Under the pieces are notes generated by a model, which was not told where the DNA came from, did no database searches, and saw only the letters and a list, made by a program, of their open reading frames with translations. Shown one piece after another: positions 1 to 64,000 of a stretch of DNA of 64,000 nt (its first letter is position 1; each line of letters opens with the position of its first letter). Source of the DNA: Bugula neritina (Eukaryota > Animalia > Bryozoa); the NCBI GenBank assembly GCA_964035545.1, contig OZ037766.1, forward strand, positions 5,198,722 to 5,262,721, written 5' to 3'. The translations under genes were made by a program, and so were the position numbers.

Positions 1-424
1 AACCATGTGAATATAGGCAAATAATATATGTTCACTACATACATTAACTATTAGTACACAATACATATATAACATATATACACAATTATTACTTCAAGGC
101 TGAAAATTTGGTATAAATGTATCATCAGCAATATTTTAGTTCCATGATACAAAACATGACCAAAAGGGAACAAACAAATACTCTAAGTAATGCCATGAAA
201 AGCTGAAATGGTGTCTAAAGTCTGTCATTAAGAACGCTGAGTGATGGGACCAATTGTTCAACAGCTAGCTGTCTTCTGACCATATCATGAAGATTGTCAT
301 GGATATTAGAAGTACTAAAGAGTGACAGGCATGAAGAGATCAGTGGTCTATGAAGTCAATGACATCCAAAGCAGTTGCTGTGACATCTACATGAACACAG
401 TATCACGTGGCTACACCAGAGCAG

Positions 425-1048
425 CTATATTAAAGGTCCCCAGAGATGGCGACTGCTGTGCTTCTCATCAACAGATGTGAAGAATACTTGACCGACAGCG
501 ATAAAGTCAGCCTTACTAATTTCACTTTTCTGGTCAAAGCACACTTCAAATGAGTGTTTAGCATCTGCTGCCGAAATACCAATAGCCTCGTTATAAATAG
601 TCCATTTCTTGAGATTCACAACCCCGCTGCCATCCATGTCCACTACACCAAACAACAGACCGAGGGGTTCCTCTAACAGCTTCTTGCAGTCGGACAGTTT
701 GAGTAAATTTGCCATGAGCTCTACGAATTCTTCAGGAGGCACCTGATAGTCAAACCCCTTATCCTCTCCGCAGCACCAGAAGTCCTCCCACAGCTGAATC
801 ACCAGCCTCTGTATGAGGAATGCCGTCTGTTCACTCAACTTCCCTTTAGAGGTCAGAAGTTTCACAGTAGACTTAAAGTCATTTCGACAAACGAAGCCAT
901 CCCCGTTTATGTCCATACGACTGAAATGGGTCAACATTTTTCGCTGCCAAAATTCATTCTCGGCAGTACTATGTCCGTTCATGGCGTGGCCAGAGCTGAA
1001 CAAAGTTCTAATGCCAGACGCTATGTTGGAAATGATGTTGGCATGCAT
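425..1048 (-). CDS. Sarcoplasmic calcium-binding protein (SCP)-like EF-hand protein (SCP/aequorin/coelenterazine-binding protein superfamily)
   Basis: 207-aa ORF with FWQRKMLTHFSRMDINGDGFVCRNDF (EF1), FGVVDMDGSGVV (EF3) and C-terminal LWGPLI, all typical of invertebrate SCPs. The downstream ATG (MNGHST) is an alternative start. Minus-strand acceptor (ttttccag) at 1171 and donor (AG|gtaag) at 3638 suggest a 5'-UTR intron. Confidence 0.85.
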   Translation of the reverse strand: MHANIISNIASGIRTLFSSGHAMNGHSTAENEFWQRKMLTHFSRMDINGDGFVCRNDFKSTVKLLTSKGKLSEQTAFLIQRLVIQLWEDFWCCGEDKGFDYQVPPEEFVELMANLLKLSDCKKLLEEPLGLLFGVVDMDGSGVVNLKKWTIYNEAIGISAADAKHSFEVCFDQKSEISKADFIAVGQVFFTSVDEKHSSRHLWGPLI

Positions 1049-3739
1049 CTCTCTGCCACTTATATAACAGTGTCAGCTGGCAGCGCAAATCGAATGTGCA
1101 CTTCAGTATAGAATTTAGTCCAATTAGGTAACTGCTTCGATTTCTCACAGTAATCTCAATACAAGGCTGCCTGGAAAAATAAGATATATTAATATTAGGT
1201 TGCTCTATATGTCGCTAGATAATGACTTTCTGCTGCGCATGAATATACAATTACTGGCTCAATACTAGAAAAGTTCGTTGCTCTTTGCTTAAATCAAATG
1301 GCACACAATAAAACTTTCTACTGTAAGATGCAGTATTGTGTAAGAGCAAGTAAGTTTCAACAGTTCCTGAATGTTTAAGTTGAAATATCAGGGGAATGCT
1401 AATGCATGGAGATGTAGAAGTTACTGGTTGTTGAAATTAGTCAATTACAGTCACACATCACTAAATAATTTACATATTAAAGAATCCCTCAACAGATGTT
1501 TTATATTATTTTGTAAAAGTTACCCTGCAATCTAATAAATGATAATTACATTTGAACCGCCTTCATTGGATCAAATTTTAATCTGGGAACAAATGACCCG
1601 TAGCTGACCCGTGATATTTAATCAGCTAAAAGTGAAGGTGCAGTTAACTATCATTGCTCGTGTGTCAGTTGGAACTTGTATCACAGTATAATACCAAGTT
1701 TAGCTTTAACCCTTATTATAACAATTTTACTAACTACAGAAATACAGGCACACTAAACACAATAGCTTTTCCTGCCTTCATTAAAAAAATTACTCACATA
1801 TCACCCCTATATCAAGCCCAGACACTGTTTTGACTGATGACAAACTGAAAAGCAGCTGCCTCACTCAACAGGTCAACATAACATCTTCTAGTCTTGTCAC
1901 ATCACTTGATTTAACCACAAAGCTAAACATTCTACCAGCCTGAGAAAACCTGTTTCTATGTTATCATACAGCAAGTTTGCTATTCTAAAATACAGCTATG
2001 TGTATTGCATGTATAGCGAATTTGCACCAATGCTGATGTAAATTGTCAAAACATATCAATATTTAGTCAGCAGTTGAGTTTGTTGTCATTATAATTTTCA
2101 GCAACTAACAGAGGGGTCTGATTTTGATACTAAAGAACATCATTTATGATAAAATTGTGTAATATAAAATTGCATTAAAATGAAGTTATAAATATAACTG
2201 AATACCTGCAGAGAATGAGCATAATGAAATATATAAATAAGCCTTTAGACATAAGTAGGATAGTAAGTCCTGACAGCAGATCTTAATGTCTTGTTCAATT
2301 AGTATGTAGTACTATTAACAGCATCAGCAGCTGACTTAGAGAATTTATAGGTAGGAATACATTATGCAACCAATAGAATAGCAGTTCTGCCTACTAATTG
2401 TCAATGAGTTAAGATATTGTAAATCAGTTAGCAATACCATTATAATTTTTACTACTTACTAATACTACTTTTATTAGTCCATTACACTTAGTATTTATCA
2501 TTATCACAACCTTTTGTGTGCATATAATTGTAGCTTATAAAATTTAAGGAAATTTTAATTTGATAAATAATACTATGCTATACCCTCTGAATAATAAATA
2601 TAATTCGAACACCACACCAATATGTATCCAATTTTTAGATTGTAAATGTAATAGTGATACAGAGCAATATTCATACTCATACTGATGATACCAGGAGTAA
2701 GGGTGAGGAGACCAACGATTATAAATTAAAATATTAAATACTAAATATTAAATTTAATACAAGAGTATGTCTTACTCTTAGAAGTTAAAACTACCAAAAA
2801 ATTTCCACTTGATTCAACAGTTTAATAATAACTGACAGATTAACCGTAAGTGGAAGCAAGATGTTACTAATATTAGTAATACTAATATTATTAAATTACA
2901 CTTACTACTACTAATTACTATTAGTGCGAAGTTACTTGATCTCGAACTCATAGTCATACTGATACTCAGTCATACTGAGTCGAACTCATACCCACCAACT
3001 GTAAGTCTAAGTCTAACAGTTACACTTACAGTTACTGTAACTGTTGAGTGGCAATCTCACTGAAGTACTAGTAGGAGTTACTCATTACTGTTAGTGTAAG
3101 TGCTACGTATTTATTTGTTAGCTTTGCTGATTAAAATTTGTAGTTAGACTTTTTCAACAATAACTTTACACTTAATCTTATACTTATAGTAATATCAATA
3201 GTTGACACTTAATCATAATGTTATACTTATATTTATACAGTTAAACTTAAATTTAAAGTCAATTATAATCATAATGTTATTGTTATAGTAATAGTAATAC
3301 TAAATTACTTATACTTATAGTTATACTTATAGTTCTTTTTTAAACCTTTACTTTTAGTTTCACTCTCACTTCAGTGAATAAATAAATTAATCATTTAAAG
3401 TTAATAAATTAAAATCAAAATCAAAAACAGAGTCAGATGGAATACTAATAATAATAGTAATACTAATACTTAAGCTTTACTTAAGACTACTACTAGCCCC
3501 ACTGTCACTATGAGTATGCATCTGACTTAATCCTTATTGACCATCAGTATGAGTATCACATTCACTATGACTTTCACTATCACTATGACAAAGTATTCCA
3601 GTTTCAGTTTGAATTTAACATTTGCGATTTGTCTCTTACCTCTCGGGTTTAGAATAAATGCAGAAAATGAAAAATTAAATATCCTTTGTTGATTAATAAC
3701 AAAATATGTTTGATCTTTGTTTCCAAATCCTGTCACACC

Positions 3740-5530
3740 CACTTGAGCCTTCGGATGAGCTGCAACGCTAACTGCCCAGCACTTTGACTTTCAACAGTGG
3801 TAAGGATACTTCTCGCACCAATCTCTTCAATATTATGATTTTTACTAACGTTCTTAGCTTGACCAATCGCTTATTTGTAGTATATATTACAGGCTTTTTA
3901 TTGGCCAATTCTTTTAGCGCGTCAATGAGCTTGTTATTAAAATAATTGCTCCGGAAACATGATGGTTTAAAAGGACAACTCCAATTTCATATACATTCAA
4001 ATCATTGAAAAGAAAACTCCCTTTTCGTAACAAAACTATTTTTTATAGATTTGACTTATCGCAAGCGTTGGTCACAACTCATTCAGGCAGAATCTTTTCA
4101 TAACTTAATAACTAAGAAATAATGTTAGCAAAATGATGCGTTCTGTGTTTTTCTTCCTTTTAACTTTCAAACTAGCTTGCTTTACTATGTAAGAATGTCG
4201 TATAATATTATACATGCAGTTAGCAGTAAGTTATATACAACATTTTTTACTATTTATAACTATAGCTGGTGATATTTATTGTCTATGACTTTATGTCATC
4301 ACAGTGATTGATATATTTTGTGCACTATTTTCTTAAACAGAACTTTTTGCATCTTGAATTTAGTGTGATGTATTAAATAATAATGAAGTACTGCATAATT
4401 ATACGGATATTTTCATTCTAATCCAGGTTTTTTACTTCTATAAGAACACACATACACGCAATCTAAACTTTATAGTATATTGTAAAACAAAATTTCCTAA
4501 AAAAAAACAAAAAATGGTAATTAACTATAATAATTTATAAAAAAAAGGTTAAATAATACATTATTGAAACAACATTACACTTTTCAAATTTATCTAGCTT
4601 TGTGAATATGTAAAAATATTGTGTACTAAAATTGCATACTACTAGCTTGATTGATTTCATCTTTAATTTATATGATGGCTCAATGAGTATTCTAACAAAT
4701 TTTCTTTTTGCAAAAAATTTTTTAGTTAAACAGATTTTGTAATTAGGATTTTAGCTAAAATTCTTTACAAACATATTGAATAAAACCTCACTTTAGTCAC
4801 CAGCGTTATGTTTATATAAAGATATTTCATAGCATATTTATTACAAATTAGGCATATGCACAAATAATTAAGCACACATAATAGAACAATTAGATCATCT
4901 TTGAATTGCGTCTGTGTAACAAATTTTGCATTATCATTATTTATTATTTGTCACCATCTCTACACTAAAGTATTTATAATATATTATTATAAGTTATCAT
5001 TGATACAAAAGACCTCTTGAAAGATTACTATGAATATACATTACATCAAAAAATAAAGTGTAAACCGGCCTTCTTGCCCAACCACCTAGATTTGCATAAA
5101 TTATGAATATTTTAAAAATGAAGCATGAAGCAACATTTTTTCAGCTGTAAAAAGTGATGAATAACAATATACACTTGTGAACTATGCCTAATGATCATAG
5201 ATTTCAATACATTATAAATGAGACATATATTATCAATATTGCATAAGTTTAGCTTAACTTACTATAATATATATATGCCGATTCCATTTATAATTGTACA
5301 ACAATGCTAGCAAATAACTATCAATAAAGCTCTATTTGACTTGATAAAATATATGTATGCTTATAGATTTAGTAGTTTCTCAAGAAAATTTTAAATTTTT
5401 ATATTATTTTTATTATAGCAGAGTTGCCTTAGTCGTGTGGAGTTGTCTTCTCATTTTTAAAAATGGCTCGAGAAGCTAGTTTGATTCGTTAACACGTGAA
5501 TTCGAAAGATGTCTGCTACCCATACCCTAG
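3740..5530. promoter_or_regulatory. Probable divergent promoter region between the SCP-like gene and the spectraplakin
   Basis: CCAAT boxes (gaccaatc ~3861, attggccaat ~3900) and CpG-retaining patches at ~3730-4080 and ~5430-5530 in otherwise CpG-poor DNA; the flanking genes point outward. Start sites are inferred, not observed. Confidence 0.4.
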
Positions 5531-8500
5531 AAGCAGAATGAGAAAGGGAACCTAGTCATAGTGATAATGTGTTTTTATCTGTAAAAGTAATACGATCTGA
5601 CTGTCTAGTAAATATATCTGAATACTATAATATTATCAGAACTTTATTTGTTTATTATTGCAGTAAGAAGAATAGTAACATTATTAATATTATTAATCAG
5701 ATTTACTTTTACTCGGGTTTACTTTTAGCAACTTTATCATTATGATTATGATTATCATTATGATTATGATCATTCTTATGATTGTTTTTATAACTATTGA
5801 ATTAATATTATTATTTATATTATCATACGATTAATAATGATACTATTAATATTATTATTATAGTAAATTGACATGTATATATATAATTATATGGTATTAT
5901 TCATAATAATGAATATTAATAATAATATTTATTATTTATTATTCTGAATATTATTAAATTTGATAGCATATATGATATATGATATAATAATAAATATTAT
6001 CATAATGATCATGATATATTTATAAACTTGAAGTTGAAATAAGAATTGAACTTTAACTTGTGTTAAACTTTTGTTAAGCACTAAGCCGAAACTGAAAGAT
6101 AGTTGTCTTATAGTTATAGATATACTGATACTCATAGTGATAGTAATTAGTTAATGTAAAAATCTAAATCAAAGTGTCACATGCTTATGTGAGTGTGATT
6201 ATGATTATTACGCAGTTTTAAGGCTCAAAATTAAAGATAATAGTTAATGCTATTTATAATTCGAATTATGATTACCAATTTTCAACATATATTAATATTG
6301 TTATTGTAATTGATGTTACTATTAATAATTAATATCATATCATCTCATATTGGTATTGATATAGTAACCGAATTGATATTGATAGTAATTATTTCAAGCA
6401 CAATCACAATAAAACTCTGGAAATTAGTAATGCTGTTAAAAGCATCAACATTGGGTTTATAATTTAAATTATTATTATAATCTCTAGTTTTGATTTTTGT
6501 TTCTAGTATACTTTTCTTTGTGATTACTCATGCTGATGCAGTCACACAAACTTATCATTGCCACTGTTACTGTAATCCAATATGATAATAACGTGAATGT
6601 CATTTTAGTTTTAATACTGAATCATTACACTTTTAGGGTTTTCAAAAGTTGTAGCACTAGCTACCTAATGAGAAAGGAGTGGGAAAATGCAATATTTTTA
6701 AAACTGCAAAGTTAAAGACATAATCCTTAAAAGTGCTAATTGTGCTTCAATTGATTATATATTTCAAGCCTCTCTATTGCCAAAATTCAACAAACCAACA
6801 ACCAAAAATGCCCCAACAGCATGTTTTCTTTCTGATATATTACCATAAACAGAATTTACATATTTACGGAAGCTATACAGTTTGTGGGGTAGGTTATGAC
6901 TAGGCCATAACTAGATTATGTTTCCCAGATTTAAATATTATATAATTTCTTAAAAACTTTATCTTACATTTAGTCAGTTATTAGGAGTAATTGGATAATT
7001 TATGCAAAATAGTTTATTTGATTTGAGTTTTTAGGTAGGCTACTGCCTTGGCAACTCAAAAATCTAACAACAAAACATCAGTATTATTATCCAATCAGCA
7101 ATCACCTAAAACTAGTAACAAATAGCCTTGCTCTATTAAAGGCTACACTGCATCTCATTGGATGAGCAAATTGGCTAGTTCAAAGTTCATCATACATCAT
7201 GTGTTGAAAAATGAATGAGCAACGAAATAATGATAACAATCATAGTAGATCAGCACTGATTGAAATAGCATACAAAGATTTAGGTATCTTCGCGCTGGCT
7301 CTATAATACGGAGTCTGTATCTGTATCTCGCACTTAACAGCTACAGCTATACTATCTGCAGAGTGTGTCATGCTAACTATAGAATAACTCTAGAGCTGAG
7401 GGAAAACTGCAGACTGATCCTATAGTTACTGGATATCTAAATCTATAAAAACAGTTACAAACTGACAACAGAGTGGGACTGCAGCATAACTATTAGTATT
7501 AGGCCTGAAACATTGACTTGGTTTATTTGTGAAGAATAGCACGTATTGCAGTGACAAACTGATATGGATAAGTGACTAGCTACTTTTTGACAGGTAGTAA
7601 CTGTAAGTACACTATGTAGATTATAAACACTGATTTCTAGTAGTTGGCACACTTCCTGTTATACACTTATCAGTTGACTTTCTGTTCATCACTGTTCAAA
7701 AAGATAGACACTGTTGCCTGTTGGCATATTAAACTGTAAAGGGTCATCTTTGCTGTAACTAAACTCATTGAAATGTACTTGCATACATGTATAATAGTTC
7801 AAGCTTAAAGGCATAAAAAATCTTAGTCTTAGTGAAAAGTTGTAATGAGAGTTCAACTTCTTGCCCTCACCTCCCAGCTGAAATCAAATTGTCAAACTAC
7901 GTACTGATTAGCCTAGCTTAATTGCAGTTGTATGCCTAAATTTACAGCAAAGTTGCTAGTGGAAAATAAACAAACATCTGATATACCAACTTTAGGAAAA
8001 TATTTTGTTGCTTTTAACAGCAAGAGCATTTTATTCAAAATATTTTTATGCTCAAAGAAATGATTATAAATACAAATTTCTATGCTTGTAGTTTTACTTG
8101 GTGAAGTAAAGTTATGGAATTAGATTGTTTCTTACTACTTAAAATTCAATCTGCTAAGTCATCGTATAACAAATACGAAATTGAATTTTATTATTTGGCG
8201 ATGCAATATAAATATGTATACAAGTTTATGTCAAAGCAAAGATTACATTCACTACAACGCAGTAGTAATTGAGCCAGAGGAAGTGACTGGTAACCAATAA
8301 TGATGATCGTGATCCCCTGTGTAGTTAGCAGACTATAATATCATTAGCTGAGTCATGCTGCCAATGCTGCTGCTATACTAACTTTGTTTACAGTCTATAT
8401 CCTTCTACTAACTACTAGCTAAGTCCAAATTGTATAAAGATAGAATCAATAATGCAAATTATAGTACATAGCATCAAGTATGTGGTATGTTATACCCCTG

Positions 8501-10350
8501 TGAGACTATCCAATGTATTTGGAATGATCATTCTATGCTGATGCCAAGAGTGATAACAGTTGCTTACATGTAGCTCTGTATAATTAGAATTATTGCAGTT
8601 ATAGTATAATTATGTATATACATATATATTACATGAATAATCAAATGAGATGTTGAGAAATTGTTTGCGTAAAGCTTGAAAAATGACAAAAGAACTGATA
8701 TTTTCTCTTACCCTGACAGCCTAAGTGATGCTCAGTTTAATTGAAATTCAAGCCATTTAGTAAACTACTGTTATTCCCTTGTGAGGTGACATCATAATAT
8801 GATTTTACTAAAATACTGATACACCACCTGCTTGCTGGCTGACAACTAAAAGTGAATCACCAGTTCCAAACCCTTTTGTAATGAGATATTAGGTTTGACA
8901 TACTGCATTTCTTGTCCTGTGTTCACTGCATGAAAAATAAAAAAGAATTTCTTTACAAAAACTGCTTGGTTGTAGTCCACATTGTTACTTTGGGCTCTGC
9001 TTATTACATTATAATGACATCCTGCAAGATTTCACTACTCTACTTTTGATTGTATAGCTATGTGCGATTTTTGCAGTTTTAGGTCTTTTATTGTTGTTTA
9101 CAAAAGTTAATTTGACCAAGATTTGCTTGCCAAATATAAAATTGGAATTATATTTTCAAATACCAATTTTAGAGGCTCACAAACTTGTTTCATTCAATCT
9201 TTCACACCATCTTTCTGTATAAGTAACGCTATTATTAGAATTGTGTTTGGTGGAGTGGGAGTTGTGCTTCTGTCATGAAAGTGTCAGACTGACACTGACT
9301 GGCATACCTAATCAGCAGCAATCCCTAGTCTCGAGTAGCCTTGAATGGAGGCAGCAGCTGCTATAATTACTTGTATACAAGTGCTAGTTTACTTGTATAA
9401 TATGAATATGTTGAGCCTTGTTGGTAAGCGAAGCTGAGTATGAGTGTTGAAGTCGTTGAGAACTTGGAAGGAAGCAAGCTTTTTCCTCATTCTCTATAGT
9501 TTAGACTCCAACTTCTTATATAGTGGAAAAATTCAAGAAAATATGGATATTTAATGGACTAATGAAGTAGTGTTAGCTGTTACCTGCATGAGATAAGATG
9601 GTGTGTGATAGCAAAGTAGATAGAATACGCTGGTAGCACAATGTTCAACTTTGGGCAATCTAAAAATCCTTTTCAAGTGTTCAATTATATATATTTCTAA
9701 TCTTTCTATTATTGATTAATATCCTCTTTACTTGTTGGCCTGTAATAGATTAAGATCTGTTACTTTAAATTTTTCCATTTTTCTGTCATGTGCAGCTTCA
9801 ATGTGCATGAAACCTTATTCTATTTGAGGAAGTATTTAAAGGAAAGAATTACTTTTGTGTTTAAAACAAATATATTAATGACCTCTAATATAAATATATT
9901 AAGATAGATTAATTCAGGTAGGCTTTTATGATTGGGTTCACAGATACTTGTAGTTAAACTTTTTGTACTTAGTAAATATATGCAAGAATATCATTTGCTT
10001 TGTATCATATTCCCTAATGTATTTTACCTTTAGCTAAGTAGTGGGTATAGCCAAAACCAAGGATGCTGTGTTATAGCTCATTAGCAGTGGTATATTTTCA
10101 CCCAAGAATAGATTTAACAGGACATAAAAAGCAATTTATTCAATGGTTTTTAACTCAAGCTACTCTTAGACTATTTTGTCATTTGCTCAAGTTGCTGTAG
10201 TTATAGGTTAAATTATTATATCTGTATAGTTTAACTGAGATTTCATTTAAAAGTGTGGATTTTGAGCTGCATATATGCTACTGTCACTAATCTTGCCAAC
10301 AGCTGTACTGCTATTTTATAGTCTCCACTTGTCAATGTAGAGCTGCTGGA

Positions 10351-10528
10351 ATGGCAGAGAAGGAGAAAGCATCGCTACCAGTAAGAAGTGCCCATTCATG
10401 GTCACACATAACCAGGGAACCTGACGACTGGGCTCAAGAGCATAAACGTCGTGATCTTAGGGAGTTTATCATTCCACTCAGTGTCCTTCACCTTGACCCG
10501 GCAGATCGCAAGGTCATTCGAATAGCAG
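10351..10528 (+). CDS. Spectraplakin first coding exon A (MAEKEK...[12 protein letters not shown]), GC donor
   Basis: Acceptor AG at 10339-10340. The ending resembles the LDPAERAVLRIA segment preceding CH1 in DST/MACF1. Donor AG|GCAAGT at 10529 is phase 1 and joins 15379. Confidence 0.85.
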
Positions 10529-13500
10529 GCAAGTTTACACATGTTTATTTTTGAATTTATATTTTTACAGTGTATTGTAAGTGTTAGTATGTAAATATAA
10601 TCAGACAAATATTGCAGCCATGTCTATACTCTATACAGTACATGAGGGGGTAATATAATAGTATTTATTGGTTAGAACAATTCATATTTCAAGCAACTCT
10701 CTTTTATATTATATCAAAGAGATAATCTGCAGCAAAAACTTGACGACTCGATAAGCATAACGATAATAATAATATGCAGATATTTATTTTTGTGGGAATT
10801 GTTTCTAAAAAAGTGCTCTCATTTTCCAAAGTTTACAATGCCTCCATTGTGACTGATAGACAGAATAATCTGTTGATTTACACTACAAGGCTGGCCCTCA
10901 TCTCTCAACACACAGTACAAGGATATCTTTATTATAAGCACAATTTAGTACAGAGCAAGGTTTCTTAGAGAGTGAGGCTGAGGATATACGAATGCATTTG
11001 ATAATAGCTGTGCATGAAGACTAAATAACTCATGCAAGAGTTAAATACATTCAATTGTTTAAAAAAGTCCCCCCCTCCAGCAAGATTAGTTCAATGATTT
11101 TTTTGTCATACTAGCCAAATATTTTGGTGTTGTTTCCCCCTGTACAGGCCTTGAGGTTGATAAGCTTATTGAAAACAAAATGTAGAGCCGCACTTTTTTT
11201 GCACAGGCAACAGTTTTAACAACTTACTGTCGAAAATTCCAGATAAAAACTATTTGTTGGTCCATTGATATGGGAGTTTTAATTTATTGTGTTGGTCAAT
11301 TTTGACGTATAAACTTTCTGTGTAGTAAAATTTGCTTAACTGGAAATAGGTACGAGATTTTTTATTGAAATGATAACTCCATAATTGTATATTTGATGTA
11401 TTTTGTAAAAGAGAAATAACTTAGAGGCTTTACAGTGCAGGCATTTATAATGTGTAGCTAGTGTAGTATCTATGATTATATATGGGGCAAAGTAAAACTA
11501 CCCAGTTGTGACATCACTACGTACAATATCTCCAGTAGTTTGGTTTGTGTCAACTTTGTAATCATTATTCTTGATATCTCCCTGCCAGAGGTTTAATTAA
11601 AATTCGACACTGTTTAACTTTAGGATAGATTATGGGATTGATGGCTAGACTAATACCTTAAGCTGATTCTATCTTCTCACTCCCATCAGTCTCTTTATTG
11701 ACTCACTTAATATGTAATATGTAATATTATTTTTATTACTCACTATTATAGTCTTAATAGTATCAAATTCTTATTATATAAAACACACAGTGTGATACTT
11801 GCACTGCTAAAAGTTATCCATAGTTGTTTATGGTTATTCCCAAACATAATATGTCAACCAGGTACATTTAGGTGTTGCACTCTGGGTAATTAATATGACG
11901 ATTTTTTTTCAAAATACTTGTGTCTGTGTGCTATACTATGCTATGCTATACTATGTTATACTGTGCTATACTATGCTATACTATGCTAAACTATGCTATG
12001 ATATGCTAAACTATGCTAAACTATGCTATGATATGCTAAACTATGCTATAATATGCTATGCTATACTATGCTATGCCACTGCACTACACTGCACTGCACT
12101 ATACAGTAGATAATATTGACTGATTTGTAATGCGTAGTCAAATATTTGTAGTTTGTTAACTCAAACATTTTTACACCCAGTCTTTTCAAGTTTGGCTTTC
12201 ACATAATATAATACTATGCTTATGACCACTGATAAGCACTCAACTACGGTAATTTGGAATCCTTTTTTTTAAAGAAAACTTTGGTTTAATATACTTTTCG
12301 CAATTTCGCACAAAACACACATGCACCATCTTTTAGTTATCACAATAATTTTATTCATAAAACAACAATAGTTTAGATATATTAGGATTTTTGGGCCCTC
12401 TAGATTTTCGAGGTAAACTATTTGTGTAGAAAATAATGAGTAACTTTTAATACAATTTATGGCATTGAAAGTAACATATCTCAGCTCCTGCAGCTACTAT
12501 CTAGTAATAGTCAGTAGTAATTAATTTTATAATTCCTAACACTTTCATGTTACAGCCCCTCAAAGGCCAATTAATGTCTCAAACCAAGGCTGTGTTCAAG
12601 TATGATAAACTCATCTGATATTATTATTGTAATTATTAACTTATAATTAATCAAATATGTTTGGTTTTGACACAAATTATTCTAATTATTATGCCTTGAC
12701 CTGATTTATGGTATAACTTGGTTATTGCTTCTTGCTCTAGCATATAATGATAGTTTACAATATTTATATTATGTTAAAAGTATATAATAATATTATGATT
12801 GAAATTGCAACAAAAAAATTCTTGTTAAAACTATTGTAACACTATAATGTATAGTGTTTACTCACGTTAATTATATACTTTTATGAAGCAGCGTTTTGTT
12901 TAGATCAAAAGATGTATTTATTGTTTTAAACCCTTTCGATCTAGTTATATTATGGAGTTGTCAACTTTTCCACCAATACTTCCTCCCACTATTTTATACA
13001 TTATAACCTCAATAAGAGAAGTTACCTTCTCACTGAAAAATAAATATTGATTAATTTAAGTTAGATTATGAAATCTCCGAATTGTAGATTTGTTGCTTTA
13101 AATTCTATAACATTATATTTATATGCTACCAACAAACAGCTAGCCGTTAAAGAACTTATAGTTTTTCATTCTGCATTTACTAATAACATTTTCACGGCCC
13201 TTTTTAATTGTGCTGATTATTAATTGTATGTAAATGTTGTAATATAATTATATAGTGCTGCACTATAGTGCTAATAAACCTAGTGTGAGAAATGTCAGTG
13301 TGATGCATGTGTCAGTATGGTGCATGTGTCAGTATGGTGATTGTAGATTCAGTTTAGTATTCAACTATTTAGTTTAGTTTTATGTTGACTCAAGTCAAAT
13401 TTTATGCTAACCAATCACCTAATGCTTAATTGGAAGTCAAATGTTTGAAATTGATACATTGATTCATTATTTAGTTTACAGGTTTCAGGTTTTGTTCTAA

Positions 13501-16500
13501 GTAAACTTATTGCTTCTTGTTATAGATGTTTCTGACTGCTGATTGGTTGACATTTCATTGTAGTGTTGATGTGTGCTGCAGTTAGTGCTGTTTCATAATG
13601 TTATTATTAGGTAGAGGTGAGGTAGGCTATAATAATTAGCTTGCTTTATCATCACTAAGTTATTGTTATCTAGTAAGGAGAAATACCGCTGTAATGTTTA
13701 GTTGACCCTAAAAGAAGACTAGCAAAATATAGTGATGAGTTCCTAGAGTAAATAGTTTAGTTTGAGTAATGTTGTGAGTGTTATAATCATGGAGTATTAT
13801 GAGGAACACAGGCAGCGAGGTTCTGGTAAGCTAACTTAAATTTTACCTCTTCAAAATTTTGTTTGAATAACTCCAAATATCTAGTTTTGATTTTTTGATT
13901 TAATGGTCAAAATAGAGGGAACTAATCTCAGGGCCAAATTTGATTTAAATTTTTAGAGAATTTTGTCAAGTCAAGGATTTGATTTAGTTTGATTTGTACC
14001 AGCAACGGGACTCGGACTGGTCATTCCCATTTTTCATTGTATTCAAAATCTAAAACAAATTTTAGTAGATGTGTTACAACTAAAACAATGTGTTATAACT
14101 TTAGGCTTTAATTGCCAGACCTAGTTTTTTGGCAAATTCATGGTTATGCAACAGCTTTTGGGCATAGAATGATTCCCATTTTAAAGATGCAGATAAATCT
14201 AAGAATTAAAAAAGCTTGAAAATGATTACTACAATAATAACGTCCATGTTATTTTCTACTGTTTTTGAAATAAAGGAAAAAATAAAGCAACATTATTTTT
14301 AAAATGTTGAATGTACATGGCAAGTTGTTGACTTAATTCGGTTGGACAACAACTAAAAAAATTTCGCTGCGAGTAGGGTTCGAACCTACGCGGGAAGATC
14401 CCAATGGATTTCAAGTCCATCGCCTTAACCACTCGGCCATCGCAGCTTGATGTACAACGATGGCAACAAACTGGAAAGGCTCGCATTCAAAAGGATTAGT
14501 TCCTCGCACGATTAGATAATGATGATTAATAGTGTTGTAATTTCTGTGCACATGCAAATAATATTATTGTAGTCACCAGTTATACCGTTATTATTTTTAT
14601 GGTGTTCTAACATATTACCATTTATAATTCTTCACACAACTTTAATACTTTTGGTGTAATGTATCTGCTGTTATAATAAGCAATGTTAAACACTGTACCC
14701 CAATAAATTTGGTTCAACTTTATTCCTATATACTTCAGTATAATAGTTAGGAGAGCTAAAGAAAAATAATGCTGAATAGCATTAGTATAATTAAGTGATC
14801 TTGTCAGGGATGCTTACAAAACTATCAGCTCATCAGCAGTATAAATCAGTTGGAAATCTGAGATGAAAGCGACTCTGGGTAGTTAGAGTTGTTTACATTT
14901 TGATAAATTATGATGTTAGTGGCCATATATCAGCAAAATATTAGCTGAATGCGAATGACATAGAAATGAGGGAAATAGTGGACGTGGATATTACACTGAA
15001 AGGCCCCTTAGCTGTTAATACTCTTCCTTTTATTGTTGTGAAAAACTTCGAATGTATCCAAGATATTTTCATTTAGAATACAAAATATATTTGTTTTATT
15101 TATATAATTGACTTTGCTAGTCATTTTTAAAACCCAAAGTTGGTACCAGATTTTATTATACTCAGCCACCTTGTGAAATTGCTAGTACCATTATGTAAGG
15201 TGGAAAGGCAGCGTCTAAAACCCTGCACATTGTAGGCTACTGTATCACAGATCTGTTTGTACACTATACTCCATGGCACCTTGGCTGTGTAATATCATAT
15301 CCATATCATTAGTAACTGCTTTTTCATGTATTCATTTGGTTTAAAAAACTCACATGTTTATGGAACATTCACTTGTAGATGTACGGGACAAAATTCAGAC
15401 TAAGACTTTCACTAAGTGGGTGAACAAGCATCTTAAAAAGGTGAGCTATAAGTACCAACACTGTACTGACTCATTCATGATAGGAGTCTGTACTAAACTG
15501 ACAGTAGACTAGTACAAGTACTTGCCACCTCATTTCACTTGACCTTGGCAGCTGCTGCCGCCTATTCTTGCTGCAAATATGTGGTCAGTAATTGACATTT
15601 GATGAGATACTTAAATACTCTCACCATAATGCAGTTGTTATGATTTCTGGTGTGAAGTATTACTCAATAGCAGTGCTACATAACATAGCTGAGTGTTTTA
15701 TTACCTACTGAGTATTAGTATAGGCTACACAGGCATACATACAGGTCTGTAAGAAATAAAAATTGAGTATACAATGCTATAGCAATATATATAGTTCTCA
15801 CTTCATGTTTATAGCTTTTCCTGTGTGCATCTTTCACGTTTCTATGCATCATAATATAACAAATCACACATATAGAATATATTGTATATAATATGATATA
15901 TAATATATATTTTATTTTATATAATATATAATGTAGCATTATATACGATATATAATGTTATAGATAATATATAACATCATATATAATATATTATATACAT
16001 ATATAAAATAAAATATATTATATCATATACAAAATATTATATACAATAGATATTCTATTATATGTAATATAATATATATAATACTACATTATATATAATA
16101 TGATATATATTATATGTAATATGATGTATTATATATAGTATTATACATGATATAATAAGTATAATGTGACAAAAAACAACCTGTGAGAAAGGTTCTATTT
16201 CTAGTCAATATTTTTGCATCTTATTATGATATTGATATAATAACACAGGAAATACTGTTGTAGCGTCAGCAGTCCATACAGGATATGTTTGAGGACTTCA
16301 GAGATGGTACTAAGCTACTCACCCTCCTGGAAACTCTCACCTCTCAAATATTGGTAATTCTCTCTGACACTCTTGTTGGTAGTTGTCTACACTTTGAATG
16401 GTTCTAGTATGCTTACACGTATAGGTTTGTTATGTGATAGGGATTATTTTTGCAGTAGTGTAGTAGTGAATTTATTACTTTTGTTGTGTAAAAGCACGTT

Positions 16501-19500
16501 ATAAACCATAATATGATAAATTAGCAAAATGAAAAAAGCTGTATTAAAGTAGCATAAGTGAAATAGTTAGAGAATTTAAATCATTTTAGCTGCTATGGTA
16601 TTTTTGATAAAGAATTGTCTAGCTCCAGCATTTCATGTGAAATTGGATAAGATATGTTAAAGTTTATTGAATAAGTTGCCCTTAAACAGGCATGTGTTAT
16701 TCTGCTTTTTTAGCCAAGAGAAAGGGGACGACTCCGGTTCCATCGACTGCAGAATATAAAGGGTGCTCTAGACTTTCTCTCCTTCCAAAGTGTAAAGCTG
16801 GTGAATATTCACCCTGAAGAGATAGCTGATGGGAACCCAAAGATTACCTTGGGGCTAATCTGGGTCATCATTTTGAAGTTCCAGGTATGTAGGCTCTGTG
16901 GCCTGTGGCCTGTGGCCCAGCTTTATAAGGAAAGCTCCAGTGGCCCAGCTTTATAAAGCTTTAGTGGTCCAGCTTTATCAGGCTGATAAGATTGCAGTTG
17001 TTATTTTTATAAATAACACCAACTCACAATAAAAATTTACCTTCATGGACTTTAAGGCCATCACATATTACATAAGTGGAAGCTGGAGTTGCAGCTTTGA
17101 GTTGGCCAATTTAATTTGTTATACAAGAATAAACAAATAAGGTTGAGAGATTATTGATGGAAACACTTTTTTAACTAAAAATATTACATAAACTTAAAAT
17201 TTAATTACTAACCATTAAATCTACTTTCAAGGAAACCTTTCACTGCCAATTCTCAACCTCTGAGGTATTAGAAACTGTGGCACAATTTTTCATCAAATTA
17301 CAAACTGCAAATAAAATATACTTTATGTTGAGTGTTAAAAATGAAAATAAGACCCATCTCTTGAATATTGGTGAAATGATTACCTACATATACAATGAAT
17401 GACTAAAACTTATAATTACATGTAATTATAAGTTAAGAACTTATAATCATTGAGAGTTTAGTAAAAGTTTCCAATTATATTTCACCACATCAAAGTGTAA
17501 CTTAGGGTAGGTGATCAGATTTTGTAAGGTCAAGTGTGTGCCATTCTCTATCACGCTATGACAGTGTTACCATTTAGATATAATACTCTGATATCATGAT
17601 TGCATAGTGAGATACTGTAGCAGTTGTATTATTCCAAAAAACTTGATATAATGTATTGTGTGGATTGAGCTGTAATGGAGTTGTCTAACCTTTATTTTCA
17701 TATAAATTACTGTAATAAACATGCACTGTAGATACTATTGTTTTATTATTACAGTTACATAAGGTAAACCACTATTATTTATAGTATTGCTTCCATAGTG
17801 CCTATACACTCAGACACTACTCAGTTATACAAATTGCCATGCCAGCTTCAAACGCCTCATTTTATAGTTCTCTCTATATTGCAGTTGCTTTTGCACTAGC
17901 TTAAACCAATACTTTGCAGGTGAAAGTTTTTAGGTTAAACCTTCAAAGTTTTACTACTCCTATTTAGCATATACAGCATTTCCTACAAGAAAGGTGGTTT
18001 TACTTTTAAGTTGCTTGTTTTAAAATTAATTTAAATGTATTGCGATTAATTAGAGCTTCAATTTGCATCACAAAGAAGCTGAATATGCAGCATGCTCTAT
18101 ATATAAACTCGCTGCATAAAATCAAAGTACTAATACGAGGGATTACTTATAATGCCCGAGTCTCATTTAGGCTTCTGTCAATAATAAACTCATATATGTT
18201 TTTAAAGTATCTGTCCCTGTAAGAACCCCTGATGATGGGTTTTCCAAGCAGGCTAAGGATTTGTTTTCTATTGTGTGGCAAAGAAGCAATTATAATTGAA
18301 TGCCCTTCCTAACATTGTAGAGACAACATAGGCTTCTGTCAATAATACAGAGATATTATTACCATTTGTTTTACTAATATTTCTTATGAATTATGTGGTA
18401 TTTTATATTTGACAACCTAACTAGTATATATTAGTTTAATGAGTTAATTTTGCAACTAGATTCTTGAGCTGATGATAAACTTATAGAAATTGCTTTTAAA
18501 GTCCTAAAACAGGGCTGTCCAACAGGCGGCCCTAGGGCCAGATGTGGCCCCCAGCCTACATTTATGTGGCCCTGGAAGGCATAAAGCTAAAATAATTTTT
18601 CACCGTTTACATGAATTAAAGTGAAAAGCCACCTTTTAAATGCCTTATTTATACAAATAACACAAAAAATGCAGCTGGCAGTAACTATTGAGACTTAATT
18701 GTGTAATGATTCATAAAGTTTTGGAATAAAGTAGTTTGAAAAATACTGATTCTGTGGCCCCCAGCACAAGCTGAAGCTGATAACAATGTGGCCCTCACTA
18801 TGAAATATTTCATTTCTGTGGCCCTCGGTTTGAAAAGGTTGGACACCCTTGTCCTAAAAGTTTCAAATTAGCCAAGATAGAATGCTATACTGTTAGTATG
18901 GGCAATTTACATAAGTTTTGGTCTATAATTGGTCACTAACATCATCTAACATTGTAGCAAACTAAGCAAATTGGTTACCACAGCTATAATTATTACCTGT
19001 TTAGGAGTTGTCTTCTATATTCGTTTAGTGTTGGGCATTACAACTGACCGTATTGTGGTTTTATGAATATGCAATGTTTATTAATGGTAAAAGATTCAGC
19101 TATATTTGGTTGTGGTTGTTTTGTTTACCATTACAGACTTGGCTTACAGGATTTCGACTGCATGTTGTCATATGATATGTGAATAGGTTGGCAGTGTTTA
19201 CTGTGAGACTGTATTTATAGTTTTTGTTTACAGCTGAATATATGGCATAATGGCTGTAAAATATTAGTTCTAGTGTATAGTATATAAACTATAATAATTG
19301 ACATTAGCAAGGGTCTTCCTAATTACACACTTGAAGTTTGTGGTATGTCTTATATACACTCTCAGAGTAACATGGTACAGGAAGACCTGCTGTAAGTGTC
19401 CTTAAATGTGCCAAAGATAAGCTTTGTTCATATCATTTACCTAGTCATTAATCTTAGACTCAGTTTCATGAATGGCTTAGCCACCAGACATACTTATGCA

Positions 19501-22500
19501 GTGTGAAGGCAGTTACCGTGGAAACTAATGGTTTTCAAGGTGAAAGTCTAAACAAGTGTTTTGTTGGGTTGGAGCTCAGGTGCTTAACTTAATCTTAAGT
19601 AAATATATTTCAATCTGACAACAATCTGATAGGAGTTATTTACACAAACCAGTACACCCTGAGTGGCGTTGGTGAGCTACTGATCTGTAAGTTCCGTCAA
19701 GGTATTTTACTTGTTGCTTTTTTTATTGAAAGTTATTCGGCTGGACAATAGAATTAATTTCGTGTTACTTTTCATTGGATGCGTTCAAGTGAAATGTGCA
19801 GTCATGCTTTACGCTATACTATAGAACTCATTGTACTGACAATAACTGGTGAATCAGTAATAGTATTTGTGCGATCAGCAAGGATTGGTTGCAATTAATC
19901 AGGAGCAGCATAGAGCATCACTTACTCATAGCTAAGCTTATCTCATAGCTTGCTATTTGCTGCCAGAAATACAACTTCGTTTACTCCGGAATAACCAGTT
20001 CACTGGAAACTAAATATTCAAGTTACAACTTCAAAGTAATAGCCACAAGTTGACTGTTTGCACAGCTCTTGCTCGAATCACTAAACACAAGTGGCTGCCG
20101 TTCAACCTGCTACATTCTAGTGTCTATCGGAATGCTAAGGATTTATTGCATCACTTTCGAGACGTAAACACGAGAGATGGCAGCGTCAGCGTCTTCTTCC
20201 ATGTATAAAATTGAGAAAAAAGACAAGCGGCTGTTTGTTAATGCTGGAGCTTCTCTCCGAGGGTTGTTTACTCGAAGGTCCAAGAGGTCTAAGAAGAAGA
20301 GTATTGATGAAGGACAGGTGGGTGTGACTGCTTGTTGTTGAGCAGGATATGTGCATGTGACTGTGTGACGCGTAAGTCTGGTAGAAATATGTCCTAGTGT
20401 ACTTTGTGACATGTGACTGTAGATTCAATAAAAAAGCATCATATTCGATATCAGGTAGTCTGGATTTATCAATGTCTGTCTTTATGCTGTTAGGAAAGTT
20501 TCTGCAAGGATTAAGATTTTGATTCATCAACTACTGTTTCATAGACGCTATTTGCTCCAATATCATTTCAATTCTGTCACTTCAGCTTTCAGTTGGGTTC
20601 TACTCTCTTAGATGCCTATAGACATATTGGACACATAGCAGACGTCTGTAGACACATAATAGACACCTGTAAACATATTAGATACCTGTAGACACATAGT
20701 AAACACCTGTGGACACATATTAGACACCTGTAGACACACATTAGATACTTGTTGACACATTTATGTTGATGTGTTGATCTCAGTTTGCTGTATGACTTAT
20801 TGTCACACAAATTGATGACTAAAACCTTCCTCAGTATTTGATACAAGGTGAATAGTTAAATGAATAAGTTATTCCAGTCCATCACTTCAGTATTTACAAG
20901 TAGATTAAACTATTTCACTTTCACAAGTATTTGTACTACAGAACCTTGATCCCTGCAGGCTATAATGGGCGTGTAATGCTCACTCTTGCAATGAAATTTT
21001 GTTAACATTCAACAACATTTTCGAAGTGCTAGTCACTAAGATAATAGAATATTATGTTTGTAGTATCTAGCCAGCCCACTGAGCTAGAGATAGCTGGCTT
21101 CTACTTTTGCTCTCGGTATAGTACTTTGTAATATATTAGTGGGAATCTAATATGATATCTATCTAGACTTGTATATGTGGTTGTTTATATTATCATACCC
21201 TGGATTCGTTGACAAATATTCAGAAAATTATAAAAAATATGTAGAACATGCTTCCTGTTTTGATGGCTTAGGGTGACACTAGCCCATAATCTGACGTTCT
21301 GTGTGTTGTTTATGGTTGGTGTGTATTAGCTACCAAACATGTTTTAGTAGCTGGAAATAAACAAAGTTGGTATAAACAGCCAAAGCCTCGGTTAGTTCAG
21401 CTGCAGCTGTCTTAGCTAATTAGCTTAAACCTGGAGTTACTGTTACCTTTTAGCAAAATTCACCTGTAAGCCACCTGGTAGAAAAGGTGAACTGTAGTAG
21501 TAGGTGTTGAGTAGCTTTCACGTAATATTTTCATAACTTGATTGTTCCAGGATGATATATTTATTACAAATAGCTTTTTAATATGCAAAAGAATTTGCCT
21601 CTTTTTACTTATTTAAAAACAGTATGTGCAGTTAACAGATTAGCTAAACTTAGGGAGGAGATGAACTTAGTCCTGTAAACAGACCAAGTTGAGCAATCTG
21701 TAGTCTAAGTCGACAGATGAGTAGATAATCTTTCAGCTGATAAGTTCAGGTGTAACCAAAGTTTTATGGTCATTACTTAATGTTTACACTTCATGTTTGT
21801 GGTAACTGGTATATGCTGAGGAAACACCAGCTTGACCAGTAAAAGAAATAAAACAGAACACTTTGAATGATTTGATTTGGGCAGTTCCATTCCAATGCAA
21901 ATATTTAGTGTGAATAGAAATGACACTTTTACTAGAAAACTTTCAACATTCCAATCCACTTGCTGTGGGATATACTATCTGCAGTACACAGAGCTTGTCA
22001 TTTGTATGTCTTTAATTAACCTGTAGAAAACACTTTATTCCGGCAGCCTAGGGTCAGCCTAAGTTCTAATGTGCAAAACTAACCATGGCTGATGCTAGAC
22101 TCAGTTGTGTTGCTGTACAATGCTAAGTGTACAGGTGCAAGTCATAGTTGCTACTACTTCCATTCAGTAAATCTAGTGATTAGATGTTGGAGTTTTACAT
22201 AAAATAACTTCATTTAGATTCATAATCCTACTAATTTGTGATCTTCTGTAACCTACTGTTGGGAATTTGCCACACTACAAGCATATGTGATGATTCAATG
22301 GTAATACCTCCCAAGTTAGTAGGTGGATTGGTTGTGAATGATGGGTAGAAAAAGGCATATTTATACCATTTCTTCAGCAATATTGCTGTCTGCAATGCGG
22401 CTGAAGTTTCCAACTAGATAGTTTCAACAGGCTGATAAAACACACATGCATGTTTCAAAATAGAACCTGGATTTCTACTAACTAAATATCAAAGTAAACA

Positions 22501-25500
22501 TGAAATTAATTACAATTCTGTGTAGCAAATGCTGCTACAGATTAGGTGAATAGCTGTATTTGTTCACCCATTATGTTATCCTACACTACTTGTTCTTTCA
22601 ATTAAATAATTTGTACACTTTACTACCTGAGCAGTGTTAGGTGTATTGAGACACCTTTCTAGTATCTGAGTAGCATACTTTCACTTGCATTGTATACTTA
22701 CACTATACATATACACTGTAAATCTATACTCTACATGTCACATGAACCAACTTTAGAGTAATTACCATAATATGTCAGTCTCTCTACTTATTCTGTTCTA
22801 CTTATTCTGTTATCCATCACTGAGCATGTATTTTACCTGTTGAATGCTTTTAAGCACCATTTTTGCTAACGTACAGTTTTGAGGTTTAAATCTTTAATTA
22901 TGGGTTTAGCTTTCATATTGAACTAGGAAATAGAAAACTTAAATACTAAATCTAGTAAGTAGTGTCTTTCTGTTTTGCTATTAATCTGAAGCTAGTCTGA
23001 CTATTAACCAGCTCCACCTGTACTTCAACTACTAGCAGGTTAGAAAAACACGCTAAATGTTACAATAATAAATAGTTGCGCTAATAAAAAGTATTGGCCT
23101 TCTATTGTGGAATGTTTAGCATAAATTAGGTGCAAAGTAGCTACTTCCACTGAGATGTTGAATGAACCTTCCTTGAGGAAGCTTGTGGTATTTATACTAG
23201 TTGTCTTGTAATAACATACTTTTTATAATGGGGTTTAGGATGTAGGCTGCATGTGTGGCATGTAGCAACAGGTGTGGCATGTAGCAACAGGTGTGACAAC
23301 ATAGCTCTGGTACTCCTAGGTGAGAGCGATAGTGTCAGATTAGCTTATGTTTCTAGTTGTTGGTTCAGAAAAAACTGATAAGATGGTAGAGTTGTTGGCT
23401 GTTTTTGGTATACTCCATGAAAAAGAATGGGGACACACATCCATTACATGTCACACTAAACTCTTTATAAAGTAAGAAATCCTTAGTATTTAGTTGAGCT
23501 CAAAGTTGAATTGTTAGTTCAAGTTGGGTAGATAACTTCCTTTGATATAATATTTAATTTTTTTCTAAAAGTAGTTTACTAAAAGCATCTTATTACAGCA
23601 TTTTGAAGACTGAGGAAGGGTGGGGTAGAAATAGCTGGGATACTTGAATGGCTAGCTTTAGGTTCATCTCTGGTGGAGATTTTTAAGCATATCCTGCATA
23701 ATTCACATGTATAAAAAGGGGAGGATAGGATTTGGGGCTTTGAATTTGTAGTTTATTTTAGTATAGAAAAAGGGCTGGAAATGTCAGACACTGCCGAACT
23801 TGTAGAAATTAGCAACTACTTGCAGGAATAGCTTATATCCAAAATAACTGCTGAAAACTTGAATAGCAGGCAATTAGCTTAGTTGTCATAGCTGATAGCA
23901 GATTAAAAATTTAGTGAGTTTTGTTTTTACGAGTTCCTTCAGCTCATCACTGCTTTCATTGAGCAGTGTATTTCAGCTCTCAATTGCAGGATCTGTTCGA
24001 AAGAGGGAATCTTATCACCTTATTGAACTCAAAGCCAATCCCATCAATGAATCACTCAGTATAATACTCATTGCTGATCATATGGGAGTTATCAGCCTTC
24101 TGAATTATCTGTTGAGCGACACAAGCAACTCGTTCTATAAGCAGCTCCGAGTTGAGAGTGACTGAGTGCAGTTGTTTGGGATTGTTGAGTGTAGAGTTGA
24201 AGGCTCCAAGTTCCAAACTCAAGAACCCGGAAACTACTGCACTCAGTCACCCCCAACTCGGAGCTGCTTATAGAACGATTAAACACAAGCGCTTCAGCTT
24301 TCATTAGTGCTAGTAGAGATTTTACTGAAATATAATTCTAGTACATGGATGTTCCTTGTGTGGTCATTGGGTTGCTATGTTCACAAACTTGATCAATTCT
24401 GACATTTTTGACTAGGTGTTGGTAACTAGGCAACCAATTATCATGTCTTGTAATGAGGTAGTCCCCAGTATTTTCATTCATCTGTACATTAATCTATATT
24501 TGAGGAACTGAAACTCTATTCATCATAAAAGTGTAGAGTAGCCCAGAAATTGTATTCTCCCAACATGTAGTAAAAGACATACCCTTGCTAATGGCACTGT
24601 GAAAACACGATATTTGATTGCCCAATAAATTATAGCCACTGTGGAACATTTTCCTACTTGAACATGTTGTCTATGAGAAGCATCACGTACTATACAATGA
24701 ATGCATCATTGCTCTAATAATGCAGTGAATGGGTGGTAATAGTAGTAGTATCTATCAAGTTATAATAGCATCAGCATTGTAGGCTATACTTGACAAACAG
24801 TGTCTATTTTTTAGTTTGTTTAGCCTTCATTTCTGTGGTTTTCAAATTCATAAGATAATATCTTCTGCAAATTTTAATTTAGAGTATCAAGATAGCCACA
24901 GTTGGTGATTGGCTGCTATTGTTTTGGCTTGTTATAGTCAGTGTGTACATTCATTATTATCCTGTGGAAATTATCCTGCAGGAGTTTAGCTTAATGGACT
25001 AAATTCTCCTATCTAAGCAGATATTGTGAAAGCTGGATAGAAACTAATCTTCCGGCAAGCAGTTTTTAGCTAAATGATAGATTTCTTGTTAATATTAGTT
25101 GAAATAATATTTAAATAGAGTTCTGCTGTGTGCTATACATTGTAAATAGCAACTTTTATTGATATTTCGGTTTTAAGAGTTGTTTATCCATGAAAATATG
25201 TAAACTATATTACAGCTTACAGCTTACTTTCACTGTAATGTATTTATTTCAATACATCTACAACAAGTTGTCCTCTCTTGATGTAACATTCTTGGTCAAC
25301 ACATTAATTTGCTATAATTTATTCTCGAATTGCCTTTATTGAGTAACAAGACTGTTCATAGAAATGAATTGACATGAAACAGTTAGTAAGCTATCAGGTT
25401 ATATATTAACTGTGTAAACTGACTCTGCCTTTATTCCTTTCAATAAGGAGGGGAATTTATTATTTTATTACCAACAATGATTATATTCAGCTGCGCAATG

Positions 25501-28500
25501 GAATATGGCTTTTAAGTAGCCCTAAGTGCTTGTTGAAATTTGTTTTATAGCCTAATCTTATCTATAAATTATTCATATATATATTATTTCCCTCAACAAC
25601 ATCTACATTTGAGTATTTTGAAGTTATCTCCCCTTTATTTGAATTGAGTTTTTCTCAACAGTTGGTGTTCTTGCCATAGATTGAATCATATCTAAATGGC
25701 AAATACGTACACATATTATATTATATTAACTGAATACTCAATAGCTTACTTGTAAAACATAATATAATAATATGCTGTTATATGTCTAGCTACCGAATTG
25801 TCAGTTGTTTTTCCAGTCTACCTTAAAGTAAAATAAAACATGCTGCCCCACCTAATACTAGGTGGGAGGCATGTTCTGATATATCTGCATGCATATTTCA
25901 GAAGAATATGCCGGTCAAACCGGCATAACTATTATTTTATTTCATTTTTTATCTAGAACCTATTGTTTTGGTTGATATAACTTTTGTCATGTTTTTTTTG
26001 TACTGACATACATGCTACAGAGTATAGAGTAGTACATGATCCATTCACTGCATAATGAGTCTAAAATGTGTATATTATTTGTTTTCGAATTTGACTTAAT
26101 ATTAAATTTCAGTTATTATTTGGTATTCAGTGTTTGATGTTAATCGGCGCCACTGGCTAATCAATAATAAGCACAAATAATAAATTCCTTTGACTTGTAA
26201 TTGCTATAAAGTAAAATCATTCTTAGTATTTGCTTAAGATGGTTGATGAGGTAAAAGTCCGTATAACTAACTGGTCCCCAAGGAGTGTACAGGAGTAACT
26301 GTAGAAATTGAACTCTACTGACTAGAGTAAATAAACTGAATGTTATATTATTCTCTCTGTTAATGAACCAAATGCTGGCTGCCAGTTGTTCTGCAGCTGC
26401 AAAGGAAAATAATTAAAATAACTAACAATAGCCTTTTACAAGTGAAGTCATTGAGCCTTTTCAACTCCTAAGACTAATTTATTCTAACTGCGTTTTTCTG
26501 GTTGCATAAACCTTTTCATTCAATGATTTCAGTAAACCATATAGCATTGTTTTAATGAATTAGCTAACCGGCCTGAGCAGTGATTGGATAAAGTTGCTGT
26601 CGTATTAATATTCCCAGCACAATCACTACTATCGTGACTTTGACGCGGTACATTTTGTGTTATTGTTGACAATGGCACTCTGCATTGTAATTGGTCAGTA
26701 TCGTAGCAATTCCGCCAATAAAGTCGGTTTAACGCATAACCCGCCAGTTGCCATGTGGCTATTGAAGTGTGAAATTCCAATCAATCGCAGCTATTATTAT
26801 TAGCTGTAAATTATTGTTCATTCAACGCTACACTTTCGCTTAGTATTGCTTGCAGCAGTTGCACATAGCCAAGCAGTGTGTGGGAGAATTGCGAGAGAAT
26901 TATTTAATTATTGCAAGTATAGCTACTGCATAGAAGCAGCGAGTTTTGTTAGGAGTTGATCAAGTAATATTGTTCTGTGATTATCTCTTAGCATACTTAA
27001 TTCTGTCAGCAACTAGAAAGTAGTTAGTTTTAAGTTGAGTTTCAAGTTGGAAAGATATGAGCCGAGGTTGCTTGTGTCACCACCACAGATAGAATGTTCA
27101 GCTGTGCTGGGTGTAGAAGTAAGAAAAAAAAGAAAGCGGATAAAAATAAGACTCCTAAAGACAAAGCTAAAAGTAAAAAGAATGCAGAGGTTTGACTAAT
27201 TTTTTATAAAGTTTTTGTTTTTGATACTCAACTATATTAAATTACATTTTATCAAAATATACCCAGTCCTTTTGTCTTACTAGTGATAGACAACTCCTAA
27301 ATATAATGTAAATTATCATTCTGTCCCCCCCCTAACTTCACTGTTGATATAAATTTTGTAAGGATTAACTATTCTAAGTCCACATCCGAGCTGTTTCAAT
27401 AGCCTAAGTTCTTTTATTTAGTTGTGTGATTCATGGCCTGGCAAACGAAATTAGAAATCCAACACCCTTAGCCTTATGTTCCACACGTTTATTACGGTAG
27501 TATTGCTTTGAATTAGTCTAAGCTCTAAGGCAGCACAGGACTAGGTCTGCCCCCCTCCCCTTTGATTTGCTAGACCAACAGTCATAGTGACTTGACTGAA
27601 ACGTGTGAAAGTGGCTAAAAGCAGCGCCAAGTTGGTAGTCACTAAATGCAGCAGTTTGAGACACTTTATTTTGGAATTGACTTTGAACCCCTCAAACTAC
27701 TGCACTCGGTGACCACCAACTCGATGCTGCTTTTAGCAACTTTCGAACTTTGTACACTCAGTTATATTCAACCACAGCACTGTATGCAGTAATCAATCTA
27801 TACTCAGTTGATGGACTCGTGCTGCTAGTAACTTGTTTTTAAAAGTTCAAGAGCCTCGAATGTTAGTTGAGTGGTGAATAGCTGATGTGAAGAGGGGGGA
27901 GTGAGGCATTCGGTTGAGGCAATCTCCCTAATTACTCTTGTGTGACAGGCCTGATAAGTGGAGAGTGTGTCGGCTGGAATGCTAACTCACTCTATACTAC
28001 TACTAACACGATTACTAGTTCTCAGTGAGTAGGACAATAATCTCCCCACAACTAAACAAATTAATCAATGGAAAAGTTTATATAGAGGTATATCAAGTGT
28101 GTATTCCCCAACCTCTGATAGCTTTACAAAAACCCTATTATAAGTCTTCTAAGCCACAGTAGCTCGGCTATTATAATTCTGGAAATATGCCGTTAAAGGT
28201 TCTTTTATGTTTCAAAGCCAATTTTTATTTTTATAGGTTTTATATAAATAGAGCAAATTAACTAAGCAAATCTTGTATAAAAAATGGGAGCTAAAATAGT
28301 ACAAATTTGTCCATTATCTGTGTGTGTGCACTAGTAAAACAATGGACTCAAATAAGATTTGTCTATTTAGAAAATGCTGGTATCAAAGTCCTGTATGTCA
28401 TGATAAACAAAAACAACCATGTAGTGTGTGTTATACAGTTATAGTAGTGTATATAGTCAAGTGTATATAATATATATATAGTGTAATTATGTAGTATAGT

Positions 28501-31500
28501 GTATTATGTATATAGTAGGGTGTATATAATATAATATATGTAGTGTAATTATGTAGTATAGTATATTATGCACTCACAGATTCCAGGTGTGGAATGTAAC
28601 AACTCATAAGAATGTACTGCACTCTCATAAAGCAAGTATAATATATCTCATAATAATAATATGTAAATACATACACCTTCTGAGTCACCTCTCCATTGTA
28701 ACTAGATCACTAGTGAGTAGTAGAAAGTTCAATATAGTTTTTTATGTAAGGACTGCTTTCACACCTGTTGTAAATCCTAAGAAAGACATAGTTATCTGTT
28801 AGCTAAGACAGCTAAACAATTATTATCCAAACTGATTTAGACTGAAGCTTTAGAAACCCAAACTTTTAGAGTTACACAGGCTATCTTTGCTGAGTCTTCT
28901 AGTGAAAAGGTTAAGCTTTTTGTGGTTTGAAGTACTCAAGACTTGACTATTTTGAAAGTCAGTTTTAAAGAGTACAACAGCAATGTTACTCCAGGACAAA
29001 ATAGTTTTAGTCATTGAGTTCCACCAATAGTACCATTACCTCCCACACATTACTAATACTCATCACAAACTACACAGCATGCATTTGCTGTAGCAAGACA
29101 TTACATTAGCCTCAGTGTTAATACAAATATAAGTTTCAGTTTGAGGAGTAGAGAACTCCCTCCTGTATCTAAAGTTGTATTGCTCTAGACTACAGCTGTG
29201 ACTGGTTCTCAATCAGTAGCCTACATATTGTAACACTAAGTTGACAAATAGGGTAATAGGGTTACAATAAATAATCAATGATGCATTCACTACTTATGTG
29301 ATGGAGCATGTAAATTGCATAGAATTTATTTGTATTGACAGCATTTTAATCAGTGCTAAGGCCAAATTATTCTAATATAAACAGTATATATCGGGGCTTA
29401 TGGCATAGTTTATTCAAGACTGAAGGCCTTATGTAACTGTGCTACTTACTGTATATTAATATTGTTATATAACTTGCTATGGTTACAGTGATGTTGCTAT
29501 TGGAATCAGATCTCTCTGGAAATGACTCATAATTTGCACTTTACTTCTCTGGCGGTCACCATCTATCAGCCAGCTTTCTGGTATCTCAAACTGTATATAA
29601 TGTTTTATGATTGACATGATGTGAATATTGTACATTACATATGCTACATAGTAACATATCTGAATAATATATATGCAGTGGAATAGTACACCTAGTAACA
29701 GTCTATGACAATACAGCTTCTTATATTTTGAGACATCAACACAATGCCTATGTTAGGATTCATCCTTACATTCACCTTTAATCTTTTCCTTATAGTTACT
29801 ATGAAGCTACTGCAGAAATCAGTGTGTGGTCTATTTTTATTCCACTCTTCTGTTCATAGTCACTGCGTTTCCATTCACTGCGTTTCCATGAAGGCGAATG
29901 GATGCGTACGGATGCCCGTACGGATTACATCGAAGGAAAAACCACACGTTCCTATGCAATCCGTACGAAGTTATCTTCTCTTTGCAGCTGTGACGGCTGA
30001 ACTAAAATAATAATTAATATGGCCAACTTTGAGTTTGAGATCATGCACAACGACAATTTTTTAATTCTGTCCCCATTTTTGATAGATTAAATCAACTAAA
30101 TACACAAACTTTGAGTCAGTTTATTTAAAATAAAAAAAACATAAACCGATGAAAGCATAAAGAATTTCCTGATCGATAAACTAAAGCTTAAAAGTAATTT
30201 AAATTTTCAAAATGAAAATAGCTGTCAACTTATTTTTAGCTCGAGAAAGCTTTGGCTTACGGAATAGTTTTACAAATTTAAGATGATTAGTAATTATTCT
30301 AAATAATGGCAGCTAGGATAAATAAAATAATTTAAATTTTTAAAAGTCGAAGTACACTTTAGCGTAGGTTGTAACTTATAATTGTTGTTTACATCGCGTA
30401 ACTATGTAACTAGCCGCCACAAATGCTGATCTCTGCCTCCGACACAAAAGGTTTCATTCGATTTAACCGAATGAACCATTTCCATGATGCGCATAATGCG
30501 AAGGAAAATTTTCATCGAAGGAGCCGTTCGGTGTAATTTCCGGCTGCGGTTTTGCTTCGATGCAACTGTTTCCATAGGGCGAATGAGAAAATCCATTCGC
30601 ATAATGCGATAATGGAAACGCAGTGAATATCGCATTATGCGAATGGATTTTTTCATTCGGCTAATGGAAACAGTTACATCGGATGAAACCGCAACTATAA
30701 GGTAATGCAAACCACAAACCACAAATAATCCGTACGAAGCATTCATTCGCATTATGCGCAGTCATGGAAACGCAGTGAGTGTATATAATGTGCATTGGCC
30801 TTTAAATTAGCTGTAAGTTTACAGTATTTACATGTGAACACTACTTTGTATCTTACTGCATGCATAATATATATTCCTACACAAATCTTATGGCATCTGC
30901 ACATGTATATGTAGGACATTAATTTTGATATATTTGTTGCAAAATAGAATTCAGACAGACAGGGGAAACCTGTTTAGATTGGTTGCCAGGGAAACCACCA
31001 AACTTCTAATGGAACTTGCTATAGGCATAACTTTCTACTAATCAGTGAATTTCCTTTGAGTTGTGATTGAGTTACCACTGCATTATGTAAATGCCAAAGC
31101 TTTGGCTGTATATCCTCCTTTCCATTTGCAGTGCTTTAATCTTCAGATACCTCTATTACATTACTATTACCACCCAAGGTTGTGCTTAGCCTCAATACCT
31201 TAGCCTATATACAATTATATTATTGCAATGCTTAATTATATATATGCTTAGCACTGCAATGTTCAAAACTCCATTTGATTTCCTATAACAGAGTTGGCAG
31301 TTATCTTATTAAACGGCTAATTTGTTGTAATTTTGTACTGTTTTTATACGAAGCTTAAATAAACATGTTTTTGAAATATAAGAGACTTAAATATCTTGCC
31401 TTGAATTTAAATTAGCAATTCTATTTTGGTATGCCAGCTAGACTTTTAGGAGCAAATATTGCTGTCGCTGCCACATCATGATTGTTTTGCTGAAGTATGT

Positions 31501-34500
31501 AGTTGAGTTCCAGTAGCTGGTGTTTATAATTGCTCCTTAAATATAGGTCTATTGATTTCTCAAGCACCAAGTGAAGGTTGCAGCTATATAGTTTATTTAC
31601 TTCCAGTATACTTACAGTGTACGCTGGTATAGTAAACACTATACATGGTGGAGAATGCATTTAATAATTCTAAGTTAAGAGAAAATTAATTATTTGTAAT
31701 GCATGTTTCAAGAGTTGTAAAGTTTTATGTATAGAAGCTGAACAAATTGCTTTGACCCCATAAACCGGGGATATACTAAATCAGATGCCTTAGTCATGTG
31801 AAGTTATCTATCCTCTATGACTGGAAAACAAAAAAATTAAAGTTTAGCAAAGCTAACAAGTAAATGTTAATATCTATTTCACCACTCTAATATACTTGCA
31901 GTCACAAAATAGGCTTATTACAGTCTCAAAACCAGGCCATGTAGAAACTGGTTGTATGGATGCTTCATTTTTCTCTACATTATCTGCTGCTACGTAATTT
32001 CCCCCATCTGTTTCCAGGTGACAGATGTGGTGCTGCCGGGTCAGCATGAGAGGTCAGTCAGACAATCACTCCTACAATGGAGTCAGCAGACAGTCTCAGG
32101 GTATCCAATCAAAGTCACTGATTTCTCCAGGTGCTGGAGGGATGGCAAGGCGTTCCTCTATGTCATACACAGAAACAGGTGGGCCTCAGCTATTCAAGTC
32201 TTAGAACTGCAGGCTATATGTGACTGTGGCTTGACTGAATGATTCAATAAGCAGCTCAGAGTTGAGGCCCCCAACTCTGAGCTGCTTATAGTGTGACTAG
32301 TTAAAGGTGGAATAAATATATAGGTGGGAGTTGTCTGACCCAAATCTCTATCATCTCAAACTTATTACTTCCATTCAATTGTTTAATTTTGCAAATTTAA
32401 TTATAATTAACAATTTATATCTTGCACAGGCTTATCAAATTTAAACAGAAATCTGCTAACTACTACGCTGTCTCTATATGCTATAGTATAGTTCATATCC
32501 TTGTGTTGCAAATTAATGACAGTTGGGTTTATCTTAAGCAAAAACCCAGATGTTGTTTTTGCCCGGCATTGTTATTACAATATTTTGTTAAGGTTTAGAA
32601 TACACACACAGTACAAAGAGAGCTGCATGTCTAGAGTGTGAATAATTCACCTAATCTTATCACTTATCAGCTAATATTTGTTATTAGCTAATGATATTTA
32701 GGTTATACAAATACTAGAAATGTATTATTTACCTATATTTTAGAGTGTTGATTGTTTCAATTTTCATTCTGAAAAGCTAAAGACATTTGCAGTGATATGT
32801 GTAGTATAGAGATTATGTAATTACCAGTATTCTTACATATATCTGTCTATCTTTTATATACTCTTATACTAATTACACTAATATTAACTATGTTATTATA
32901 TTACTTTAACAGCCCTTGTGAGTTTTGTTCTTCATAAAAATGTTTATTTGTTCTATATTGGAATATACTTTTATAATAAATCGGTTTTGGTTGCCCGAAA
33001 AGTTGTTAGAATTTATATTCAGAGTTTTGGAAAAGAGAAGACAACTTACAACTTAAATTTGTAATGGTGTATTTCTCTGTGATTTACTAATAATAGCATT
33101 GTACCTATATTTCTCCTGTACCTATATTACTAATATGTTACTAATATACCTGTTTTATTATATACAGTTATGCCCTTATATAAGACTACAATGCCATTTA
33201 TTAGCATTACGGAAGCTGCTGTATTGTCTATATCTCTAAATAAAGCATGTATGAAATTCTCCATGTAAGAAGTAGAAGTTCTAGATGCGTATATGTTGTG
33301 AAAGTAAAATCCTAAAGCACTCAACTACGAAGTTGAGTTTAACTGGTGTGGTATTATAAAGTCATACATCAACTGTCCAAATTTACGGATGATTTTTTGG
33401 CAAAACTTATAAAAATCATAGATGTCAAAACTTGAATAAAACAACTTAAACTAAGCAACTTAAGTAACTTAAATGAAGCAACTCAAATAAAGCTACTTGA
33501 ATAAAGCAACTTAAATAAAGCAACATAAATAAAGTAACTTATTTAAAGCAACTTAAATAGCATTTACTAATATTTTAGACCAGAGCTTGTGAACATGCGG
33601 CTGGTTGCTTCCAACACTCCTCAAGAAAACCTTGAACTTGCCTTTTCCACTGCTGAAAAAGAACTTGGTGTAACTCGACTGCTTGACCCTGAAGGTGAGT
33701 TTATAGAAGATGTATTTCCTTGTGTAAACCTGTGATCTGATAGTAAACCTGTGTTCTGATAGTAAACCTGTGACCTGATAGCATACCTGTGACCTGATAG
33801 TAAACCTGTGACCTGATAGTAAACCTGTGACCTGATAGCATACCTGTGACCTGATAGTAAACCTGTGACCTGATAGTAAACCTGTGACCTGATAGTAAAC
33901 CTGTGGTCTGATAGTAAACCTGTGATCTGATAGTATACCTGTGACCTGATAGTAAACCTGTGACCTGGTAGTAAACCTGTGGTCTGATAGTATACCTGTG
34001 ATCTGATAGTAAACCTGTGGTCTGACAGTAAACCTGTGATCAGATAGTAAACCTGTGGTCTGATAGTAAACCTGTGACCTGATAGTAAACCTGTGACCTG
34101 ATAGTAAACCTGTGATAGTTAAGTTGCACTCATCACCTGGGTCTGGTAGTGGGTTTCATAAATCACAAAGGGTTGTGTTGCTGCTGCGCCAAAATTATTC
34201 TAAAATTTGAAATTAAGCAAGGTACAAAATAATGTTTTGTTATTATTACTATTGTGTCTTAACAACTTAGAAACCAACTAACTCCAGTCTACTGTTGGCA
34301 TATAATATTATTAATAGTATGACCTATGGCCCTTGTTTTTAATTTGTATATATAATCTATTAAAAATATAAGCCATATTGTTAAATTTCTTATAATCTAA
34401 ACTTTGTTGTAGATATGCTAGTGGAGCAGCCTGATGAGAAATCAGTGATAACTTATGTAGCATCTCTCTATAACGTCTTCCCTTTACCTTCTCCTAGTAA

Positions 34501-37500
34501 ACCTGTTCGGGACAATGTGAGTCTATACTGTGTCACATGTACTGTGTCACATATACTGTGTCACATGTACTGTGTCACATGTACTGTGTCACATATACTG
34601 TGTCACATATACTGTGTCACATATACTGTGTCACATGTACTGTGTCACATATACTGTGTCACATGTACTATGTCACATATACTGTGTCACATGTACTGTG
34701 TCACATGTACTGTGTCCTACCTGGTATTATATCTCGTTTAGTTCATACATGTTGGTACATACATATACATACATGTATGTAATGCTTTATATTGGCATTT
34801 GAGCTTTTATTAAAACTCTCTTTAGTCTTTCTTGTCTTGGATATGCTAAGACATTTCATTTAAACCCATTTATTTTTAGTCTCACTGTTTATAACTTCAA
34901 AAGCGGCATAAACAAATTCACAAATAGAAGTTATAACCTTATGTTTACATACTCTTGGATGTTGTATTGTGTTGTGTTTAGCATACAATTTATTATTTTA
35001 CCTATAGGACTTGGCCTTGAAGACATCAGAGTACGAGGATCTGGCCAAACCTCTGCTGCTGTGGCTCAAGGAAAAGACAAGTCATTGCGTCACTGGAGAA
35101 TTTTCACCTACTTTAGTAGAAGTTAAGGTACTACATTCTCTTTGAACCTCAATTACCATGGCATTTAAAAAAAATCGTCTACTTAAAAAGCAGTTAATTC
35201 ATCAGCTGGCATTATTGGGAATTTTTTGCCTTAAAAGTCTTATAAAGCTGTTGCCAATTGCTTGTCATTGGCAATTCACTCACTAATCAATAGTGGTGCT
35301 CAAAAGTGTACCGTTGAGTTGATAAATTGGAAGTGAAATTGTTAATTTATTGTACAATTTATTTTGGTTGCTAGAGGGCATGAGATCTAGCTGATGCAAA
35401 TTTTGAGTGCGTTTGCAGTTAGTTATAACATCGTAAAGAATGTTATTTCATAGGTAGATACTGCCTATAAATAGATGTGAATGAAAATTGCAAAAAAGTA
35501 AAATGAATTTGCTTTTTAATCATATCTTTTGATTGATAAAATCATGCAATGTCAAATTAATTGAGCTCAAAAAATGCCAGCCACCAGGATTGGCAGTTGC
35601 CGAAACCCGGGATCGAACCAGGGACCTTTAGATCTTCAGTCTAACGCTCTCCCAACTGAGCTATTTCGGCTGGTGCTTTACGAGGCCGTTAAATATGATT
35701 CGATAACTCCAAACGTTTATTTGTCAACTGTGGACTATGGCACGAGCATTGTTTATTTGTCGAAGCATATCTGTTGATATCTGTAATGACATGTGTTTTA
35801 TTGCGCAACAACTTACCCACAGGCTGTATAAAATATAGAGTGGTTTTAGTAGTGATGACTGTATTGAAAGTTATGCTGTTAACTAATGCCTAGTAATATG
35901 ATTTATATTAGAGTGATCTCACTGAGTTTCAAAAATTCCGTTCTGAAGACATTCCTGCAAAACTAGCTAACAAAAGGAGACTAGAAATACTCTTTTATGA
36001 AATTGAGGTAAGGCTTCTAGAAAATAATATTTTAATAGAAGTTAGGCTTAGGGGAAATTAACTTTGTGATTTGCACTTTTATTTAAAATTTAAACGCTTT
36101 TCTCATTTCTGTATAAGCTTGTCATAGAACTATACTTCTGAAATATATTGTTAGTTTCCTTTGTTGTTGGATGCCCTTATTTATTTTTTTTACTGTTTAG
36201 CTAAATATTATGATACTTGGTTAGTTAATTGTTTATTCTAGTTGTTAAAATGTTAAATTTGCTTATTTTTATTTATTCAACAATTATGAAAAATTTACAG
36301 AAATGAGAAAAAATAGCAAAAAACCATATATTAATATAATGTTTAAGCATTTATTGGTTGTTGATGCATTAATCCACCTAAATAATTATCTATGGAAACA
36401 TATCAATTTTCAATGACTAAACTTATGAATATGAGAGCACTGCTATCATATTTATGGCTGTTAATTCATCTCGAAATCTGTTATGATTTTAGCATCTCAA
36501 ATCTTCTCCGGTAAGGATTCAGTGCAACACTTTGTCCTTGTTATTGTGTTATATGCTTTGCATGTTCTTTTGGTTGTCTCCCTCTGTTGCTTCTGTTGTC
36601 ACAACATAGTAGAGAAAAGTGTGTTCCCTCAAGTGTAGGATAGGGCAATTCCAAATATGCCGATCCTTACACCTTTTACCTGTATGGAGTCTTTTCCTCA
36701 GTTGCTATATGATTTGTGCCTATTTCACCACAATGATGCAGTTGAAGTGTATTGAAAAAGATCATATTTTCATTTAATACCTTTATTTGTGATAAATCGT
36801 TGACGTTTTGCTGAAAAATAAATTTGCATGGTATTTATTCTAATAAAACTGTTCCTTTTTATCAAATTTTGAGACCTTATCATGAGCTGGAATATTTTAG
36901 AACATGATAGGACAATTTCCTCTAGATGAGCAAATCCACATAGACAGCTTGACGCAGTTGTGGGACAAGTTTGCATCTGTAGTTGATGATCGAGAGCAGG
37001 CCTTGCTAGCCGAGGTTGCTCGTCTGCAAAGGCTTCAGAAGTTAGCCGAGAAAGTTCACAAAGATACAAAGCGGTGTGAGGGTTACCTCTCAGACGTGGA
37101 GCAGCGACTCAATGAGGTCAGCGTTATACTGCTGCTGCCCGTCAAAATGTTTTAGGATAAACGACCGGTCCCCATATCTAATGTTTTCAGCTGGAGATGG
37201 CAAAATAGCATAAAATTGATAAACTAATGACTAATGAAATTACATCATAGGCTTAATTTGTTTTTTTATGACAGTCTTTTGAGCTCTATGAGCTTAGTAT
37301 AGAGCTCATAGCTGGCTCTGCATATGACTATATGTAGATGATTAGCTTTAAACTGTTTATATTCATATTGTTTATTTGCTACTAAATTGAGTCAGCTCAT
37401 ATAAATTAGTATGCTCTTGGGTTTTTATATCAAAAAGTTGTTTTTTTTAACTTACAATATTTTGTCTTCAGACCAATTTTATTCTACTGATTCTTAATCT

Positions 37501-40500
37501 GGCCTCAGATTGTCTCTATGACAGCCTGCTGTTGCATAATTCTGTATCTTGTGTTCCTGCTAATGAAACTTTGTGTCCTACACTTCAGGAGTTGTCCCGC
37601 TATGAGACAATCCACCCTCTGGATGCCAAGAACAACTGTGAGGCTCTACAGGAGATACTGAGTAAAATAGACACTCACATACAAACTGAGCTCACTGATG
37701 TGCAGAACCTGAAGGATGGCAAATATCACCAGGCTGATAGCATGTATAAGAGGTATGTGTCCGACAGCAATAGCCTTAGCTGGTACTTGGAAAGGCTTAT
37801 GTTTTGTCACCTTTTTAATAGCATTTTACTGAATGTACTTTTAGTGGTACACTGTGAATTAACAGCTTATACTGTATTTTGTTGAATAAATTATATTGGT
37901 ATGTTATTGTAGTATTTGACATGATTTATATAAATAATATATTGTATTGTTTATATAATTTTGGTCTAGTGTACATTATATTGTAATATATGTTATAGTT
38001 AATCATGTTTTAGGCTGCATTCCAACATGTATTATGTTAAATTTAAATGTATCGTACTGTAGATTATATTATACGTTATGTTTAATTATATTCTAGTGTA
38101 CTTTATACTGTGTTGTAGAGTTCTGTCTGTGCATCAGAGACTGGAAGATTTGAGGAATAAGTTGCAAACTGAACTTATGCCAAAAATACGAGCTGTAGGA
38201 CCTGCAGAAATAAGGCTAAGCACCTCTGCATCTGGGGGGAGTTTGATATCCCCCCATGCTCGCTCTTCTTCTAGGTACTTAGTCTGCATTGCAATAATGC
38301 TATTATGACATCACTTCCTGATATACTCGTATCATATATTACACACTGTACAAAATATCTTTATGTTACAAAGCATAAATATTATCGGCTATACAATGTT
38401 ATATTATTATTTATGTTGTATTATATTTGCAGTGGTAGTAGTACCCCACAGAGTGCAGCTGTACCTAGCTCGGTGTCTCCTAGTCTTAGACAGACTACCG
38501 GGATATTTGCTGCCTCATACGGCAGCACATATGACACTAGCTCTCTGTCATCACCTAACAGTAACACCTACTCGTCTAGCACTAGCTTAGTGATCAACAG
38601 AGTGCCTGTTAATGGTACCCCACTCTCTCACAACCTCAGTGTTTCAACCTCCACATCGGGGACAGAACTTCTCAAGGAGTGTATTGAATGGGTGGAAAAC
38701 AGGCGGGTATGTCAGCGACTTAATGTAAAATATATGTTAGCGTCTTTTCTGCTCAACAAGCTAATATAAAATGTAAAACATTAAACAGTGTTAAACCAAC
38801 TGTCTAAGGAGCAAGCTGTGTTTTAAAATTCATTATATTTTTTATTGTTCCACACTGTAATTTTGCTGCTTTGGCTAGTTCAAGTTTTCCTTTAAATATT
38901 AATGCCCCAGAATTGCTATTATTACCATTTGTTGACATTGTTTACATTGAATATTATTTGGAGTTCTTTCTTCATGATTGCTGCTTATTGACAGAAACTA
39001 TTGGACCTCTCAGCCTTAGAACTCACTAGTGTTGACAAACTAGAGAAAACTGTGACTAGACTCAGGGCTGATCACGAGAGTGTCAAGAGTTTCAAGCTCA
39101 GAGTTGATGCTTGCCATGAAGCTAGGAGCAGACTGCCCAGTGATGAGATGCAGGCCTTTACTCAATGGCTCTCTAGAATTGATGAGGCGTATGCTAGTAT
39201 CCTCGTAAGTATAACTTATAAAACAGATTTCAATTCATTCATTATACTTTATACACATTGCTATAAGACCTTTTTAATATTGCTGTTGTTTTTTTTAACA
39301 GGCATATTGCAACTAATCATGACCAAGTTTGTTTTTTCTCAACATTCATTGTGATAATAACATAATTTCTGATTTCTATTGTGGAAACGCATTCTTGAAG
39401 TTTTTAACAATTTAGGTTTGAAGATGACTAAATATATACGTGTGTCAATTTTGCTTGTCTATTAAACCCTGATAACTGGCATAATCATGTGATCAGATGT
39501 GATTAAGTAGAACACAAGTTTCTCATTTGTCACTTTAGGGAATATCAGGTCGCCAGCTAAAAGAGTGCGAAATGCTACTCGAGTTTGTTAGAGACTCGAG
39601 TTACGAATTGAAATGGCTGAACGAGAAAGAGGAAGAAGAATTAACAAGAAACTGGAACGCCACGACCATGAGTGCAGAAGTGATTACCGAGCATTTTCAG
39701 GTAAAATTTCTACTGCAACTACAAACCACCTGCGCGTTAATAATATATATGAATTAGTGAATAACTCTACGTACATGTAGATATATCTCTTTCTCAGGTA
39801 AGAACAAGCGATCTCTATATAGATCTATATAGACTTACTTGTATATGATAAGGAATAAAGGTAGTTTTGCTGTAAGAAAATGTTTTGTTTTGTAACGTTG
39901 AAAATAATTTCTGTGAAACTCAGTCAATACTAACTCTAACATCTCACCATTATAACTTATACAAGATTCTGTTTGACTACATAATGCATAAGGCTGATTA
40001 ATAATTTATTTCATATCTTGAATTTATGAGTCTTGAGTTAGTTTTTCAATATTTCTAAATTAAATATTTAAAAACTGCAATTAAACATTAAATGTCTAAG
40101 TTGGTAGGTTATAATCCTATGTATATATAGCCTACTGAATGATTTGCAGGTGTTTTTATGGAAGAGAAAGGTACACGAATGTAGTTACATACTTTATTCA
40201 CATCCCGCTATCTAACAACCTGTTCATACTGCACACCATAGCCTGCCTGCTCTGCTCTCCATTATTAACAACTCAAAAACATGTTATTTTAATTGATATT
40301 TTAATCTTTCTGTAAATGATAACGATATCTGTATTACCGGCGTGTAATATTATAATGAAATTGGCAATAGAATGTAGTATTTGAATAACTTCATATTTCG
40401 ACAGAATGACACTAAAGCAGGATTTTGCTAAACAATATTAGAAAACACAGTTGAACTTACTTAAACCCAACTTACTTTACCTACTTCAACCTACATATAG

Positions 40501-43500
40501 TGAACTCACTGTACTTACTTTAACCTACATGCAGGTCTCTGGTTTATCAGGCAATATTTCACCCAACCACTTTTCTTCTTGCAACCTCCATCCATGTGCA
40601 GCTATTTCTTCATTGTGCACAAAGCAAGATATAGATGTGGGCTCAATCTAACATTATCATAACACATTAACAATGTTACTTGCACACACTTATGTATTAT
40701 ATATTGAGATGGGAGACTTATACTAATATGGTGCCAGACCATCAGTTTGCTTTTCTTGCTCAAGAACAAATTAATCTGGCCATAGGCTGTGGATATATGT
40801 TTTCATTAATTTAATTTTACTATTAAAATTTTGTAGAGGTTAATGGAGGATTTACAGAGCCATGAAAAACAATTTAATGATGTCCAGGACAGAGGTGAAG
40901 AAATTGTCAAGCAGCGGTCTATTGGTGAGTGTGGGGTATATCGTTTGTACTCATTATTAATTGCAAAAAGTTTTGTGTTTACAAAGTTATAGCCAAAAGT
41001 TGTATAATGTCATAAGTTATCAAGATTATAGGGCTTGTAATATTTGTGGATGTAAATTTTAGGAAGCTCCATGTGCCAGTCGTATTTGGCTGCTATGCAA
41101 GAAAGATGGGGATGGTTGCTACAAATTCTCTCTTGTATTGATGTTCATCTGAAAAATGCTCAAACTCACAGCCAAGTAAATGTTATCTTACTTGTGGCGT
41201 GCAATGGTTTACACTGTTGATATATTTTGTAATAAGGCCAGTCTTTGCATACAGGTCGTGTGGTGTAGTGGTTATCACGTCTGCTTAACACGCAGAAGGT
41301 CGCGGGTTCGAAACCCGCCATGACCTAATTTTTTTTTATGAATTTTATTTTAGTTTTTTTAGTTAAAAAACTAATACACCAATTATTTTTGTTTTATGCA
41401 GTCTTTAGAATGTTTCTTTTATATTCCTGTAGTTCTTGTCAGAAGCTGATGAATGCTCTAAATGGCTGAGCGAGCAGACAAAGGTGCTAAATACTAAGTT
41501 TGACAAACCCAACATTAATATTGAAGAAGGAGATCTGCTCATGAAGCAAATGCAGGAGATTCAGAATGCCTTAGGGCACTATGAACTGGTAGGAACCTAT
41601 TTTGCTTAGTCAGCATGGCTTCATGTGCAAAAAAATTTCAACTTGTGATTTTTTTGTTCCATCATCACTCAGTCTATGGCTGAACCATTTACATCTTTAT
41701 TTTCAGGTACTAAAATCGCTGACAGAGCAGCAGTCGAGCATAACCCCCTTAAAGATGAGAAATCAGGCTCAGAAACATCCTGTACCAGTAGAAGCTCTCT
41801 GTTCATACACACAGGATGAGGTGAGCTATTACTGTCTCAGAGCTTGCCATTTCACTTTATGATTAGCGGAACTAACACATGATATAGTGAGGGGAGACTG
41901 AGTATGTGAAGATATGAGAATGTTTCCAGGATGCTGTCCACTATGTGATATTGTATACAAACACTGCTGTTATCTCCATCTGTAGTTTACAATGGAGAAA
42001 GGCGAAAGCTGTATTCTACTGGATAAGACTGACCCACAGAAATGGAGAGTCCGCAATTCTCGGGCTGCTGCCGGCGTTGTTCCGTCCATCTGCTTGGCAT
42101 TTCCTCCTCCCGATGCAGAGTGTAAGCTACAAGTGCAGAAACTTGAAGAGCAATTTCAGGTTTTCCTCGAACTCCTCAAAGACAGGCAGCTGAAGCTGAA
42201 ACTGGATATGGTTACAGCCACTGCTCAAGTTGTGAAGCATTGGGATAGCGCCAAAGTTAGTACCATTACGATGTAGCCAGTCATTTCATTGCCATTGATT
42301 CATCTCACTCCATTCATAGTGGTTATTAGCAAAAATATAGCAACAGTTTCCCTACATACAGTTCACCCAAATACAGATTAAGAATTCATTTCACCTGTAA
42401 GTAAAACAAAAAATATTTTCCCAGACGGGGAATCGAACCCCGGCCACGGCGGTGAGAGCGCCGGATCCTAACCACTAGACCACCTGGGAATGGTTGATAA
42501 AGAATATACTAACTGTAGATTTATTAGCATTGGATATGAGTGTCTCGTTCAACACATTATTGCTAGCCTTCAGTAATGTAATGCAGTGCATAGTTTCTGA
42601 TCGTTTTTATACAATCATCGGTAGGATAGCTATGCAAGCAAGATTTTTGCTAAGCATGAAAGTATTATTTGAAAATAATGTATATATTGAAAATTTAAAA
42701 AAAAATTTGTCATCTAATACAATGTGGTCAATATAAATAATTATTTTTTAGTTCAAATCACTTGGGCCTGCACAGCGTGAAGCAATCATGAAAGCTGTAA
42801 ACAATGATGCACAGAGAATCCTTTCAGAGCCTTCCAATTTATCTGAAGCAAAGCTGCATAAGCTCAGGGAAAATTTGCAGAAATGCAATGATCATTACAT
42901 GAAGCTGGACAAGAAACTCAGGGATAAAGTAAGTAGGGCTCATGCATTGGGACTCGTACTTTTGTTGTTCAATGGTTAGTTACAGGAGTAGTTGAAGTTT
43001 CATAAAAAAGCATTTTAAAATCTAAAACTTGGACTTTTTAACAAAAATGTTTTGTGCTTCTTCTAGAGAATTTTATTAAATCAAATTATTTCTTGCCCTT
43101 CTGGGTAGGAATTTTGCTAGCTTTTTCTTGTTAATCATGATTTACTCTAAAATATTTTAATTTTCCTGTAATACATTTGTTTTTCGTCATATTTGAAACA
43201 TGTCTGTTCAGCATGTGTATGGTTGTATTTTGTGGTGCTATCGGTTTTTTTGTTAATAACTTGTTTTGTGTTCTCCACAACCGTAGCTGTTTTTATCTAC
43301 GGCTATGGCATGCTTTACTAATGATTATATTTAGTTTAAGCTCGCCTTCCGACATGTCGGTCGTGTGGTGTAGTGGTTATCACGTCTGCTTTACACGCAG
43401 AAGGTCGCGGGTTCGATCCCCGCCATGACCTGCGCTACTTTTTTTTCTTACTGGTCTTAGCAAAAAATTTCATTTTCATATTTATCATGATAACCTTAAA

Positions 43501-46500
43501 TATTTTAAAAATAATTTTTATTTTTGAACATATATTTTAAAAAGGAATCCAAGGAACCTAGATCAGCTGAAGAACAAGTTGAGGAAACTGTAGCCAATCT
43601 CTCGTACACCCTCAAGGCGTTGGATGATTCGATAAATGAGAGATTAACGGAACCAATAGCCCGAGATCTTGAGACTCTGCATAAACAATCACTACAATAT
43701 CAGGTTAGCTGCAATGTAAATTGCTAATTAAAGTTTAATAGTATGATATTAATTTATAAACCACTTCTTTTTGTAGTGCTGGTAACATTTTAAGTCAAAC
43801 TTTTTTCGCTTATCTATGAAATAACTAGCAATGAATGGCAATGTAATGAACTGAAATGTTAACTTCTACATACCAAGAAATCATATAATTATCCTGCTCA
43901 TCAAAATTAATAAAGCGACATTATTCTATGTGTCAGCTGACAGAGTTTATTAAAATCTGAATAACTGAGTGGTAATATAACCTATGATAACGCTGATGAT
44001 GACAATTCTATTAGAACTTGACTACATGCGAGTAAGATTTAACCTACATATAGGTCAGTCGTTTACACACATGTACGTCAATTATTAACTTACATGTAAG
44101 TTGGTAATTTGCCAACTGTTGGCTTTACAGGACATAAATCAGAGTCTGTCCCAGTCACTGGCTGACCTGGAGGGTCTGAAACAGACAACCCCATCTCTCA
44201 GCCAGTCCTACAACAGCAGTAACAATCCTCTCGTAGCCAAACACCAACATCTTAGTAACATGTCCTCTACCTATCAGCAAAGACTCCAGAGTACCCAAGT
44301 GAGTACTTGTGTCTCTGGTAGTTATTCTTGTGTTATCTTGATCTGTCACACCATGCACCAATTTATTAGCTTTTGGTAATAGCTTTTGTTGTTGGAAATT
44401 TTTGATATACTATAATTCTCTGTATATTCAATAGTTGTCTGTATAACAGCAAAAACTTGTAATACTTGGTTTTGCGTAATAATTCTGGCTTTATGGCCAT
44501 TTTGCTACAGGATCTTCTGGAGAGACTGGATTACTGTTCTCAAAAAGTGTCCGACATTGAAAGCAAGATGGCCCCCCTAGAGACTGTTACCACAGATGTG
44601 AACAAGTTGATGGAAGTAGCAGAACATATCCAGGTGAGGCTACACGAAATATAGCCCTAGTCAAAATAATTAAAGTTAGTCCAAGCTTTTTACCATAGAA
44701 AAAGGTTATTTTTAAGCATGATTTCCTTTTAAATCGGATTATCGATAATAACAAAAAAATTCGCAGTCGGCAGGATTCGAACCTGCGCGGGCAGAGCCCA
44801 ATTGATTTCTAGTCAATCGCCTTAACCACTCGGCCACGACTGCTTGTTGTAATCACATGCTTTAATTAGCTAGCAGATTCATTTGCCTAGCGTAACCTTT
44901 GAGTTCCTCATGACTACTTTTAATAATAGCTCATCTATCATCAACCTTCTGGTGATAAAAGTTCAGATTCCAAGTTCCTTCTTGGCTTCAGCTAATAAAC
45001 TCCAAACTTAGTTTATCTATAGAAACATTCATGATATAAATAATATGGCCATACAGTCAAAGGATGATAAGCAAGTTGAATAAATTTATTTTTTATTCAA
45101 ATAATGCATTTGTGGATACAAGAAATTTTAAGCTATTGTAATCTATGATGTACTTTAGCAAAATTTATAAATGCTGTATTAATAAAGGCCATCACATTGA
45201 ATGAAGACAATGTGCTGCCCATTATTGTAAGTGCAACGCAGAGACAAAATGAGTGTATTTGAATGTTGAATGGTTAACCTATGCTGTGGGTAGCAAAGTT
45301 TTCTCAATAATAGAACATCATACATACAAAAAGCAAAGTCTAGATGCTGTCATTGGAGGAAATGTTTACACACTGCTGCTTATTGTAGTTAATCAAGGCT
45401 GAGTTGGCTGAATGTAAAGAACCAATGATAAGACTCGGTGAGAATTGTCAGCTACTGAGAGCTGTCGTAGAGAGAGGCAGACCCGACTCTCACACTCATC
45501 CGGATATTGATAAACTGAACCGAGACGTGTCTGATGTTCTCAACAGATGGCAGCACCTCACAGAAGACGCCAACACCAAGTAAGTTTCACCCATACTTAC
45601 TTCCCCCAACTGTGTTTAGCATTGCACCTCTTTGTGTTATCATGCTGTGCTAGAGAGGCTAGTTGTAATCTCTGTATTTATAATGCCTAATCAATTGATA
45701 AGTAACTTAAATGCGGTACCAAGTTTTGTTTTGTTTTGTTTCATCAATTATTGGTTTACTGACTAAAATTCCATGGTTCACATGTGAATGGATTATTCAT
45801 TTCACTCATGGAAATAGTTGCATCTAAGGAAAACCACAAATTATCCAGTAGCATAATGCGCAGTCATGGAAACGCAGTGAAGAGAAAGCAGATAATATAG
45901 GGTGGCATCCTTTATTTAATGAGAGATAATATAGATTGTGACTGGAAAGGAGGTACTGATGAGGCCCATTAATGTGTTGATGTTTAGGCCCTTTCTACCA
46001 ACTGGGATATTGCTATTATTATAACTGGAATGTTACTTGATGTTTTAGACAGAAGAACGTTGAGAAGTCTCTAGAAATACTTACTCTGTATAGTAATAGA
46101 GAAGAAGGCTCAGGTGACGCTGCAGTGACCAATGGACACACTGACCCCTCACCAAGAGTATGTCCCTTGTATTTCCAACTGCTACTTCTATACTTTGGAG
46201 TTGTTCCCCTCCTCGTTGAAGTCTACATAATCAAAATGTTATGAAGTTTGTACTAATATGTTCTAGTGTTTACATTGCAGGAACAGTATGCCAGCTTGCA
46301 GGAAAGAGGTTCAACACTGAATCGTCTCACCAAGTCCGGCCAATCATCTCGCTCTATCAAGGTACGCCACTTACTTTTATTATGTTGCGCCACTTACTTT
46401 CATTATGTGAGCCAATACTCTGGATGTGAGATCTGTCCAGTGTGTGTGACTACTGAGTGTGCAGGTTTGTGATGAGTGAACGTGTAGAGATGTGATAGAG

Positions 46501-49500
46501 GAGTGTGCAGTGAGTGGGCTTTCAGGTGAAAGAGTTTACAGGTATATCTCACAAGATGTCCGCCACAGAGTGGAGAAGAGAGGACTGTTTGAGTGAGTCA
46601 CAACTGAGTGGGCACAGAGAGTATAGACAGGTGAGTCAACGCATGTTTAGATAGTTTAGAAGATTTGTTGTCAACTTTCTGTGAAATTCGAAGTAATTAT
46701 AGATTGTTTGTGATTTGATTTTCAATTAAAGAGTTGTTCACCCTTGTCTAAAAATGCCCAGCGGCCATTACAGATTGTGTGTAGCAAAGTACACAATTCT
46801 GACGTAATTTTCTACTGTTTCTTCTTAATGAGGAACACTCATACTGAGTTCTGGAAAGTTCTCTTAAATCTGCTTCAACCTTCTGCAGCAGTTTATTCTA
46901 ACTTGCTGTAATTGCTTATTATGGCTGCAGTAAATAATCTTAGATCTAAAGAATTACTTGAGAATGGTTTGGGCACGTTGACATTTCGTTCTAGATATTT
47001 TCACATAGCTAGCTGCAGTTGCTCCAAGCTGTTGCGATAACATAATATTTTTCATTGATAGTTATTGTAAACTATAGCGAGGTGTATATACACACACTAT
47101 GTTGGCCTCTCCCCAAATTCGTTTTCAAAATCATTAGTGGATTTATTGTTATGATTTGAGATCAGGTTTTATGTAACTCTACTGCCCCATATAGATTAAT
47201 CATAAAATACTTTGTTATTCTTTTTGTTTGTGATTGTGCATTGAAATGAAAAAATATTTTATGTATAAACAGTTGATGTATTGAAAACTGAGAGCAGCAT
47301 TTTTAAGCAAATTGGTGGTACTGTAAAGCTTTTGTTTAGTTTCAATGTGGTACTGTTAGTTTGCAATTTTAAAGTCATTGATATGGGTGCAAAATGCAGC
47401 TATAAACCATTGAATAATAGGTTTAGTCAGTTTGTAATATTGCTTTTACCGGAGGACCTGCTGTTAATGCTGCCGCCGCTGCTGCCGCTAGTTGCCAAAT
47501 ATATGTAAAAGATAAAAGTAGGTTGTGGTTAGTATATCTATTGTAAACTCGGTGGGTAGTATTTGTTTTTTTACTACACTGCATTTAACTAACAGCTTTT
47601 CTAACTACAATTTAGGGTTTTAAGTCTATGCTGATCGATTGAAATCATAATTTTTCTGTTGATTTCTCGTAGACCAAGCGATACTGAAATGGAGGCTGCT
47701 TCTTCGATGGAGTCGCTACCAAAGTCGTATTCTGGTGGGGCTCTGAAGCTACTTGACGGTTTAGATGAGTTGGCCTCCCTTCTCGGGACAGACATTAGCA
47801 AACCGCGACCTCGGAAACCAACTTCGGTTGCTGAGGAATCTGGTGGACAAACAATCAAAACAGAAAAGTTGTCACCGGTGCCATCTAATAGACTCGGTGA
47901 ATTATTCTCGGATGCACTGTCTTCTGGCAGACTGAGTACCATTACTGGTAGCTACCAAGATGGTAAAAACACCACTTACAAGCTCGCTGACGCTCTAAAT
48001 AAAGACATTATAAACGCTGACTCTGTGGTGTTTGTGCACCCCGACACACAGGAAGTAGATGACATACTGCAGGCTATATCCCAAGGCTATATTCAAAAGA
48101 CGGGGCACTACTTGGACCGTCACAGTGGTAAGAGACTCAAGTTGAAGGAATGCTTAGAAAGAAATATCATTGTGGCTCGAGATATCATAAGGAGAGGAAG
48201 TTCAACGACGGCAGATGTAAAGGATGTAGTTGTCCCACCTCTGAACCTGGAGGGATCACAAGTTGTCGAGGTAACTTCTTCAATTGTCTTGATTATTTAT
48301 GACTATGTTTTGTGCTGCTTTAGCTTTACATGTTTTTTGAAACTAGCAAATAAAGAACACTTTTTTGTTGTTTTGTTTTCTGATGTTATATTTGGTTAAC
48401 ATATTACTGAATTGAATTTATTTTGCCATCATCTGGATATATTTGTATACATTTGTATTTTTGTATATTTGTATTTTTCTATTGAAGGTATTGGATCCAT
48501 CATCACAAACTTGGATCCATGTATCAATGGCTATTGACAAAGGCATTTATGATGTCAACAGTGAAAAATATTTTAACCCAAAAACTGGCGAACTTCTTGC
48601 TACTAGAGAGGCTGTTGCCAGAGGCCTGGTTAAACTTGGTCTAATGGTTAGTACTTTGTGTTGCTCTAACATACATGCTGTTACTCCATAGAAGTGCTTA
48701 AATACTAAACTCGGTCCATCTTTGTTAAAATATTATATTTAATGGTAATTTGTTAGCACATTAATCATGCTTTTGTGAAGGTGATAAATATTTTCTCTCA
48801 GCTAATCTGTAGCTGCAGTGCTGTTTATATTCTGTAGATGCAAGACTCAAGTATGGACAGCACTGACACGGACAAACTGCTCGAAGGACACATCACTGGT
48901 CTTAGAGGATTAGATATCAATTATAGTGGCGTAATCTCGAGTGACGAAGAGGCTGATGCATCAGACGACTTCCTGTTTACATCTTCACCCAGAAAAGATG
49001 AACCAACTCAAGTTTTCCAAACTGTTTCTTTTTCTAGTACCCAGTCTATTGATGTGCTAACTTCGGGCTCACACGCTGAGCATGTTACAGCCGGAGAGAC
49101 GACTCCCAAAGCTGGCTCTGTAAACGAAATACACCAATTAGATTACAAAAAGACAACTCCAACTGCGGAGTTAGAATCACTCGGCTCTAACAGTAGTTTT
49201 GTGTTGACGCAATCCATTACAACTTATGAAGTGGTTTCATCAACGCAGAATGTACAAAGTTTTTCTGACCAGAGCTCTCATCTGCTGTCTATGATTGGCC
49301 AAGGTCACGGGGAAACAAAAAGTGCTGCCGTAGCTATGTCAGCGGACCAGCAGAGTGTATTAGATGACTCTGGCTCTACTTTGTTAACGGCTACTATCTC
49401 AGATGTGACCCTTAACCTTTCGCATGTTTCCTCTGCTGACACAACTCAGGAAGAGGCTACCCTTAGTTTACCCCCACCATCTGCTGAACTGCCCCCACCA

Positions 49501-52500
49501 TCTGCTGAACTGCCCCCACCATCTACTGAACTACCCCCACCATCTACTGAACTACCCCCACCATCTGCTGAACTACCCCCACCTAATGAACGACCCCCAC
49601 CAATTAACAATTTTTCTTTACCGTCTTCGGAATCACCTTTACCAACTTTTGAGTTATCTCCTCAATCTTTTAAACTATCTCTGCCTGAACACCCACCTCT
49701 TCCGAAATCGACTTTTTCTGAACAACCTGCATCTGATGACAATTTAGTAGACCTCAATGCTAACCAATCCTCTACCGCGTCATATCAGTCGAGTATACTA
49801 GACGAGACGGACAGTGTACTAATCGCTCCAGAAGTTACAGTAGACGTCACAAAGATGGAAGATTTTGTTCCCGTAAGTCGAAGTGAAGCAACAAAAACTG
49901 ACGATGTAGATTCTAGTAAACCATCTTATACTGCTACATATAGTAAGGGTATGGAAGCCACCCGGGGTACGGAAGATGGTTATAAGCAGGAAGTAGAGGT
50001 TTCTGGAATCTTAAAATTACAAGAATCATCTGCCAATACCTTGAATAGTGAAGATAGCAAACCCCGCCGCACTTCATCAACACTGAGTGATGATGTTTTT
50101 GTTAACAGTAGAACAGCCAAACCACCGGAGACTGGAAAAATAACCAATAAGCTGTCCCCAGATGTTGTATCATCCTTAAACAAACATTTGGAGACCAGAA
50201 GAAGCTCTATTAAAGCAAGTGAAGCTAGTACTCCTAAATCTACTTCTCATGTCGTTAGTTATAAATCTAACACGGAGTCAAAATCAAGTAAATCTCGTCA
50301 AGATCCGGAATCTTCTCCCAGCTTGCGGCAACTGAGTCAGCAGTTGGCGGTGGAAGCGGTGATGCAGAGAGCAGCTTTTCATGGAGGCATGAAACCGTCA
50401 GAGAGGCTGGCAAACTGGAGGGAAAAAGAGAAGAAAGCCCAATTTCAGAGTAGTGAGGGTCATCTGCTACGCCGCACTCAATCACTGCGAGTTCCAAAGA
50501 AATCTGCTACTGCTACTACTGATACCAACTTCACATCTAAACCTGGAAATATAAAACCTGCACCAACTAATTACAAGACCTCTGCAGCTACTACTGGTTC
50601 TACTGGTAGTACTGTTACTAATACTACTGCTAGTTCTATTACTAGTACTGCTCCAACATCTCATCATTCTACCTCAGCAAAACTCGAAAACCTGGGATCT
50701 TCCTATTATTCTGAAGGACCAGATGCTAACAAGGTATAGTTAGATTATCAATATAATATACTTCTTATTGTAGTAATAATGTAAGTTTAAAAGTTCCATT
50801 ATTGAGTCTTCACATTTTAAAATTTCTTGGTTTTTAGAAAGTAGAAAGCATGGCCCGAGAAAGTATTCATGAAAGCAAAGACAAACACAGTGATCAGAGG
50901 TAAAAAACTTTGAAAACATATCAATTCATATCTACAACTACTTTATTACTTTTCTTGTTGCTGTTGAGATGTTACTGTAGTCAAACAGATGCAAGTGTTA
51001 ATATTACTCCTCTAGGTAATAAAGGATCATTAGGAGCGTATTTCTTGTTGCTGTATGCAAACTATCAAACTGCTGCTATCATTAAAATGTCATAACAAAT
51101 TTTGCATTAATTGAGTGAATGAAAGAATGTAGGCCCAGAGATATTTCATTAGCCAACCTATTTACTAGACATCCTTGTAACATTCATTGAATGGGTGTTT
51201 CTTAGAGCTACAACATGCCTCATATTAATTTTTATCACTAAGACGGGTATTGCATACCCGCCCCCACTCACAGCGCTAAAGGTAAGCAGGTTAGTGTAAA
51301 TAAGGCATCGTTTAACTTTTATGTTGCATCCTAATTAATTAAGAGAATAGTGTTCACTTTTATTTCTAACACCCTCACTCGAGCCCCGTAGGCCCATCAA
51401 CATCCAAGCATAGTTCTGAATAATCAGTGGGTAGGAATAATGCGTTTCTTTTCGTTAGAGAATGGCTAAAGGATTATCGAGGCAGGAGATTATGTAAGTT
51501 CTGCGAGTTGCGATTGTAGTTGTGTTGCGTGCTGTTGAGATTGGTTAAAGTACATGTGTTGATTGGTTTACAGCAACCAACTTCTGGCCCGAGTTGATGC
51601 TGCGCTAGAGACTGCAGGTTGTGACGTTGAGCTAACTTCTACTCAGACTTCAACCACACACCTTCTGGAGAAGAAAGACAGGCAAAAGCCACCGTCACCC
51701 AAACAAGCGGAATCTATTATTGGGAAGAGATTGGAGCAGTTCCAACCTCGTGATGTGAAACCTCAGCCACTCTCGCTAGAGGTACTTTATCTGTTTAAAA
51801 CAAAGCCTTTAGATTAGATTATATTACACCGTCATTGCTATGGCTGTTATTGGTTGTATGTTTCTTATTATTCCAGCCATTTATCTAGAATTCCTTCCAA
51901 TTATTATTGCCTAGCCATTTCACTATCTGGAATTTAATAACAATAATATATAATAATAATATAATATAAGGTTGATGTCTGGACTTGCTTCTTTATTCAA
52001 ATATTTTTAAAGTTTCTATAAAGGCCATATGTTGAAAATGTACTGAAGAATTATATAATGTGCAGAATATTGAGTTAGCTAGTTTCAGAATAACTAACTT
52101 TGCATTGTGATTTCTAAGATCTGTTGAACATTTTAATGAACAGGTTTCAAATACAAGGGAGCGAACTCCTTCTCCAAACAAATTATCTAAAGCTGATAGT
52201 AAATCACCCTCTAAAGTCGCATTTGCTTATGACCCAACCTTGAGAAAGGTAAATAAATTTTGCTATGCATCTAGTTTGTAATAAAGTATATTTTCGTCTA
52301 GTCTGGTAATGCAGTGATATAGCTTTACTTTAATGTGGTTATATGATCATATAATATATAATAATACAACTGTAAGGCATATATGGCAGTACATGAACAT
52401 GTTGTAATATAGTAATACAATAATAGTGAAAAGACAATGTAGCTCATATTAGGATACATCTTTAATATAATATCTACAAAAGTAAACCAGGTTAATAGAG

Positions 52501-55500
52501 TAAGTTTGCCAATATTATGCTGTAACAACTATTATATAGTACTCAAATATCATATACACTAGTGCTTGATGTTATATGATACACTATACTATGTTATATT
52601 ATATAATATATACTATTACATACTATTATATGATATATTATACTATGTTTTATTATATAATATATACTATTACTTATTATTATATGATATATTATACTAT
52701 GTTATATTATATAATATAATATACTATTACTTGTAATTGTAGCACAAGGTAACAGTCTACAGTAATGTTAGGATCCTCTCCTACGAGGTTGGAGTGAAAC
52801 TCGGGCTAATAAACATCAAGACGGGCAGGTTTACTGACCCAGTGAGTGGCTCTAAGCTGTCCATCAGACAAGCCTGTCTCCAGGGACTTATTGATGATAA
52901 ACTAACAGCCCTCACCGACTTGAGAACTGGTAGGTCTGCTGTTATTACAAGGTTTAACTACAGAGTGTGGGAGTTATGCTCTCTTGTAATTGTCTCCCCG
53001 CTTTATCATGCTTTTCAGAATCCGGCACTGAGTTATTGTATTCATATCACTACACGACTAGACTAGCTAGCCATTAGGGATTTATTTACCATTGATTTAC
53101 TGATTACGGTTATTCTACCTTGTTCTTCATTTTACCTCACAACTTTGTTTTATGATTCAAAGTGTTTTTTCTTTATATTATTATCAAAATTTTGGCCTTA
53201 ACCGAGTTTTCTACGCCCGCTACTCGGGGGGGGGGGGGGAGATAGACCCTCTATTTGACAGATCTCTCACCGCTATGTGATGTTAGCCGAAGCACTGTTA
53301 CACATGCATTGATTTATAAACTATAGGTAAAACATGGACATTGAAAGAGTGTGTAAGTGAAAGGCTGATTGACCTTGACACGGGCAGGATATCAGAAACT
53401 AGGCTAAAGACTTTGCATATCGCAGTCTCTAACTCGTTTGTGGCAAGTCTCGCCATAATCCCACCACCTCTGACGGTTATTGATGCTGTAAAGGTATAGC
53501 ATATCTATGTGTACTTATTGTCAATGTTGGCAATATGCTTGTGGATTTTTGGCTAATTATAGACTTGAAGGGTGTTGTTATTAAATTAGCCGTCTAACTG
53601 ATATGTACTGGGATAGGTATGAAATCAAATTTTAGTTTCATCAATTTTTCGGTTAAACTTCTCAATATTCAAGAGTATTTTGTCAACTATGATGTGTTTA
53701 AAAGTGTTTTGTGTGCTTTCTAACTTAGTATATATTCTAACTTAGTGTATCTTCTAACTTCGTGTATCTTTTAACTTAGTATATATTCTAACTTAGTGTA
53801 TCTTCTAACTTAGTGTATATTCTATTCCAGTGTATATTATATAGCATCCATTTTATAGATTGGCCTATTAAACCCACATACGGGAAGATTTTCACCTTCA
53901 CAAGATCAGGAATCATGTACAATAACTGAGGCTATATCTCAGAAATATCTTAGCGGGGACACAACTCTTGTACAGGATCCTAATACTCATAAAATGCACA
54001 CATTAACTGAAGCATTGAGTATTCATCTACTCAACCCAGCAAATGGTATGTGTGATATCTATTCCGTGTTGTTATTTACTACACGATCTGTGCTGGAAGG
54101 GCTGTTTAATATAAAACAACTCATTCAATACAAATTTTGAAACTCTTTAATTTTGAATTCATTTTTTCCAAGTGTAATTAAAATATCAGCATATGGTATA
54201 GCTAGTGATTTATGTTGAATTTATTCATTTGAGACACAGTTGAAAAAGAAACTCTAGTTTTACCATTTAAGAACAATTCTACACTAGGGGCTGCAAAGAC
54301 AGCTAAAATTTTATGTTCATTGCTTTATTCACGTTTTGATAACATATTTTAAGCATTGCAATCTCAACGATAGTTCTCTGTATTTTTCTTACGAATATTC
54401 CCTCATGCTTTACATCATAGAATTTGAATAACTGGAACTTTTGGCTATATAGAACCATATTTATCAATGTTTACAAATGCTCTAACCTTTTATGATAGTA
54501 TTATATATATAGGGAAATTATATTATGTCTATTATAATATAATATAATGTTATATTATATTATATGTTATAGGTGATGTACTGGACAAGGAAACTGGACA
54601 TATGATGATGACTTTTTACGGTGCTCTGCTGTGTGGCGTATACAGAACTGTATTTGATATAATAAAGAAGGGAGTTGTGCGCCCTGACAATGGTCAGCTG
54701 GTGCCAGTAAATGAAGCTATCAAAACCTCGTTGTTGGGACATGGCAGCTGCCTTGTGTACGATACTGACAGCATGAAACAGGTAGGTCAAGTGGTAATAA
54801 TGATAGTCTGTGTAATTCTCAGGAAACTCAATGGATATCTTACGAGAAAATTTTCCTTATTTGTAACTGCTACTCGGAACTCTCTTTTAATATATTTGCT
54901 AAATTATAAGTTGGATATAATGAGCATTGTAGAATTTATAATTGAGCTGAATGTTACTTTGCAGTCAGTAATTGTTCATATACGTTGGAAAGATACAGCT
55001 AATTAGTGGTGGATGTTATACACTAATTATTATGTTACACTTTACACTTGGGAAATAATATGTGGATATGAAAGATTTATCACGACTCAAAATCTAACTA
55101 CTCAAATTTATCACATTTCTATATGTCCATTCTGCTAAATTTCATAATGTATGCTATTAGACGTATAATATAAAACGTATAATATATAATGTATAATATA
55201 AGCCGTCTATATGCTCATGTTATGAATGCATAAATTTATATGATGTCATAGGTTAGTTTTGATGAAGCTGTGGCTAGCGGCATCATAGACCCACTGTCAG
55301 CGACGTACACAGACAAACTGACTGCTGCCTCTCTCACATGTGAAGAAGCTTGCTCTAACGGGCTTATACAGCCATCTGGGTGTGAAGTCTGTGTGGGTTT
55401 TAGCCTTAATGAGTGCGTGGAAACACTTTACCCCTCACCTACTGTGTCTAGAGCATCCAACATGTCCGACGACATGAGATCCCCTGCTGCAAGTCCTCTT

Positions 55501-58500
55501 CCACCCAAGAGTCAACTTTCTCCTCAAATAGGAGCCGTGAACTCAAGTTTTGGAGGCCAACATTCGGGAAACCATTCTTCAGGTAAAAGCACTGTCCAGG
55601 CCAAGTTATCCGCTCTGAAGGAGTCAACCAAGGCCACTCTTCTTCCAGCTAGTTCACCTTCTCCGATGGATACAAAGACATCTTCACCAAACTCGACCTC
55701 TTCAACTGCCAGGAAGACCTCTACTCCCGTATCCACGGCATCTCAATCTGACACAAAGAGTTCTGCAGCTCCTACTACACTTACCTCACCCGGCTCTGTT
55801 AAATCTCTGCCGTCATCTACTGGAGATCGTACACCATCAGCCCTCAAAGAGCGTTCACAAAGTTCAGCTGTAAAGAGTGCTGCGGCTTCTATGAGTAGTC
55901 CTGAACCATTGCCGATTAGTCATAAACCAGCAACAGCAAGCCTAAAATTATCTGTCACTAGCCCCAAATCGTCTGCAACCAGCCCCAAATCGTCTGCAAC
56001 CAGCCCCAAGTCATCTTCAACCAGCCCCAAGTCATCTTCAACCAGCCCCAAGTCATCTGCAACCAGCCCCAAGTCATCTGTCAGTAGTCCCAAGTCATCT
56101 ACTATCAGTCCCAAGTCATCTGCAACCAGCCCCAAGTTGCCTGTTACTACTCCTGAGCCATCAACCGAGGTTTCCCTCACTTTAGCCAGGTGGGTTTCTG
56201 CTATTTAAAAATACATGCATAATGACAATTTCAGAATTAATTATTTGTAATTCTGATGAACACCAAACTCATCACCATGTATATTATAATTTAGAATCAT
56301 ATAGAATATAAGACACCTTGTGACATAGTAACTAATAGGTTTCTGCTAGTAAAATTAATTTGTTACACTTTAATTATCACTTTGGCCTGAAGTTATTGTT
56401 GCTAATTTTCTTGATGGAGATTGTCTCCCTTGTGTGATGACATCACAGGTTGGATGCTGCGATTAAGAATACAAAAACATTGAATATATAAGCGTTTGTG
56501 TTGAGGTTTTAAGATTGTTGAAATGCATAAATTAATTATTACTGTTTGATAAGTTGATGGAACTCGCCTACCAAATGTCTATTTTATCCAAATATTATCA
56601 TTTTAGTAAAAATAGCCCTTTTTATGGTTATGAGTGATTTCATCAGTATTGTTAGATCTGGACATCTACTCTCCATAAAATGTTTGTAGCAGCCAGACCT
56701 CCGTGTCAGAACTGGGTACTCTCAAACCACAAGTGAAAAGCAAGTCCCTCCCTCATTTCAAGAAACAACCAATCAAAGAATCAGCTATTTCACCGTAAGT
56801 TTGCTCCTTTTTTTATTTTTTCACATTACTTTGTTAAAGCTGTTGTGCTGCCATAGTTTCCAGTATATCCTTTGCAGTGATGAAAGAGATCTGATAATGG
56901 CCATGGTTACAATATTAACTCCACAATTTAGATATACAAAAATCTTGTATGTCAAAGCTTCTCACAGCTGTTTTTGTTTCTTTTAAAAGTTATGAATTTT
57001 TTTATCAAATATTTATATCAAAATGGTTATAGGTCTGCCAGAGATAGCCATGCCTACTGTTGACTACCTTTATATTAGCCAGTGGAGATGTGTTATGCTG
57101 TTATATAGACACTTTCTTAGTTACTATACTTGGTTACTCTGTTATATTTAGTCAATGAACTCACTCACTGATAGCTGGTGATATAATGTACTGCACAGGT
57201 GTAACACTCTAGTGCAGAGTTGTATGCCCTTAAAACTAATACTAATTAGTTCATTAGTCATTTGGCAACTGCTGCTGCTGACATTTCACCTTTAGACTGA
57301 TTCGTTGTATTCATTAGATTTTAGATATTTCATTATCTGCTACACATCTCCTGGCATTACAGCACAAACCATGCCTACGTTGTAGAGAGAGGCCTTGCAT
57401 CCTTTTCTTTTAGTTGCACGGTTAGTTGTTTAGCTTTTCGATGCTGCCTGAGCAATGCTGCGTTTATTGTTTTGAAGAATTCGGAAAGACGAAGAGCGTA
57501 AGGTGCGACCTATTTTCGTAGATCCCAGCGTAACCGTAACGGAGAGGGTTATAGCCATAGAGAGCAGAAAACGTCCCCAACTATCTTCTCATTCTGACAA
57601 TATCAGTGCGACTGAGTATTTTACTAAAGGTAAGCTCAAGTGTGCTCTGCATGTTTAGTTACTATTCAAGATAATAGAATGCACAAAAACTGGCTCTTCC
57701 ACAACCTCCCACTATTTCAACCTCATCTCTGTTATAACTTCATTAGGTTTACTGTATTAAGGTGTTCAGTGAGAAAAAAGCATTTGTATGATGCACAGCG
57801 ATGAAAGAAACTCTTGCAAAAATGAAAGAGTAATTGACACTCGTAACAGTTAATTTTGCCTCATTGCAATTCATATTGGTTATCAAATATATCAAAATAA
57901 TATATATATTAAATATAATGTATCATTCAATAATCAATATATCAGTTACTTCGAAGCATTAATTACGTCATTTGTTAAAGGATTGTTAAGTGTCAGGGGG
58001 TGTAGCTCAAATGGTAGAGCGCTCGCTTAGCATGCGAGAGGTACCGGGATCGATACCCGGCACCTCCACATTTTTTTCTTTTCGGCTTGAAGCTGCTTGC
58101 ATTAATGGAGAATTATTATCAACAAAGTTACCAACACGTAACTGCAGTGCTGTATGGAGCTGAATTGTTTATATTCTTTCTATTAATTTTAAACTTCTAA
58201 AAAGTTATGAAAACAGTTATTTGGAAAAACCCGGAATACAAATTTTATTAGCTGTTACTTTTATATATTTTAATCATTATTGCAAACTTGTAAATTAAAA
58301 GCTATGTACCATAGTCTCACAAAGTTACTATATTGAAGCTGCTCAATTTCAATTGACTAGTTAATCAATTACTATAGTTTTTTTATAATATATTCATTTT
58401 TGGTAGACACTTTTTATAAGGCTGGTGACATGATGTTTTGCCCACAGGTGACGTTGAAGTTGAAATTGAAACTGAAGATGACAATCCTATAGACAATTAT

Positions 58501-61500
58501 GAAGTAAAATTACCAAATTCAGAGCCACAAGCTTTTGATTGGAACTCTCTGCCTATCGCACCTTTACAAGAGCGAAAAATAGTTGTGGAATCAAAAGAAC
58601 GAAGCAATCCATTGCGTGACAAAGAAATTATAATTATTGAGAGAGAAGAAGTTGGCTTAGAAATTGAAGATGCTTTAAATTTAGGTATGTAGAAGCAAAA
58701 AGAAGCGCCCGAGGTGGGGCTCGAACCCACGACCCTGGGATTAAGAGTCCCATGCTCTACCGACTGAGCCACCCGGGCTGTTGAGTGTTGCGCTTCCTAG
58801 CCTGTAATAAATTAGAACAAAATAGAAAACCATATTTGTTTGCTTTGTTTGGACCGTTTCCATAAAGAAAGCATGGCCGAACAACCATCACAACCCAAAA
58901 GTGGAATCAAAGTGTCAAACCCATTGAGACTGTAATGTTTTAAAACCAGACATTTTCTTGCACACAAAAGTTTTTGTATTTAATCGAAATAGAAATATAA
59001 AAAATACGTAGTTTTCAAACTGCTCAACCAACGGGAACCTGCATATCTCAATTACTTGGAGGGATTTTAATAATGCAGTATTTTATTCAATGTGTACAGG
59101 CCTTCACTGCTGGGTTGATTATGTTCGATCTATTTTCGTGAGCTTTTATGCAAGAGATTCATAAATTTTGTGACGCAATGTATAAACCTTGGATTCGTTT
59201 TTGGCACTCCAGTATTATACTGCTGAGGCCAGCACTGTGTGCCTTGGAATGTGGCATATAGCTGTTGTCATAGTTATTGAATAAACATTATAGTATGCAT
59301 TCAAAATAAAATTAAATTACTCATCTGCGAATGAGCCATTCAACAGATGTACATAAAACATACTACTACTACTGTTGCTACAGCTCATACTACTACTACT
59401 ACTACTACTGATACAATTACTGCTGCTGCTGCTGCATACCTACAATGTAATAACATGGAGCTTTTTCTCTACAACTGTAGGCCACATTAACTACACCACC
59501 AACCAGTTCACCCATCCAGTCAGCAAAGAAATCATGCCAATTCAAAAAGCTGCCACCAAAGGATATCTGAAGGGCAGTCAGCAAGACATTGAAGCTGCCA
59601 TTGATGCCTACAGGAAGCGTGCATCTGTCATGGAATACAAAGTCACTGCGGTAAGTGTTTTAGAGGCTTCTGTGTCTTATACTGCGGCTGTTACACCAAT
59701 CTACCACACCTACAGTGTTTTCTTTACATCTATGTACATTGTTAAATACTCTGAACGCAAATGTATGAATTGAAATCAAGACGTTTTCAGGAATAATGGG
59801 GGTGAGGACATCTGTAAAATATTATGGTCACTTTAAATGTGTAATTTCACATTGTATGGTTGGGGCATAGAGTAATTATGATAATTGTAATCAAGTACTG
59901 GTGATAAAAATACCATAAGCGCCATACGTATTTACTTAGACAAGTATTAATCGGTCACGCTGTATCAGCCGAAATAGCTCAGTTGGGAGAGCGTTAGACT
60001 GAAGATCTAAAGGTCCCTGGTTCGATCCCGGGTTTCGGCAACTGCCAAATCTGGTGGCTGATATTTTTTTTTTTAAACTTGAGTTAGCTACAAGTTTTTC
60101 AATTACAACTTTTATTTTTTTCAGGAAGAATCATACAAAGAAAACCGAGAGAGTCGAGGCGTACCATTTATTGAAGCTGTAGATACAGGCCAGGTTGACT
60201 TACAGTCTGGAACGTTCAAAGATACTCGTTCTTTAGTACAATATAGCCTCAGTGATGCCATTTCTGAAGCCTTACTTGACGGTGAGTCTGCTTGGTTCAC
60301 TACTCCTGGCACCAAAAGGCTGTTTAACATTTCTGAAGCTATTCGATGCAAAGCTATGGATAATCATGGATTCTGGTGCAGTCAACTTTCAGGTATGTTT
60401 TTAAATAAGTTTATATTTACTGCAAAATAATGCAACTACATCCGTTGCATCTAGATACTAAATAAAACTAAATTTGATTGCCTCAGTTTTTCAAACTTCA
60501 GTAATTTTCTTTTAAACATGCAAACTTTGGGAAGTTTTTGATTTAATCTTTTGCACCTAGTCATTAAAAACTTTGCTTACTTGCAGGGCAAAAGTTGTCA
60601 TTCTCTGAAGGAATAAAGAAAGGGTACATCGTCCTGCTTGATCCTGCCAATGAAAATCGATGCCTACTGACTCAAGTCAAGAAGTTCTCAGTGCATCGTG
60701 TCATACATCCTGTATCCATGGAGACAGTTGACTACAGTGTAGCTGTGTTAGAAGGCAAGTGTAATTCAAACCAAGCCCCTGATAAATGTGTCGCATTGCA
60801 TATAAGAATAATCTAGAAAGTCCCGCTTCGATCAATGTGATTTGGGAGTGAAATCTCATCTTAGGAAATTGTCAAACTTTAATGTTCAGTTTTCATAATC
60901 AGCTCAGGTTTTACATCAATTGTGACCCACTAGGTGTGATTTTAAGTTGAAAGTGAAATGATTTTAAATATATTTCTGTTACCCTCGCAGTTGAAAGCAA
61001 AACGTACTCCAGTTTATAATTATTTGTCACAAAATTTGAGAAAACTGCATATCTACTTTTAGAAAAACACCTGTTGAAAAGCTTGATCAGTTTCAACCTG
61101 TTGATTAAATAATTGTTAAACTACCTTACAATTGTAATTTTGCTAACTTTACTTAGTACTATATCAAGATTATGGACTTTTAACTAATTTGAAACAAGTT
61201 CCAGTGTTTACTTGTTTGTTATGTAAAGAATTCTACCATATCTACAAAATATTCAGATGTGTGCACACTGTAACTGTAAATGTGAGATTAGAGGCACATA
61301 ACATAGTATCATTTCTTACATACAGGCGTTATAAACACTGTTGAGGGCGTATACAGGAGCCCCGTAACAGGGGACAGCCTCACTATTGACGAAGCTATAG
61401 AAAAGCGTCTGATAGCTGGAATTCTGTTGTCCATGAAGACCAGAAGGTCAGCGCTGCCTGAGCCACAGAAACTAGCTCTATTTACAGAACGTCTCAGCTA

Positions 61501-63976
61501 CACCATCACCCACGCCAAAAACACGGTTACAGGTAATTTAAGCTTTATATATTATAAAAGTTGTGATCAGGACTTGTGAATATTTGATAGCTAAATGTAG
61601 TTTAGTATTGGTGTTCCACATCTACTCATGGAGATTATAGAACTTTAAAAGTTTATGAGAAAATTTCAAGTTGCCCTTGAAAACCAATTAGTGTTAGTGT
61701 TATGAATGTTATTTAACATAAAATGAAGCTATAGCTTCTAGTCTGCAGTGAGCCTACGTGCATGTGCTACTGAAGATTAAGACAGATAATTATTTATAAA
61801 TGAAATATTGGTTTATTTTATCAAAGCTTTTTTTATAGTGAGTTAATGCAGTGATCAGTGATTTGTATCATCTCTTGCCAGCTGTTTGTTTATCAATTTT
61901 CTCACGATGCAAATTGTTTGCTTTGTGTTTTGGTCACATTCAGTAGCGGTCTCATCTTTACTATCACTGCCCATAATCACTAGCCGAAATAGCTCAGTTG
62001 GGAGAGCGTTAGACTGAAGATCTAAAGGTCCCTGGTTCGATCCCGGGTTTCGGCAACTGCCAAATCTGGTGGCTAGTATTTTTTGTTAAGCCTTTTCAAA
62101 CTGAAACACTCCATCTCTAATTATAACAGCTTTATGTATTACATTTTGGCAACTGTTGGAATAAAAGTCTATTCAGAGTCTGACGTAATATTATCACTCC
62201 CTGCTACATTGCAACATGATATAATTTTCGCATCTGACACCATCAGCCCACTGCTAGCAATTATGATCAAGAGTCAAGTTACGAGTATCTAAAAGTTGAT
62301 AACTATTTATTTGACTGAAAATAGAAGAATTTTTAATTTTCAAGTGCATAAAAAGCCTGCAGACCGATAGAGTAGCTCATTGGCCCTAAGCTGCTCACAC
62401 TAAACACCCCACTATCAGGTTGTGTGTGCTAGTTTACTATGCTGGCTGGTTAAAGTTGTTAAATCACACTTTTAGGTAAAAACATGACAATCGGGGAAGC
62501 CAGAGCCCAGGGAATTCTAGACAAAGATTTGACAACGTTTACTGACCTGAAGAGTGGTAAAATATATTCTATTCAGGAAGCTATTGATTCAAACTTTCTT
62601 GTTGCAACTTTGGACAATTCCAGCTCTCCCACAGCTAAAGGTGAGTTTCTATCGGAAGCTAGCTATAAAAAGTATGAGTTGGTTTTACTAAGTACTAGTA
62701 AAAGTACTTTTATTTTCTATAATGTAATGTATCTTCTCAAAACTGGGTATGAATAGCAGCCTGGTGTATTGAAATATAAACAAATAGAAAAGCTATTCAG
62801 GCCAATTATGAGTTGATTTAACCCATTAATTATTCTAACAATAAAGCATGACCAGATACATTTCTTGTTCTGAGAGCCTCTTGTTCACCGTGTTGTGTCT
62901 CGTAGGAGCTCGGTTTGTATCGACAAAAGTCCACAACATTGACTCGGTGGTGAACCCTCGAACTAAGAATACCATATCTGTATATGAAGCTGTGAAGGAG
63001 GGAATAATAGATGAAGAAACAGGTTAGTAGTCTTAGTACCAAGATGAAGTTTATTTCATGGGTTTAGCTGTGGAAAAACACAATGCTTGATCAGCTAGCT
63101 GTAAATAATAATATGTTGGGTTATACATTTGTTGACACTGTGATACTATGAAATCTAGCCAAGTGAAAAGATATTGCTGCAGTATTAGTATTAAGCACGA
63201 ACACCTTCCTAGAAACGGCATAGATTTTGTGAAATTGCTGCAATCTAACATATTTGCAACTGTTTTATTGGAAATTTCTATTAGCAAGCAACAATTGTTT
63301 CAACATTTGACAGGTTGTTACAAAAAATACTTGCTTACTTTGGATTTATTAAAATCTATTTGATGTCAGTTATCTGAAAGTCTTGTTTAAATATCTTACA
63401 AATATGATTGGAATTTTGAATAGGTGATTATGCCAACTTGGATGAGAATGAGAAGCTGAACATATCAACGGCTATAGAGAAAGGGTTGGTCAAGACCCGT
63501 CCCCTACCCACACCGGTTAATGACACACCGTCTCTCTCTATTACCGCTGTAACGAATCCCAACTCAGGTAAATATAAAACTATCAAGTGTGTACCACTAA
63601 AAAGTGTTCAACAGGAAATTTTATATATTTGTTTTAAAATATCAGTGTGAGTATGATTGAATACAAAACGTGACATAATTTATAAAAGTGTGTTATGGGT
63701 CTTATTGCTAGCTGTTTAAATAATGCAAAATTGAGAATCACAATAAAGGCTTATGAGAGCAGATATAGTCCTAGGGAGTTGTCATCTCAATGTGGTATAT
63801 TGCTATTGCAGGAGAACTGCTAACTGTGACGCAGGCATTACAACAAGGTTTCCTAGATCGTGGTCGAAAGCACTTCTGCAATCCCTTCACAGGAACTGTT
63901 TGTTCATTAAATGAAGCTATCAACAATGGCTGGATTCACCTCAAATCTAACATTGAATCTCAGGGCTTTTCGTATG
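10351..63976 (+). CDS. shot: Spectraplakin (short stop/VAB-10/dystonin/MACF1/plectin family), multi-exon, 3'-incomplete in window
   Basis: About 45 phase-compatible exons giving [31 protein letters not shown] (CH1), [18 protein letters not shown]...RLLDPED...[10 protein letters not shown] (CH2), [24 protein letters not shown] (plakin domain), SH3 (ALCSY...KWRVRN...VVPSICL) and many plakin-repeat units (e.g. [20 protein letters not shown]). Confidence 0.93.
11928..12102. repeat. Pentanucleotide microsatellite (CTATG/CTATA, ending in GCACT)
   Basis: Direct reading. Confidence 0.9.
13789..13825 (+). CDS. Candidate alternative first coding exon B ([13 protein letters not shown])
   Basis: ATCATGG start context, strong TG|GTAAG donor, phase 1 compatible with the CH1 exon at 15379. 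Confidence 0.65.
14365..14446 (-). tRNA. tRNA-Ser(UGA), intronic, antisense
   Basis: 82 nt, GCTGCGA acceptor stem, ATGGA-CT-TGA-AA-TCCAT anticodon arm, long variable arm, G73, T-run terminator. Confidence 0.97.
15379..16884 (+). CDS. CH1 domain exons 15379-15440, 16264-16353, 16714-16884
   Basis: [17 protein letters not shown] / [20 protein letters not shown] / [14 protein letters not shown]...[29 protein letters not shown]; canonical AG/GT borders. Confidence 0.95.
18510..18851. mobile_element. Non-autonomous hAT (Charlie-like) MITE, 342 bp
   Basis: TIRs CAGGGCTGTCCAAC / GTTGGACACCCTTG, perfect 8-bp TSD TCCTAAAA, subterminal TGTGGCCC repeats. Confidence 0.9.
20177..20317 (+). CDS. Candidate alternative first coding exon C for a CH1-less isoform ([15 protein letters not shown]...[15 protein letters not shown])
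   Basis: 47 open codons, GAGATGG context, in-frame stop upstream, CAG|GTGGGT phase-0 donor compatible with 32018. Confidence 0.6.
20617..20760. repeat. ~21-bp minisatellite (AGACACATATTAGACACCTGT)
   Basis: About 6-7 degenerate units. Confidence 0.8.
24130..24278. repeat. Foldback element with ~48-bp arms (family also at 27607-27744 and 32247-32289)
   Basis: tcgttctataagcagctccgagttg.. / ..caactcggagctgcttatagaacga. Confidence 0.85.
27094..27189 (+). CDS. Candidate alternative first coding exon D for a CH1-less isoform ([32 protein letters not shown])
   Basis: 32 open codons, phase-0 donor GAG|GTTTGA (weak), CpG-rich promoter-like stretch upstream at ~26560-26960. Confidence 0.55.
27607..27744. 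repeat. Foldback element, diverged copy
   Basis: gaaagtggctaaaagcagc...gcagtttgag / ctcaaactactgc...gctgcttttagcaactttc. Confidence 0.8.
29861..30777. mobile_element. Nested pair of related MITEs with CACTGCGTTTCCAT TIRs (inner element 29876-30625)
   Basis: Four TIR copies (starting 29861 and 29876, ending 30625 and 30777); outer TSD AGT/AGT, inner flanks ATT/AAT. Superfamily (CACTA-like or PIF/Harbinger-like) uncertain. Confidence 0.85.
32018..34516 (+). CDS. CH2 domain exons 32018-32178, 33579-33694, 34413-34516
   Basis: SLLQWSQ...[14 protein letters not shown]...[23 protein letters not shown]...[14 protein letters not shown]; phases 2/1/0 consistent. Confidence 0.95.
32247..32289. repeat. 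Foldback element, internally deleted copy (perfect 18-bp stem)
   Basis: ataagcagctcagagttg-aggcccc-caactctgagctgcttat. Confidence 0.8.
33440..33560. repeat. ~14-bp minisatellite (TAAAGCAACTTAAA)
   Basis: Degenerate tandem units ending ~20 nt before the 33579 acceptor. Confidence 0.8.
33724..34115. repeat. 19-bp minisatellite (GTAAACCTGTGACCTGATA) x ~20
   Basis: Head-to-tail units without spacers. Confidence 0.95.
34525..34716. repeat. 14-bp minisatellite (ACTGTGTCACATRT) x ~14
   Basis: Head-to-tail units; they explain the three overlapping repetitive ORFs. Confidence 0.95.
35008..46630 (+). CDS. Plakin domain (spectrin repeats + SH3) exons
   Basis: Exons 35008-35127, 35912-36007, 36493-36510, 36901-37116, 37589-37752, 38119-38274, 38433-38706, 38995-39204, 39539-39700, 40837-40924, 41063-41175, 41433-41588, 41707-41820, 41986-42255, 42752-42928, 43545-43703, 44131-44298, 44511-44633, 45389-45579, 46049-46157, 46281-46361, 46526-46630 (last one tentative); the frame stays open across junctions. 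Confidence 0.88.
35598..35670 (-). tRNA. tRNA-Phe(GAA), intronic, antisense
   Basis: GCCGAAATAGCTCAGTTGGGAGAGCGTTAGACTGAAGATCTAAAGGTCCCTGGTTCGATCCCGGGTTTCGGCA; T6 terminator at 35574-35569. Confidence 0.98.
41254..41326 (+). tRNA. tRNA-Val(AAC), intronic, sense
   Basis: Full cloverleaf, TCTGC-TT-AAC-AC-GCAGA, T-run 2 nt downstream. Confidence 0.95.
42418..42489 (-). tRNA. tRNA-Glu(CUC), intronic, antisense
   Basis: TCCCAGGTGGTCTAGTGGTTAGGATCCGGCG-CT-CTC-AC-CGCCG...GTTCGATTCCCCGTCTGGGAA, then a T-run. Confidence 0.96.
43359..43431 (+). tRNA. tRNA-Val(UAC), intronic, sense
   Basis: Full cloverleaf, TCTGC-TT-TAC-AC-GCAGA, T8 terminator. Confidence 0.95.
44762..44843 (-). tRNA. tRNA-Ser(AGA), intronic, antisense
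   Basis: 82 nt, ATTGA-CT-AGA-AA-TCAAT, long variable arm, G73, T-run. Confidence 0.97.
45762..45879. mobile_element. Degenerate short copy of the CACTGCGTTTCCAT MITE family
   Basis: gcataatgcgcagtcatggaaacgcagtg matches 30749-30777; the left part resembles the other end (gaatggatt..cat..atggaaa.agttgcatc). Confidence 0.7.
47673..63976 (+). CDS. Plakin-repeat-domain and low-complexity linker exons
   Basis: Exons 47673-48270, 48488-48646, 48838-50733, 50838-50899, 51574-51781, 52144-52248, 52743-52929, 53327-53493, 53859-54045, 54573-54781, 55252-56189, 56690-56794, 57478-57629, 58448-58684, 59481-59650, 60125-60392, 60587-60754, 61326-61532, 62476-62640, 62906-63022, 63424-63567, 63812-63976; recurring [D/N]PxTG...S/TxxEAxxxGxI motifs. 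The junction from 46630 into 47673 (phase 2) is unresolved. Confidence 0.82.
49468..49602 (+). repeat. Coding 21-bp repeat, LPPPS[A/T]E x 5-6
   Basis: Within the 1.9-kb exon. Confidence 0.9.
53718..53838. repeat. 17-bp minisatellite (TAACTTAGTGTATCTTC)
   Basis: About 6-7 units before the 53859 acceptor. Confidence 0.85.
55957..56136 (+). repeat. Coding 21-bp repeat, SPKSS[A/S/V/T]x x 8-9
   Basis: Within exon 55252-56189. Confidence 0.92.
57996..58068 (+). tRNA. tRNA-Ala(AGC), intronic, sense
   Basis: G3:U70 pair, CTCGC-TT-AGC-AT-GCGAG, T7 terminator. Confidence 0.97.
58706..58778 (-). tRNA. tRNA-Lys(CUU), intronic, antisense
   Basis: GCCCGGGTGGCTCAGTCGGTAGAGCATGGGA-CT-CTT-AA-TCCCA...GTTCGAGCCCCACCTCGGGCG, T5 terminator. 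Confidence 0.96.
59968..60040 (+). tRNA. tRNA-Phe(GAA), intronic, sense
   Basis: 73-nt body identical to the 35598 copy; T-run from 60064. Confidence 0.98.
61983..62055 (+). tRNA. tRNA-Phe(GAA), intronic, sense
   Basis: Identical 73-nt body; T-run from 62079. Confidence 0.98.
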
Positions 63977-64000
63977 GTAAGCTTTCAGTAATCAACTTGA

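Follow-up and report, generated by a model that had tools for sequence, protein, structure and literature searches.

The window analysed here, a stretch of 64,000 nucleotides of the Bugula neritina genome (GCA_964035545.1, contig OZ037766.1, positions 5,198,722 to 5,262,721), contains three tRNA-Phe genes, A, B and C, with anticodon GAA and scores of 69.8 bits against a threshold of 29 for Rfam RF00005. Each is followed by a trailer (60041–60063 and 62056–62078 on the plus strand, 35597–35575 on the minus strand) and a T-run of 6–11. An earlier reading of the sequence alone had placed exactly 23 nt between base 73 and the T-run in all three genes, and we read the trailer letters identically. 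The hairpin arms CTGCCA and TGGTGG, with two G-U pairs, are the same in A, B and C, while the loop (AATC or ATCC) and the tail vary, and the complements that this reading had noticed between tail and leader (TATCA/TGATA, ACTA/TAGT and CCA/TGG) are all present. As it had also remarked, the trailers of the window's seven other tRNAs are short and unrelated. Loop and tail types are distributed as a mosaic among the window copies, and a tRNA-Ala gene lies at 58002–58054. The features of the three Phe loci are as follows:

59968–60040, plus strand: tRNA-Phe(GAA) gene A, 73 nt, discriminator A73 at 60040 (ARAGORN; Rfam RF00005, 69.8 bits)
59964–59967, plus strand: Phe A 5' leader ATCA (-4 to -1), partner of the tail TGAT
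59963, plus strand: T at -5 of Phe A; together with A(-4) it makes up a pyrimidine-purine step at which Pol III likely starts
60042–60057, plus strand: Phe A trailer hairpin, -5.7 kcal/mol (5' arm CTGCCA 60042–60047, loop AATC 60048–60051, 3' arm TGGTGG 60052–60057)
60041 and 60058, plus strand: unpaired junction bases of Phe A, A74 and C
60059–60063, plus strand: Phe A tail TGATA, with a compensatory A at tail +3; TGAT pairs with ATCA
60064–60074, plus strand: Phe A Pol III terminator, T11
61983–62055, plus strand: tRNA-Phe(GAA) gene B (ARAGORN, Rfam)
61979–61982, plus strand: Phe B leader ACTA (-4 to -1), with a compensatory T at -2
62056–62084, plus strand: Phe B trailer, consisting of A, hairpin 62057–62072, C, tail TAGTA 62074–62078 (compensatory A at +2) and T6 62079–62084
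35598–35670, minus strand: tRNA-Phe(GAA) gene C (ARAGORN, Rfam)
35671–35674, minus strand: Phe C leader ACCA (-4 to -1), the same form as in copies from other animals
35569–35597, minus strand: Phe C trailer, consisting of A, hairpin CTGCCA-ATCC-TGGTGG 35596–35581, C, tail TGGCA 35579–35575 (the C at +4 breaks one pair) and T6 35574–35569

An extension specific to tRNA-Phe

Searching the whole 216-Mb assembly with the gene's 3'-terminal 29 bases, allowing at most 3 mismatches, recovered five tRNA-Phe(GAA) genes, and all five carry the element. The two that lie outside the window (C1:3092273 and C4:5517940) are canonical tRNAs by RF00005, as are the window genes; the concern that other Phe loci might lack the trailer is thereby answered, as both remaining copies have it. 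The Phe trailers measure 23–24 nt, as compared to 0–10 nt (median 3) in 40 non-Phe tRNA genes from at least 14 families. Pol III terminators are present in all copies (T-runs of 4–11), yet stand 23–28 nt past base 73. Apart from chance-level near-matches, the trailer motif has no copy in the 216 Mb beyond the five genes. The extension is specific to tRNA-Phe. As far as we know, other animals manage with the same tRNA-Phe body and no trailer of this kind.

Outside a region from about -5 to the T-run, the Phe copies show no similarity in a 470-nt alignment. Flank similarity, which would mark a simple recent duplication, is absent, and recent duplication is ruled out by this lack of flank homology together with the conservation of the element in other species. 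A SINE or other dispersed repeat is likewise ruled out by the lack of copies beyond the five genes. Searched against the covariance models of Rfam 15, the trailer matched none but tRNA (the remaining E-values, 3–7, are noise), and no known RNA family in that collection fits it.

A metagenome scan revealed seven more intact tRNA-Phe genes of other animals with the same element, and one of these animals is probably also a bryozoan. The shared form comprises, in order, the leader CACCA, the tRNA, an A, 0–3 variable bases, (C)CACCG-AWCC-TGGTGG, C, TGGT, 1–4 bases and the T-run, with trailers of 23–28 nt over all species; neighbouring tRNAs on the same foreign contigs have trailers of 2–5 nt. In all species the 13-mer CCTGGTGGCTGGT shows little or no variation, and the 5' arm is variable. 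The 'invariant stem' of the sequence-only reading therefore holds among the window copies but is a derived form, the 5' arm of the other species being CCACCG. Because the foreign flanks cannot be aligned to the B. neritina genome, this conservation argues that the trailer is under selection and is no leftover of duplication, as had been proposed from the window alone. Since tRNA tails normally evolve freely, the trailer is probably used in tRNA maturation or, later, as a small RNA.

Decayed and closely related copies were also found. On foreign contig L108, positions 1–53 of the tRNA carry 8 substitutions and an 8-nt deletion, and the sequence from the T-loop to the trailer end is unchanged; a second copy on contig L085 similarly has a decayed body and an intact trailer, and L085 also has a tandem unit that includes the trailer and the 3' third of tRNA-Phe. 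In a sibling species whose flanks have diverged by 7.3%, leader positions -7 to -1 and the trailers of the orthologous Phe A and B genes are unchanged, a weak signal (P ~0.02). One sibling contig, L317, lacks the 43 nt directly upstream of Phe A, so that one sibling allele would be without the pairing leader, unless this is an assembly error. The sibling contigs L316 and L317 carry an orthologous tRNA-Ala gene, and contig L318 of another species a tRNA-Ala(AGC) gene (both ARAGORN). Collections of viral contigs and of genome contigs yielded chance matches only, on bacterial or viral contigs without tRNA context, and the contigs examined for an outgroup tRNA-Phe by way of HYDIN-exon neighbours carry no tRNAs.

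Leader, tail and the predicted closed precursor

Pairing and covariation were examined in 12 sequences. Pairs -4/+4 to -1/+1 between leader and tail are standard in 10–12 of them, and position -1 is paired with the first tail base in 11 (A-U in 10, G-U in 1). Two of these pairs show a double compensatory change (U-A for C-G) and one a G-U. The compensatory changes are independent and, together with the G-U, all occur in the B. neritina genome; the observed covariation, which rests on two or three events inside that one genome, was reached in just 3 of 500 shuffles. The tail thus pairs with the leader and the compensatory changes at -2 and -3 reported from the window are real; what was not conserved is the pairing at -5 that the same reading had included, the helix being limited to -4 to -1. 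The G-U pairs of the hairpin and of position -1 are consistent with pairing in RNA of the tRNA strand and not with a DNA palindrome. The pyrimidine(-5)/purine(-4) step is kept in all 12 sequences. An unpaired bulge that includes position -1 beside the mature ends is therefore not a feature of the element; unpaired or extra material lies on the 3' side only (A73, A74, the hairpin and C).

Hairpin stems are 6–8 bp long with energies of -5.5 to -9.1 kcal/mol, and the hairpin by itself is thermodynamically unremarkable (z ~ -1.4). The changes from CCACCG to CTGCCA are weak evidence, because all are transitions opposite G or U and pairing is always kept; for this reason we discounted the apparent stem 'compensation' in the four CTGCCA copies, in which any transition opposite the all-G/U arm preserves the pair. 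With the cloverleaf enforced, the best fold combines the hairpin and the leader/tail helix in a three-way junction, as had been anticipated, and this fold beats shuffled trailers in the better-preserved foreign copies (2–7 of 200 shuffles). The suggestion of a 'miRNA-sized' RNA, by contrast, found no support, and the stem of 6–8 bp falls short of the stem of about 20 bp or more, with a ~22-nt duplex, that characterises a pre-miRNA.

Judged from the gene sequences, the unit is a selected, Phe-specific structured pre-tRNA end. We would give even chances to the fuller reading, processing role included, that Pol III transcribes the interval between about -4 and the T-run as a single conserved unit, a pre-tRNA-Phe that carries its own structured 3' extension: a hairpin of 6–8 bp after A73-A74, then C-UGGU pairing with the 4-nt leader ACCA, or co-varied versions of both. 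Transcription would start at the conserved purine -4 and end at the T-run, so that the whole leader would be locked to the 3' tail and the acceptor stem extended by 4 bp, with the hairpin as a third junction arm and 1–4 bases plus the U-run as a single-stranded 3' overhang. RNase P is reported to act more slowly where leader/trailer pairing takes in position -1 (PMC9705548), and the RNase Z enzyme ELAC2 discriminates against 5'-unprocessed precursors (PMC11996679). Because of these two properties, the most likely role would be to hold the precursor closed, with both ends protected. For the tRNA-Phe family, such an end may govern how fast or in which order RNase P and RNase Z cleave, or how far maturation depends on La. 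An RNase Z cut after A73 would release a hairpin RNA of 27–32 nt with an oligo-U end (a tRF-1), perhaps as a mere by-product.

A broader version, in which the trailer is an old, lineage-wide bryozoan regulatory module, is possible but doubtful. It would act either as a cis lock or switch by which the only tRNA-Phe family would mature under certain conditions alone (set by La, a helicase, temperature or export) or as a source of a conserved trans-acting small RNA made by RNase Z; if so, the trailer of a pre-tRNA would count as a functional, conserved RNA by itself.

tRNA flanks are usually seen as fast-evolving, functionless spacers and the small RNAs from trailers as by-products. The tRNA-Phe trailer offers a natural, sequence-defined system that is isotype-specific, conserved between species and covarying with its leader, in which to ask how the structure of precursor ends governs RNase P, RNase Z and La, whether processing order is programmed in cis, and whether the trailer RNA is a selected product. 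Bugula, a fouling bryozoan, is easy to collect. For annotation, these Phe genes would count as functional units of ~105–110 nt and not 73.

Alternative readings

The selected product might instead be the released trailer, a tRF-1-type RNA of 27–32 nt acting in trans (5'-P-A..CCACCG-AWCC-UGGUGG-C-UGGU..UUUU-3', stabilised by the hairpin and La), with leader pairing secondary. The near-invariance of the 13-mer beside a variable 5' arm exceeds the sequence need of a plain hairpin, and the two degenerate copies on L108 and L085 keep the trailer next to a decayed tRNA body. However, in any hairpin an all-G/U strand should be the arm that is conserved, since G/U transitions break pairs and transitions in the C/A arm do not; compensation between tail and leader makes sense only in cis, with the leader still attached; and no further copy of the motif or its complement, such as would point to targets, exists in the genome. 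The span that defines a tRF-1, from base 74 to the U-run, is seen here in the gene anatomy only. We consider this reading unlikely.

A conformational switch is distinctly improbable. Here the trailer would invade the acceptor and T arms (CCUGG with 61–65, CCG(A) or GCC with 68–72, UGGCUGGU with -4..+4), and the resulting non-tRNA fold would gate maturation in competition with the cloverleaf. A second conformer in which trailer GGC displaces acceptor bases 70–72 had been predicted from the window, and folding does find it: it is the unconstrained minimum-energy fold of 11 of the 12 precursors, RNAalifold chooses a 7-bp ACCAGCC/GGCUGGU helix, the invading fold leaves no base of the invariant 13-mer unpaired, and complementarity between the trailer and positions 61–73 falls in the top 1–13% of shuffles in the 11 intact copies. 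Yet an unmodified tRNA body with shuffled trailers also favours non-cloverleaf folds, by 2–3 kcal/mol, and the excess over such trailers is notable only in A (15/200) and B (1/200) and absent in the foreign copies (44–71/200). Thus the alternative fold exists, but the switch built on it is weakened because it beats shuffled trailers only in these two window copies. We rejected an 'anti-tRNA' fold as the conserved feature on the same missing energy advantage in foreign copies, the complementarity between trailer and 3' strand being modestly non-random. Co-transcriptional folding and tertiary contacts favour the cloverleaf, and the tRNA side of the switch is invariant and so shows no covariation.

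On a further reading, which is very unlikely, the trailer would be neutral, left over from the 3' end of a tRNA-Thr(AGT)-like or dimeric tRNA gene that served as terminator donor, and would have spread by duplication and gene conversion. The segment (CGATCC)...TGGTGGCT matches the T-loop, 3' acceptor strand and discriminator of the B. neritina tRNA-Thr(AGT), the best match among 41 non-Phe tRNA genes, and the mosaic of loop and tail types in the window copies fits some gene conversion. The similarity is only marginal, however: its score was reached by 6–21 of 300 shuffles in the forms closest to the foreign consensus. Such an origin may account for where the trailer came from but not for its persistence, since gene conversion evens copies within a genome and cannot fix a sequence between species with unalignable flanks, and the compensatory leader/tail changes argue for selection.

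A DNA-level protein-binding site downstream of the B box, for a transcription factor, an insulator or a termination helper, is barely credible: CCTGGTGGCTGGT is strictly conserved, CGATCC resembles half a B box and the complement CCACCAGG may resemble half of a CTCF core, but the G-U wobbles would be A-C mismatches on the other strand, T-runs of 4–11 suffice as terminators, the trailer does not track the B box (a foreign group with T-loop TTCAATCC has trailer CGAACC), and compensation between bases that stand ~100 nt apart, on either side of the gene, is a property of RNA folding.

Comparison with known systems

A full-text literature search found no description of a conserved tRNA-Phe trailer. 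The closest general counterpart is the eukaryotic pre-tRNA end as known from yeast and human: a bulge at the mature ends is followed, further out, by a helix of leader and trailer, and ends of this kind are acted on by La, RNase P and RNase Z. RNase P is reported to be inhibited when the pairing is extensive (PMC9705548). Mean trailer lengths in the species tabulated there are 3–8.5 nt (PMC9705548), as compared to 23–28 nt here. Both share leader/trailer pairing that extends the acceptor stem; the tRNA-Phe helix, by contrast, is G-C-rich, conserved in sequence, limited to one isotype and inclusive of -1, and the small bulge is replaced by a conserved 3'-side hairpin of ~16–20 nt.

The terminal minihelix is described as an Exportin-5 export motif of Pol III transcripts in studies cited in PMC11402290 (Gwizdek 2001, 2003), and in Drosophila Exportin-5 is bound to end-unprocessed pre-tRNAs (PMC11402290). 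In the modelled tRNA-Phe precursor, the paired ends would run into a coaxial stem (4 + 7 + 5 bp) with a 3' overhang of ~5–8 nt, but the stem is interrupted by the hairpin arm.

Small RNAs of the tRF-1 or type II tsRNA class are 3' trailer fragments bounded by the RNase Z site and the Pol III U-run, tRF-1001 being one example. The product predicted here would likewise start at base 74, end in oligo-U and be of small-RNA size. We know of no tRF-1 trailer that is conserved between paralogues or species or has a defined hairpin, whereas the tRNA-Phe trailer, known here from genes alone, is conserved and structured.

Other second elements occur beside tRNA genes. Dictyostelium has ex-B, an extra B box downstream of its tRNA genes; downstream of the Phe genes only CGATCC or CGAACC is found, not the full second B-box consensus. 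Dicistronic Pol III units include tRNA-tRNA (yeasts), tRNA-snoRNA (plants), tRNA-miRNA (MHV68) and MALAT1-mascRNA, and the common feature is a second structured module next to a tRNA-like body, split by tRNA-processing enzymes. The tRNA-Phe module differs from these in that, at ~16–20 nt with a stem of 6–8 bp, it is too small for a pre-miRNA or snoRNA, is without an Rfam match, and pairs back to the leader.

A Phe-specific trailer in the window and across the genome

Within the window, which spans C2:5198722-5262721 in an animal assembly of 216 Mb, ARAGORN and Rfam concordantly place ten tRNA genes. Three are tRNA-Phe(GAA) genes, designated A, B and C.

tRNA-Phe(GAA) genes of the window (ARAGORN, Rfam) and their trailers
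59968-60040, plus strand: tRNA-Phe(GAA) A
60041-60063, plus strand: Phe A trailer, 23 nt, then T11
61983-62055, plus strand: tRNA-Phe(GAA) B
62056-62078, plus strand: Phe B trailer, 23 nt, then T6
35598-35670, minus strand: tRNA-Phe(GAA) C
35597-35575, minus strand: Phe C trailer, 23 nt, then T6

The three 23-nt sequences that the sequence-only reading had placed after base 73 matched exactly on re-reading, and the flanks are unrelated, as it had stated for the upstream side: a 470-nt alignment of the loci shows no identity upstream of about -5 or past the T-run. The ten genes (14365-62055; two Ser, three Phe, two Val, and one each of Glu, Ala and Lys) are interspersed with short ORFs resembling a calponin-homology domain and plectin repeats, and probably lie within introns of one large plakin-type gene.

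A genome search with the gene's last 29 bases at up to three mismatches, which more divergent copies would escape, returned five tRNA-Phe genes. The element (a leader at -4 to -1, a trailer hairpin, and a tail pairing with the leader and ending at the Pol III T-run), whose absence from other Phe loci had been named as counter-evidence, is also present on the two genes that lie elsewhere in the genome: the copy on C1 has leader CATCA and trailer ACTGCCAATCCTGGTGGCTGATA, and that on C4 has leader TACCG and trailer ACACCGATCCTGGTGGCTGGTACA. For the control set, 36 additional tRNA loci were drawn from the Rfam match list. Phe trailers measure 23-24 nt, as compared to 0-10 nt (median 3) in 40 non-Phe genes of at least 14 families, which bears out the earlier description of short, unrelated trailers on other tRNAs; these show no conservation across a family. 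A whole-genome search revealed no further copies of the trailer motif, chance-level near-matches aside, and a SINE identity of the trailer is therefore excluded.

Other tRNA loci of this assembly (G000) showed features of their own. Four of five Lys(TTT) genes (L036-L040; trailers 3-10 nt) have AGC near the trailer start, possibly a weak family signature. Four tRNA-Ala(TGC) genes form a tandem array at G000:C3:20956586-20959251 (L057-L060; spacing ~800-900 nt), with similar upstream flanks in three of the four and, in the first three, a second T-run ~20 nt past the first. Nine tRNA-model matches inside 4 kb of a small contig (G000:C214:41188-45349), unlike animal loci, may be organellar or contaminant DNA. 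Finally, the Rfam tRNA search yielded 18,702 tRNA-like candidates at the first-pass filter, only 63 of which were scored, which suggests that tRNA-related repeats are numerous in this genome.

The element in other species

Scanning metagenomes for a gene end, an 8-14-nt gap and TGGTGGC gave mostly chance bacterial matches, and revealed the element on at least seven intact tRNA-Phe genes from other species (L073, L080, L089, L094, L096, L156 and L177) and on at least three degenerate ones (L108, plus a pair on L085). The foreign form, common to all listed copies, reads leader (C/T)ACCA, tRNA, A, 0-3 variable bases, (C)CACCG, AWCC, TGGTGG, C, TGGT, 1-4 bases and at least four T. With two mismatches in its acceptor stem and a tail T replaced by A, L089 is probably a pseudogene. 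Neighbouring tRNA genes on the foreign contigs (Ala, Ser, Leu, Lys) have trailers of 2-5 nt. The flanks of L156, L073 and L085 did not align to this genome except at tRNAs and at a small number of coding or repeat fragments (69-76% identity), and therefore come from other species. The L073 organism is probably another bryozoan, because its HYDIN exon shares 80% protein identity with the copy in this genome, as compared to 72% for the best other match among 5.8 billion database proteins.

The degenerate tRNA-Phe at L108:87-201 (minus strand) carries 8 substitutions and an 8-nt deletion inside positions 1-53, is unchanged from the T-loop through the trailer end and retains a CACCA leader, which reflects mosaicism by gene conversion or else a separate constraint acting on the 3' part. 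L085:1-1000 holds a tandem ~480-nt unit, each starting with the tRNA-Phe 3' part, an intact trailer and a T-run, possibly a tRNA-Phe-derived repeat.

Two JGI contigs of a sibling species (L316 and L317) share ~91% identity with window 55-64 kb, and the Ala-Lys-Phe-Phe cluster is syntenic in all three. Between sibling and window, no difference occurs at leader positions -7 to -1 or in either trailer, with 300-nt flanks 7.3% divergent; zero changes in 56 nt (P ~0.02) is a weak signal in the direction expected for constraint. In L317 (2800-2860, against window 59924-59967), the 43 nt immediately 5' of Phe A are missing and the leader, ...CATAAGA, cannot pair with the tail TGATA; the gap reflects a naturally occurring allele that lacks the leader helix, or else a misassembly.

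The leader/tail helix and the fold of the trailer

Pairs of the cloverleaf, trailer hairpin and leader/tail helix were counted in an alignment of 12 intact sequences (A2).

Leader/tail pairs (n = 12)
-4/+4: A-U 11
-3/+3: C-G 10, U-A 2 (window A, C1 copy)
-2/+2: C-G 11, U-A 1 (window B)
-1/+1: A-U 10, G-U 1 (C4 copy), unpaired 1 (L089, probable pseudogene)
-5/+5: standard pair in only 2

The sequence-only reading had each tail complementing its own leader; this holds for -4 to -1, with compensatory changes at -2 and -3, and only rarely at the fifth position, so that the helix has four pairs, not five. Covariation reached the observed level in only 3 of 500 column shuffles, slid registers dropped paired cells to 31-45%, and compensatory double changes arose independently at least twice, both times within this genome. 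A pyrimidine at -5 and an A at -4, conserved in 12/12 sequences, suggest that Pol III starts at -4, in which case the entire 4-nt leader would be paired.

The trailer hairpin is present in all 12 sequences, as 6 bp or, in the AGCACACCG type, as 8 bp with a bulged A (-5.5 to -9.1 kcal/mol). The stem CTGCCA/TGGTGG, previously called invariant for the three window copies, is not the foreign form: the CTGCCA arm of four copies in this genome differs by three transitions from the foreign CCACCG. We give this retained pairing little weight, because the opposite arm is all G/U and every transition would preserve pairing. The G-U pairs do indicate an RNA of the tRNA strand, not a DNA palindrome.

With the cloverleaf enforced, the proposed three-way junction is the best predicted fold in most sequences; its stability exceeds that obtained with shuffled trailers in the better-preserved foreign copies (2-7 of 200 shuffles) and, less clearly, in the copies of this genome (14-44 of 200). 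We keep as a rival a conformational switch, in which the trailer would invade the tRNA in a non-cloverleaf fold that unconstrained folding and RNAalifold both favour. Here UGGCUGGU would pair with -4..+4, CCUGG with 61-65, and CCG(A) with 68-72, its place being taken by GCC in the copies of this genome, so that all bases of the invariant 13-mer CCUGGUGGCUGGU are paired; this is the GGC-AACT-GCC conformer of the sequence-only reading, recovered as a predicted fold, and trailer complementarity to 61-73 ranks in the top 1-13% of shuffles in 11 intact copies. However, shuffling the trailer still leaves the unmodified tRNA body favouring non-cloverleaf folds by 2-3 kcal/mol, and the excess over shuffles is notable only in window A and B. 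For these reasons the switch is demoted, and the three-way junction remains the supported structural reading.

Origin, proposed role and relation to known systems

The element itself is confirmed: a Phe-specific trailer, conserved across species, comprising a hairpin and a tail covarying with the leader. Its 3' part (CGATCC...TGGTGGCT) matches the T-loop, 3' acceptor strand and discriminator of this genome's tRNA-Thr(AGT), the best match among 41 non-Phe tRNA genes, at marginal significance; this likeness may point to the trailer's source and does not explain its conservation. Two degenerate foreign copies retain an intact trailer on a decayed tRNA body, which hints that the 3' part may have a role of its own.

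Extensive leader/trailer pairing inhibits RNase P, whose optimum is a bulge including -1 (PMC9705548), and ELAC2/RNase Z disfavours precursors with an unprocessed 5' end (PMC11996679). When the 5' and 3' ends of a Pol III transcript are paired they form an export motif, and in flies unprocessed pre-tRNAs are bound by Exportin-5 (PMC11402290). As to function, we infer that the closed end would protect pre-tRNA-Phe and pace or order its processing, and that RNase Z would then release a 27-32-nt hairpin RNA with an oligo-U end.

No earlier description of this element was found in the papers searched, and we regard it as an apparently new form of known pre-tRNA end architecture and tRF-1 loci. It resembles tRF-1 loci in its predicted RNase Z-released trailer RNA ending in oligo-U. 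With known pre-tRNA end architecture it shares a paired leader and trailer; in this element, by contrast, -1 is paired, where the optimal bulge includes that position (PMC9705548).
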